A stretch of 64,000 nt of DNA from Perkinsela sp. CCAP 1560/9 (taxonomy: Eukaryota; Protista; Euglenozoa: Kinetoplastea), in the NCBI GenBank assembly GCA_965644495.1, contig CBFFSA010000011.1:248001-312000 (forward strand). Reading direction: 5' to 3'. Positions 1-64,000 of this stretch are shown one piece after another. The notes beneath the pieces were generated by a model that saw only the letters and a list, made by a program, of their open reading frames with translations, ran no database searches and had not been told where the DNA came from. A program made the position numbers and the translations under genes. Numbering within the stretch: position 1 is the first letter of the stretch; every line of letters starts with the position of its first letter.

Positions 1-47
1 GCTGACCTAAGAACACTCGCAAACTGATATTATTAAGGATACATGTA

Positions 48-139
48 CTCTGACCCCCACTTAATTGTCATACCCTAACTACAATTGTCCGTTTTTTTTC
101 CTCGAAAAAGTGGTGACAAATAAGGGGGGAAAGTCACAG
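48..139. mobile_element. Tiny MITE-like element (TA TSD, CTCTGAC/CTGTGAC-type ends)
   Basis: TA|CTCTGACCCCCACTTAATTGTCA ... TGACAAATAAGGGGGGAAAGTCACAG|TA imperfect TIRs. Related ends at ~8725-8745, ~18963-19032 and ~40907. Confidence 0.55.
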
Positions 140-194
140 TACTATACGTCGTACTATACAATGATATACGTTTAATATCGTTCTCGTGTCTTTT

Positions 195-730
195 GTGTTA
201 TCTACTCTACACTCTGTCTGATGATTCTGCTTAACAAAGCATTTTATACTATGACATTCATGATAAACTTCGTCTTTCGCTCCTATCTGATTTTTCGGTC
301 AAAGGGGCATATTTTTGTACCAAGTATTTTTTTCAATGAAATTTCTCCCCGACGAGTAGAAAAAAGTTCTTAAATATACAAAAACATTTTATCGTTCCTC
401 ATTAGTACTATCCAGAAATATTACGAATACTTGTATTGCGGGATTGCAATCACCTTTCACCTTCGCACAGTGCTGAAGTGTTTTTATACATTCTAGGAAG
501 GAATGTTCATCCCGTACCTCGATGGTATGAATTAATTCACTCAAATGTATCACACCCTTCGCAGTCAAAGCTCATATTAAATGTGATTTTAAGGGTGGTC
601 CAAACTTTCTTTGCATAACGGTTCCTTAGTAATGAAAGATTCCAATAAATTATCAGAAATTATTCAAATATTATAAAAATCGTTTTCAGTCAGTCGGAAG
701 AGTTGGTACAAAAATTTCCTTTTCACTCAA
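195..730 (+). repeat. Dispersed non-coding repeat block
   Basis: 534-730 matches 1754-1796 plus 2850-3018 (empty-site paralogue of the retro-insertion). 195-300 matches ~3105-3236 and ~3350-3433. Confidence 0.85.
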
Positions 731-1435
731 TTATCACACCAGTGGCAGAGAACTCGGGGAGGGGGGGGGTCGATGAATGGTGATCAAACGTGCAGTCCGT
801 GCAATGAACGATTGTTTTTTTGAAAAGGAGTGGAAAATGCGATTTTATCGCTCACTTACCTTGATTCTCAGGAAACCACCTTGTGGAGCGTCGAGATGTA
901 CAGAAACAGTACCTTTATCTGTAAAAGGAATAATTCCCTGTATGCATGTTTTTTCAGCGCAAAAACGGTTTTTTTTTGCAATTAATAGGGGGAGGGAGAA
1001 GTCTGGAACGCGGCATTGCCTCTATTTTTTTACCCAGTATTTGAACCATGGTCCATATTTGAAAACAAGCTACTACGTAAGGTATATAGAAACTATAAAA
1101 CCAACTTTGCCACTTCCCAACTTTCCCACCTCCCCTTACCCAACTTCCACCTTTCCAGAGAGGGTAAGGCTCGGAAGGAAGACGTCCTCCGGTCGGTTCA
1201 AGGCGCCCCCTGGACCCCTATTCCCAAGGCTTTTTTCACGTCTCCATGCTTACACGTGTATGTCCAGTGGGAAAGTGCGGTTCTCCTTGGGACATGTGAT
1301 TTCTTCCCCGTAGACCGGAACTCCCATATTGCATCATACAGGTAAGCCTGCAGAGATTTATATGGTGAAAACGCGCACAATACGCGTTTTTGTCACCTGT
1401 TTCTATTCAGCAGCACTGAGAATGTTCTCCTGCAT

Positions 1436-1621
1436 CTAATTTTTGTCGTTGCGGTGTTGATACACTATGAAGCTCCCACTCAGAGCCTGCACGGTCATAT
1501 TGCGCCGGCACTCAGCCACCAGCTCATCATCACCCATAAATAGAGAGTTGAGAGTTCGCCCAGCACTACTTATTTTCCCTCTCGCTCCGACTTCGAAAAC
1601 GAGTAGGAAAGTGCGGGACAA
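1436..1621 (-). pseudogene. Possible C-terminal fragment of an RLE-type non-LTR retrotransposon (NeSL/HERO-like)
   Basis: FEVGARG...A.SGSFIVY..R resembles the EVGxRG end of restriction-like endonuclease domains. The fragment is short. Confidence 0.35.
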
Positions 1622-2174
1622 GAACGGAATTCCGTTGGGTTGAAGGCGTGACCGGTACCTCTGGACGAACGCCTAGCTACTAGCCTCTTTCCGGTTCTAG
1701 GACAGCCAGCGTGCGCGTGTCCATGTTCATCTCATACGTCGATGGTGGGGTTTAATTCACTCAAATGTATCATACCCTTCGCAGTCAAAGCTCATAGGAA
1801 GCTAGTCCTAGTGGACGTGAAGATGGTAAACCCACTGGCCCCGTCCTACGTGGACAAGGAGGCAGCTGAGCCCTCCTTCACCGTGAGGCAGGCTGAGCAC
1901 CTCAAAAGGCGCACTCACGAGGAAATGGCGGGGGCCAGGGAGATGGATTTCTTCCCTTTGGCCTTCACCACGTACGGTGTCCCCGGCCCCGAGACCCTCC
2001 AGTTTCTAAATCTGGTCGCTCGGAAGGCCACCGGCGAGAAGAATGGTTGCCTCAGGCATTTTATCATGGCAATCGGGGTAGCCATCCAAAAGGGGAACGC
2101 CCAGATAGCGCATGCCGCGGTACAAAACTGGTACCGTAGGGGCGTGCGCAAATGGGCTCGGGGGTTGACAAAAA

Positions 2175-2213
2175 AAACTTTAACGATAAAGATACTGTTT
2201 CTGTACCTTATTG
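2175..2213 (+). other. Retro-copied spliced-leader (mini-exon) sequence
   Basis: AAACTTTAACGATAAAGATACTGTTTCTGTACCTTATTG (39 nt). The last 19 nt match the kinetoplastid SL 3' consensus CAGTTTCTGTACTTTATTG at 17/19. It is followed by UTR-like sequence, not a GT donor. Confidence 0.8.
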
Positions 2214-2252
2214 ATTTATTTCCTTTTTCTTCCCTACACCATCTTCCAGACC

Positions 2253-2699
2253 ATGGGAGGGCACCCCCCTCAAATACACACTTTCTTGTCGGCATCCCCC
2301 CTCCCTCTCTCGTCCCATCATCCGTCTGCGCCGTATCCCCCCACCTCGACCTTCCGTGTCAGCGCGCTTGTCGTTCTGTTGTTTTCCTCTCTTGCGTCCC
2401 CCACCCCCGTGCCAGCAGCCCAAAGTATTGTATACTTGCTCAAGGGGTGGGGGCAGAGGTCCAGACCGATGGGCTCGGGCGTCGTTTCTCCTTGTCCCCG
2501 CGTCCGTCCCGCCATGTCCCTCTTCCCGCTTTTTGCCCTCGGCGTGACGGCGGCTATGCGTTTCGTCTCCTCCAAGTCTCCCACCCTCGTACAGCAACTC
2601 AAAGTATCTTATACTGCTAACGGGGTGGGAGCGGAGGTCCTGGACCACATGGGCCACATGTGCGGACGAGCCGGTCAGTGGGGACGCGTCAGTCGGTAG
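2253..2699 (+). pseudogene. Processed (retro)copy of an unidentified host mRNA
   Basis: ATG 40 nt after the SL. C-rich 5' part and G-rich 3' UTR like CDC48/CWC22. Internal ~65-nt repeat at 2401-2467 and 2581-2646, probably frameshifted. Confidence 0.55.
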
Positions 2700-3658
2700 G
2701 GCGTAAGTGGGGGAAGGGAAGTGAGTGTGGTGAGGGGAAGGAAGTAGGGGAAGGAAGGAAGTAGGGTGAAAGGTTTTAAGTGGTGGAAAGTTCGAAACGT
2801 AGATATAAACATTAGAATCAATACTACTGCCCCTAATTATTCGCAAAAAAAAGCTCATACTGTTACACGAAATGTGATTCGAAAGGTGTTGCTAACTTTC
2901 TTTGCATAACGGTTCCTTCGTAATGAAAGATTCTAATACATTATTAGAATTTATTCCAATATTATAAAAATCGTTTTCATTCAGTCGGATGAGTTGGTAC
3001 AAAATATTCCATTTTCACAGATTTTTCTTTACATTTGCCGTGTTTGATATTTAAAGTTTTTATTCAGTTATTTTCAAATGGACTACAGTTATTTTACGAT
3101 TGTTGTGTATCTACTCTATGAGTTTGTACACTCAATACGACGCCGTACTACATACTATCTGATGATTCTGCCTAACAAAGCATTTTTATTATGAAACTCA
3201 TGATACATTTTGTCTTTCGCTCCTATCTGATTTTTTAACCATTGTTCTCATATCGATTTACACTTGTCTTTACTTACATTGTACTATTCATTGGAGACTA
3301 TTCCTCTTTGTTGCGGTTTTTATGTTATCTATTATTAGACTTTTTAGACTCAATACTGCCTGATGATTCTGCCTGATAAAGCATTTTGTTTATTATGAAC
3401 CTCATGATACGTTCGTCTTTCGCTCCTATCTGATCACCCGCGTACATTTTCGTTCCCTATTTTACCAGTAACACTAGTAACCCCACTAATTGGGGTTTCG
3501 TTTTCACTAGATTTTTATCAACCTTATTCAGATTATCAACCTTAATTCAGGCAGAATTAATGAAAGTGTAATTAAAAGAGGGAAAAGATCAAGCGCTTAA
3601 ATTCTATTCTAAAACAAGACGTTGCCATTTTGGTAAAAAAGCAGTATTCTATGTGTCT

Positions 3659-4879
3659 ATGTTGAATCTCGATGATTTGAAGGCCAATTTAAGGCGGCGC
3701 ATTGCAGTAGCACCACGCCAATCTCTTTTTAATCTAAAATCAACAGGAAAACACCAAAAGCGATTACATACCGAGTCGGTACAGTCATCTGAAGGTCACG
3801 TGAAAAGATCAGTCAATGTTCAAAAGTCTCACCAAATTTTTCCATCGAGTTCCGTATCTGACAGTGTTACTTCTACCATTCTTTCACAAGTCGAACTTCG
3901 CGTCAACGAAGAGAAATTTAGTTCGCACGGAGATAGACTGCGCACGTTTTTTCCTACAATGGAGACGGAAGAAATGGATGATGTTTCCGCTATTCATCCA
4001 CCAAAGGAAGAAACCATCCCCCCGTGTGTGCAACTCTTACGATCCGAAGAATTATCCGACGGTGAATCTTCCTCCTCTGACGAAAATATTCTATCTGATA
4101 CGGACATGGAGATCGTGCGGCGTCACAACACGTGGGTGCAATCCCAACAACAACTTTCGCATTCTCAATCCTCCTTACATTCGCCTCTTTATCCCTCCTC
4201 TCATCCCAACTCACAGAACACGCCCTTGGAACTTAGTAGTATGAACCCAGGAGCTGTACATTATGATGCTGACACCATCGCACCCTATTTAAAGACGGTC
4301 AAGACCTCAACCGCCCCTCCCTGCTCCCTTGTGGAGTGGGAAAACGAGGATGAGGAGGATGAGGCCATGCTCGGTGAGATGAGCCGCAGCCAGTCGTTTT
4401 CTACACAATATTCTGCGTATTTAGGTACGGTTCAAAGTCACCGTGGGTCATCTGCTCTTGATCCAATCTCCTCTGCTGCAGCAGCATCGGTTACCGATAT
4501 GATTCGCCCCATAAGCACAACTCGGGCAGAGTTAAAGCCAGTAAAACGTAAACCTCTGGTGGGACTTAACCCGAAGGCTCGGGATAAGCTTGATGTGATC
4601 AAGCGCATGACCTCGTTCGATACGGTTAAGGCAGGGGCGGTTGTATTTTCCACAAAGAAAACCGTTTCGCAGACAAAGACAACAAAAGATATGAAAACCC
4701 GTCAGAGCAACACGGAATCCCTGGTCGTGAGTTCCAAAATGGATGGGACAGTAGCGGCAAGCTACGAGCACGTGCGCAACACAACGCAGGGGGGTAGCCA
4801 GCCGCCTTCCGCGAATGAACTTAGTCAACAAGCCCTTTTGGATGCCTTTTCGGCAGTTCCAGAGAGGTTGAATCAGTAG
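3659..4879 (+). CDS. Hypothetical Ser/acidic-rich, largely disordered protein
   Basis: Long ORF on the gene strand, first ATG at 3659. No recognisable domain. Confidence 0.7.
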   Translation: MLNLDDLKANLRRRIAVAPRQSLFNLKSTGKHQKRLHTESVQSSEGHVKRSVNVQKSHQIFPSSSVSDSVTSTILSQVELRVNEEKFSSHGDRLRTFFPTMETEEMDDVSAIHPPKEETIPPCVQLLRSEELSDGESSSSDENILSDTDMEIVRRHNTWVQSQQQLSHSQSSLHSPLYPSSHPNSQNTPLELSSMNPGAVHYDADTIAPYLKTVKTSTAPPCSLVEWENEDEEDEAMLGEMSRSQSFSTQYSAYLGTVQSHRGSSALDPISSAAAASVTDMIRPISTTRAELKPVKRKPLVGLNPKARDKLDVIKRMTSFDTVKAGAVVFSTKKTVSQTKTTKDMKTRQSNTESLVVSSKMDGTVAASYEHVRNTTQGGSQPPSANELSQQALLDAFSAVPERLNQ

Positions 4880-5180
4880 ATTTCGCACGCCTTTCAGATT
4901 GTTTCGCACGTCTGAAGTGTGTGTACATAGTGGGCCATCAAGATATGCGAATCAGTGCGTAGTAAACCGCCAAGATGTCATGATTCTTACGGTGCCAACG
5001 CTACGGTGAGTGATGTATACTTCGAAGCTGTACAAATGGCATCGTAGCTTCCTAAACATACTCTATGCACAATGTAAATATTATTCTTGTAAGACATTTT
5101 GCTCAGAGATGACCTTCATAAACCTTATTTTTTATCTGAAAGAAAATTCAACTCTACGTGACATACTTATCCGCTTTCTC

Positions 5181-5666
5181 ATGAGCTTTGCCACCGCCTT
5201 ATCTAGTTCGATACGTTCGAGCCGATGGGCCCACTGGTTCTACGCCCGGTGCGGTCGATGTCAGGAGCCGCAGCGCTTCGGGGTAGGTTACACTCCATGC
5301 CCTGATGTTGTTGTTTTCCACCAAGCAACACAGTGCAAGTACTACCACCGATTGCACGACATACACGCCGGTTCCAACGGGCGAGGACATAACCTATGGG
5401 ATCTTCGCAAATGTACCGCGTGCTCATCTTTGCATGGAGATTGGATCTACCTGGACGATATTCAATATTCGGATATTATGACGGAACGAAGGCAGAGGAA
5501 TGAGAAAAATCGCCTTGCCGAGGAAAATAAATCTGACAACGCACACTCCTCCTCTCATTGCACAAAGCACCCGAGTCATAAAACAATTGATCGGGCGAAA
5601 AATTTACAGAAGATGGAAAAACAATTAATGCGGCGTTATCCAATGAAACCGATTGTTGAAAACTGA
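5181..5666 (+). CDS. Hypothetical small protein with two CxxC pairs (possible Zn ribbon)
   Basis: ATG 5181 after a pyrimidine-rich leader; RCGRC ... KCTAC motifs. Confidence 0.6.
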   Translation: MSFATALSSSIRSSRWAHWFYARCGRCQEPQRFGVGYTPCPDVVVFHQATQCKYYHRLHDIHAGSNGRGHNLWDLRKCTACSSLHGDWIYLDDIQYSDIMTERRQRNEKNRLAEENKSDNAHSSSHCTKHPSHKTIDRAKNLQKMEKQLMRRYPMKPIVEN

Positions 5667-6656
5667 GTGGTACGATCCACATCGTTCATGTACCGTTACC
5701 CCCCCCTTACTTATCCCGCATTTTGACCCCAAAATCAGTGATTTTGTAATAAGTAACGTACTTGGATAAGTAGCGTACCTGGATAAGTAGCGTACCTGAA
5801 AAATATTTCGACCTCAGCAGAGGAAACATGGGACGTTATCGGAATCCATTAGAGCGACGTGGAATCCGTTAGAGGAGCGAATAAACAGGACATCAACCTC
5901 TCGCTCACGAAGGAAGGAAAGAATTTCGATGAGCAGCATAGAGGTCAACCACCATCAAAGTTTGTCGTGGAGGATAGCGCGCATGGTCTAAGAACTCTAT
6001 TTGAAGCCATGTCAGAAGAAGGCCACCGTTTATCCACCCCGATGAAGTTGTTGTGGCAGTACGATGGTACTTTGCAGCTGCCGCGCTGAGTTCCCGAGAG
6101 ATGGGGACTGTGGAGGACCTCGCCTGCCAGATGAGATGGGGGGGCAACATTGTGTGGTCCCAAACGCCACCTCCGGTCTCATTAGCCGTGAGGATGACAG
6201 AGTTCCTCTGCGATCGACGTTCATCAGAGTCATCATCTCGAGAAAGTTTCGGACCCGCGCATCAGCATCTGTCTGAACGAGTTGAGTGCAACCGCTCATA
6301 TGGCGGCGACAAACGTTCGCAAATCGACAAAAGCGCTGCCAGAACTTTTGCTTCTCATTCTCTGTTAGTTGGCTGAAATGGTCAAATGTCCCAAAGTATT
6401 GGAACATCATGGATTTCGTGACCCACGACAAGGGCGCCACGCAAGACCGCAATCACGCGATAACCCTGAGTGTATAATTCCTGATTCTGAAGCAGAATAC
6501 ATGTAGATGGATTCCATAGGAGAGTCTGCAGATGGGCTAGGTTGGGGTTCAAAAAAACCTACACGAACCTACACGGATCTACACGAATTCACACAGACTT
6601 ACACAGAACCCCCTTTTTTCCGATTTCTAGTAGTTTTACCGTAGTTCATTTTTAAA

Positions 6657-6780
6657 AAATTTCTTTTTTAGGCTCTTCGTTAAACGCGGTGATTGTTTTC
6701 AACTTAGAAGTCACTCATGCTGCGAGCTTCGCGTTGAAAACTACCTCCGCGTTTAACGAAGAGCCTAAAAAAGAAAAATT
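6657..6780. repeat. Inverted repeat / hairpin
   Basis: TTCTTTTTTAGGCTCTTCGTTAAACGCGG ... CCGCGTTTAACGAAGAGCCTAAAAAAGAA. Confidence 0.85.
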
Positions 6781-7426
6781 GGTTACGAAAGCCGAAAAAA
6801 ACGGAAGAATTTGAGCCAAAAATCGCCGATTTTTAAGTAAAAATAGGTGCTTTTTTGCGTATTTTTGCTCTGAGAGCGCTAAATTCGATATTTTCGTGTG
6901 GTACGACCATTATCATCATAAGCATTATTAGACTAATACTAGGATAAATTAGACAATACTAATTTAGTATTGTGCCTAAGCGGGTTTGTTCTTTCAGTTG
7001 TTATTATTTCGGCTGTTATTCAACTTATCATTCAAGTGACGTGTTTTAACTGAACCACTGTCCAGGTTAATATTCATATACCCTCGTATTATTCCTACCA
7101 GGAATATTAAGTGTCCCAATGGTGCTTAATATTCCTACCCTCCTCTCCCCGACACCGACCCTGTCTTTACTTGAGATCCACACAACTTTTTTTTCAATAA
7201 TCGAGGGTAGAGCGGTAATTATACAACCACCGCAATAATATCGTAATTAAATATACCACTTTACCTAAGTTGCCAAGTATAAAAGAGCGAAGATGGATGA
7301 ACACATACAAGTGCACTACAGATTCCTTTATGCTCGGGCCCAATTTTCCGCCTTTTTCAAACAAGAAATTTCTAAGATAAGCTACGAATTTTGTTATTGA
7401 TTCATTTTATATTAGTCTACATATTG

Positions 7427-8209
7427 ATGATTTTCGCTGTGAGTAGCGTGTTATTTCACACGCTAGGTCACCGCTTCTCTGGAAAGGATGTCAGCGACAT
7501 AATCCGACGTCCGGCTAAGGTATCTTCTTCGATACTTCCCGCCGAACATGATTTGATACGCCTTATTCAAGGTGTAAAAAATCCCGATCCCTCGTGGACT
7601 CCGGACACTCCTGCCTGCGATTGGGTCGGTGTCAGTTGCAACGATGCAGAAAAGGTGCGAGCAATACGCTGGGAATGGATGCAAAGTTTATATGGAACTC
7701 TGTCCCTGCGCTATTTACCGGTATCGCTTGTATCATTTTCAGTGGACCGAACGTTTAATTTGGCACATGAAAATAAACTTAGTGGGGAAATCGAATTAAC
7801 GAGCCTTCCAGCAGGTTTGACTGACTTCAACCTCAGCGAAAACCGATTTAATGGTAGTGTAGATCTTACCTCCTTGCCTGAAAATCTAACACACTTGTAT
7901 TTGAATGGCAATGACTTATGCGGAGAGGTTTGTCTGGATTATTTGCCCTTGAAATTGCAACATCTTAGCCTAAGTAAGAATCATTTTACCGGAACGCCCA
8001 TTTTAACCAAGCTACCTCCCGCATTGGTATCTCTCGGCTTGTCGCAGAACCAATTCGAGGGTCATATCAATTTGGACGCCCTGCCTTTAAGCTTAAAACA
8101 TTTATGGCTAGATGAGAATAAGGAGCTCTCAGGAACCTATAGTCTTAATATGCTTCCTAAGTGCATAAGTCTAACATGCACCTCAACCGGCCTCTCAAGG
8201 TGGAATTAG
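7427..8209 (+). CDS. LRR family protein (LRRNT_2-like cap + ~23-aa LP..L..L.L..N.F.G.IDL repeats)
   Basis: PAKV..SILPAE motif, SW....PACDW.GVSC cap, about 6-7 LRRs. Confidence 0.9.
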   Translation: MIFAVSSVLFHTLGHRFSGKDVSDIIRRPAKVSSSILPAEHDLIRLIQGVKNPDPSWTPDTPACDWVGVSCNDAEKVRAIRWEWMQSLYGTLSLRYLPVSLVSFSVDRTFNLAHENKLSGEIELTSLPAGLTDFNLSENRFNGSVDLTSLPENLTHLYLNGNDLCGEVCLDYLPLKLQHLSLSKNHFTGTPILTKLPPALVSLGLSQNQFEGHINLDALPLSLKHLWLDENKELSGTYSLNMLPKCISLTCTSTGLSRWN

Positions 8210-8673
8210 CCCAAAGGAATTAACCGAATATAAAATGAGGGGCTGCGGGTGGATCGTCTGAATGTCTTGCCGCTCATGAAGAGTTAATCTTCGATATTTA
8301 GGCATATAAAGTGCGAGTTTCGATTAGAAAGAAAAGCTACTAATTATGATAAAAAATGTACCTCTTGGTGCACTGAGTATGACAATCCTATAAATTGTGG
8401 TACACTGCGTATGACAATTTGGTGCACTGACATTGACAATCCACCTATCTTTTCCGTTATGGAAACATACGGAATATAGCTCGTCATTTCGAAATTTGTT
8501 CACGAATTAATATTTCACATTTTTTTATTTTAGGGTATCTTTATTTCACAAAATTTTACGACCGCTGTACCCCATACACAGCAGTGGTGTAGAAACTCCA
8601 TTTACAGCGCTTAGGCACTCAAAATCACATGATAGAAAGAATTGCGCCGCGAAGCGGCGTGCTTTTTTTTTGA

Positions 8674-11187
<2,514 letters not shown>

Positions 11188-11530
11188 AGGGGGGAAGGTG
11201 AATAGGGTGGGGGGTCAAGTTAAATTTGTCTGTAAGGTGACAGGTGGGGCTGCGTACAGGTCGTTTATTCGTTGTTTTTGCTTCTTTTTTGGTTAGTAAC
11301 GTTGGGGGTTAAGAAAGCGTATTTGAAAAATATGGGAAAGTATTCAATTTTTGGCACATCATGGTGGACGGTGTCGTAACGTGTGTGTAAATGATGACCA
11401 CTGGATTTTGATTCGTGCACAAGTTGTACAGCGTTGCACTCAAAGAGTGCAATGAAGAGTCTCTTCATTCATGAGTAAAGATCAGGTATAAATACATTTG
11501 TTTACTTACTCTCTATCTTCCTCTAGTCAT

Positions 11531-11914
11531 ATGAAAGATGAATCTTTTTTTTGTGAAGAAGAAATCGCGGACAATATTTCGGAAATAGTTGGAACAACGC
11601 ATTTATTATCTGAGGAAGCCGCGGAGCTATATGAGCTCACTCTTCAGCATTATGCCGAGGAAATACTTAGCTCTGCTATAAATAAGATGCGGTCGGAGAG
11701 GAAGTCTTCGGGTACACAAACCCCAAAAGCAGTGCTTAACATACTAACGGACAATACTTTACGGGAAAATACGGATAAAGACTCCACGACTGGTGTTGTA
11801 CATGAGATGGAATGTACTCCTACGGCACAGGGCAAAGAATGCCTTACCATATCGCGCGAGGATGTTGTTCACTGTATTCGTACGTTCCAATCCAGTGCAG
11901 CAAAGACACGCTAA
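11531..11914 (+). CDS. Putative histone-fold protein (TAF/NF-Y-like)
   Basis: LSEEAAELYELTLQHYAEEILSSA (long helix 2) ... TISREDVVHCI (loop 2/helix 3) with a long inserted loop. Confidence 0.55.
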   Translation: MKDESFFCEEEIADNISEIVGTTHLLSEEAAELYELTLQHYAEEILSSAINKMRSERKSSGTQTPKAVLNILTDNTLRENTDKDSTTGVVHEMECTPTAQGKECLTISREDVVHCIRTFQSSAAKTR

Positions 11915-12390
11915 TGGTGCTCAATTCATGTTTTTAGCGTGAGAAATTGTATTCGATTATTTCTCATTGGTTTCTTTGCGTTGAACATTGTAGGTACCGC
12001 CAGGGGCACGTTGCTGTTGTTGCTGGTAACTTACTAAAGTATTACTAACTTACGAAGTTCTCTCTTGTTCTGTTCTTCACATTACTGTTGTAAGGTACAG
12101 CACAGGCAGCTGTCGTACAGTTCCCTTCTGGACTCGATTCAATTATAGAATTCACGTCCAACGACTTCTACACTTCCAGTCTAGGGAGCAAGTGACTTTG
12201 TCCCTGTAACAAATTTCCAGGAAGATACTCGCAACCTCACTGACAAATACCCTGTTTTTTGTTGAATAGTGTCGATGTTCGCGTTTGATGTACGTTATAC
12301 CCTTTGTCTTAAAGACTACTATTGCATTCACCATACGATTCCATGTGTTTTTCGTTCTTTCGTCTAACTCTCCTTCCGAACCGATACATG

Positions 12391-12723
12391 TAAACCCCGT
12401 TCCGGGTTAAAGTACCTGTAGCTCGCTATTGTACCGGGGGGTACAATAAGTGGAAACGCCTGGTTTTATTGTACCCGCAAAATTATTTCGCCTTTTTACA
12501 GATTTTCTTTTTAAAATTGATTACAATTTTACCTTTTCTACCAGCGAAGACATGAAAATAGAGAAGCGCTGGCGGCGCGAAGCGGCGCCAAATTATTTTT
12601 TGCACTATTTCGATTATTTTTCGGAATTGTACTTGTAGCAAGTACTATTGTACTTGTAGCTACGTATTGTACCTGTAGCTCGTTATTGTACCGGGGGGGT
12701 ACATTAACCCGGACGGGGGGTTA
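12391..12723. mobile_element. MITE
   Basis: TAAACCCCGTTCCGGGTTAA.GTACC / GGTACATTAACCCGGACGGGGGGTTA TIRs; internal GTACCTGTAGCTCG.TATTGTACCGGGGG repeats; GCGCGAAGCGGCG motif similar to the hairpin at ~8645. Confidence 0.75.
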
Positions 12724-13287
12724 TGTTGCGGACGGGTTTAAATATCGGCTACAACTTTACTATCAATCGAGTATTCACGTGAGAAACCGTTTGCGAACGC
12801 TCTACCCGCGCTCGTATTATCAGTAGCCACAAAGTCTCCCAGCTTTGTATTTGTGAGCTTTTAAGTTGCGTGACCTCTGATATCTTCGTATCCCGAACCC
12901 GCCTGCTGCTCGAAAGGAAGTAAACAAGCGACTTTCCGCTAAACAAATATATTCATTCTTCTACTCAAATATCTCTTTGAAGTAAATCTCAGTTCTATGA
13001 AGTTCAAAACAACGCATCCTGACTCGATTTTCGCAGTTCCTTTGATAGAAATACGCATTCTCGAAAATCGCGGAGTAAAAAAACTCCAACACTCTCACAA
13101 CGAGTCGAAAATAAGTGTTCCGAAAATAATAAATGGGATTGTACGTTCGCAGCAAAAAGAATGAAGTACTTCTGTATAATACCATTATAATAGTAATATT
13201 ATTAATATTATTAATAGTAGTAGTATAATAGTATAATACTATTATAATAATAGTAAAAGGATTTAGTTCTTTGTTTGCGTTAATTTC

Positions 13288-13926
13288 ATGTTTTCCTTGT
13301 TTTTCAAGACTGCAGACCTGGTGTCTCGACCAGCTAAAGTACGTGGCACTTTTTTGCCGCAAGAGTACATCTTATCACAATTTATCAGCCATATTGTCAC
13401 CTCTGAGGAATCTTGGACGGTGGAAACTTCAGCATGTGAATGGAAGTACGTAAAATGCAATTCTAAGAAAGAAGTCACTCATCTATATTGGAGTTCGAGC
13501 ATTTTTGATTCAGAGTGTCCCACGATCGAAGGCCAATTACTTTGGAAATTTATACCACACACGCTACTGTACCTTGGCACTTTCTGGCAATCCATAACAG
13601 GAACCGTGGAGCTATCATTACTCCCTCCACATATGGAAGAAATTCATGTCGGTTCCACAAAGTGCCATGGGAGTTTAGAACTCACAAATTTGCCATCTAC
13701 ATTGAAGGTAATGGATTTACAGGAAAATAACTTGACCGGACAGATCGATCTGACGTCACTTCCCGCATTGATCCGCGAAATTAACTTAAGCTTTAACTAT
13801 CTCCGTGGGACCGTAGACCTTACCAAACTTCCAGAGAGCTTAAAGGAACTGGATTTGTCATATAATCGTTTTAAAGTATCTGAATACGTACCAGACGTTG
13901 TGAATATTGAACATCAGGAGGTATAA
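13288..13926 (+). CDS. LRR family protein (paralogue A1)
   Basis: ADLVSRPAKVRGTFLPQEY motif, cap and about 5 LRRs. Confidence 0.9.
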   Translation: MFSLFFKTADLVSRPAKVRGTFLPQEYILSQFISHIVTSEESWTVETSACEWKYVKCNSKKEVTHLYWSSSIFDSECPTIEGQLLWKFIPHTLLYLGTFWQSITGTVELSLLPPHMEEIHVGSTKCHGSLELTNLPSTLKVMDLQENNLTGQIDLTSLPALIREINLSFNYLRGTVDLTKLPESLKELDLSYNRFKVSEYVPDVVNIEHQEV

Positions 13927-14695
13927 AAAATCTTTCAAAACGAATAACAGTGTAACAAATAAAACGAAACAACATTTCAGTTAAACACATGCGGTGGCAT
14001 ACAAAAGTAAAAAGATGGCAAATAGGCAAGTTAACAGAGAAGTAAAAAACTTAAGTCGAAAAAAATTATTATCAAATTATTTCTACTGAAGATATTGATA
14101 AAGACTGCAGCTCTAGATACATTGCAGGAAGATAAAGACAAATTATTGTCCGTACTTCCACCTCTTTAACCTTTGCGAAAGAGTGCATCGGGTGAGTTTC
14201 CTCTTTTTTTTCCGAAAAAAACCATACGCAGTGAAAAGGGACTTTCCCCCCCAAAAAAGCTTAAAATTTCATGGTAGTTTTCGCTTCATAACTTCGAGTA
14301 TTATCTACCGTAAGTGAGTGATTAAAGGATTGTATTTTTGCTACTTACACGATTCTTATCAACTTTCTTTGCATAGGCTGCAAAACGTATGACCGCATCA
14401 AGTTTCGTAGTTCGGAACCTTGGATGACACGGTAATAGAAGACTACCGTATGATGTGAATCAGGGACAGCTCGTAATCCACTGTTGAAGAAATTTGAAAT
14501 CCTTTTCCGGACTCAGAACCGGAATAAAGCTCATAAATTTTCTTGTTTGGTACATTCTACTAAAGAAAATAAGAGGTTCAAAGTTTTTTGGGCGAAAAAA
14601 GTCCCCTTTGACCTTTGTATGCTTGTGCTCGCATCTGATATTCCTTTTCTTTGATTTAGATCGTCTCTCCCGCCTTTTTGTTTGTATTCGTGACT

Positions 14696-15328
14696 ATGCA
14701 TTGCACGTTTTTCAACGCCGCCGATGAGTTATCGCTACCCAACAAAGTACGCGGGGCGATCCTACCGGGCGAATACAGCCTGGTGCAACTCTTGAGTAAA
14801 GCAAAATTCTCAGAACCGTCCTGGAGTGTGCACACTCCAGCACGTCAGTGGGAGGGCGTAAAATGCAATGATGAGGATGAAATCACACACCTAAATTGGC
14901 TGGCGGATTTCTTCGATCCCACTTCTCTATCTATTAAAGGGGAACTTCTTTGGCAGCACCTGCCCCGTACATTGGTGCATTTTTGCGCGATGTGTCAAGG
15001 GATATCGGGACCGGTAGACTTGTCGTCGTTGCCTCCTGCGTTAATCGAATTCAACATCGATATGAATAAGTGTGACGGATCGTTGGACTTAACTAATTTG
15101 CCCCATAGACTTGAGATACTCAGTTTAGCGTTCAATCTGTTTTCTGGGGAGATCGATCTGACACGTCTGCCCGCATCAATCGGTGAGTTAAAGTTGACTG
15201 GCAATGCCTTATGTGGGGATATAGATTTGACCAAACTTCCTGCGAGCTTGTCGGTGTTAGAACTCTTAGGAAATCGCATTAATCGTCCTAAACATGTCCC
15301 CAAATTTGTTAATATAGGAAGTCGTTGA
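14696..15328 (+). CDS. LRR family protein (paralogue B1)
   Basis: AADELSLPNKVRGAILPGEY motif, cap and LRRs. Near-identical to 24709-25341. Confidence 0.9.
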   Translation: MHCTFFNAADELSLPNKVRGAILPGEYSLVQLLSKAKFSEPSWSVHTPARQWEGVKCNDEDEITHLNWLADFFDPTSLSIKGELLWQHLPRTLVHFCAMCQGISGPVDLSSLPPALIEFNIDMNKCDGSLDLTNLPHRLEILSLAFNLFSGEIDLTRLPASIGELKLTGNALCGDIDLTKLPASLSVLELLGNRINRPKHVPKFVNIGSR

Positions 15329-15658
15329 CCCAAAGTACTAAAGTAATTCCTCATTTGAAGGCTGTCGAAGAGATGCTAGTCGTCGAAGGAAGCGTTTTCA
15401 ATAAAGTAAAAATTGATTAATATTGTTTTAAGGTCTGTTATTAGGCTTCTTCATGACTTTGTACAAATCACTGAGAATCACGTATTGACACGTAACACAT
15501 GGAAAACTGACGAGTGCGCTCTTACCTTCCGATTTAATTCTTACTTTCCACAACGAAGCATACGAATACAACTTTGGTGCCCCAGCCTTCATTTTTTCTC
15601 AACCTATTTCCTCTTTTTTTTCACTATATACGCTCGTTGTCTCTCCCATGCTATCCAC

Positions 15659-15807
15659 ATGGCACGCACCGTAAAGTACTTTTACCGCACCCGGGCCCGG
15701 GCCTTCTTTGGTCGTCTCCCCCTGGGGCGTATTGAGCGGGCGCTCGCGATGGAGTACTGCAAGGAGGGCCGCATGCAGCCATGGAGCTACTCGAAGGAAC
15801 AGGTCCT
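15659..15807 (+). pseudogene. 3'-truncated copy of putative bL19m
   Basis: First ~49 codons encode the same protein as 25876-26298, then run into a Tc1 fragment. Confidence 0.85.
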
Positions 15808-16430
15808 TCCGGTGCGAACGAAAAAAACTGGCCATGCCACTCTTCATAAGCCAGTAAAATCTGTTCGGAGTTAAGAGAAGCATCCTGTTCTCCCTCAAAG
15901 ATGAAGTAGAACAGACCGTAGTTATAAAAATACCCCATCCACACCATTATCCCCCTCCACCCAAAATGTTTTCTCCGCCGGTCCGATTGCCTCAGACGAG
16001 GTTTGCGACGACGTAAAAGTCGGCGTTTGACCCCGCACAGCAACTGAACAGTTCTTCGTCGGGAAAAACAATGTTCAGGTAGTCAGCGTCACTCCACGTA
16101 TGCATGTCCTTCACATACTTAAGACGGAGTTGAATGTGACGCGGTTTGAGACCAAGGTCTTTGGCCTTGCGAAGGCGCCCATAGCCCCTAAAATTATGAG
16201 CTCGCCGGACACTACTCAGGGAGCCTCCGTGATTGCTTCGCACCTCGCGATGCACGACAGAGAACGTAGGACAACCCTCCACGGTATCCTTCGACACTCT
16301 CCGGCACGCAGAAACACATACTTCAACGTACCTTTGTGTAAGGACCGTACGCGCCCCCTCGCGAGGTGGAGTACTGACATGCCCGTGCTCCTCATACTTA
16401 CGCACCCAATACTTTACAGTCCTGCGGCCA
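15808..16430 (-). mobile_element. Tc1/mariner transposase fragment at the duplication junction
   Basis: TVKYWVRKYEEHG..TPPREG HTH region; LKPRHIQLRLKYVK..HTW....NIVFPDE (first catalytic D); stops downstream. Confidence 0.8.
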
Positions 16431-17200
16431 AGGAATCTTGGACTGTGGAAACTCCAGCATGTGAATGGAAGTACGTAAAATGCAATTCTAAGAGAGAAGT
16501 CGCTCATCTATATTGGGGTTCGAGCATTTTTGAATCAGAGTGTCCCACGATCGAAGGCCAATTACTTTGGAAATTTATACCACACACGCTACTGTACCTT
16601 GGCACTTTCTGGCAATCCATAACAGGAACCGTGGAGCTATCATTACTCCCTCCACATATGGACTCTTCACCCCTCCCCGGCTCGCTCTCTTCGAGTGAGC
16701 TTTCTTCCCTCCCCGGTTCTCTCCTTCTCGTGCTTTCTTCTCCCGGGAGCTATGCGCCATGGTGGCGTCCCTTGAGGACCACTGGACGTGCTACAGCGGG
16801 AGGACACGTTGTATGCGTGTATAGGGGATGCGAACTTGCACCCCTCTCTCCCTACATGCTGTAGCGAGTGCGGCGGTAACGGACCTCCCCATGATGCATC
16901 ATGATCCACGATAGACCATCTGACAGCATGAACCCACGGCTTGACCGTGTTGCAGCATGAACCATGGCTATACGTGCTGTAGCATGACCGATGGGCGACT
17001 CGTCTCCTACCTCGCACTCCACTCTCTGTGTGACACCCGTCGTATGCGGGTCATGCGCCGATGGTATCGGCCGTCACACAGAGAGACGTATCTCTGCGCC
17101 ACGAGCGTATGATATCATGCATGTAAGGGGGGGTCACAGCAATCGTTTTGAAATATCTGAACACGTACCAGACGTTGTGAATATTGAGCATCAGGATGTA
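16431..17200 (+). pseudogene. Disrupted LRR paralogue A2
   Basis: 16431-16662 and 17141-17200 match gene 13288-13926. The 5' end is lost and about 3 repeats are replaced by ~480 bp of foreign DNA. Confidence 0.9.
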
Positions 17201-17513
17201 AAAAAAAAACTCTCAAAGCGAACTACTCCCCCTGTCATTGATAATGATAATCTTAAAAAGAATATCATTCTACACACCCTGGATTCAATTTGTAGTAATT
17301 TACTACAAATCAACTACTAATCAACTAGTACTATAACTACTACTACTACTATAACTATAGCTACTACTACAAATCAACTACTATCAATTGTACAAATTGA
17401 TACACATTACTACATTTTTATCTCAATACATTTACATTTTTTTAAGAAATTTTTTTTTTTTTTTGCTTCTACCTTAAAAAGAACGATTTTTAAGAGGGTT
17501 GAAACATCCCCAG

Positions 17514-17612
17514 CCGCACCCACCCGCACCCACCCGCACCCACCCGCACCCACCCGCACCCACCCGCACCCACCCGCACCCACCCGCACCCACCCGCACC
17601 CACCCGCACCCA
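17514..17612. repeat. 10-bp tandem repeat (CACCCGCACC)n
   Basis: About 10 perfect copies. Confidence 0.95.
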
Positions 17613-18239
17613 GTGCATCTTCAACGGCAAAGACTTAGCGAAATTTGGGAGATCCAAAAGGAACACGTTCGGGGTACTACTCCCCGAGAGGGATGACTTT
17701 TTTTCAGTCAATTTCAAAGTACGAGTGCTTCACCATACGCGTTTTTTTTGCAGAATGCAACCCAAAAGAAAGTGCCAGTTGTGCAGACTAAAAACCTTTC
17801 ACAAAATGAACTTTATGTCCTTATGTTGACATAAAAAATTTAAGAAAATAATTTGGCGTTGTCCTTTTTTTCCCGCGCAAGATCCTTCTTTCTCTGCTTT
17901 GCCGGCGGGGACTACGGCAGAGTCGACGGCGGTGTTCGCGGTGACCGCGAGGGTGGTGGAGGGGGCTGCGGTGGGGTCGACGGGTACGACGGCAACGGTG
18001 GTGATCGTGGAGACCGGGGGGGGAAGGACTGCTGCGAGGGTGGGGCGCTCGTCGGCGGGGAACTCGGATTTGGCACTGTTTTCTTTTTCGGCCGGGTGTG
18101 GGGGAGGGTCAAAATCTCAGGAGCTACTCCTGTTTCTTTCGCCTTGGAGCGTGTGACCACTCCCATGAAAAGTGAGAATAAGAAAAAAGAAGACAACAAG
18201 GTTTAGTTCTTGCAGGAGGATTTTTTTTGTCAAAATTAA

Positions 18240-18760
18240 TCTGAAGAAATACTGACAATATCAGGACCAGACGCTATACAAATGAAAATTGATTCCAGAA
18301 TATTAGCTGGCCATGTGGCCCGCATGGGGCCAGACAGAATGCCCAACAAGACACTTTTCGACCAAAGAAGAAACGGCAATAAATGTGCATACAAAAAAAT
18401 GTTGCACAAATCCTTATTAAGAGTTGGAATAAATGAAGCAGAATGGAAAAGGACAGCACAAGACAAAGCAAGTGGAACCAACGAATCACAGAGTACAAAG
18501 ATGAAAGCAAACTGAAAAAGAGGCCGAAGAAATTATTCAGAAACAATAAGGGCCAATCATAAAAATATACTGCATTCTACTGCGCGATTGAAAATATTTA
18601 ATTGTTGGATTCCTTCACGGGAAAACTTCTCCTCTCCAAGTGGAGCGCCAGTCACAGCTTGCTGTGGCTGACTTCGACCGATTTATCGGACCTCCCCACT
18701 TGGAGAGTCGAGGGGGCATAACTCTTCGGAGTCAAACGGCCCATCCCAACAACAACTACA
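18240..18760 (+). mobile_element. 3' fragment of an RTE-like LINE
   Basis: AGHVARMGPDRMP.K.LF...L..VGINEAEW...AQDK..(W) C-terminal motif; structured 3' UTR at 18632-18707; (CAA)n tail at 18747-18756. Confidence 0.7.
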
Positions 18761-18847
18761 ATTGAAGTTGATTACAGGGGTATTTGCCTAATACTAAAAT
18801 CTGTATTAACATTCCTTAGCGAGTAAGGAGTGTACGTACGATTTGCA

Positions 18848-18879
18848 GAGTACATGCGAGTACGTACTCGCATGTACTC
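18848..18879. repeat. Perfect 32-bp palindrome
   Basis: GAGTACATGCGAGTAC|GTACTCGCATGTACTC. Confidence 0.95.
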
Positions 18880-19185
18880 GCTAAAAATATATTTTGATGT
18901 CGATATTTTTTTATACGTATAATAATTACTTTTTTATAATTACATACTATGATTTTTTTATATACTGTGCCCTCCCCACTTACTTATTTGTCACCACTTT
19001 TTCGGAAAAAGGACAATTAAGTGGGGGGGTCAATTTATTTGGTTAGATGAAACAAAGGTCCCAAACTTTTTTCATTATTTTAGGAATCTCCAAAGCGTTC
19101 GGATAATGTTGGCTTTACAGAAACGGTATCTTTATCGTATGAGTAGTTTTTCTACCTTTCTCGTAGTGTACTACTACTCGTAGTG

Positions 19186-19221
<36 letters not shown>

Positions 19222-19439
19222 CAACTCCGTCCCAAAATTTTGAAACCATTCTATAGAGAGCACCGTGTCTTTGTTTTTTGTTCTGTAAAAAGCTAAGTTT
19301 ATGGGAATACCACAAGAGGACCGGAAAAATAGTTTAAATTGACGTACGTTAACGTTTGAAAAAATCGTTTTTGCTGAACTAAATTTGTTTGACATACGCT
19401 TTTTACAAAACTTGATTAACAAATACTTTTTTTTATACG

Positions 19440-20336
19440 ATGTCCATGTCACACATATCTCCCAGGGCGCATGGGAGCTCTGATAGCATGAGCTCAGGTT
19501 ACACGAGCTCGGAGTACACGAGTTCGGAGGCAACTTCGGAGAGCAATTCCAAAAATTCAACAGTTTGCCGATCAGGCTCTTCTGACGTTTCATCATTGTC
19601 TTCGCACTCACCGGAGTACGCAAGCTCTGATTCAGAGGATGATCCGAACTGGGATCCAGAAGATGAGTCAACAGACTCGGAAATAACGGACTCTGAGTTT
19701 GATTTTTTTGAAGAAGAGACTCTTTTCAAAATAAATCAAGAAATACAGGGGTCTGTCCAAGATGATAATCATCTTTATCCAGTTCCTCCGAATTTCGTGC
19801 AACCTAAAAAATGCTTTGACATCCGGCTTATCGAAGCAGCAGAAGGCCTATGCCAAATGTTTCGACCTCAGTCCTCCAATCCACGAACTTCCCACCCCCA
19901 TCCCTCTGATGATCCACCTATTGACCCGCAGCTCCCTGATGTTCCATCTATTGACCCTCAGCCCTCTGATGTTCCATCTATTGACCCTCGGCCCTCTGAT
20001 GTTCCACCTATTGACTCTCAATCCTCTGATGTTCCACCTATTGACTCTCAACCCTCTGATGTTCCACCTATTGACTCTCAACCCTCTGATGTTCCACCTA
20101 TTGACTCTCAACCCTCTGATGTTCCACCTATTGACTCTCAACCCTCTGATGTTCCACCTAATGACCCTCAGGCCCCTGATGTTCCACCTATTGACCCTCA
20201 GACCTCTGATCCACAACCTGATATTCGCAGCGCCCGTAGTAGTACTAGTAGTAGTAGTAGTAGTAGTAACTTTGAATTGCTTAATTTGGAAGTAATTAAA
20301 CGTAGTAATACGTATTGCCCAGTAACATTGATATAG
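19440..20336 (+). CDS. TE-borne acidic/Ser-rich ORF with DSQPSDVPPI repeats
   Basis: 298-aa ORF inside the nested element. Function unknown. Confidence 0.45.
   Translation: MSMSHISPRAHGSSDSMSSGYTSSEYTSSEATSESNSKNSTVCRSGSSDVSSLSSHSPEYASSDSEDDPNWDPEDESTDSEITDSEFDFFEEETLFKINQEIQGSVQDDNHLYPVPPNFVQPKKCFDIRLIEAAEGLCQMFRPQSSNPRTSHPHPSDDPPIDPQLPDVPSIDPQPSDVPSIDPRPSDVPPIDSQSSDVPPIDSQPSDVPPIDSQPSDVPPIDSQPSDVPPIDSQPSDVPPNDPQAPDVPPIDPQTSDPQPDIRSARSSTSSSSSSSNFELLNLEVIKRSNTYCPVTLI
19902..20213 (+). repeat. 30-bp minisatellite (CCCTCTGATGTTCCACCTATTGACTCTCAA) x ~10
   Basis: Contiguous tandem units with no spacers. Confidence 0.95.
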
Positions 20337-20389
20337 CATCGCCCAGTACCATTGTATACATGCCCTGGTTACTCCTGTTTTTTCAGAAA

Positions 20390-22510
20390 TCAGAAAACCC
20401 ATTGCTTGCTAATATTCCAACGAAATAGAACATCCTTGTCTGATACCTTAAACAAAACACGATACAAGTTGTTTACTACATGTATAGCACAAGTGTTTTC
20501 GCCGGGACTTGCCACTTTTCTTATCTCATAAGCTTCGGGGGGCACGTTGAGATGCTTGCTCATACGCTCTTTGAAGTTTATGATGTTGTCATGATATGAC
20601 TCAGATGCATATCCGACAAAACTATCGTACACGTACATCACGCACCTTGGATATAAACAAGAATGAAATGATATGCATAGTTTGGACTAGTAAACTAGTA
20701 ATTACTAAAAGTAGTAAACAGGCTAGTAATTACTAAAGTTACTACTTTTTTGGTCACGTACTTTTGGTCAGATTTAGGTAACATGTTAAGCTTTGGAAGA
20801 GCTCTACTTTACAGAAACGGTATCTTTATCGTTGTGGAGACTGAATATCACCATCCTCCATTCATCTGAATATCTCAATACTATTCTCAACATTAATATC
20901 TCAATATTAATGTGTACTACAAAACATACTCCAAAACGTACGCTCGGATAAATAAACTGATATCAATTTTTAAACTTAGTTCACATGGGGGAAAACAAAG
21001 CGATTGAATAGAGCCCACGGAAAAAATCCACATGAAAACAGAAGCAAAACTCGTAAGCACAATCGAGTACATAATTTAAATTTCTCCAGCTCCGAAAATG
21101 ACATGCTCGCCCAAGTTCAAAGTCCGTCCTGCATATCTCGCACAATGATGCAAAAAGAAAAAATGATGATAATTCAAAATCGAGGGTTCGCCCAAGTTCG
21201 AAATCCTTCGTACAGTTCACGCACAATAGAGTAATACACTTCTTGTAAGGCACTTTTCTCCCCGTGAATACGCTTCAACTTGGAGTCTAATTCTTTGCGA
21301 GCTACATGGTTAACAGGAGCCCCATCTACCATGAGGTAACGTAACTTCATCAGATTTTCATCCGATATGCAGGAGCGCAGTGTCGTAATCAAGGCTTCGG
21401 ACATTTCAATGCCATTGTAGCCTTTGTGCTTGGGGTGGTAAATCGGGGGCAGTACGAAATGCTTACGACCAACGTACAAAATCGCAATCAGGACATGCTC
21501 ATGTAATACGGCATCAACCCCGCCATCCACTGCCATGCCAAAAAACGTTGCTCGATCAAGCTGTTCATTGACCAAGGCCCACACCTTGTCGGCGACGCGG
21601 CGTTCGTAGCGGTGAAACACCTTCGCACTAGGTGTTGCGTCGATGACATCCTTTGAATATATTTTTGAAGGGCGGAGCGCTTCATATTCTGCAACGAACT
21701 TAAGGAAAGCATCCGTCGACAGACTATGTTTCGCGGCAAGACGTGGCCAATCAATTCGTACAAACTGCTGGACTTGGGCTTTCTGTGATTCCGCATCTAC
21801 TTGTGCGTCGGTGTCGCTGATTGCGCCTGTGCAAGTCTTTGAGAGCTTCAATCCTACTGTGTGTTATAAAAGAGCATTGCGTACATTTCACGTGTCTAGC
21901 GTGGCCCATGCTGTCGCATTTAATGGTGTTGACGGGGTTTTCGGCATTTTTTACGGCCCAGGCTTCACATCCTTTTCCAGCGCTGAAGTCACATCTCTCA
22001 TAAACCAAGATGTTTTGATTTCTGAGAGAACCGAACGATAGGGGGTCATTTCCAGTATTGCTTCTTCCTCTACGAGGGCGAGGAGAATCCTGGATCAACG
22101 CATTTTCCGCGTTAACCGCTATTTGTGTTGGAGTTGTTTCTAGTCGCTTCATTACGGCAGCCGCGTTTTCTCGATGGGCTTGCGCAGTGGCGTTCCTGCG
22201 TCTTCGAGTGTCCGGGGGAGAAGGGTACTCGATCGGACTTTTCATTTATGTGAAAAAGTGCTGGAGCCTAAAATAAGTTTAGAACGTCAAATAATGAGGA
22301 TGTCACGTACATTCTATTTTCTTCGCACTAAATTATTTAATACAATGTATATTTAAAATATACATTGTATGCAAAATTTACGTGTGGGAAAAAAGTAGTA
22401 ATTACTACTTTTTAAGTAGTAACTTTAGTAATTACTAATTTACTAGTCTAAGCTATGGATATGCGTAGTAGAGGCATGCAAAAATGCCGGCGTTGGTAAT
22501 ACCTTCTCAG
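20390..22510 (-). pseudogene. Ulp1/C48-like cysteine protease remnant, split by the hAT insertion
   Basis: Removing 20676-22457 and one TSD rejoins GIFACLYYAYHFILVYIQG/(frameshift)MYVYDS...ENTCAIHV, giving the H-D-C order of the C48 triad. Confidence 0.5.
20676..22457 (-). mobile_element. hAT-like element with truncated transposase, 6-bp TSD GATATG
   Basis: GATATG|CATAGTTTGGACTAGTAAACTAGTAATTACTAAA ... TTTAGTAATTACTAATTTACTAGTCTAAGCTATG|GATATG. ORFs 22245-21751 (BED-like KCTQC..H...H) and 21851-21174 (FGMAVDGGVD ... YLMVDGAPVN). Confidence 0.8.
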
Positions 22511-22683
22511 GATAATAGCAACGCCACGTTTTCTCAGCCTCGGAAATGGAGCTTGCTTGCCTGAAATGATGCCAGTCTGACCTCTTTCCCTTTCTCTTTT
22601 TTTTTGTTATATTCATCATTTCGAGGCTGAGAAAACGTGGCGTTGCTATTATCCTGAGAAGGTACTACCAACGCCGGCATTTT
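22481..22683. repeat. Fold-back inverted duplication (~62-bp arms)
   Basis: 22481-22542 is the near-perfect reverse complement of 22622-22683. Confidence 0.9.
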
Positions 22684-22821
22684 CACAGCCTTCGTAGGCA
22701 CATTGATACCGGGACCAAGCCCATGTTGCTAAGATTAACATGAAGGAGGCAAGCATTAAGTGCCCCTCTCCTCCTGACCAAAAAAGGGAAATTCTTACTT
22801 TTCCCAGTATTCCTGGGAAAA

Positions 22822-22935
22822 CAACTAACCCGAGGGATGACCCTCCCAGCACTCCTGAGGATGACCCCAACTAACCTGAGGGATAACCCCCCGAGTACTC
22901 CTGGGGAAGACCCCAACTAACCTGAGGGATGACCC
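22822..22935 (+). repeat. 45-bp tandem repeat x ~2.5
   Basis: CAACTAACC.GAGGGAT.ACCC.CC.AG.ACTCCTG.GGA.GACCC units. Confidence 0.8.
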
Positions 22936-23419
22936 TTCGCCTACCGCCTCACACTTCGTCGAGGAAACAACGACGCCGGGCTTGGGTACTCGCTGTACTC
23001 GGTTAAGGTATGTATTAACTCGAAAACATTTGCCCGGACAGAAATATGTGCTAAAAAACCAAAAATCCGCCGCAAGCGAATTTCTGCTTCTTTAGTAAAT
23101 TTGTTATGTCTTTTTCTCTGAAGTTTATGTTCTGTTTTCTTGAGTTTCATTTGAAAAAATGCACTGCCACTGTCATCCCACTGATGGTGTAGACGTCGAC
23201 AAACTAGTTCTCCGAAAGCTTTTGATACCTTCAACACGGGTAACCCGACTTACCCCTTTAGGTATGAATCTTAGGAAATACGTGATTTTGATATTAACCC
23301 GCCGACACTTTAATATTAAACTTTTTGGGATGGACACTTTAATATCAAAATTGCCAGCTTAATATCAAACTTTGATTTTGATATTGGAGTGACCCCCGGT
23401 TTATGTCAGATTGGACAAA

Positions 23420-23880
23420 GCATTCGCTGTCATGAATCCGACCCTCGAAACGTCCACACCAGGCCAAAGGTCAACCGTCCATCATGAGAAGAACTTGAAA
23501 AGTCCAATACTTCGCGGCCTTTTTCGCGTTATATAATACACTGGGCCCACGGCTGTACATGGGGACGCCGTCGAGTATGCTTAACACCATGTAAAAAGCT
23601 TTTTCTCCGATAGAAAATCTTCTCTGTGTCGGCCAGATTGCCAGCCTCATCAGAAAGCTTCAAGGCCGGCTGAATAATTTTTTTCCATATATGGGGTGGT
23701 GAATAATGGCCCCCCACAGAAGGAATGAGAGCAGCCGCTGCTTGTTCATGGGTCAGATTCATATGGAGCATTGCCAGAGCGCAGAACACGTCAAGCGTGG
23801 GGCTTAAAGATTTTGCAATGAGGACGATACCCTCGAGAAGGATTTCTTCGTCCAGTGTAACATCACACAGAGTGTTGTGA
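23420..23880 (-). mobile_element. Internally deleted relative of the PIF/Harbinger-like element at 36.5-38.9 kb
   Basis: TLCDVTLDEEILLEGIVLIAK (matches ORF1 TLCNVRIDGDILIHGLVILTK) is fused in frame to VFCALAMLHMNLTHEQA...SPPHIWKK (matches the transposase N-terminus). Confidence 0.75.
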
Positions 23881-24708
23881 ATACTGGGAATTGAAGAAGC
23901 GGTGAGCTGATGATGGCGGTTGTTTATTATTTATATTTTACGTTATTCACCCCATGACAAGTTTACAAGGTGCGCGAAGTCTATTTACTGAGATCTGCAA
24001 AATGCCAAAGGAATTAGCTGAAACGGAGCTACCCTACTGATTTTTGAGGGGTGCCTTATCGTGTCGAAGTATTTATACGTCACACCATACTACGGCAAAA
24101 GATGTAGTAATGCTCAGTTCAAATGTGGTAATTTACTACACCAATTACTCATGTAGTAAATTACTACAAATTGAATCCAGGGTGTGATTCTATGTGGTGA
24201 AGACTCTTAAAAAATTATATAGTCCTCGCGCATTTGGTCACAAGCTATAAAAGGGGTCTTTCGTGCTGCGAGAATTTTACACCGATACCCCAATGAAGCC
24301 TTCAGACGCTTGAAGCTCAATCCAAAGCTTCATACATAGATCGGTAGGGTTCAAGGCCCTTTCATCAGTAGGGTTCAAGATGCCTTTCTTTCCGGAGATT
24401 ACATTCCCACTAATAATGATAATAATAATAATAATAATCTCAAAAAAAATATCATTCTTGAGGATTATCATTATCATTATTAATGACAGGGGGAGTACAG
24501 TGTAACAAATAAAACGAAACAGCATTTCTGTGAAGCACATGCGATGACATACAAAAGTAAAAAGTTGCCAAATAGACAACAAGTTAGCAGAGAAGTAGAA
24601 ACATTATGTCAGAAAAAATTATCATAAAATTATTTCTACTGAAGATATTGATCTTCCTTTTCTTTCATTTAGATCGTCTCTCCCTCCTTTTCATTTGTAT
24701 TTGTGACC

Positions 24709-25341
24709 ATGTATTGCACGTTTTTCAACACCGCCGATGAGTTATCGCGACCCAGCAAAGTACGCGGGGCGATCCTACCGGGCGAATACAGCCTGGTGCA
24801 ACTCTTGAGTAAAGCAGAATTCTCAGAACCGTCCTGGAGTGTGCACACTCCAGCACGTCAGTGGGAGGGCGTAAAATGCAATGATGAGGATGAAATCACG
24901 GACCTAAATTGGGTGGCGGATTTCCACTCTGCCAGTTCTCCACGTATTAGAGGGGAACTTCTTTGGCAACACCTGCCCCATACATTGGTGCATTTTTTCG
25001 CGATGTTTCATGGGATATCGGGACCGGTAGACTTGTCGTCGTTGCCTCCTGCGTTAATCGAATTCAACATCGATATGAATCAGTTTGACGGATCGTTGGA
25101 CTTAACTAATTTGCCCCATAGACTTGAGATACTCAGTTTAGCGTACAATCTGTTTTCTGGGGAGATCGATCTGACACGTCTGCCAGCATCGATCCGTGAG
25201 TTAAGGCTAGCTGGCAATGACTTATGTGGGGATATAGATTTGACCAAACTTCCTGCGAGCTTGTCGGTACTAGAACTCTTAGGAAATCGCATCAATCGTC
25301 CTAAACATGTCCCTAAATTCGTTGATATAGGAAGTAGTTGA
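24709..25341 (+). CDS. LRR family protein (paralogue B2)
   Basis: Duplicate of 14696-15328 with about 27 aa differences. Confidence 0.9.
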   Translation: MYCTFFNTADELSRPSKVRGAILPGEYSLVQLLSKAEFSEPSWSVHTPARQWEGVKCNDEDEITDLNWVADFHSASSPRIRGELLWQHLPHTLVHFFAMFHGISGPVDLSSLPPALIEFNIDMNQFDGSLDLTNLPHRLEILSLAYNLFSGEIDLTRLPASIRELRLAGNDLCGDIDLTKLPASLSVLELLGNRINRPKHVPKFVDIGSS

Positions 25342-25875
25342 CCCAAAGTACTAAAGTAATTCCACATTTGAAGGCTGTCGAAGAGTTGCTAGTCGTCGAA
25401 GGAAGCGTTTTCAATAAAGTAAAAATTGATTACCCCTATTATATTGTTTTAAGGTAATATTTTTTTAAGGTAATATTGTTTTAAGGTCTGCTATTAGGCT
25501 TCTTCATGACTTTGTACAAATCACTGAGAATCACGTATTGACACGTAACACATGGAAAACTCACAAGTGCGCTCTTACTTTCCGATTTAATTCTTAATTT
25601 CCACAATTTAATTATTGTTTCAAATACTCGAACATAGTGGCGGGACGGCAAATAATTATTCCTTCGCTAAGCGTACATACATACAGTACGTATGTAGAGT
25701 TGAGGTGAGTCCTTTTGCGTAAGACTAGTTCGTATGCGAGTTTACTAATATACTTAGTATGCGAAGCCTACGAAATACAACTTTGGTGTACAAGACAGCA
25801 TACAAGTCATTTTTGCTCAACGTTTTTCCTCTCTTTTTCACTATATACGCTCGTTGTCTCTCCGATGCTATCCAC

Positions 25876-26298
25876 ATGGCACGCACCGTAAAGTACTTCT
25901 ACCGTACCCGAGCCCGGGCCTTCTTTGGTCGTCTCCCACTGGGTCGTATTGAGAGGGCGCTCGCGATGGAGTACTGCAAGGAGGGCCGTATGCAGCCATG
26001 GAGCTACTCGAAGGAACAGGTCCTGGGGGCCCCGGTGACCTTATCGGTCGCCTACCAACCCAAACCACTGCGTCTAGTGGGAACCATAATGGACACTTAC
26101 CGTGATGAGACCCACTTAAACGGCGGTCTGAAAGTATTTTGCAAGTATGAGGAGACCAACATGATGCTTTGGGTGCCGCTGGCAAATCCAAAGATTAAAG
26201 TGGAGATTAGCCCCGCGACAGGGACGTTCGAGCATTTTCTAGAGGACAGGGATCGCTGGGATGAGGCGTTTATGTCCGGGAAGGCACGGCTGAAGTAA
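25876..26298 (+). CDS. Kinetoplastid-type mitochondrial ribosomal protein, probably bL19m
   Basis: AFFGRLPLGRIERALAME...PW..SKEQ..G.P...Y.P.P.RL.GT.MD...GGLKV...EE.NMMLW.P..NPK...GKARLK closely matches my recollection of trypanosome bL19m; needs BLAST confirmation. Confidence 0.75.
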   Translation: MARTVKYFYRTRARAFFGRLPLGRIERALAMEYCKEGRMQPWSYSKEQVLGAPVTLSVAYQPKPLRLVGTIMDTYRDETHLNGGLKVFCKYEETNMMLWVPLANPKIKVEISPATGTFEHFLEDRDRWDEAFMSGKARLK

Positions 26299-26552
26299 GA
26301 TGCAGCAAACCGACGGTGCAAAGTGCATCTATTCGCCACGCTGTTACGGAGGCTCGTTGTTAGTGCATCGACTTTAGACCGTAAATTCATAAACCATGCT
26401 TAACGTGTACGCTACACGTCCGAGACACCAAATATTTTAGAGTGCACCAGATCTTTTTTTTTCGCAGTTTTGTCATCATACCTTACATTTAGAGATGTGA
26501 AAAGGGAAATTAAACAATCCAAATCATCTTTTACTTTTCCCTTTTTTCGATC

Positions 26553-27176
26553 ATGAGCGATTCCCATTCACCCCCCTCTGCAACCGCCTCCACGCCTGTA
26601 TTCGGTGCCGAAATACCCCAGGTAGAAGCCATGGCTCGTTTTGTCGACAAACTTATTAACCCACATAAAACCTGGCAGGTGTCGAATCCGGCATGTTCCT
26701 GGCGTGGGGTTCACTGCGACCAACACGGGAAGATCTCGGAGATACGCTGGGAAGACGTGCAGACGAAACTCACGGGGGTGTTGCAATGGCCGTATCTCCC
26801 ACGAACCACAAAGGTGTTTACGCTTTATGTGTACTCAGAGGGACGACTACCGCTGACTGGGTCCTTGCCCTGCGGTGCGCTTCCTCCGGGGCTGAACGAG
26901 TTTGTCCTAAGTAACACAAATTCGGATGGTGGGTTGTCTCTGGAAGAGCTGCCGCGGGAGATACGATCGTTCGACGTGCATGACAATAAATTCAGTGGCA
27001 CAGTTGATCTTCGTGCGCTTCCGGAAACTCTTGAAGAGTTATTTCTAAACGACAATGGACTTGAAGGGTTGGTAGATGTTACGAAACTTCCAAAGAAGAT
27101 GAGCGAACTCCATTTATATGCTACCGATCTTGCAATTCCGAGCGACATGACTATTCCGGAATGTGTTATGATTTAA
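26553..27176 (+). CDS. LRR family protein
   Basis: NPHKTW....PACSWRGVHC cap and LRRs. Confidence 0.9.
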   Translation: MSDSHSPPSATASTPVFGAEIPQVEAMARFVDKLINPHKTWQVSNPACSWRGVHCDQHGKISEIRWEDVQTKLTGVLQWPYLPRTTKVFTLYVYSEGRLPLTGSLPCGALPPGLNEFVLSNTNSDGGLSLEELPREIRSFDVHDNKFSGTVDLRALPETLEELFLNDNGLEGLVDVTKLPKKMSELHLYATDLAIPSDMTIPECVMI

Positions 27177-27592
27177 CTGAGGGTTGCCATACGCACACTG
27201 ATTGGTTCGACATCAAAGTTGCGTTCTACGATGTGTTTCGCGCAGAGCGCGTGTCGTTATGTGTATACTTATGAAATTAGTTTCTTAGACTTGTACAAAG
27301 CAATATATGTGTAGGTGTACTTGTTATGTTGTAGACCTCTCCGACTGGTTACGGGGACGCAAGGCCGCACCAAGGCTGCTTACACCAATGACAAGGCTTT
27401 CGCAGTCCCATTGGGAGGGTTGCTCGGAGCATTTCCTACGCTCAATTGTAGATCTGACGATATCTTCCGAACTGATAATCCGTTCTTTAGTTTTTCTATA
27501 ACAAGCCTACGTAGATCACTGGGTGCACTGCGCATAGTGCAATGAAACGCAAAGTAAACAAAGAGAATCTTACTCCATTTGCTATACTTTTT

Positions 27593-28896
27593 ATGCGCAG
27601 TACACCCAGTGATCTACGTAGGCTTGTTATAGAAAAACTAAAGAATGGATTATCAGTTCGGAAGATATCGTCAGATCTACAATTGAGCGTAGGAAATGTA
27701 AGTAATATTAATAAAAAATACCTTCCCAACTTAGTTAAGAAACGAAAAACAGGTCGCCCTCGCAAGCTTACCGAGGCATGCTCGAATCGCGTCCGCCGCC
27801 TTATCACCAGCGGAGGAACTAAGGATGCAGTCGCTACTAGTAAACGGTTAAGAGATGAGGGAGTTGCAGGTATTTGACCTCAAACCATTCGGGTTTCCCT
27901 TCGGAAGCGTGGTTTGAAGGGGAAGAAGAAATTACGGAAGCCCCACCTCACGAAGCGTCACAAAGCTCTACGTCTTGCTTTTGCAAAGAAGTACGGGCAT
28001 TGGACGCACGCCGACTGGAGCCGTGTGCTCTTTACCGATGAAAGTCAGATCTGCCGTTTTGAGTCGAATGGCGGCCGGTGGGCGTGGGTGAGCTTTGGGG
28101 AAGCACTTTCAGAGCGAAATACTCACAGCACCGTGAAGTACGGTGGAGGATCCATCATGGTATGGGGGTGTATGATGGCTCACGGCGTGGGCCCCATTGC
28201 TCTGTTTCATGGCAACATGAATGTTGACCAGTATGTTCAAATACTTCAACAGTATTAGCCTCCTTCCCTTCACAAGTTGGATGTCATGAAGGACTGGATC
28301 ATCTTCCAACAAGATAATGATCCAAAGCACATGAGTAAGAAGGCTCGGGAATTCCTTCGTTTGGAAGAATTATGTGTCCTAAACCGGCCCCCACAGTCTC
28401 CCGATTTAAATCCCATAGAGCACCTATGGGGCGAGCTCAAAAAGTCAACTGCGAATCACCCAGATCCTCCGGTAGGAATGTTGGAACTTTGGGAACGCGC
28501 CTAAAAAGCGTGGGCAGACCTTCCTCCGAGTGCATGTCTTCCTCTTGTCCGCAGCATGCCCCGTCGTTTAAGGGCAGTAATTAGGGCGAAGGGGGGACTT
28601 ACGAAGTATTAAGCTTTGGTCATTTTGGTTTGGTAAGGGTGAAGTAAGACAAAGTTTTGGTCAAAAAAAAATAATCTGAAAAAAGTGAAAAAAAGTGTTC
28701 AAGTGTTGGTCTCGCATTATATCTTTCATAGTCTTTTATAGTAAGATCGTTGATGAAGTCTAAGTACGTGGGAATGTAAGCACTACTCCAGCCTACACCA
28801 CTATAATATACTACTGCATTATCCTCTACATCTCTTTTGTAAAATATTAAAGCATTAAAATTTGTGAAAACATTTGAACACTTTTGTTAGTTACTG
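27593..28896 (+). mobile_element. Tc1 (DD34E) element, transposase pseudogene, left TIR missing
   Basis: Single frame 27593-~28612 with 3 nonsense codons: FTDES, QQDNDPKH, PPQSPDLNPIE (34-aa D-E spacing), GGLTKY. Right TIR ...TTTGTTAGTTACTG|TA ends at 28896. Confidence 0.9.
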
Positions 28897-29111
28897 TAGT
28901 TATGAAGTTAGTTTCTTAGAGTTGTACAAAGCACGCCTCTTTTTTAAAAAAAATAGCCAATATTTTTACGGCGCTTTCCACGCACAGTAATGCCCCGAAG
29001 AAATTTTCCTTGGCATTTAGGCTATCGCCCTATTAAAAGGGGGTCACGTGTAGCCCTTCAATAGTATTCCATAGTGGAGGGCTGGTATAAATTACAAGTT
29101 GTTTTTTCATC

Positions 29112-29425
29112 GTGTACTGCATTTCTTTCCGCTTTGCGGGCGTGTCTCGAGCAGGTAAGGTACGTGGCGGCACCTTGCCGCAAGAATACATTTTATGGCA
29201 GAATTTAGGTAATGCGGTTCATAAAGAGACATCCTGGACCAGTCAGACGCCAACCTCTAAATGGAAGTATGTTTCATGCAATGCCCACAACGAAGTAACT
29301 CACTTGCTATGGTCATTTGACTTACTTTTGTCCGAATGTCAGACACTTCAGGGTAAGCTCGTTTGGGAAAATATGCCACGCACATTGTTGCATTTCGAAG
29401 CTAAGTATCAGGCATTGTCTGGCCG
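29112..29425 (+). pseudogene. 3'-truncated LRR family gene
   Basis: GKVRGGTLPQEY motif and cap; homology stops after YQALSG. Starts at GTG where paralogues have ATG. Confidence 0.85.
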
Positions 29426-31240
29426 CGGGATGTGTGCATTCGCGCATCACGTTTTCTCGCGCTTTATCATTTCAAAAGAGCTCTGCATCCTGAATACTAC
29501 CTCAAAAAATACCTACACCGGACCCACTATTTTCGACCGTTTGGCGCCAACCTCCAGGTAGTGTCTACACCCCCGCCATTGCAGAGGGGGTGGTCGAGGG
29601 GTCACCACCAGTGACCTTGCAAAAGTCTTCTGTGGGTAACACAGGTTGCACTGGGTAGCACAGCGCACACAATATCACACTGGGTAACTGCAGTATCTCC
29701 ATAGAGAGAACTATGAAATCGTAAACAGCAAAGCAGAAATAAGAGAAAGTAAATAGACTTCTAGGCCTGACAATAAACCAATAGGAGAGATCAATTGAGA
29801 AATTCGAAATAGTCGTAGGCTTTATTTCATTTAGGAATTTTGAGCATGGCGTTTGCGCGAGGTCGGGATTGGTGTCCCTTTTTCGGTGCAACTTTCGATG
29901 TCCTCTATTTCTTTAAAAGTCCCGTCCATGTTGGCCTTCGTCAGTGTCTCAAAGATTTCTAATTGGATGTAGTGGAGGAGAACCGTTTTCATCGCGCGGT
30001 CAAAACGGAGCTTGGAAGAGTGCAAGGTATGCACTAAACGGATCGTACGTGCCATTAGTCAAGGATTCTTCCTGGAGTTTGAGCTTAGGTTCCGTCATGA
30101 GGACCAATGACTCAGGATTTTCAATGCGGAGTTTCCCTTCGGTATAGTTCTCGCGCATTTGGTCACAAGCTATAAAAGGGGTCTTTCGTGCTGCGAGAAT
30201 TTTACACCGATACCCCAATGAAGCCTTCAGACGCTTGAAGCTCAATCCAAAGCTTCTTACATAGATCAGCAGGGTTCAAGGCCCTTTCATCAGTAGGGTT
30301 CAAGATGCCTTTCTTTCCGGAGATTCCATTGCCGCTGAGTTTACTTGCCCTGCAGGAGGATTAGCTTTCGTTATATCCACATGGTCGTTTACCTGCTTCA
30401 ATACAGTTTAAAAGCGAGCGACGTCTTCCGGAGACCAAGAAAGCCGAGCAGCAATCGCATTACAAAAATTTAGTCGCGATGGTTCTTCGCTTGACATGTC
30501 TAGGATCATTTCAATGCTTTAAAAAAATTGGCTACACAAGGTATCTAAAATGCGGCAAGCAGTGGGAGTGAGCATTAAAACATTGATCTCCGTTGCCAAA
30601 AGCGAGTCGGGTAACGCCCCCTGAATTCATACCAGGAATAAATCCGCCTATATTTTTCCCACCATGTGCTGTATTCGTAACGCGCGGCGTATGGGCGGGA
30701 TTGTTGATTACGTGTGGCGTAGGGGTACCAGGAACTTAGTCGAATTGCGACTTCAGTACGACAAAAAATAATTATCATGCTTGGAGAACAACTTGCTCTG
30801 CCGGTACGAGCGATATTTCCAGGAAAAGATTCTTCCACATGACAAGTGACGAGCCTCCCTTCACAGAGCGCGAACGAGGGCCTGCGTGCTAGAAATATGA
30901 GAAAGGGTGCCGACGATCATTTGCTCGTTCGTCCGGCGGAGGCAAATTTAAACAGAATGACGTTTTTGATAAAATTTAGTTTTTCTTAATACATCCATAT
31001 GTACATGTTCACCTACATGTACGCCTTCGCAATACGATGTATGTACACATCCACACGTACTGTCAGTAAAATACCGAGGGGTATGGTAAGCTGGTTTATT
31101 CCCGCTAGCATACAACGTAGAATACGTAATTAATAGCCTTTCAAATCGCAAAGATTAAAGTCATTAGAGAAGTATGATTATGATCTGTTGACAGCTTAAT
31201 TCAATATTAAGCCTCAACTCCTCCCCTTTGTTGGTGTGCT

Positions 31241-33226
31241 ATGACGGAATGCAAGGATTTCAGTATTCGTCGGGGAGTAGAAATTCTCCCTTTCGGTTAC
31301 CAAATGTGTATCATTGTGTTGCTACCTATTCTTTTCAGGTACGGGTGGTACGTCGTTCAAGATTATCCGAATGTCTCTGTAAGGCTTGACTATTTGATCA
31401 ATCCGATAGACCTTCGTCCGATGCTAAAAGTCACGTGGATTTTCGACCTTTTAGAACGTCTCTCTCTTCATGAGGTGCTTATCTGCACATTCATGGGTAG
31501 TTTTCTTCTTCATCGGGCTCTACAACGCAGAAAAGAGTTATCTGATGTTTTATTGCAGGCTGTAGATTCCCCTGGAGAGGTGTCCGTTGCCACTCGATTG
31601 CTCTATTTGACTTTGACGTCTCACTTGCTGAGATACCTTACACATAGAGAGATGTTACGTTCCCCTCTGGAAGAATGGGGCTGTTCTATCCAAGAAAATG
31701 CTTGCGAATCTTTCGACGTGGAAGAATACTTTCCCAGTCTTGACTCTTACATTGGACCCCTTAGTCAATATCCAGAAAGCTTCATCCGTCACATTTCAGC
31801 AATCGGATGTGTCATGCTGGTTCCATGTACTGGGATTCTAAGTTCAATCGCATTTTCGCTCTTGGCAGCCACACTGTACGGATTATTGCGTCACGGTTTA
31901 CACATGTCTGAAAGGCATAATCTCTTACGGTTCTGGCTGCATTGTAGCTTTTTTAACGCCATCTACGAAGTCGCATTATTTTTTCTGTCCAGTCCAGTAA
32001 ACTCATTGATTGAAGAGGTCAGCGATAGTGAAAGCCTTCCAGCAATCGTACACCCAACATGGGGTTGGTATGAAACAATAGTTATCAGTTTCCCTATTGT
32101 ATTTCAACTGTGGTACAATTATCGTTTTGGTCCCAATTGCGCAGAAGTTGAAGACACAGGCGACGATGGAAAGGTAAATGAGGACTCCCCACAGTCAACT
32201 CTCGCGAAAACGGAGAACGCGGTTGAAACGGATTATTTAGCTTACCCCACGGATAATGCCTTCCCCATTAGGTCATTGGAGCCCACATCGGTTTCTGATA
32301 GCGAGTACTCCACAACTCCGTGTCCTGAACAACCCATGCCCCCTATCCGCTTATTGGATGCCTTTTATTCTTTATGGCAGTTCATGCGGTGTACTCTGGT
32401 TGCGTACTTTACTACCGCACTCGTTGTCCTGATATTTTCGGCTGTCACCGTTTTGTTGCCCTTTGTGACAGGATTCATCTACGTTATTTTTCTGTTTGTT
32501 TGGTATCCTGCTGCTTTATGTGTTCTAAACATGGACTTCATTGTGGTAGCGAGTGGTTGCGTTAGCTTAGCTCTGCAATTTGTTTTGCAGCTCCGATCGA
32601 TCGATACTTGCTTGTGTTTCATTTTACTCTTGCTTGTCACGGTACTCTTTGCGGAACTCGTTCACCTTGCAAGAGGGCTACACACCCATTATTCCCTTTT
32701 TATTGTTATCGAATGTTTCATCGCTTTCCCGTTAGTGTTAAGCTGGACAACTTCAGTATTCAAGGAGTATTCTGTTCTGCCGTTCTTAAAAGAGAGTATA
32801 GGAATGGTTGCTTTTCCAATGGAATGTTCGGCTGAGTCCTCTTTAATGTTAAACTTCTTGTACATTTACAGCGCTATTTTGGGCCTTCTTACCTTTGTAC
32901 ACGTACTTAGTTCATATTTCCTCAGGCTCCCGCAATTTCCTACCTATACATTTCTAAAGAAGGAGCTGTCGATATCACTCCTCAAAGTGATTTGTATGTC
33001 ACTGTTATGTACAGGGTTTGCGTATTTTTCGCAATATTTTTCGCAATATGTGTTTTCGATTCCTGATCTCGGAATCTTGCTTCTGAATATATGCCACGGC
33101 TTTATGTTGCTAGGCATACAAAGAGAAAGACAAGAAGATATCCGCAATGCACTTTCCCGTATGTGTGGATACCATCGAGCACCTTCATCTCGAAGTCATC
33201 AAATGCACTACTCCGAACTCATGTAA
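31241..33226 (+). CDS. Multi-pass membrane protein of unknown function
   Basis: 661-aa ORF with many hydrophobic segments in two blocks separated by an acidic loop. Confidence 0.75.
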   Translation: MTECKDFSIRRGVEILPFGYQMCIIVLLPILFRYGWYVVQDYPNVSVRLDYLINPIDLRPMLKVTWIFDLLERLSLHEVLICTFMGSFLLHRALQRRKELSDVLLQAVDSPGEVSVATRLLYLTLTSHLLRYLTHREMLRSPLEEWGCSIQENACESFDVEEYFPSLDSYIGPLSQYPESFIRHISAIGCVMLVPCTGILSSIAFSLLAATLYGLLRHGLHMSERHNLLRFWLHCSFFNAIYEVALFFLSSPVNSLIEEVSDSESLPAIVHPTWGWYETIVISFPIVFQLWYNYRFGPNCAEVEDTGDDGKVNEDSPQSTLAKTENAVETDYLAYPTDNAFPIRSLEPTSVSDSEYSTTPCPEQPMPPIRLLDAFYSLWQFMRCTLVAYFTTALVVLIFSAVTVLLPFVTGFIYVIFLFVWYPAALCVLNMDFIVVASGCVSLALQFVLQLRSIDTCLCFILLLLVTVLFAELVHLARGLHTHYSLFIVIECFIAFPLVLSWTTSVFKEYSVLPFLKESIGMVAFPMECSAESSLMLNFLYIYSAILGLLTFVHVLSSYFLRLPQFPTYTFLKKELSISLLKVICMSLLCTGFAYFSQYFSQYVFSIPDLGILLLNICHGFMLLGIQRERQEDIRNALSRMCGYHRAPSSRSHQMHYSELM

Positions 33227-33591
33227 AACTGGATTGTATTTTCGCATTTATCAGGAAAATGGGGTCCATAATTATGGCGTGCACTTTTTACCGCGGTGAT
33301 GCGCACTTTTGACTGATGCGAATGACGGAATATCATATCGCCACGAAAATCCCATATGAACGAAAATCCACGTATGGAACGTATCGAGCGATTTTGATAC
33401 TATTATGACGCAAAAGTACAGTAGCATTCCTCCACTATGTACAGGATTATTCTTTGTATAATACAAGAAACTTTACACACAAAGTCAGTGTATTTTATAC
33501 TTTATGTAACTCCTGACAAATAATGAGGTAAATTCAAAAGTTAAGAAAGAAATCCGTGTAGTTTGTCTCTGTTTTTACACCTTTCCCCGTC

Positions 33592-34311
33592 ATGATCACA
33601 CCACGTTTTATCGCCCAGGACCCGCCCCGTCGCGCTGCCAAGGTCCGTGGTGCCTCTCTCCCCCAGGAAGTCCTACTCTCCCAACTTATACACAACATCT
33701 CGTATTGCCCCGAAGCTTGGAATTCAACAAACTCGGTTCACGCGTGGCCGGGTGTCATGACCGATATTGCCGGGGATGTGCTATGGCTGGAATGGGGAGC
33801 CATGGGACTCGACGGGACTCTGGCCTGGGAGGCGCTACCCCAAAGTCTCGCAAAGGTGGATCTCACGGGAAACTTCCTCAAGGGGGAGGTACCATTAGAA
33901 GTTCTACCCCGCGATCTACAAGATTTTCATATTGCGAAGAATTCCTTTCACGGTGATCTGCGTATCGCCGAGCTTCCACGCACATTGCAAGTGCTGGATG
34001 TCTCGGATAACTGCTTCGGCGGTACGCTTTCCTTGGAGGCGTTACCTCCGACACTAACGCATGCATATGTTAGTATGAACCAGTTTACTGGGGTAGTAAA
34101 CGTCGAAGCCTTGCCTTCGACTCTTCAAGATCTCTATTTAGGTGGAAACGACTTTTTTGGAACACTCGATCTCCGCTCCACAAATCCCGGGACTGTCATC
34201 AATCTCTCGGTGAACCGATTTGACACGATTCTTCTAACAAAGGAAAATAAAGCGAGTTTTTATATTGGCACTCAACCGCGCGGTCTGAAAATAGTTGAAT
34301 ATGAAGGGTAG
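33592..34311 (+). CDS. LRR family protein
   Basis: RAAKVRGASLPQE motif, W.GV cap and about 6 LRRs. Confidence 0.9.
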   Translation: MITPRFIAQDPPRRAAKVRGASLPQEVLLSQLIHNISYCPEAWNSTNSVHAWPGVMTDIAGDVLWLEWGAMGLDGTLAWEALPQSLAKVDLTGNFLKGEVPLEVLPRDLQDFHIAKNSFHGDLRIAELPRTLQVLDVSDNCFGGTLSLEALPPTLTHAYVSMNQFTGVVNVEALPSTLQDLYLGGNDFFGTLDLRSTNPGTVINLSVNRFDTILLTKENKASFYIGTQPRGLKIVEYEG

Positions 34312-34428
34312 GAGGTCAAGATGAGATGTTTATCGCGTTGGTTATATAACTACCGCTCTGACCTCAATTATTGAAAATGAATAAAAATCGTGCAAAAAAA
34401 AAGAGGAACTCAGTAACTCATGCATGTA

Positions 34429-34738
34429 CCGTAGACCCCACCGAGTAATAGACCCCACCCCCCCAGTAACAAGGATTTGACCCTTTTTCGGCTGACGCCC
34501 AGTAACAAGGATTTGTCTAGGGAGGGTCGTTGGAGGGGGGGTCTCGACGGGTAGGGGTGGCTGGGCGGGGTGAGGGCGGTTGCGAGGAAGCGAATGGCGT
34601 GTTTGCGGGGTTGGATGGGCTGAAAATCAACGCACTCATTAACAAAAAAGTCCTTTTTCACCCAAAAAGTATACCCCCCAATAACCAGGAAGTCGTCATT
34701 TTGGCTCAAAATCGATTCTATTACTGGGGGATATACGT
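34429..34738. mobile_element. pogo-like MITE (imperfect TIR, TA flanks)
   Basis: TA|CCGTAGACCCCACCGAGTAATAGA ... TCTATTACTGGGGGATATACGT|TA; internal CCCCAGTAACAAGGATTTG repeat. Confidence 0.5.
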
Positions 34739-35759
34739 TAAATGTATATTGTCGAAAGTACCATGCGTTACTTAATTGCTCTTAATTACCGTTGTTCCTA
34801 ATTGCGGTTAATCTATTTAAGATTCAACTAACATTTTCGCCATCCAACGCGGCAACGCTCACATGCTGAGAGCGGCCTCAGGGGAGCAGGACGGTGGGCG
34901 GCGCGGGTAAAGGGGGCTTTGTGGTGACTGTATTTCTCTGAACATTTTTATTTGCCGACCAATATATTTTTTATGCGCCATGTGACCGGAATATCAGGAT
35001 GCAGAAAGCCTCCTGGGCGAAGAATAGATCGACTGGCATTCCTCGTGCAACGTGGAATGCGCCAACATGTTGCGACACAGTATCAGATAATTGTATTACG
35101 AGGGGCTTGGGAACATTATAGCTCAGATTATGACTTAAACCGGGGGTCAGTCTAATATTAGGATTGGAAATGCTAATATTAAGATTGGAAAGATGCTAAT
35201 ACTAAGATTGGACACGAATCTTAATATTAAAGTGACATCTTAAAGTGTCCAAAAAATGAATCTTAATATTAAAGTGTCGTCATTTTTACAGTATTTACTG
35301 TATTTTGATGCGAATCTGAGGGCTACGGGGAACGCAACGATGATGCGGATACCACTAGGAGAAAGCGGCAACGAACTTTCGAATCTAGCGGGTATAAGAT
35401 GCGCGATATTGATGATTCATTGTTATCGTTTCATTGACATTGAAATTCGTTGCGGTCAATGTATACCCGATTTTCCCTATTTACGGAATTTCTTAATTTC
35501 GGTTAACCGATTTTAGGTTAAATTTTAATAAAATCAACGAAACTTTCACCGTTAACCGTAATTAAGAAATTCCGTAATTACCGTAGAAACTTCAATTAAG
35601 GGTAATTAGAATTAAAGCAACTTTAATTAAGGCAATAATTAATGTTTTGTCATTTTGCGGCAACAATTAGGAAAAATGCAATTTAATAATTCCGTCTCAG
35701 ACTTCTCCTTTCAATAGTCGTTCAATGATTTTTAGCTTGCGCGCAGAAGGTACGCAAGT

Positions 35760-36200
35760 AGCCCAAACGGTTGCGGTGACGACTCGAAAAAATAACTTAT
35801 CCGAAATTTTAATGTAAGTAGTACCAGATCGCACTGCTGGTTCTCTTGTCCCCGGAATTACAGAGCTAGCCGCAGGAGAACGTACCAGAATTTGGACAGA
35901 CGACGCTCGTCACAATATTCGTCTCGGGCAGAACTACAAGTGGGAAAGCGTCAACCACCGTCAACAGTGGGTCACAGAGGAAGGTGTGCATACAAACACT
36001 GTGGAGTGTGCGAACTCAATCGTCAAGAAGCGTTCAAAGCGTGAAGGTGGTGTGTTGGACAGGAAAGCCGCCCGGAGAGAAGATCGGGTACAGGCCTACG
36101 CAGAGCAAGGAAGCGGAAGTTTGAAGTGTAATGGGGGGGATGCTTTGTTGCGCGTGCTTGAAATTTTTAAAAGACCATTGCGCTTGCGTATATGTATAGT
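35760..36200 (+). mobile_element. Merlin/ISXO2-like transposase fragment
   Basis: VPDRTA.SL...IWTDD...VNH....VTEEGVHTNTVE motifs. Confidence 0.8.
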
Positions 36201-36770
36201 GTCCGCTTTTTTAGTCCAAAGTTGTCAGTGTTTACACATTTTTTGAGCAATTTTTGAACAGATTTATGAAAAAAAACGAAAAAATCGAATTTTGCTTCAG
36301 TTTAGCCCCTTTCAATGATCGTTTTAGCTTTTCTCTCACACGTTGAACTGGTTGACGACCATAAAGGGGGGCAAAACAGGCGAAGCTCGTCTAGAAAAGT
36401 TCAAAAAACACGATAAATGATCAGAAATTGAACATTTTTAACATAAATGTGATATTTATGCTACAAACGACAGTATTTACATAGAATTTTTTCGGGCTTT
36501 TAGAGGGCTCAAACCACCTGGGTTTGCCTGGGTTCTCTAATTTTCTATATTGTATTAGGCAACTCAGTTTCTTCCATGACGAAAAGCACAGTGTATTCTT
36601 TAATGCTTTTTTCGCAAAATAAGTAACTTATTTTTCTTAGATTTTGTATTTATCCTGAACATACCACAATAGAATGCTACATCTATGATCTTCCGCCTGA
36701 CGACGATGAGTTTGTCGTAAATGAGTTTTCCTCTCCGGATTCCGAGAAATATGTCTCCCTCAGAAAATGG

Positions 36771-37571
36771 GTGGTGTTTACGTTGCGAGAAACGTTTCGC
36801 ATCCCTCTTGTCCGGACGGAAAGCACGATGCAATGGCTCCGCATGAGCAAGGCGGAAAGAAACGCCATGAAGTACGCTCCAGAACTCATGTATCGCATGG
36901 AAGACAATATTGTCTCTCTGTGCGTCAAGTGGGTGACAGACAGGCTTCGTCTGATATCTGATGCCGAGAGCAACGCGTCAGAAACACTATGTAACGTCAG
37001 AATTGACGGTGACATTCTGATTCATGGATTAGTGATTCTCACTAAAGCCCGTACGACGGGACTGCTCTACTTCAAGGATTCCGAGCGTTCCGAAAATCAC
37101 GGCATTCGAGAGGAGGAGATGCCTGCGTATTGGCGTTGGAAGGTGACCGAGACTTGGTCCTTGGCAATTGAGGATCTACCTGCGGAAAGCATGGCCACTC
37201 ACATGGTAGCTTTCTTGAAAGAAAGGTATAAAGGCGTATTCGAGAGTTCGAAGCGCGATCGAGAGCAATTAAGTGAGTGGTTTAGGGCCATGTGGCGAAG
37301 CTTGCGCGGTCACAACGTTCAAAGTGGTCAAAACTACCGTGATCGAAGCAAGAAACTGAAAGATAAAGTTGAAGAATGTTGTGACGTTTTATCACGGACT
37401 GTGACTGACGTAAAGAGAATCGTTGTGGAAGTGGAAGAGCTGCGTAAGGAAGTAAGTACTTTGAAAAACGAAGTTTGTTGTCTTGAATGCGAAAATAAAC
37501 GAGATGACTCGAAAAGTGTAGAAAGTAGTTCAAAAAGGCACAAGCCTTACAGTCTCACGGGTATTCGCTAA
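36771..37571 (+). CDS. Accessory ORF1 of the PIF-like element (coiled-coil C-terminus)
   Basis: Homologous segment is joined to transposase sequence in the copy at 23.4-23.9 kb. Confidence 0.6.
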   Translation: MVFTLRETFRIPLVRTESTMQWLRMSKAERNAMKYAPELMYRMEDNIVSLCVKWVTDRLRLISDAESNASETLCNVRIDGDILIHGLVILTKARTTGLLYFKDSERSENHGIREEEMPAYWRWKVTETWSLAIEDLPAESMATHMVAFLKERYKGVFESSKRDREQLSEWFRAMWRSLRGHNVQSGQNYRDRSKKLKDKVEECCDVLSRTVTDVKRIVVEVEELRKEVSTLKNEVCCLECENKRDDSKSVESSSKRHKPYSLTGIR

Positions 37572-37718
37572 AGATCACTAAAGATACGAAATTTTTGAAG
37601 GAAGCAAAGCACGCTTTTTGGACCAGACCTGTGGAAGTACAGTGTGTATACTTGTAACGTACATGCATGTATTCTTGTGTAACCCCGTCACATCATATTT
37701 TTATGTTGTCATACTTTT

Positions 37719-38835
37719 ATGTCATTTCTCAAAACTTTAATGCTGTTACAGATCAATAAGGTTTGTCGTGAACTAACCGGGTACTCGCACGAAGTGGTTG
37801 AAGTGCTTTCACATCGTTTGCACTGTGACTTCCTCAGCGTTTGTTGTGCCTCGGCGACGGCCCACCTTAACCTCACGCATGCGCAGGCCTCTGTTGTGCT
37901 CGCTCCATATTTGGGTGAGTATTTGTCCCCTACATGGGTGTGGAAAAAGAATGTTCTTCCTGTCTTAAAGGCTTCTGATCGGGTTGGAAACTTGGCAAGA
38001 ACGGAAAGACGTTATACCGTGCGAGAACCAAATTTTATATTGTGCACTAGCATCGTAGATGGGCTTCCGTTGTACAGCAGAGGGTCTAGCGAGCTCTACA
38101 ACGGCATGTAAGTATTGGTCGTTTCAAGTATTAATCATGATGGACGGATGCCCTCTTTTTTGGAGTGGGCCGTTTGAGGGTCGATCCCACTGTCTGGCAA
38201 GAGCGGGAATTCCAGGATTTTTTCATCGCGTCGATGAATTAGTTATGGCTGACAAGGCCTATAAAAATGTTCGACACTGTCTTTGTCAGGAAATCGGATC
38301 CAACATAGATGAAGTCTATGACATGAAGTTTCGTAGGATCCGAAACAGAGTCGAACGCTTCATTGCTCTCTTAAAGCAGCATCAATTTTTCTATAAAAAT
38401 CGTCATAAGAAGCACGTTCTACGTTCATTCTTTGGCTTGCTATGGAACGCTGAGTGCATTCACTGGGAAGTCGAAAAGCCAAATCTTTACCCCGATTCCG
38501 TGGAACACTTAAAGGAAAGGGATTCGCGAGTCGGTGAGTGGAAGACACGAAGTTTCTGCTCCTGTAAGTTTCATAAGGATGATAAAGAAGATCAAGCGTA
38601 TATCAAAAAGTATCGCGATCATACTAAACTACTAGTTCATATGGCCGGAGTGCGCCCTGGTAAATGTCCTGCACACGGGTTAAAAGGAAAAACTACGTAT
38701 GAGAGATTGACGAAGAGCGCGATAAAGGAGAGAGATTCTGAAATAAGAAATCAGAAAAGAATTGATCAGCAGGAACGAAGGAAACAAAGCAAACGACTTA
38801 ATCGTCAAGCTCTTTCGGAATTCCATAATGAATGA
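37719..38835 (+). pseudogene. DDE_Tnp_4 (PIF/Harbinger/IS5-like) transposase, frameshifted near 38100
   Basis: IVDG...YNG/K...FQV...DG....SGPFEGRSH...MADKAY...RIRNRVERFIALLK motifs. Confidence 0.8.
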
Positions 38836-39522
38836 AATAATTAAAAGAAATCACAAGAAACGGCCGCAGAAGAATCACAATGTGGGGTTTTGGGGTGACG
38901 TTTTGTGGTTTAGGCCAGGGTCGATAGTTCATTTTGCTCGCCCTTGTCTGTTCCCCAGCTCTGTTGCAAGAGCAATCAACATTTTCGACAAGAATGTGGA
39001 TGTCCCATCTGCTGAGGAGCCGTTTTTCAAGCTTTCACGTAAAGAGTGGTTCCCCTGGCAAAGAGCTTTGCCGCCATTTTTTTCATGTATCCCCTGGGTA
39101 AAAACGCCAGGGAAACTGGTGCAACCGGGGCTTGGGCGCTTATTGGATAGCAGCAACTCCGTGCATCACAAACCATTGTTCTTCGTTGTGAATAAGTGCG
39201 TGGCCGGACTTCTCAGGGTGTTACCGTAGACTGCCCCCTAGTACCATACCTTAGTACCTTAGTACCATACCTTGGTATCTTTAGTACCATACCTGTGAGT
39301 CCAGTAAGAGAGATTAGGCCCTTTTTGGGCTGAGCCCCAGTAAGGGAGATTTGGTTCGATTGGCTGAGCCAGTGGGGGTGACTGGACGGGGGAGCGTGGT
39401 TGGGCGAGGTGACGGTACTTGGGCGGGCGGTGATGTCTTTTTTAGACGCTTCAAATAGCCGTATGAACCTGCAAATGCCGTAAAAAGATTTGAAAAGATA
39501 TTTGAATCATTTGTGAATTGCA

Positions 39523-39790
39523 TTATTCCATCGAGTAATGAATAGTTGAGTGCTCTGACATCCGCCGTCCTCGTCGAAGGCATGGGACTAGATCTGTTCC
39601 TTCGTGAGTCAAGTGCCCAGCGCATCCATGTCGCAGGCAATGAAACGACCATGTCTGTTGTTGATTCCTTTTAACCTGATGAGCAATGCGTGAAGCATAG
39701 GGGAGTGGAACCCCAGGAAAGACAAACCCCATGCTGGAAAAGAAAGGGAAACAATAAGTGTCGGCAGCGCCTTTCTCGTCAAAACTAAAA
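39523..39790 (-). pseudogene. Tyrosine recombinase C-terminal fragment (VIPER/TATE/DIRS/Crypton-like)
   Basis: FVFP...HCLRHGCA..L...G........GR.......HY = HxxR ... catalytic Y motif. Confidence 0.65.
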
Positions 39791-39896
39791 AAATAAACTT
39801 TTTTTTATATTCTGTTATTACATAGCCCACTGAGACATTTTTTGTGTGACACTTACTTCAAACTCTACTTTTTTGCAAGCAGAATATTTTTTTCAT

Positions 39897-40538
39897 ATGG
39901 AGAGTATACAGAGGTGCGATTTGCGACGGAGTCAATTCAGGCATGCCTCTATGCCTGAGAAAGCCTTGACGCAATTTTTACGTAATATTGTTCACGATGA
40001 ACCCTCATGGGATCCACGCGTTCCGTTGTCACAGTGGCGCGGCGTACGAAGAGAAGGCAATTCTATTGATTGGCGCAGAGTTCAAGAGCACGAAATCGTG
40101 CTTTCTGGCAATTTTACTTGGGAATACCTTCCTGAAAATGTTCATTTCTTTCGAATCTCTCAACAAGGTCTCTCGGGTCCGGTTGATACTGCATTGTTAC
40201 CCATCGAAATGGAAATCTTGGACATTTCCTACAATACATTTTATGGAATACTTGACCTAACAAGTCTCCCACCAAATATGCGAAAACTTTATGCTCACTT
40301 CAACTCATTTGGTGGGAGAATTTCTCTTTCATCTTTACCTGAAGGCATGGAACTGATAAACTTGTCATGGAATTATTTCAAGGGTGTTGCCGACGCATCT
40401 AACGTACCTGATTCCTTGAGTTTTTTGCATTTGCATGGAAACGACATCATCCTATTTCCCGAAGAATTAAGCGTTAGAAACGTAATGAGTGATGCGGACA
40501 AGGTTAATGACTGGGGTTTTGTTGCATATTTGACATGA
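39897..40538 (+). CDS. LRR family protein
   Basis: EPSWDP..PLSQWRGV cap and LRRs. Confidence 0.9.
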   Translation: MESIQRCDLRRSQFRHASMPEKALTQFLRNIVHDEPSWDPRVPLSQWRGVRREGNSIDWRRVQEHEIVLSGNFTWEYLPENVHFFRISQQGLSGPVDTALLPIEMEILDISYNTFYGILDLTSLPPNMRKLYAHFNSFGGRISLSSLPEGMELINLSWNYFKGVADASNVPDSLSFLHLHGNDIILFPEELSVRNVMSDADKVNDWGFVAYLT

Positions 40539-42236
40539 TTAGGCTACATGGCCCTGGGTGCATGGCTGATTTCACCCGATACTTAGTCTTGAAAATTATG
40601 TAACTCAGTACCTCACATCTGTTTCTCTGTGGTCTTCTGTGGGCAAAGATCAAGTTCATACCTATTCATATGCCTTCATCTATACATAAAGAAAATACTA
40701 TAATTTGTAAGAATTTAATCAAACTTTTGTGCATAATATAGACTTGTATGATAAGCTATGTTTTTATTTAGCGTAGACGTTTTTATTTACCGGGTAGACA
40801 TTGTAAACATATTGTAGAAACAAGCTGCAGGTATATAGATGTATGATGATAAGATAGTGATGTTGAATATGTGAGATTGCACAAAACTACTTCACTTCGC
40901 ATTAATTACTGTGCCCCCGCACTTTTAGTGTCTTTTTGCAAAAAAATGAATAAAATTGTAGGAAAAATATTTGACCTTTTTTTACCAAAAACGTAGAGTA
41001 AATATGGTGTAAATTTCTACTATTTACAACATTTCTAATATTTAAGGAAATCATTGAAACTTGGTCATTAGTTCCCTTTATCCATTCAATGACTGCTGAT
41101 TCTCACGAAAACGAGGCACCAGACAAAGCACACACTCGTGAATCGGCGATTTCAGGTCCTTTGGTCCGATGATTTACGGTTATTCCACCAGTGCCGAGAA
41201 TAGGCCCCCTTGTGGCCAGCCGTTCTTCTCCCAACACACTTGATTCTCTTGCCATCAGCACACCTAGGACCTCTAGAGTGTGTTTAACTATGTAAGAGAA
41301 TTTGAATGTCTGTTTGAGCGAATTCAACGCAAAAATGCTGAGCGAAATGTATCGGATCAGTTTAAGAACTGTCCGAAGCACATACGTACTCTAAAGGTGA
41401 CCTGCAGTGACCTCACTACAGGTTACTACATTTTTTATTAATGAGATGACGCAAACTTGAGGACGCAAAACCGCCCCGCATCTCGGGGGTTAAGACATCT
41501 GTTTCGGAAAATTATATATGTAATAATATATGTAATCATGCGGTATTTGAGAGTACTGTCACCCATGTAACCTACTAGTATCAAATTTTTATGACGGCAA
41601 TCAATATGGCGTTCATATTACTGACATGCATGTCATTCTAAAAATTCGTGATCCTTAGAATCATGATCCTTAGAATCCCTTCATAGATGATGACCTTATT
41701 GCTCTTGTCTACCTCGTCGTCGAGCATTAGAGTCTACACTGTAGACTCTACAGAACCTCTGACGACACTCAGGCGCCATATATCGCTCTGGAGTCGAAAG
41801 CTTAGAATGATGGCACTGATCTTGAACAGAAGCGTCTAAATGCTCAGACGCATGCCACTTGATTGGACGCCTGGAATAGGAATTCTAGGAGGCGTTTTAG
41901 CAAGAAGGTAGCTGTACTACGCGAGACCTGTTTTCTCCGCAATCGTTTCGCACCTCGCGCCGTGAAACCGTTGGCAGCCCAGAGCGCTCTGGTATTGGAT
42001 CAACATTTGCTTTGCATTGGTTTCACTTGCTGAATCGCTCCCGTGATATTGCGGCGAAGATCTGCGACTGTGAAACCCAGCCAGGATGAAGTCCGACACG
42101 ATAATAACACTCAGATATGCAAAATGCAACAAAAATTAGGCAAAACGGTCATACGATAGTTTTCGTGCACCCCCCCCCACTGTATAATGACAGCTCTCCT
42201 TTCTTCACGTTATTTTCGATAAAGACCTTTTACGAG

Positions 42237-42824
42237 ATGATATATTCGTCTTTTGCAAACGCCGCCGACAATATTCCATCCTCTCGACTGGGAAAAATTC
42301 GAGGTGTTCACTTACCTACTGAATACGAACTTGAGAAGTTGATAAGAGGTGTACAGAACCCGCATTCCTCATGGAGCGCGAACACACCTGCATGCGAGTG
42401 GCATGAGGTAACCTGCAATGAGGAAGGAGATGTCACAAGGATAGAGTGGTCCGGTCTCGGTTTGCGTGGTACATTGGATTGGAAGCACATTCCAAAAACC
42501 GCAAAGTATGTCGACGTCATGAACAATGAGATCGAGGGAACACTTGAGCTATCAGCACTTCCACGTGAATTAGAAAAATTTTGGGCTGGAGAGAACAAAC
42601 TTTCTGGCTCTCTTCAATTCTGTGATCTTCCACCAACACTAGAAATACTTAACTTAAGTGAAAACTACTTTACTGGGCATGCTGACTTGTCTTGTCTTCC
42701 ATCTGAGCTTAGAGGCATGAATATTTCGGGCAATAAAGGTTTGAGAGGTACTGTGCATACGTCGAATCTCTCTGAAACTTTGACATACAGGTGTGTTCGG
42801 AACACGAAGATCACTTTTATTTAG
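42237..42824 (+). CDS. LRR family protein
   Basis: AAD...RLGKIRGVHLPTEY motif, PACEW..V.C cap. An upstream ATG at 42117 is possible. Confidence 0.9.
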   Translation: MIYSSFANAADNIPSSRLGKIRGVHLPTEYELEKLIRGVQNPHSSWSANTPACEWHEVTCNEEGDVTRIEWSGLGLRGTLDWKHIPKTAKYVDVMNNEIEGTLELSALPRELEKFWAGENKLSGSLQFCDLPPTLEILNLSENYFTGHADLSCLPSELRGMNISGNKGLRGTVHTSNLSETLTYRCVRNTKITFI

Positions 42825-43265
42825 GGTGCGCAGAATCATAAAAAAGAATACAATGATGCATGTACGATGTTTTTGAGTCTTAATTTTTTTGTTGTTAAGA
42901 AGCAGTCTGCTAGGCTTCGTATTTGTGACAAAGCTGAATATTTCTTCTTATTCCTATTCGCTCTGCTCATTTCCTGTTTATATTAAGAGTCACTTACTCA
43001 AAATAAGACACAATTAAAGGTAGAGATAATTTATGTTTTTCTGAGAAATTTGCTCTTCAATAACAAGGCAAATGACCCATTGAAATGAGATAGATATCTT
43101 GTTACCGTAGGATCAGCGAGATCGGTCAAATGCGCTATTCTTTTCTAAAATACAACAAAAGATCGCAAAAATCTCGCGCTCAAATAGATCGCAAAAATAG
43201 ACCCCTGGTCCTTCTATTTCCGTCCCTGTCTCTATTCACTTTGCTGAATCACTTTATACGTTTTC

Positions 43266-44618
43266 ATGGTCCGAAAGATGCGTAAGCGAGCGAGACGTTC
43301 ACGCGAGTTCCAGCACCGTGCTTTACTTCTTTCCTATATTGGGACATCCTACCGGGGGTTACAACTCCAGCCGGAGCACTCGGATACAATAGACGACGCT
43401 CTCCTTCGTGCGGTTCACGAGGAGGGGCTGCTGCCCGAGTACCCTGGGGGGAGCCTGCGCTATCACCGTAGCTGTCGCACCGATAAGGGTGTCCATGCGC
43501 TACGGAATTTAGTCTCCCTTGAGGTTCCCCGTGAGATTTTTCACGATTCGGGAAGTGAAACAAAAACAGAGGCGTGTTACGTTCGTCGGATCAATGAGCG
43601 ATTGCCCCATGATATCAACGTTATTCGTTTCCCTCGTGTCACTTCGGATTTTCGCGCGCGAGAGTCGTGTTCCCGTCGTCGGTATCACTATCTTATCCCC
43701 TTGTACGCATTGGAGCCTGAGGCGGATGACGCGGAAGACTTTAAAAGAGTATTGGAACAAAAGGAGCTTTCGCACACCGCGGGAAGAAAGATTGAAATGA
43801 TGTGTCAGAACGATGACAATGGATGCGATGAGGTTAAGAATGCCACGAAATCATCACCGTCCTCCAAGTCTTCTAATGAATCCCATACCCCAGCGTTGGT
43901 TCCTTACTATACAGACTTGGTGCGCCGTTTTAACGAATACGCGTCGCAATTTCTCGGAGTGCACTGCTTTCATAATTTCGTAGGTGAAAAAGAACGACTG
44001 ACCTCCAAGAGTGATGAAAGCGTGCGAGTGATTCACCAATGTGAGATCTTGACAGGCAATTTCCTCTATCTGGCGTCCGATCCCGTAGTTGAGTACGTCG
44101 TCTTTTGCATCGAAGCCCAGAGTTTTCTTCTTCACATGATTCAAAAAGTTGTGGGTACATGTATTGCTCTCTGTCGTGGGGTACCCAGTGATTTGCTCGA
44201 GAAAGCTCTGCAAAAAGGGTACGTCGTAGATACTCCGCTATCGCCGGCATCGAATTTATATCTGCACACTCCCTACTACTACACTTATGACAAAAACCAC
44301 AATATCCGGATGCGTCAGACCTGTTCTCAGAGTACCAATGCGTGCGTTGGTCTTCCTTGTAGTGATTCACATGTTCAGCCAAACGAAAATGGTCGTTCAT
44401 TAACAGAGAGCTCAGTTCCACTGCAGGAGGAAACTGCTCCGTCGGAAGATCTTTTTCCTAAGATAAGTTCCTTGTGGGAGTCTTCGGAAGCCATTGATCG
44501 CTTTCAACGTCGCATATGGGAAGAAATTGGACGTATTGAGAAGGAAAGCATGTCCATGACCAAATTTATTAGAATGCTCCGGATGCATAACTGGAGCATA
44601 CGCAAGGAGAGCGTGTGA
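43266..44618 (+). CDS. PUS1: tRNA pseudouridine synthase, TruA/PUS1 family
   Basis: SYIGTSYRGLQ, catalytic RTDKGVHA, RRYHYL, G.H.FHNF, SFLLHMI.K.VG. Confidence 0.92.
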   Translation: MVRKMRKRARRSREFQHRALLLSYIGTSYRGLQLQPEHSDTIDDALLRAVHEEGLLPEYPGGSLRYHRSCRTDKGVHALRNLVSLEVPREIFHDSGSETKTEACYVRRINERLPHDINVIRFPRVTSDFRARESCSRRRYHYLIPLYALEPEADDAEDFKRVLEQKELSHTAGRKIEMMCQNDDNGCDEVKNATKSSPSSKSSNESHTPALVPYYTDLVRRFNEYASQFLGVHCFHNFVGEKERLTSKSDESVRVIHQCEILTGNFLYLASDPVVEYVVFCIEAQSFLLHMIQKVVGTCIALCRGVPSDLLEKALQKGYVVDTPLSPASNLYLHTPYYYTYDKNHNIRMRQTCSQSTNACVGLPCSDSHVQPNENGRSLTESSVPLQEETAPSEDLFPKISSLWESSEAIDRFQRRIWEEIGRIEKESMSMTKFIRMLRMHNWSIRKESV

Positions 44619-44907
44619 ACAACTGATGTTCATCAAAGCTCTGTGCGCATCAATTCTCTATACGTGCCGCATGACGGGCTTCATTTCGAAAGGGGATTTT
44701 TACTGGTCAGTGGATTTTACAATGTGTTTTGTTCACTTTAGATTTTCATAGTGTGAGGCATAGTCCTTTCTTTTTGATAGTGATTCCGCAGGAATAGCTT
44801 GTAGGCATCATCAATGTGTTTCTTATACACTGTTTTCAGTTGAAAACAACGTCAAATGTTTGAATGAAGCTCGAATATATTCGTACTAATAAAATCAAAG
44901 CAACAGG

Positions 44908-45531
44908 ATGTCTTTTGCTTGTCTGAGTGCTGCCGACGCAGGTTGTCGACCAAGCAAAGTACGAGGCGCCATCTTACCACAGGAGTACACTCTATTAAGA
45001 TTTCTAAGCAAAGCTAACTTCTCAGATACATCCTGGAGCACTCAGACTCCAGCTTGTGATTGGACGGGTATTACATGCAATGCAGACCAAGCGGTAATTC
45101 ATATAGATTGGAGCTTTGATCTTTTTGCAACTGATCCTCCTGATGTTCATGGTGAACTTCTTTGGCAGCACATGCCGCGTACTGTTATGCATTTCGAAGC
45201 CAGATACCAGCTCTTGTCAGGGCCCGTAGAATTACCAGACTTACCTCCTGATTTACAGGAATTCGACATAAATAACAATAAGTGCGACGGTTCATTGGAA
45301 TTCACTAGTTTGCCCCGCAGAATTGAAATCTTAGTTTTGCGAAATAATATGTTTTTTGGTACCATTGATTTGACAAGTCTGCCGGTGGCGATCCGTACGA
45401 TTGATTTGAGCCGCAATCAATTATGTGGGGAATTAAATTTTATAAAGCTTCCTGCGAGTCTCCAAAGGTTGAATCTTTCAGATAATGGCTACATAAAGCC
45501 TGATCGATTACCTGCAGTTGTCCTTATGTAG
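44908..45531 (+). CDS. LRR family protein
   Basis: AADAGCRPSKVRGAILPQEY motif; same subfamily as A/B. Confidence 0.9.
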   Translation: MSFACLSAADAGCRPSKVRGAILPQEYTLLRFLSKANFSDTSWSTQTPACDWTGITCNADQAVIHIDWSFDLFATDPPDVHGELLWQHMPRTVMHFEARYQLLSGPVELPDLPPDLQEFDINNNKCDGSLEFTSLPRRIEILVLRNNMFFGTIDLTSLPVAIRTIDLSRNQLCGELNFIKLPASLQRLNLSDNGYIKPDRLPAVVLM

Positions 45532-45855
45532 CGGAATACAAAATCGTAAGTAAGACACCCGTCTCTAAATACAATACTACTATTGTAGTACACCCCCGCG
45601 CAAATGTGTTATAATTTATTAGTATCGATCACGATTTTTGGAATCTCTTTCGGGTTCCTGTCATTAGTACACGAGAAACCTTGAAGACTCAGCGACTTGC
45701 GAAGCGTATCCAACTACACTTCAGTACTTATCCAAATATCAGATATTCATTTGGAAACGTAATGTAGCTCTAAAGTTTATATAATCAAAACTAGGAGCTT
45801 ACCGTGTTAGGTGACTCTTATTGTAGTACTAATTACTGCTTTCAGTGTATTTCAA

Positions 45856-46563
45856 ATGAATGCAGCACCACCCAAACGACGTAAGTTGGGAAAAGTCAGC
45901 ATGGCTTCTCTCCCTCAAGAAGCAGAAATGGAAAGATTTTTAAGGGATATGTCTAGGCCACAAGGCTTCCAATGGAATTTTACTGCCTCGCCTTGCACAT
46001 GGAGAGGTGTAGAGTGCGATTTTCGGAACCAAATACGTCGTATAGATTGGTCTAACCTTTCACTCCTTGGCCAGCTGAACTGGAAATATACCCCTCGCAA
46101 CCTGCACTCTTTCAAAGCCCACAACAACCAGATCCACGGCATGCTTGTTTTAGATTTGCTACCTAAAGGGCTCCGCTTGATAGATTTAACAAAAAACGAC
46201 CTCATGAAAACATTAAACTTGTCCAACTTGCCCGAGAATATCCGCGATGTTTTTCTAGGAAGAAACTCATTTTCCGGACCCATTGACTTAACTGCTCTCC
46301 CCTGTTCGCTACAATGGCTATCGCTTCAGTACAACCTCTTCAACGGGGAGCTCGATCTCACTCACCTTCCAGAGAATCTACAAGCTCTGCGTTTAAACAA
46401 CAATGAATTTGTCGGCAGCGTTGCTCTCTCTGCTCTTCCCCGATCGCTTACTGAGCTCACTTTGGATCACAACAAACTGACTAAAATTCCGGACACCTCT
46501 TGTATGCGGCGACCTCTAGAAAACCTAACTTATTATATGAATTATTTTGAAACGGAGTCTTAG
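45856..46563 (+). CDS. LRR family protein
   Basis: LGKVSMASLPQE motif, SPCTWRGVEC cap and about 6 LRRs. Confidence 0.9.
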   Translation: MNAAPPKRRKLGKVSMASLPQEAEMERFLRDMSRPQGFQWNFTASPCTWRGVECDFRNQIRRIDWSNLSLLGQLNWKYTPRNLHSFKAHNNQIHGMLVLDLLPKGLRLIDLTKNDLMKTLNLSNLPENIRDVFLGRNSFSGPIDLTALPCSLQWLSLQYNLFNGELDLTHLPENLQALRLNNNEFVGSVALSALPRSLTELTLDHNKLTKIPDTSCMRRPLENLTYYMNYFETES

Positions 46564-46668
46564 AAAAACAAATGGTGAAAGTCAAGCATTATTTCACAAA
46601 ACAAACTTTTTTTTCTCATTTGATCATATTTTACTCGCAAAGTGTTTTTAGGATATTTTTCGCATATA

Positions 46669-47421
46669 CAGTGGTGTTCAGCGTCTTTTGCCCCCCCTAC
46701 AGGTCTTGTATTTTGTCCGATTTTGGAAATATTTGGTATACCACCGTTTTTCGACCCAATCGTTCCGAATCCGAAGTCCTTTTCACTCGAGCGACCCCCT
46801 ACCCCCCTAGCCAGGTAGGGGTCAAAAAAGCTAATTACAACTTTTTTGGGTTCATTTTTTTGAATATTTCGGATGAGGAACAGCAATAAAGTAGGTCAGA
46901 AGACGTGGAAAAAGAGTGCAAAGTAATCTCTAGTATTTAGTCATATGCACTTTAGTCTCCTTGACCAAAAGAAAACGTTTACTATAGTCCCGGAAGGCTT
47001 TCTTAAACGTTTCTGGTTAATCTTCAGAAAAAAAAGCGAAAAGTTTCAATGATGGACCCGGGGCTAAGTTTATAAAGTTCTTCGAGTGTCTTATAGAACT
47101 TAAGTCGCTTTCAATCGATCGCGAGTGCCGTGCGCATCTCGGGGCACACGAGGCAGGAAGGTAAGCACACGGGGCAGTGCTTTTTCGTCATGAATCACCA
47201 ACAAGTGTACCAATTATAAAAAAAATGTACTCTGTGAAAAAAAAATCGACTTTTTTGCATTTTGTTTTCCGGTTTAGGTGTGATACAGGTGTCCACGAGT
47301 GAAAAGGACCTCGGATTCGGAACGATTCCGGTCGAAAAACAGTCCCATACAAAATATTTCCAAAATCGAACAAAATGCAAGACCTGTATGGGGGGGGGGT
47401 AAAAGAGGCTGAACACTACTG
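46669..47421. mobile_element. Tc1-type MITE with long (~150 bp) imperfect TIRs, TA TSD
   Basis: TA|CAGTGGTGTTCAGCGTCTTTTGCCCCCCCTACAGGTCTTG ... CAAGACCTGTATGGGGGGGGGTAAAAGAGGCTGAACACTACTG|TA. Confidence 0.9.
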
Positions 47422-47843
47422 TATTTTATTTGCACTATTCTCGATGGATTGCTTGTTTTTCTCCGATTTCGAATGTACAGATAGTATTAGCTATATTGTG
47501 CTCGCCCGCGCCCACAAAAATTGTCTTTGGCATTCAAAAAAATGCCTTTTTTTCTTCCCGAAAATTGGCTTTGACCAAACAAATTTAAAATATGGATAAA
47601 AAAGATGCACATTGTTTTACGTTTTTATTTGTGCCAATATGGTTAGATTCACAGTGTTGTATTTGAGGTTTGCGTAATAAATTATTTCTTTCTCTGTATT
47701 ATTGAAACAGTCTCGTTTCAGTTTTTTGCTTAGAAAGTTTTAGCTGTTGAAAGCACAGTTCTTGTGTGCTACTCAACAAGCTCACCACGGACCAGTTTAC
47801 TGAATGTTAATTTGAAGACTACGCTTCGATAAATCTAGTTCCA

Positions 47844-48842
47844 ATGTCGCCTTGGGTACTCTACAACCCCTCCACGTGCATTGTGCAAATTAAAATAGCG
47901 CTTGACGGCCTTAGCCCACCGATCTGGCGACGCGTGCTGATGGATGACTACGACTCACTCGGTGTTCTCCATGAGGTCATTCAACGTGTAATGCCTTGGA
48001 ACGACGGCCATTGTCATTGTTTTACTATCCTAAATGAGTACTACGAGCGCAATCCAATGACCGAAATCCGTGAGGCGAGACGTGAGGAAGATTACATGCT
48101 TCAAACGGTGATCTCATGGGGGGTGAAAAAATTTAAGTACTCGTATGACTATGGCGATTCTTGGGAACACACGATTGAGATTGAAAAAACCCTTCCGATG
48201 GATCCCTCTCTTCGCTATCCGGTCTGCATAAAGGGGAAATATGGATGTCCTCCGGATGACTGCGGGGGTACCGATGGGTACATAGGTATGCTCCAAACAC
48301 TGCGCGCACCGGGTGATTCAGAGGAAAAACAAGAATATTTGGAATGGTTGGGGGGGCCCTTTGATCCGTTTGTATTTGACATGGACCAGGCGAATGAGCG
48401 CCTGGAAGAACTTCGGCCAAGGCGACGTGCTCCCAAAGAATCTGGCCCGAAGAAAACAAAGTCCACCACGTCTGGAAAGAGCAAGCTCTCGAAGAAAGGC
48501 ACACAGACCAAAGAGAAGCAGTCCGATGAAAAGGTAAAAGGCAAGAAAAATGTGAAGGCAACTAAAACGAAACCAAAAGCAGGTGAAAAGGCTAAAAATG
48601 TCGAGAAAAAGACGACAACTGCGTCAAAGGGAAGGGCCAAAAAGACAAGCACGACTTCCAGTACACAACAGAAAGCGAAATCGAACAAGAAACGGGAGAG
48701 CAAGCCCAAAACGAAGAGGGGAAAAGCGAGTACCGTTGGTAAGCGCGAACGCGTAGAACGTAAGCAAACGGCGGCGCAGAAAAAGAACTCGAAAGTGAAG
48801 CGAGTTTCTTCCAGCATTAAAAAGGGCACTTCACGGAAATAA
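47844..48842 (+). CDS. pRiA4b ORF-3 / MM3350-like domain protein with Lys-rich C-terminal tail
   Basis: QIKIAL....PPIWRR.....L..LH..IQ..M.W...H.H.F; YSYDYGDSWEHTI; G..GCPPDDCGG..GY; FDP..FD. Confidence 0.88.
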   Translation: MSPWVLYNPSTCIVQIKIALDGLSPPIWRRVLMDDYDSLGVLHEVIQRVMPWNDGHCHCFTILNEYYERNPMTEIREARREEDYMLQTVISWGVKKFKYSYDYGDSWEHTIEIEKTLPMDPSLRYPVCIKGKYGCPPDDCGGTDGYIGMLQTLRAPGDSEEKQEYLEWLGGPFDPFVFDMDQANERLEELRPRRRAPKESGPKKTKSTTSGKSKLSKKGTQTKEKQSDEKVKGKKNVKATKTKPKAGEKAKNVEKKTTTASKGRAKKTSTTSSTQQKAKSNKKRESKPKTKRGKASTVGKRERVERKQTAAQKKNSKVKRVSSSIKKGTSRK

Positions 48843-49343
48843 TTTTTACACTTCTTTTTCAAGCATTTCTATATTTTTCTGTACAGTACAGTATAAGTTT
48901 AGAGGTTTTATATAGTAGTAGATTTAATACTTTAGTGGCCTATAGCATAGTTTACCTACCCTGTAGTAACCTAGTACAGGTAAGCACGATAGGTATTTAT
49001 ATCATAGGACCTCACGGGTCTATTTTGAGCTTAAAAAGATTGTTAGAGTGAGAAGGGCACAACACTCCTTGTTGGAAACGATGTCATTCTTGAAAAGAGG
49101 AAAGACCAAAACAAGGAAAAGAAATAAAATCGCGGAAGACGTCTACTGAAACGCGTTTTCTTGACAGAATTTCATGAAAGCGTAGTGTTGAGCTTTCACT
49201 GGCAAACATCAGACATATTAAATTGTTGTACGCATCATAAAAACATTTTAAGCACAGGCGTACATCTCAATACCCAAATAATCAACCAAATAGTCAACAC
49301 CTCTTTCAAAAACGATTAAAAGGTTTCTATTATCACTTCTGCT

Positions 49344-51020
49344 ATGCATTTTATACCCTCTTTTTGTGACGATGCACAGCCACCGTCACGGCGATCTTCT
49401 TCACCCGGATTACACAAAACACCTGCTACTGCTGTTGGCAAAGTTCACTCCTACGCCCTCCCGGTGGTATACGACCTCGCACGTCTGGTGGAACACATCA
49501 GCAACCCCCACCCCTCGTGGACCTTAGAGACGCCCCCCTGTTCGTGGGATGGGGTCACGTGCGATCCCCCCACCGGGGCTGTCACGGAGCTGCGCTGGAT
49601 GGATCGCGGATTACGTGCGAGAAATTTCTCCCTGCAACATCTTCCTCGTACGCTGCATCTCGTGGATCTCTCTGGCAACAATCTACGGGGTACGGTGCTG
49701 CTGAACGCGCTGCCAGATACCTTGCGAGAGCTTGTGATGGACAGAAATCTTTTGCATGGCGAAATCGATTTGTGTGACCTTTCGGAGGCCTTGGAACGGT
49801 TGAGCTTGGCGCATAACCAGTTTCAGGGTTCCGTAGAACTTGCCTCACTTCCTCCTCACTTGCGTATTCTGTGCTTAAATGAAAACGCGTTCGAGGGAGA
49901 AATTGCTTTGGGGAAGCTCCCTAATACGCTCGAAGGCATGGATCTGTCGGAGAATCAATTCCATGGGACCTGCGTACTTGATATGTTTCCTCCTTCTCTT
50001 AAGAGTTTGAGACTAAGCAAAAATAAATTGTCGGGCAATTTGTATTTTGAAGCCCTTCCGCGCGGACTCGAGGATCTAGTGATCAATGAAAATAAATTTC
50101 AAGCAGAATTAAAATTCCAGAACTTACCTCCCGCACTCCGTTGTCTTCAATTGGAAAATAACCAATTTTCGGGTCACATTGACACGTCAAGTTTTCCGAA
50201 TGAAATACAACTTGTTTTACTGTACAGCAATCTCTTTACAGGGCAGTTTCTTTTTGAATCCCTTCCTAATTTGCAGTATCTTTCCCTCGCGCATAATAAA
50301 GTGACAGGTAAAGTGCCTCCTAATGTACCTCTTCCGGAGGTTGAAATGCTAAACCTCCATAAATGCGATTTCGAAGGTCCATTCGATATGACGACTCTCC
50401 CGCCCACCTTGAAGTTCTTACTTCTCTATGGGAATCGCTTTGATGGACAGCTCGACCTAAATCATTTGCCGTTGGAGATACAGATGCTCAACGCGGCACA
50501 TAACCAGTTTACTGGGTCTATTTCCTTGGACCAACTACCCGTTGGATTGAACGAACTACGCCTTGGGGGTAATAATTTAGATGGTACGCTGCTGCTTACG
50601 CACCTTCCAGACTCCTTGGAGCATCTTCACCTGCAAGAAAATTTATTTACAGGAGAAATAGATCTTTCTGCGCTTCCTGAGAGGCTAAAAAGTGTACGAC
50701 TCCATCAAAATGCGCTCACAGGAGCTGTACATAGTGAGAATCTCCCAGAATCTCTCGAGGAATTATCCCTTCATAGTACTTTCCTCCACGTATGCATCGA
50801 CAAATATCACCATCCCCCCAATCTGGATATTTCCCCAATCTTGGAGACCACCGTTTGGGTATTAGACAAAGCGGGGAAGGTGTGCCGCGTTCCTTTCAAG
50901 GGTTCTAAACACTGCTTAATGGTATGGGATGTGCAAGGCTCCAGCACTGCGGAAGAAATACAGCATCGGTACGGTGAGTTCCTTTTTGATCAAGATTACG
51001 TGGAAGAGGAAGCCCTGTAG
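49344..51020 (+). CDS. Long LRR family protein (~17 repeats)
   Basis: GKVHSYALP motif, NPHPSW...PPCSWDGVTC cap, many 23-aa LRRs and a non-LRR C-terminus. Confidence 0.92.
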   Translation: MHFIPSFCDDAQPPSRRSSSPGLHKTPATAVGKVHSYALPVVYDLARLVEHISNPHPSWTLETPPCSWDGVTCDPPTGAVTELRWMDRGLRARNFSLQHLPRTLHLVDLSGNNLRGTVLLNALPDTLRELVMDRNLLHGEIDLCDLSEALERLSLAHNQFQGSVELASLPPHLRILCLNENAFEGEIALGKLPNTLEGMDLSENQFHGTCVLDMFPPSLKSLRLSKNKLSGNLYFEALPRGLEDLVINENKFQAELKFQNLPPALRCLQLENNQFSGHIDTSSFPNEIQLVLLYSNLFTGQFLFESLPNLQYLSLAHNKVTGKVPPNVPLPEVEMLNLHKCDFEGPFDMTTLPPTLKFLLLYGNRFDGQLDLNHLPLEIQMLNAAHNQFTGSISLDQLPVGLNELRLGGNNLDGTLLLTHLPDSLEHLHLQENLFTGEIDLSALPERLKSVRLHQNALTGAVHSENLPESLEELSLHSTFLHVCIDKYHHPPNLDISPILETTVWVLDKAGKVCRVPFKGSKHCLMVWDVQGSSTAEEIQHRYGEFLFDQDYVEEEAL

Positions 51021-51059
51021 AAAAAAACTTTTAAGAGGCGAACGCACAGCAAAAAAATC

Positions 51060-53870
51060 GGCTACAGACTACTTATATTGTACCCATATGATATTTTTAC
51101 TGCTTTTTCCACTTTTTACCCCCTTTTCGTCTATCTTAGCATTCAAATCAAATCAACAAACCTTGAATCACACCCCAATCTTCACTCTCTTCTTCAGAGT
51201 CATCTTCTGTCTCTTCATTGTCGTTGTCTTCGTCCCTTTCTACTTCTTTCCTTTCCACTTCATCTTTTACGGACTTCAGAGCCAACAAAAGAGCGCGGAA
51301 GCGTTCTTGCCAGCTTGCGTTCTTAAAAAACAGCGTGTACAATGAAACAACTTCATCAGCCTTATGCGGATGCATTGAGAGTCTTCCTTGCTTTCATATT
51401 CCCCTCTTTACAGAAGAGTGGCACGACTCGGCATTGTTCGTATGTATTCCCTCCTTTGTAACAAAACGATATTTACCTTTTGTGCTATGGTTCACGACTC
51501 GATGATCTCTTACGGCATTTAATCCACGGTACGCCCGCCAAGCATCTGTGTTTACGATCGTGCGGTAGCTGTCCACTGTGTGCTTTTTCACAAAATTTTG
51601 TAAAGTAGTCCTGTCCCTTTTTTCAACGCGCTTCCATACAGGGGGGGCCACGAAAACTGACAAGGTCCGCATTTTAGCGTCCTGAGGCAGTTTGAGCTGA
51701 TTTTTGTTGCAAACGAGAGATCTCGTTCTGAATATCGTGTCTACGCTATTTAAAATACAAAAACGTTCGCCGGAAAACATTTCCAATGAGTTACAAAAGT
51801 GAAATTTTAAAGATTTTGCAAATTGAAAAACGGGTCTAAAATTCGTAATTTTTAGCGTACGTACCACGGCCCAAAAAGTACCCAGAAAGTAGGTCTTAAT
51901 AGCCAGTATTCCCACCTCCACGCTCACGTAGTATAGCGAGGCGCGTGGGAAGACTCTTTAGCGTATTCACATACGCCTCGTGACATTCGTTCAACAAATA
52001 TTCCTTGGCCTTTGGAATAGCCGCTTGTAATTCTTTTCGATTCTGTGGACCGAGATGGCTGTGGATGTACTTATCCATCATACTCCACAAATTCTCAATC
52101 AAATTGAGATCAGGAGATTTCGAAGGCCAATCAATAATTTTGATGTCTTCCAACTATTCTCCTGGCTTCCCCATGCCCTGGGCGTTGTCAAGGATAATTG
52201 TAGCCCCGGGGCGGCGATGCATCCAGTTGAAAAACCCATTTCGTTTTTTCATTGCATTCAAAAAGACCTCATTTGTAACAGTTTCATTTTGTGCGAACTC
52301 ATGGAAACACGCATCAGGCACTTCCCAACGGAGACTGGTGGCCATGAATACATGAACTCCTTTCCCCCCATACCACCTATCTAATTGTACTGGTGTTTCC
52401 TTGGGGGGGTCAGTCATTTTTGCAAGGTACGTATTTTTTTGTGATCCGCATCGAAAGATTTTTTCGTTGCACCACACAATACGAGACAGCTGATCTGGGC
52501 TGAATCCCTCAAAGTAATCAGCAAGTTGTAGTCTAGCAGCCTTGTGCTCAGCTGTTAAAAAAGGCTTGTGCGACATCGTCTTAATGACGTATCCCATCTT
52601 TTTCAAACTCCGTTTCACGGTGTTTAGATTACATGGATAAAGTACTTTATCCACTCTCTTATGTACCCATTTAAACCCCGGACACCCGAATTGTGTGTCT
52701 CGCTCAGCATCAACAATAGCACAGAGCATGGCTCGGAACTCCTCCGTATCAACGCCGTTATCGCGCGAGTAGGGTGCACTTGCCACGTCACCTGACTCAT
52801 CGAAACGCGCTTTGTACCGAGAGACAGAGCTCTCTGAACAGTTCATCATACGTGCCGTATCCGGAATAGATGTCCCACGGTGTCTTTCGTGTGCGCAGAC
52901 AATGCGCACAGGATATGAACACTGTTCTGGTGATAGCTGGCGACGGTTTAGTCTATTCCGTTTGCCCATAGTAAGGTAAAAAGAAGAAAAAATAGCCTTT
53001 TTTACGTTTTTCGATACTTTTTGCAAAATATTTTGCCCAAAATTTCAATATTTTGTAAATATATTTTTTTTTATTAGCAGAAACGGGCTCCAAATAGCGT
53101 AGACACGATATTCAGAACGAGATCTCTCGTTTGCAACAAAAATCAGCTCAAACGGCCTCAGGACGCTAAAATGCGGACCTTGTCAGTTTTCGTGGCCCCC
53201 CCTGTATAGTACGGCCACAACTACCATCTCTTTCGATCCCAGTAATTGTAGCCATGTAAAAAGATCTTTTTCTCACTCGGCATCACCGATGATACTTCCG
53301 TGGAAAAAGATAGGTTTCATCAACTGCGCACCTAGAGAGCTTGATTTCCTCGTTGCGTTTCAGTACGGCCTTATGAATCCATAGCAGAAGTTGTTTTTTC
53401 CATTTGAAAACAGTACGTCGGGCTACCTTACACTGTGAGGCCAGACTTGCCATTTCGACCCGTTGACAAAGTTTGATCCAAAACATGAATTTCATTTCAG
53501 GCTTTTTTGTTTCGAAGAAAAAAAAGGTGCGAGCCTAGTAAGGCGTTTCCTGCATTTAGCACCACAATTTCTGCGCCAGCAAATGGACAATGAGGGATTC
53601 GACTTGTGAGGAGTGCCAGGTAATTTATGTGTAGGGCATTTATCTTGTCGCACTATTCCATGAGATACCAGGAAAGACACAAAATTATCAGGGATATCTC
53701 CAGCATGCTTGAATCGGAGAATGCACCGAAGATCGGAACGAGCATTTATTGGACAAAAATATGTAGGATAGATGTACAGAGCCAAAAAATTAACATTAGC
53801 AAAAAGATGCGACAAAATACAAAAAAAATAAAAAAACCAAATTTTGGGTACAATATAAGTTCTCATTGCC
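51060..53870 (-). mobile_element. Merlin (IS1595/ISXO2-like) element interrupted by a Tc1
   Basis: GGC..ACTTATATTGTACCCA TIR cores; flanks (C)AAAAAAATC / CAAAAAATC (~9-bp TSD). Transposase pieces: Zn ribbon, AVDET, R.YHR, NTDAWRAY, VNHS, GIHTNNAES. Confidence 0.85.
51639..53204 (-). mobile_element. Full-length Tc1/IS630-like element, ~112-bp TIRs, TA TSD, dead transposase
   Basis: TA|CAGGGGGGGCCACGAAAACTGACAAGG... mirrored at 53092-53204. ORF ~52969-51896 has one in-frame TAG, WCNEK (D>N), LDNA and WPSKSPDLNLIE. Confidence 0.95.
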
Positions 53871-54037
53871 CAAAAAATCAATTAACAATTTATTTTCGTA
53901 TCAATTACTCAGTAATTCAATGATGTACGCAACATGACAAAGCTCTACTGCGGGTAAAGAACACTTAATAATACTAATAAAACACGTAATACGCTTCACT
54001 TTATTTTTCTACAATTTTGATATCCTGTGACACTTTT

Positions 54038-56242
54038 ATGACGCTCTTGTTCACTGCCTTGCTCGTACCACTGCTTGCTCATGATGAGCTGGATGTGTTA
54101 GACCGATTCACCCCTCAGCATCCTGATTTAGAATCACCACGATTCGAGCGCTTACGTAGGCAGCCCATGACAAGCCTGCAACGTTGGCAAACACAGCACA
54201 TGAATTTCAACACGCCGCTTTCCTGGGAATCGGATGACCCAAGTACGGAAGGCGACATCTCGGATGATTTCCAAGACGGTTTTCAAAAGTATCGCGGACA
54301 GACACTTCTGTACCGACTCTGGAACCGCATCGTCCATCTTTTCACCCCATGCTGTGAAACCGACCCCGGTCCCGACCCGATCCCCACAACGCCCTCCCGA
54401 AATCGAAAAACCAGCTGGAATTCGATTTCCGAACCTGTCTCGACCACTACCTTATACCCAACAACACAACCTTCCCTCTCAACCCCCACAAAATGCACAA
54501 CCCGCAGCCCTCTCTCGCAGGGCTACTGGGGAGAGGAGAACGCCGCGGTGCCCGTGCGGGACGACACGGTGCAACCCACACCCTCCCACGGCGCTCTCTC
54601 CCGCAATGCCTCCGTACTCCTTCTCGACCCCTTCGCCCCGATTGAGGTCGACTTCTCCGAGGATGCGGAACAAGAGGTTTCGGAGGAGGAAGAAGAAGAA
54701 GATGAAGACTATGAGGGGGAGGGGGGGGACGGCGACAACCACGAGCCCCCCTCTCATCGTCTCCGGGGGAGTAAGTCGGGACTCAGCGCTCCGCCCCCGC
54801 CCTCCTGGCTGGGCTACACCCTTCGCCGGTTCCTTCACTGGCTGCGGGACTTCCCGCGACGGTTCCATGCGTTTGCGATGGGACGGCGGTCGATGCCCGA
54901 GGACCACTACCGGGAACGTCCCGGGACCTCGTTTCTTGATTCGATGGGGTCGTGGTGTACACGACAGCCCGTGGGGAAGCCCCATAAAAAAAAGGGAAGG
55001 AGAAAACAACAAAAAGAAAGGGACCAAAACAAGAAAAAGGAGAAAAACGAGAAATCCGGGGATAGTTCTCCTTTTCAGGGGTATAACCCTTGGTATGAAA
55101 ACACCACAGAATCGGATTCCTCTTCCTCCTGTTCGTATTCTTCATCATCCTTCCACAATGCTGCTGCGGAGTCGCACTCCAAAAGCAGTACTCCTCCCCA
55201 TCGGCCTCTGCCCCATGAGGTCGCGATGGCCACCAAACACCCCCGGCAGTGTGCGCTGCACGTCGCACTGTGTCCGAAATCGGACCCGGCCACAAAAATC
55301 CCGTTTTCAACGAAGCAACAAGACGGGCTCTGGGATGCGCTCACCGGGGCGGCCCAGGTCCCCCGGGTGGTGGTCCCGGGGGAGAGCTTCGAGTGCTCGC
55401 GGTTTCACCCGAGAACGAACCCCGGGCGCCGACTGGTGTTGCGCGGGGGACACAAGAAACGGTTTCCTGGGCACCCGATCTTTTTGTCCGAAATCCCCGT
55501 GCTACGGGATTGGTGGGATGGACTGGAGGAGATGAACCCGTGCGCGATGACACGGGTGGCGGAGAGTCCAGAGCGTAAGCGTGAGGCGGGGGGTTGCGAT
55601 AAAAAAGAGGCATTGGAGGGGAAATCGGATTCCGGAGGGAGAGACACTGAGGTTTCATTTTCGGCCGTTTCGTCTTCATCGGGTGCAGCCTCGTCTTCGG
55701 GAGCGAGTTCATCTTCTGGGGAGGTGTCCGTTGAGGTTTTGTCTTCTGGGGCTTCTTCTTCTTTGTCTTCATCTTCTACAACGCCGCGTAAAGCATTCTG
55801 CTCCCCCCTCTCCCCGTCCTATCGAAGGCATCACACCAATCTCTACGGTAAACACACAACGGGAATATGTACGCTGGATATCCCTGCAACGCTGCAAAAG
55901 AAACTCGACCGGCACGTGAGGCGTCAAATTGCCATCCAGGGACAAATTACGCCCTTTGAGGCGTGGCTCCCCGGGGAGGAAACTAGCAAGGCAGGGAAGG
56001 GGGATAAAAAAGGGGAAAAGGAAAGGGAGGGACAGCAAGAAACTACTGGCTACTCTTCTTCCTCATCTTCCCCTCTTCCGTACTACCGACCGGTTCGTGC
56101 AGAAATCTTTGAAAGAGGATATCTGTGGGGGAAGGGCGAGAGCGTGTCAAATGGGGATCGCACGGGAACCTCCAGATATTACTTTCTGGTGTGTCCTTGT
56201 GTGTATGAGCCTGTGGTGGGTTTAATGCGGGGCGAAATGTAG
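54038..56242 (+). CDS. Hypothetical low-complexity protein with N-terminal hydrophobic (signal-like) segment
   Basis: ~734-aa ORF, MTLLFTALLVPLLA start, with acidic, basic and Ser tracts. Confidence 0.65.
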   Translation: MTLLFTALLVPLLAHDELDVLDRFTPQHPDLESPRFERLRRQPMTSLQRWQTQHMNFNTPLSWESDDPSTEGDISDDFQDGFQKYRGQTLLYRLWNRIVHLFTPCCETDPGPDPIPTTPSRNRKTSWNSISEPVSTTTLYPTTQPSLSTPTKCTTRSPLSQGYWGEENAAVPVRDDTVQPTPSHGALSRNASVLLLDPFAPIEVDFSEDAEQEVSEEEEEEDEDYEGEGGDGDNHEPPSHRLRGSKSGLSAPPPPSWLGYTLRRFLHWLRDFPRRFHAFAMGRRSMPEDHYRERPGTSFLDSMGSWCTRQPVGKPHKKKGRRKQQKERDQNKKKEKNEKSGDSSPFQGYNPWYENTTESDSSSSCSYSSSSFHNAAAESHSKSSTPPHRPLPHEVAMATKHPRQCALHVALCPKSDPATKIPFSTKQQDGLWDALTGAAQVPRVVVPGESFECSRFHPRTNPGRRLVLRGGHKKRFPGHPIFLSEIPVLRDWWDGLEEMNPCAMTRVAESPERKREAGGCDKKEALEGKSDSGGRDTEVSFSAVSSSSGAASSSGASSSSGEVSVEVLSSGASSSLSSSSTTPRKAFCSPLSPSYRRHHTNLYGKHTTGICTLDIPATLQKKLDRHVRRQIAIQGQITPFEAWLPGEETSKAGKGDKKGEKEREGQQETTGYSSSSSSPLPYYRPVRAEIFERGYLWGKGESVSNGDRTGTSRYYFLVCPCVYEPVVGLMRGEM

Positions 56243-56814
56243 AGCAGGATGAATGGAGAGATGCGATAGCATGGGTTACGAGACACTTGTATTGGTGTAT
56301 TGGTCATTAGCAATGCTGTACTACCTTAATATCGATATCTTGTAGGACGTCACGTAACTTTTTACACGTTCTGTTCTTCCATTTTGATATGGTCGCACAA
56401 GGATCGCAAAGACTTGGCCAACTTTTCTATGAGGTCGCTAGCAATTGCTTTTCTCTTTTTCCCCATTGCAAAGTCCAATGCTCCGAGTAAGGTTCCGCGT
56501 TCTTCGGAAGAATGGTCAGACTTTGTTTTGGTCAGACTTTGTTTTGGTCGGACTTTGCTTTGGTGGACATTGTTGCGTGACGCAGATTTCATATTACCAC
56601 GTCGCCTTGGAGACGCGCTGAGCGTGATCATGACGAAAATAGTATAAAGAATGCTACGTACAACGGCTAATAAGGCATTTTTAGCATATTTTGTATTCAC
56701 ATTATTTACGTCGCAAAGCCTTCCATATTTCTTTCTTCTAGTTTTTTGTTTTTGTATTTACTTTTAGTACAGCTCAGAATAATGTCGAAGGTGGTATCTT
56801 GAAATCGCTAAATC

Positions 56815-57279
56815 ATGTTACACAAGAGGCTCATAACGCTTCCGTCCAAATCCGAGGTTGCGTTAGGCGCCTGCGTGATATCCTTTGCCATGCTCGTCCG
56901 GTACGGTTATCGTTTAGCTCAACAGAAACATTTTTCTGAAACAAACCCTGATCCCTTGCCTTTTGTAACATCGTCCTACAAATACTCAACAAACGAGGTA
57001 CTTAACAACAGCGAAACTTCACCAACTACTGTAGAAATTATAAAGGAGGTCCTCTCCAAGGACGCTCATGACATCCAGGATTCTGAATTCGAGCCAGATA
57101 CAGGTATGGAAGAATTCAGTGAGTATTCCGACACAATAGACAGTATGCTGGGCGCTGGCTGGGATTCTCCTTGGGATTTGGATTGGATGATGTTACAAAA
57201 TAATATGGAGTTCTCAGAATCTGATTCGTTTCCGTACGATGGGATTGCAGATGGGCACCTCATTGAGGAAATCGAATAA
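56815..57279 (+). CDS. Hypothetical protein, one N-terminal hydrophobic segment and acidic C-terminus
   Basis: 154-aa ATG ORF on the gene strand. Confidence 0.55.
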   Translation: MLHKRLITLPSKSEVALGACVISFAMLVRYGYRLAQQKHFSETNPDPLPFVTSSYKYSTNEVLNNSETSPTTVEIIKEVLSKDAHDIQDSEFEPDTGMEEFSEYSDTIDSMLGAGWDSPWDLDWMMLQNNMEFSESDSFPYDGIADGHLIEEIE

Positions 57280-57507
57280 GCGGTATCCAGCATGATGAAT
57301 CAAGTCACACAGCACGTACCATGCCCAGTCGACATGTGCCCATGCATATCTTTATCGTAATAATACCCAAATATTAATCTAGGATTATGTTGTACACGTC
57401 AACTTCAATTTTCACCTTTTCGTACTCCTTTTTTGTCTTCTCACACACACTTATTTCACCTTTATCAACGAATAGCATCTTTTTTAACCCACCTCACAAC
57501 CGACACC

Positions 57508-60500
57508 ATGACCGCGCTACGAGAGGAAGAAATCCCCCTTCGAGGCCCCTCTCTACCCTCTTCTTCCTCCACCTCCCCTACCCACCCTACCCGGTCTTCA
57601 AAATTTCCCCCTTTTCGTCTCACCCCACCTGTCCTCCTTACACTCCTGTTTATCCTCCTCGCGGTCGGCTCCCTCATCGGGTACGGCTGCACGAGTCGTA
57701 ACCCCGGGACATCTTCTTTTTCATCTTCATCTTCAAACACATCTCCCGATGCTACATCCTTGGCCAATGCACAATGGGAGGCCCTTAAAAAGGCCAAGCC
57801 CCCAAAAACGTACGCGGAACCTCAGCAAAAGTTTACCCCTCTCTCTACGCCTCCCACCGTCTCCCATGGTCGAATCCTTCCCCCTTTAAACTTTTCCCTT
57901 CCCCCTTTAAACTTTTCCCTTCCCCCTTTAAACTTTCCCCTTCCCCCCTTCACCTCTCCTTCTTCGTCTCCTTCTCAAGAGTTAACCAAATCCCACGTGC
58001 CGCTCTTCCCCTCCCCCAGCGACCCCCGTCCCTATCGTTTCCTTACCCTTTTGAAAAACCATTTCGATTTTCTTCTCGTTTCGGATAGCAACACAAAATG
58101 GACTTCGGCCTCCATGGACGTCCATGTCGGGAGTGCGTATGATCCGAAAGAAGGGGATCACGACGGTCATCAAGGCCTGGCCCATTTCCTGGAACACATG
58201 CTGTTTCTCGGAAGTGGGAAATATAAAGAGGAGGGCTCGTATGGGGCCTACCTTGCGCTCCATGGGGGATACGCGAATGCGTTTACCGCACAAACCCATA
58301 CCAATTATTATTTTACGGTTCAAGCAGAGGCTTTTACGGAGGCGTTGGATCGTTTTGCGCAGTTTTTTGTGGACCCGCTGTTGAGTTATGAGGGGATGGC
58401 ACGTGAGGTGAAGGCGGTGCATAGTGAGCATGAAAAGAATGTGCTATCGGATGCGTGGCGGGAGTACCAGTTGGTGTTGTCGCTGGCGGAATCGGACTCG
58501 GCGTTTCATCATTTCGCAACCGGGAATAGGGAGACGTTACAACCGGGGGAGAGGCTCCATGGGGCGTTGTTGTCGTTTTATGCCGCACATTATCGAAATG
58601 CGACACGGATGAAGCTATGTGTTGTGGGGCCGCAATCCCTGGACGAGCTGCAAACATTGGTCCAGACACGGTTTCAAGAGATCGGGGGAAAGAATGAAAG
58701 TACGGCGCCCGATACGGTTTTGTCGACTCCCCACGAGTTGAGTCAAATCGATCCCTATCCTTCCGATGCTCTCCCTGTTCGGGTGTATGCCCAGCCGGTT
58801 ACGGTCTCCATGCGTGCGCTTCGGGTATTTTTCTTTATCCCGATTGATCTTGAACAAAAATATCGGCTGCGCATCCCCAACTATCTTGCCTATTTGCATC
58901 ACAGTCGCGACAAAGGCTCGCTGTATCACTGCCTGCATGAGCTCGCTCTGGTCGAGGATATTGACCTAACGCTGTACGACAGCCTGCCCGTTGGTTTCTT
59001 AGTTCGCGTGAGTCTACAGCTCACGGAACAAGGAGAGGCAAAACATGAGGAAGTGCTAAAAGAGTATTATCGATTCCTGGAGGTTCTCCAAGAAGCAACC
59101 GACAAAAAGGGATGTGAACTTTGGAAACAGAGCGTCGCACTGGAATGGCTGCATTTTAATTTCGAGGAAAATCAGCCCGGGGTGGAGTATGCGATACAGC
59201 TGGCAACTGCAATGCATTATGCCGCCCCGGAAGATGTGTTGGGGTCGCCTCGAAATGCGCACTGTCATGAGCATGTTCTGCGGAGCGTACTGGAGAGGCT
59301 TTCTCCGGAGAATGCGATAGAAATTGCGTGGTTCAGTTCGCAAAATATCACCGGGGAAGAGACTCGGACGGATCCGTTTTATGGAACACGGTATAATGTG
59401 ACCCGCGGAGGGGTTGGAGGAAAGAACAAGCAGAATGTTGTGAAAGAGGGGAGTAACCACACGCAGAACTTATGCCCTCATCTCCATGTGCGCCAATCCA
59501 ATGCATTTCTGACCGAATACGTTTTATCCGAAAACATTACACTTGCAAATAAAATGCAATCCTCGGAGAAAACGAATTCCCCTCCGGAGGTTGTCCGAAG
59601 CGATATGGGAAATACCGTGTGGTATTCTCCGTCTAAACACTATCACACGAATCCCCGGATGGAGTATCGATGTTCTTTAGCCCATACTGGGGCAGTGGAT
59701 GCTACTCTGGTCGTTGCCGCCGGATTACACAATCGGTTGCTACAGGATCAGCTCATCAGTCTACAGACAGAAGCAACAGAGGTCGAGCTCTCCTCTGATT
59801 TTGACATTTCCTCTCGAGGAAGCTCCATTCGAGTCGCTGGGTTCTATGATAAGACCCCGGCCTTGTTAGATGAGATGTTGAGGCACGGCAAGTACTCCGC
59901 GATTTGTGATTCAATCACAGAACAACGGTTTGAAATTGTCCGCGCAAAATATCTAAAGGATTTGGATCATGTGGCAAGTCTACCGGCGTACATGTACGCT
60001 GCTAAATATGTGCTGCCGCTGCTGATTGATCCGCATGCGTACTGTGTGGAAGAGGAAAGACGAGCGCTCGAGGGTTTCAAAAATAAAGAGAAATTGTTTT
60101 CGGTCCTCCAGGTCGCGCAAAGCCTTGTCCGTACCCATTCGGATTGTCTTGGTTTTGGAAATGTGGATAGAAATACCACACTTGCGATGACGAACCACGT
60201 GGGGAACTTAGCGGAGTATGAGCGTGTTGCAAGCCGAACAGAAGTGCAAAAGAACTCACGTCGTCTTCTGACGCTACCGTCCGGCGCTGATATTTTGGTT
60301 CATACCACCCCTGGATTACCCGAGGATGAAAACGAGGTTGTGCTCTCCCTGTATGAGCTATCTTCGGATCCCATTGTCTTAGCCCACGCTCGTGTATTTG
60401 AACGCTTTATCTCTCCTGTGTGTTTTGAGGAGCTGCGAACGAAACGTCAACTGGGCTATATCGTACAGAGTACGCTACGAACCACCGATCTTCCACAGCG

Positions 60501-60969
60501 TTCGGCATCTTTCTTTATGTTTCTTATCCAATCACCCTTGTACAATGCCACTACGGTGCTGGAATCTCTCGAAGAGTTTCTGCGCTCTTCTACGGTTGAA
60601 AACCTTTTTGAAGAGCTCTCGGAGGAAAAGCTCACACACGCTCTTGAGGCTGTGAAGGGTTCACTCTCGGAGCCTCCGTTAACACTCAAAGATGAGACGG
60701 ATCGTGTATGGCACGAGATTGTCTCAGAGCAGTTTCGGTTTGATCGAAGGGATAACGATATTTGCGATCTTGATAAGGTCTCGGTGAAGTCCTTGCAACA
60801 GTTTTATAGGCAATTAGTCGATGGAGGTCAACGACGCCGACTTTCTGTGGTTGTTACTCGATATGGCGCTCCCAATGTTACCAAATGGAACACAAAGTGC
60901 GATGTAGTGGATATGTATGATATTGCGTCAAACATCGATACATGGAGAAACAACATGACATTTGCATAA
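57508..60969 (+). CDS. M16A insulysin/pitrilysin-like metallopeptidase with N-terminal TM anchor
   Basis: GLAHFLEHMLFLGS.KY (HxxEH), NAFT....TNYYF, ALDRFAQFF, FEELRTKRQLGYIV; 21-bp repeat x3 (LPPLNFS) in the stalk. Confidence 0.93.
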   Translation: MTALREEEIPLRGPSLPSSSSTSPTHPTRSSKFPPFRLTPPVLLTLLFILLAVGSLIGYGCTSRNPGTSSFSSSSSNTSPDATSLANAQWEALKKAKPPKTYAEPQQKFTPLSTPPTVSHGRILPPLNFSLPPLNFSLPPLNFPLPPFTSPSSSPSQELTKSHVPLFPSPSDPRPYRFLTLLKNHFDFLLVSDSNTKWTSASMDVHVGSAYDPKEGDHDGHQGLAHFLEHMLFLGSGKYKEEGSYGAYLALHGGYANAFTAQTHTNYYFTVQAEAFTEALDRFAQFFVDPLLSYEGMAREVKAVHSEHEKNVLSDAWREYQLVLSLAESDSAFHHFATGNRETLQPGERLHGALLSFYAAHYRNATRMKLCVVGPQSLDELQTLVQTRFQEIGGKNESTAPDTVLSTPHELSQIDPYPSDALPVRVYAQPVTVSMRALRVFFFIPIDLEQKYRLRIPNYLAYLHHSRDKGSLYHCLHELALVEDIDLTLYDSLPVGFLVRVSLQLTEQGEAKHEEVLKEYYRFLEVLQEATDKKGCELWKQSVALEWLHFNFEENQPGVEYAIQLATAMHYAAPEDVLGSPRNAHCHEHVLRSVLERLSPENAIEIAWFSSQNITGEETRTDPFYGTRYNVTRGGVGGKNKQNVVKEGSNHTQNLCPHLHVRQSNAFLTEYVLSENITLANKMQSSEKTNSPPEVVRSDMGNTVWYSPSKHYHTNPRMEYRCSLAHTGAVDATLVVAAGLHNRLLQDQLISLQTEATEVELSSDFDISSRGSSIRVAGFYDKTPALLDEMLRHGKYSAICDSITEQRFEIVRAKYLKDLDHVASLPAYMYAAKYVLPLLIDPHAYCVEEERRALEGFKNKEKLFSVLQVAQSLVRTHSDCLGFGNVDRNTTLAMTNHVGNLAEYERVASRTEVQKNSRRLLTLPSGADILVHTTPGLPEDENEVVLSLYELSSDPIVLAHARVFERFISPVCFEELRTKRQLGYIVQSTLRTTDLPQRSASFFMFLIQSPLYNATTVLESLEEFLRSSTVENLFEELSEEKLTHALEAVKGSLSEPPLTLKDETDRVWHEIVSEQFRFDRRDNDICDLDKVSVKSLQQFYRQLVDGGQRRRLSVVVTRYGAPNVTKWNTKCDVVDMYDIASNIDTWRNNMTFA

Positions 60970-61343
60970 GCATCTATGAAAAGGATGGTTCTAATTTATG
61001 TCATTTTGTTTGATATTTGTTAATCAATTTGCTAAGCATAAACGGCGAATGTTATAGATAAACAGTAGTACCAGTTCTTGTACAAAGTAGTCTTATCGGA
61101 ATTGTCTATATAGAGTTATTCTGACCACCATGTTCACATTACTTTCACTTTACTTGCATACCATCTTGATTCAGTACATGTGCAATGAATGTTTTAGGCT
61201 ACCAAAATGAATTTTTGGGTTACCAAAAATGGATGTTTTAGTTTTCCAAATTTTATGATCCTCGACTTTTCGTAACTCTTCTTTTACCAATTTAGAAAGG
61301 ATTTCTTCCATAACTACTTCGCCACAATAACTCTCCCGCCGCT

Positions 61344-63320
61344 ATGAGCAACACTTCTGTACCGCAAGTCACTATACAACGACGATACGACCCCAATATT
61401 CCCGTGTTGGTTCGTAAAAGAAGAAGAGTGTCTGCCGATGAAGACCACCAATCAGCCTCAGCTGTTGACAAAGAAAAGTTAGATACTCAGAAACCTTTCA
61501 CGTGGGATACTGAAAATCAGCGAAGGCTGTGGAACGAAACCCAACGTGTGATACGACGTAGTATTAACCAGGCGAACATGGACAACATTAAGGTCGTGCT
61601 CCCTGGGCTGCTTACTCAAAACCTTACATGGGCTCGCGGAGTGTTTTGTCGTAGTATGCTAGAGAGTGTGATGCGAACCCCGGAATTGGGCGCGATACTC
61701 GCAGCGCTCGTGGCCGTCGTGAACTCTCTATATCCGACAGTAGGAAATCTTTTGGTGACGCGAATAGCAGCACGTATTGTTAAAGAGCATCGCAGACAGC
61801 AATGGGGTTCGATTCGAAATCTACTACCGCTGCTCGCCCAATTAACGCTGCAACAAGTTGTGGATGAGAGTCTGGTGCTGGAATGTGTAGCGCTGTTTCT
61901 CACAAAGCCGAGTGATGAAGGGGTTCAGTTAGGGGTGGATCTCATGCTACAACTGCATGTTTATCTCAGCCGCAACAGTCCACGAGCTCTACAGATTGTG
62001 TTGAGCCGATTTCGGACGCTTCTGACTCAAATATGCCCTCAACAGAAATTTTCAGAGTCGACCAAAGGGACGACGCTGTCTTCCCGATCTCACATTCTGA
62101 TACAGGACATGTTTGAAAAGATCGCCCTATCTCGCACGTCAAATCAAAACTCCAGATTTAATTGGGAAGGCTCGGGAGACGTTGACATCTTACCTCTAGA
62201 ACTTGATCTAGTGGAAGATGACCAACAGGTTACGCACCAGTGCTCCCTGAACGACGAATCCCATGATGTGGAAGATAGTGTCAACTTTTTCGCGGCCATT
62301 CCTGCAGAAACGTTTCTAAAAAGGAAGACCGAACATGATGAACGCTTACAGGTTTTGGGTCTCGACAACTTGACAGGTGATATACCCGATATCGGTGAGG
62401 AGTCTCCCTTTGATCTACATAACGATGAGGAGCATCCACCCAATCCCTCATCCACTGAGCCGGAGGAAGAAACGAAACCTCATACTTCAGATGTCGAACC
62501 ATCCACCCCCATTTCGCATGATGCTCTCCCGAACAACCCTATCCCCGCTGAAATAACAAAAACAACAACAACCTCTCCACCCCCACCTACGGACCCTGTC
62601 CCCCCCTCCACGACGCCTCCCCCCCCTCCCCTCCTCTACGACGACCTCGAGCTCCGTCGTCGTTTCGCGCTCCTTCTCCAAGGCAGCGCGAGCCCCGAGG
62701 AGGCGGCGCACAAACTCCTTCGGGGCTTCGACCCGGGAACAGAGCCCACGCTCGCACAGCTCCTGCTGGAGAGTCTGTTCCACCAGCCCACCTATTCCCC
62801 GTTTTACGGGACCCTGGCCTCCCGTCTGGTCGCCACGGGGTACGCCTTTCGGGGCTGCTTCGAACGGCTGTTCGAACGGCACTACTCCGAGGCCGAGGAG
62901 CTGTCCTCGAAGACCACACGACAGCTCGCGAGGCTCATGTCGCATTTGCTCGCGAGTGAGAGCCTTCCCTGGGGCGTGCTCCAGGTGGTGCGGCTGAGTG
63001 AAAAGGAGTGTACCGCGGATCAACGGGTGTTGTTAAAATACCTGCTGGAGGATCTCGCGCGTACGCTCGGGGTGGGGGTGTTGAAGGAACGGCTGCTGTA
63101 CGACAGCGCGCTGCAGCCGTTGTTGAGAGGGATGTTCCCGGTGGATGAGATCGCGGAGGTGCGGTACGCGATGCTGTTTTTTGCCTCATTGGGGTTGTCC
63201 CCGCTGAATGAGAGGCTCAGCCAGACGTATCGGATCTTGCAGCGGGAGGAGAGCCGGGGGGAGGAGGGGATGTTGCCGACTCCTCTGGATCCGAACGAAG
63301 AAATGGAGGGGAGAAAGTAG
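61344..63320 (+). CDS. CWC22: Splicing factor CWC22-like (MIF4G + MA3)
   Basis: QRRLW....IN..N..NI....L...NL..ARGVFCRS; AALVAVVNS..P.VG.LL; EEAAHKLL; R.LA.L..HLL....LPW.VL; R..LKYL. Confidence 0.88.
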   Translation: MSNTSVPQVTIQRRYDPNIPVLVRKRRRVSADEDHQSASAVDKEKLDTQKPFTWDTENQRRLWNETQRVIRRSINQANMDNIKVVLPGLLTQNLTWARGVFCRSMLESVMRTPELGAILAALVAVVNSLYPTVGNLLVTRIAARIVKEHRRQQWGSIRNLLPLLAQLTLQQVVDESLVLECVALFLTKPSDEGVQLGVDLMLQLHVYLSRNSPRALQIVLSRFRTLLTQICPQQKFSESTKGTTLSSRSHILIQDMFEKIALSRTSNQNSRFNWEGSGDVDILPLELDLVEDDQQVTHQCSLNDESHDVEDSVNFFAAIPAETFLKRKTEHDERLQVLGLDNLTGDIPDIGEESPFDLHNDEEHPPNPSSTEPEEETKPHTSDVEPSTPISHDALPNNPIPAEITKTTTTSPPPPTDPVPPSTTPPPPPLLYDDLELRRRFALLLQGSASPEEAAHKLLRGFDPGTEPTLAQLLLESLFHQPTYSPFYGTLASRLVATGYAFRGCFERLFERHYSEAEELSSKTTRQLARLMSHLLASESLPWGVLQVVRLSEKECTADQRVLLKYLLEDLARTLGVGVLKERLLYDSALQPLLRGMFPVDEIAEVRYAMLFFASLGLSPLNERLSQTYRILQREESRGEEGMLPTPLDPNEEMEGRK

Positions 63321-64000
63321 GGCCATAGGGAATAAAGGAGAGGGAATAAGTACTGTTGCTCCTACTTAAGAATCCAAAAGTCCAAAATCCATGGACTCTT
63401 AAGTAGAGGGGATAATACGAGACAAACGATTAAGAAATAAGACACCAGTTTTTTTCTTTTTTTCTTTACAAACAGGCATAAAATGTAGTTGCAAAATGAA
63501 GGAAAAAGCTAAATGTTTTAGTATTTGGCTTAAAAAAACATACACCTTAAAAATGCACTTTTCTGAGCAGATTCGATTAAGAATCTCGTGCGAGTAGACA
63601 AAGGGCAGGCATGTTTCCTTAGTACACGGCTTGGATGCTGCTCATCTAGAAGAAGATAACCACGACTATCGTTGAGTTGCAGTAGTACTACAGCACTAAG
63701 TAATGTTCGTTAAAGGACTTTGAGGGTCATGGACACACCCCACAGGCTTCGCTTTCCTCGCAGAAGCTTATCTAAGGATCGCGCCACACGATCCACATTT
63801 TTTAGCTCTTTTTCAGTGATTGTCGAACAGGGTCTAGTATCCGCTGTTTCCGTGTCTCTTTCTCAGAACGGTACGAACGTCGTGTGTTTGTTGCTACATT
63901 GAGTATTTGGAATTGAGCTACATTGAGTATTTGCAGAAACTCTTCAAGCACTTCTTGCGAACTCATAATATGTCATGTCCCCTAGATATCCTCTGTAGAT

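Follow-up and report, generated by a model that had tools for sequence, protein, structure and literature searches.

A spliced-leader-headed retroposon and the 3' end of an R2-like retrotransposon within one target-site duplication: a probable template jump during reverse transcription

The window, that is, the whole stretch of 64,000 nucleotides of Perkinsela sp. CCAP 1560/9 that was analysed, contains at positions 1797-2849 of the forward strand a single insert of 1053 bp, which lies between two identical forward-strand copies of the 10-bp target-site duplication AAAGCTCATA (left copy at 1787-1796, right copy at 2850-2859). The recipient is one copy of a dispersed repeat of approximately 240 bp, whose left part (1723-1796, forward strand) aligns with nine other copies up to CTCATA and whose right part (2860-3031, forward strand) aligns with other copies of the repeat beyond the insert. 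The nine copies aligned consist of a neighbour in the window, at ~503-726, and eight more elsewhere in the genome; the insertion site is empty in all of them (9/9), and all read ...CAGTCAAAGCTCATA/TTGTTGCACG without interruption. The neighbour (503-726, forward strand) is contiguous across ...AAAGCTCATA/TT... and shows 85% identity to the flanks of the insertion. Given the 10-bp duplication and the uninterrupted sister copies, the single 1053-bp insert is well established, and both the duplication and the empty paralogous site proposed in an earlier reading of the sequence alone (hereafter the sequence-only reading) are confirmed.

The left junction of the insert has independent confirmation, since in one public run a contig of 413 nt spans 1700-2055 with zero differences. 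The public-run contigs are short and break within repeats. The internal junction at 2177, where the two parts of the insert meet, rests on the assembly and is bridged by none of the short public-run contigs listed, and no part of the stretch was found in the one possible RNA run.

A genome search with 1797-2849 splits the insert at query positions 374-382: one set of places matches only query 1-381 (family A) and another only query 374-1053 (family B), and the search returned no second place with both. The insert is thus made of two unrelated repeat families, joined directly and in the same orientation at a run of eight A's (A8). Several of the features described in the sequence-only reading are present as described, namely the A8 run, a pyrimidine-rich leader, an ATG at 2253, a G-rich 3' part and a terminal run of A's; this last run (2845-2852) is composed of the five A's of the family B tail and three A's that belong to the duplication.

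The first part of the insert (1797-2177, forward strand) is a 5'-truncated 3' end of family A, 381 bp long, and carries a remnant of the family A open reading frame (1799-2149, forward strand) and, after a short 3' untranslated region, the canonical A8 tail that is common to other family A copies (2170-2177, forward strand). Family A is found at no fewer than 15 dispersed places, at least, with 91-96% identity, and the other copies extend upstream of the point at which the window copy is truncated. The copies end in ...GGGCTCGGGGGAYGAC (GGGGGAYGAC) plus A8, beyond which lie unrelated flanks; this disposes of the notion that 2178-2849 is the constant 3' untranslated region of the retrotransposon. 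In the other copies the stop codon reads CGC TAA TGG and sits 25 nt before A8; in the window copy it is mutated to AAA (2150-2152, forward strand), and for this reason the frame seems to run on through the SL (spliced leader) into family B. The resulting long open reading frame at 1742-2620 is accidental, the other copies stopping at CGC TAA TGG.

The full length of the family A element is approximately 4.7 kb, as judged from two long copies (L057 and L058) with later insertions set aside. A reverse transcriptase domain (RVT_1) is recognised at 31 bits (cut-off 29.6) on L057:6533-7003, with its continuation on L057:6979-8427, and the C-terminus carries the motifs CxCG...H...C, RH, PD and D-V-T-V-V-N-P-L-A-P-S-Y, which are conserved in 11 homologues. 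Family A has no match in a sequence search against solved structures, and the homologue search returned 15 homologues, none with an informative name. A structure model of the last 233 residues has a pLDDT of 85.6, and in a fold search with this model R2 proteins occupy the first seven places among the PDB matches (E 2.4e-7, TM 0.68), below which stand other PD-(D/E)XK nucleases. Family A is an autonomous R2-like non-LTR retrotransposon with a reverse transcriptase, a CCHC motif and a predicted R2-type restriction-like endonuclease fold. The sequence-only reading had seen here the endonuclease-coding 3' end of a CRE element; the endonuclease holds, in the form of the predicted R2-type fold and the CCHC motif, whereas membership of the CRE clade is unproven and the copies do not lie in SL genes.

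The 38 nucleotides at 2176-2213 (forward strand) are a DNA copy of the spliced leader of the organism itself. A pattern search of the 21-Mb assembly identified eight SL RNA genes, in which the SL exon is 38 nt long and reads AACTTTAACGATAAAGATACAGTTTCTGTACCTTGTTG followed by GTATGAG; two of them form a tandem pair (C1:661,3xx/661,6xx, 297-bp spacing) that reads AACTTTAACGATAAAGATACAGTTTCTGTACCTTGTTG/GTATGAGAAGC... and is adjoined by a 5S rRNA gene. The sequence directly before the true SL genes is ...GCCCTTGTT. The window copy matches the exon of the eight genes at 36 of 38 positions, which rules out that the true SL is unrelated to 2176-2213, and its two differences, T at 2196 and A at 2210, are changes private to this copy. 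The 39-nt SL-like exon formerly placed at 2175-2213 is therefore the real SL, but with a length of 38 nt and a start at 2176. Its first two A's coincide with the end of the A8 tail of family A. After the exon the window reads ATTTATTTCC, as opposed to the GTATGAG with which the intron of the SL genes begins, so the boundary between SL and body looks like a processed junction. A search of the literature with the SL string gave no match.

Leader copies are common elsewhere in this genome: a pattern made of SL nucleotides 6-18 is found at ~413 places, compared with 30 for a control pattern, and among these places the first two to four bases of the leader vary (ATCTTT, TCTTT, GACTTT...) and runs of A precede many. 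Diverged relatives of family A (78%; C5:107602 and C11:24963) begin with ...CAGTTTCTGTACCTTGTTG/AATCC, so that the lineage of family A is also SL-headed. In the search for 5' heads of family A by pattern, the control counts were as high as the matches, and what was used is the two rows that have an independent match to the family A 5' end. The two long copies, L057 and L058, retain just the last four SL bases.

The remainder of the insert is a copy of family B, with a body of ~630 nt (2214-2844, forward strand) in which a pyrimidine-rich leader, a chance open reading frame (2253-2699, forward strand), an internal repeat of ~75 nt and the G-rich 3' part follow one another, and with an A5 tail of its own (2845-2849, forward strand); the same GCAAAAA end, with the duplication directly after it, is found in the solitary copies L028, L040 and L041. 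The family comprises about 74 candidate places in the genome and several subfamilies, with identities that range from 77 to 98% (96-98% on C3, C24, C26 and C29, 83-91% and 77-78% elsewhere). The scoring of 5' ends covered 40 of the 74 places. The SL is present in the DNA of each of the 23 distinct copies with complete 5' ends, and in none of these 23 is a polypyrimidine tract with an AG acceptor found in its place.

These observations bear directly on the claim that the element had captured a trans-spliced host mRNA. The parent gene of such an mRNA was expected to have an AG acceptor at the 2213/2214 junction, and the genome search with 2214-2845, with 40 of the 74 places scored, returned no SL-less parent gene but only SL-headed copies of the repeat. 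Nor does the body behave as a gene. In 13 of 16 full copies the frame of ~150 codons that begins at the ATG at 2253 remains open; the differences between the 98% and 77% subfamilies by codon position 1/2/3 are 36/24/30, with no excess at the third position, and the sequence contains few A's, five of the six reading frames having stop-free runs of 96-212 codons. Despite the open frame, the flat codon-position differences and the composition led us to reject family B as a coding gene, and on these same grounds it is read as a non-coding, non-autonomous retroposon of ~630 nt plus the leader. A genome search for a partner element with the 3' 90 nt of family B matched copies of B only. The claim of a captured mRNA therefore falls, given a repeat family at about 74 places, SL-headed in 23/23 5'-complete copies, lacking both the acceptor and a codon signature, and with it falls the proposal of an SL-guided route for gene duplication: family B is no host gene, and because none was captured the locus is not evidence for such a route.

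Solitary insertions of family B end in GC plus five A's and are bounded by duplications of 8-13 bp that start with a run of A's and extend into non-A sequence (AAAAAAAATGAA at L028, AAAAAAATCTAAA at L041, AAAAAAAC at L040 and AAAAAAATAGA at L054). The duplication in the window is of this solitary-B type, but it encloses family A as well. Other family B insertions carry additional sequence at the 5' end: L041 has a partial SL and then a full SL within one duplication, partial-SL repeats are found at L035, L037 and L053, L036 has a 23-nt tail fragment plus poly(A) ahead of the SL, and L050 has an inverted copy of the SL. At least 10 of 18 independent family B insertions stand in head-to-tail chains that lead from poly(A) to SL.

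Taking into account all of the above, the insert is probably a bipartite chimeric retrocopy that derives from one integration event, in which the reverse transcriptase jumped from a family B template to a family A template. Target-primed reverse transcription would begin at a nick in the A-run of AAAGCTCATA, on the GC-A5 3' end of a family B RNA that presumably carried the SL as part of the transcript; the enzyme would copy this RNA completely, up to the 5' end of the SL, and would then jump, with an A/T overlap of ~2 nt, onto the A8 3' end of a family A RNA, of which it would copy 381 nt. The cDNA would then be joined across the staggered break, which would generate the 10-bp duplication. This corresponds to the second of the two models in the sequence-only reading, in which the reverse transcriptase jumps from the SL 5' end onto retrotransposon RNA, and it is the best explanation of the locus. 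Both parts of the insert end canonically, with A8 as in the other A copies and A5 as in solitary B, and the jump is favoured because A8 is a complete tail and the first two A's of the SL overlap it, an overlap that equals the pairing over 1-2 nt with which R2 enzymes take up a new template at its 3' end (PMC8594491). The 5' extras at L041, L035, L037, L053, L036 and L050 are accounted for by changes of template and not by nested insertion. The predicted R2-type endonuclease fold of family A and the documented serial jumping of R2 (PMC8594491) point in the same direction, and the element whose enzyme acted would be of R2-like type.

An unlikely alternative is that two insertions took place one after the other, either a truncated A followed by a B that entered its A-tail, or a B followed by an A that entered before its SL. 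Since B prefers targets that start with a run of A's, older poly(A) tails are plausible landing sites, and the A part carries slightly more private changes than the B part, so that it could be older; the counts of private substitutions are 7/373 in A, 4/617 in B and 2/38 in the SL, a difference between A and B that is weak, sampling-dependent and underpowered for ages. A family B element inserted in an older A tail should leave 8 + 3 + 5 = 16 A's before any added duplication, divided as 11 + 5, while those observed are eight before CTTTAACG and eight after CGC. No A's remain that could belong to a duplication around B alone, and no inner duplication is found around either component, although solitary B elements make duplications of 8-13 bp; B would need a duplication-free landing exactly between A8 and AAAGCTCATA. 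If B came first, A must have entered without a duplication of its own and precisely at an SL, and elsewhere it shows no SL targeting and has unrelated 3' flanks. In addition, the sister repeat copies that were aligned include no intermediate with A only or B only.

A second alternative, for which we see little likelihood, is that a composite A-B source locus was transcribed by read-through and the transcript was retrotransposed (3' transduction), with 5' truncation on arrival. The final structure would be the same, and kinetoplastids as a rule transcribe polycistronically, with read-through. Against this, a pattern search of the 21-Mb assembly for the A-tail/SL junction found this locus only, apart from an unrelated A-rich site where contig C25 ends, so that there is no other A8/SL-B junction to serve as the source, and the source locus would itself need the same improbable adjacency without duplication. 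The same search of the assembly thus gave no further chimera of retrotransposon tail and SL.

The first model of the sequence-only reading, in which a family A transcript reads into a downstream SL exon, uses its donor to trans-splice to a family B precursor and is retroposed as a fusion, is very improbable. The order of retrotransposon, SL and spliced body fits such a fusion, but it needs a copy of A that ends at nucleotides 1-3 of the SL of an SL gene, and the true genes are preceded by ...GCCCTTGTT. The copies of A do not lie inside SL genes: the eight family A 3' junctions that were read all lead into unrelated sequence and none into an SL, and apart from this chimera the junction pattern search of the assembly found no family A tail that abuts an SL. 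No source locus is thus found for the fusion, and because all copies of B have the SL without A, the leader of family B needs nothing from A. Lastly, an assembly artefact that misjoined two repeats at the A-run can be all but set aside. Both components are indeed repetitive, and contigs from short reads end within them, but the run that they share is just 8 nt, a separate contig confirms the left junction, and a perfect 10-bp duplication within a host repeat that continues on either side is not what a misjoin would produce.

The template jump proposed for this locus may be an instance of something broader. It can be suggested, tentatively and with somewhat more doubt than conviction, that R2-like enzymes routinely copy leader-capped RNAs over their whole length before they jump to the 3' end of a further RNA, and that in vivo this produces both duplication-bounded chimeras and long poly(A)-to-SL chains. 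If this were the case, the locus would be the cleanest trace in nature of serial template jumping of the R2 type, and the acquisition of the host SL would belong regularly to the life cycles of several retroelement families, the non-coding family B among them. A search of the literature found no description of an SL-acquiring retroelement life cycle for the kinetoplastid-type group, and this genome-wide habit of SL-headed retroelements is a more unusual matter than the present locus.

Genomic evidence that the reverse transcriptases of LINEs change templates in living cells comes mainly from chimeric retrocopies, and the examples in the literature that was checked come from mammals and one fungus (PMC2104539, PMC4476161). 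Those flanked by duplications and attributed to LINE template switching were described in Magnaporthe and mammals (PMC2104539), and the cases comprise U6/L1 in mammals and WEIRD/MGL/Mg-SINE in Magnaporthe (PMC2104539, PMC4476161). The present insert resembles the U6/L1 and WEIRD/MGL/Mg-SINE chimeras in that copies of two unrelated RNAs stand head to tail in one orientation, one duplication surrounds the whole, an A-tail marks the primed end and the parts also occur independently in the genome. In chimeras of the U6/L1 type the LINE is the 3' part, which is copied first. Here the LINE occupies the 5' side, and the enzyme would be of an R2-like and not an L1-like family; moreover, in contrast with LINE chimeras, B is copied fully to the 5' end of the SL, and the acceptor A appears to have been engaged at its exact 3' terminus, with A8.

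This geometry, a complete first template and an acceptor entered at its exact 3' end, is that of R2 in the test tube. In its serial jumps in vitro, the R2 reverse transcriptase leaves one template at the 5' end and takes up another at the 3' end, with a pairing of 0-2 bp (PMC8594491). The likeness extends to the copying of each template from its end and to the formation of chains of several templates. That work is, however, the biochemistry of a modified insect enzyme, while here the jump is read from traces left in the genome of a protist. With the one duplication, the empty sister sites and an SL that marks the 5' end of the RNA to the nucleotide, such jumping by R2-like elements in vivo becomes legible in sequence.

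It is well known that dinoflagellate retrogenes carry relict spliced leaders (PMC6050394, PMC5585692). As in those genes, the SL encoded in the DNA at the 5' end shows that the copy derives from a processed RNA that bore the leader. The dinoflagellate retrogenes are host protein-coding genes that passed through mRNA; the copies described here belong to a repeat family read as non-coding, and the SL is of the kinetoplastid type. A literature search for SL-headed retroposons in kinetoplastids found no such report. The elements SLACS, CZAR, CRE1 and CRE2 of trypanosomatids, which form the CRE clade, sit inside SL RNA genes. Like them, family A is a non-LTR element in a host that trans-splices, and downstream of its reverse transcriptase come a CCHC motif and, at the C-terminus, a restriction-like endonuclease. 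Unlike the CRE clade, family A is dispersed among unrelated flanks, and its link to the SL is the leader at the RNA 5' end of its relatives.

The genome assembly of the same organism contains only eight spliced leader (SL) RNA genes, spread across six contigs. Two of them form a tandem pair (G000:C1:659816-663132, loci L003 and L004), 297 bp apart, and a 5S rRNA gene (99 bits) is located approximately 0.7 kb from the nearer member of this pair. Approximately 88 of the 96 pattern matches found genome-wide are dispersed elements that start with nucleotides ~12-38 of the SL, followed by GTACATTTTGCTAGCCCTTCC, as exemplified by loci L001, L002, L005 and L006 (around position 1500). These elements carry GTA after the leader, as an SL gene does, while the sequence beyond the GTA is unlike the SL intron; they are an additional SL-headed family with a 5'-shortened leader. 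On contig C1 (2477613-2492925) there are four identical SL heads that share a common 20-nt upstream flank and recur with a period of 5,093 bp, and this region is a tandem array with an SL-headed element inside each unit.

Throughout the assembly, the first two to four bases of the DNA-encoded SL heads are often ATCT, TCT, GACT or CTCT, and not AACT. These variant bases may derive from modified cap-adjacent nucleotides that were misread or skipped, or from untemplated additions by the reverse transcriptase. Another arrangement of the leader is found in locus L050 (G000:C82:1-2216), in which an inverted SL copy (CAACAAGGTACAGAAACTGTATC), just downstream of a copy of family B (the non-coding SL-headed retroposon) that ends at 716, lies right against a forward SL with which the next element begins. 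This abutment looks like the footprint of a snap-back or a strand switch.

Family B copies and their chains are often situated near contig ends (C10, C82 and C25; loci L051, L047, L050 and L080) with an A-rich motif, of the kind CAAAGACAAGAAAAAAAGAAAA, at their borders; this motif may be a preferred target or the tail of another element.

The dispersed repeat of approximately 240 bp that hosts the insertion is present in the window at 1723-1796 plus 2860-3031 and at 503-726, as well as at loci L061-L069. The nine copies aligned, apart from the one that received the insertion, have identities of 80-90%, and the right part of the repeat was matched at sixteen places. Between the two copies of the window, positions 965-1725 (minus strand) are pieced together from short repeat modules, of which there are at least five, among them units of 289 bp, 69 bp and ~80 bp, each multicopy elsewhere. 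The terminal tail of this mosaic, TTCTCCCTCCCCCTATTAATTGC followed by A9, is similar to that of family B. This segment is probably one more chain of retro-pieces.

Both long copies of family A, the R2-like retrotransposon, are interrupted by other insertions of 2.4-2.6 kb (L057, 2500-5116; L058, 3226-5622). With its inverted ends (CTGTGACCCCCCCCTTTAATATGGACA), the L058 insertion resembles a terminal-inverted-repeat DNA transposon.
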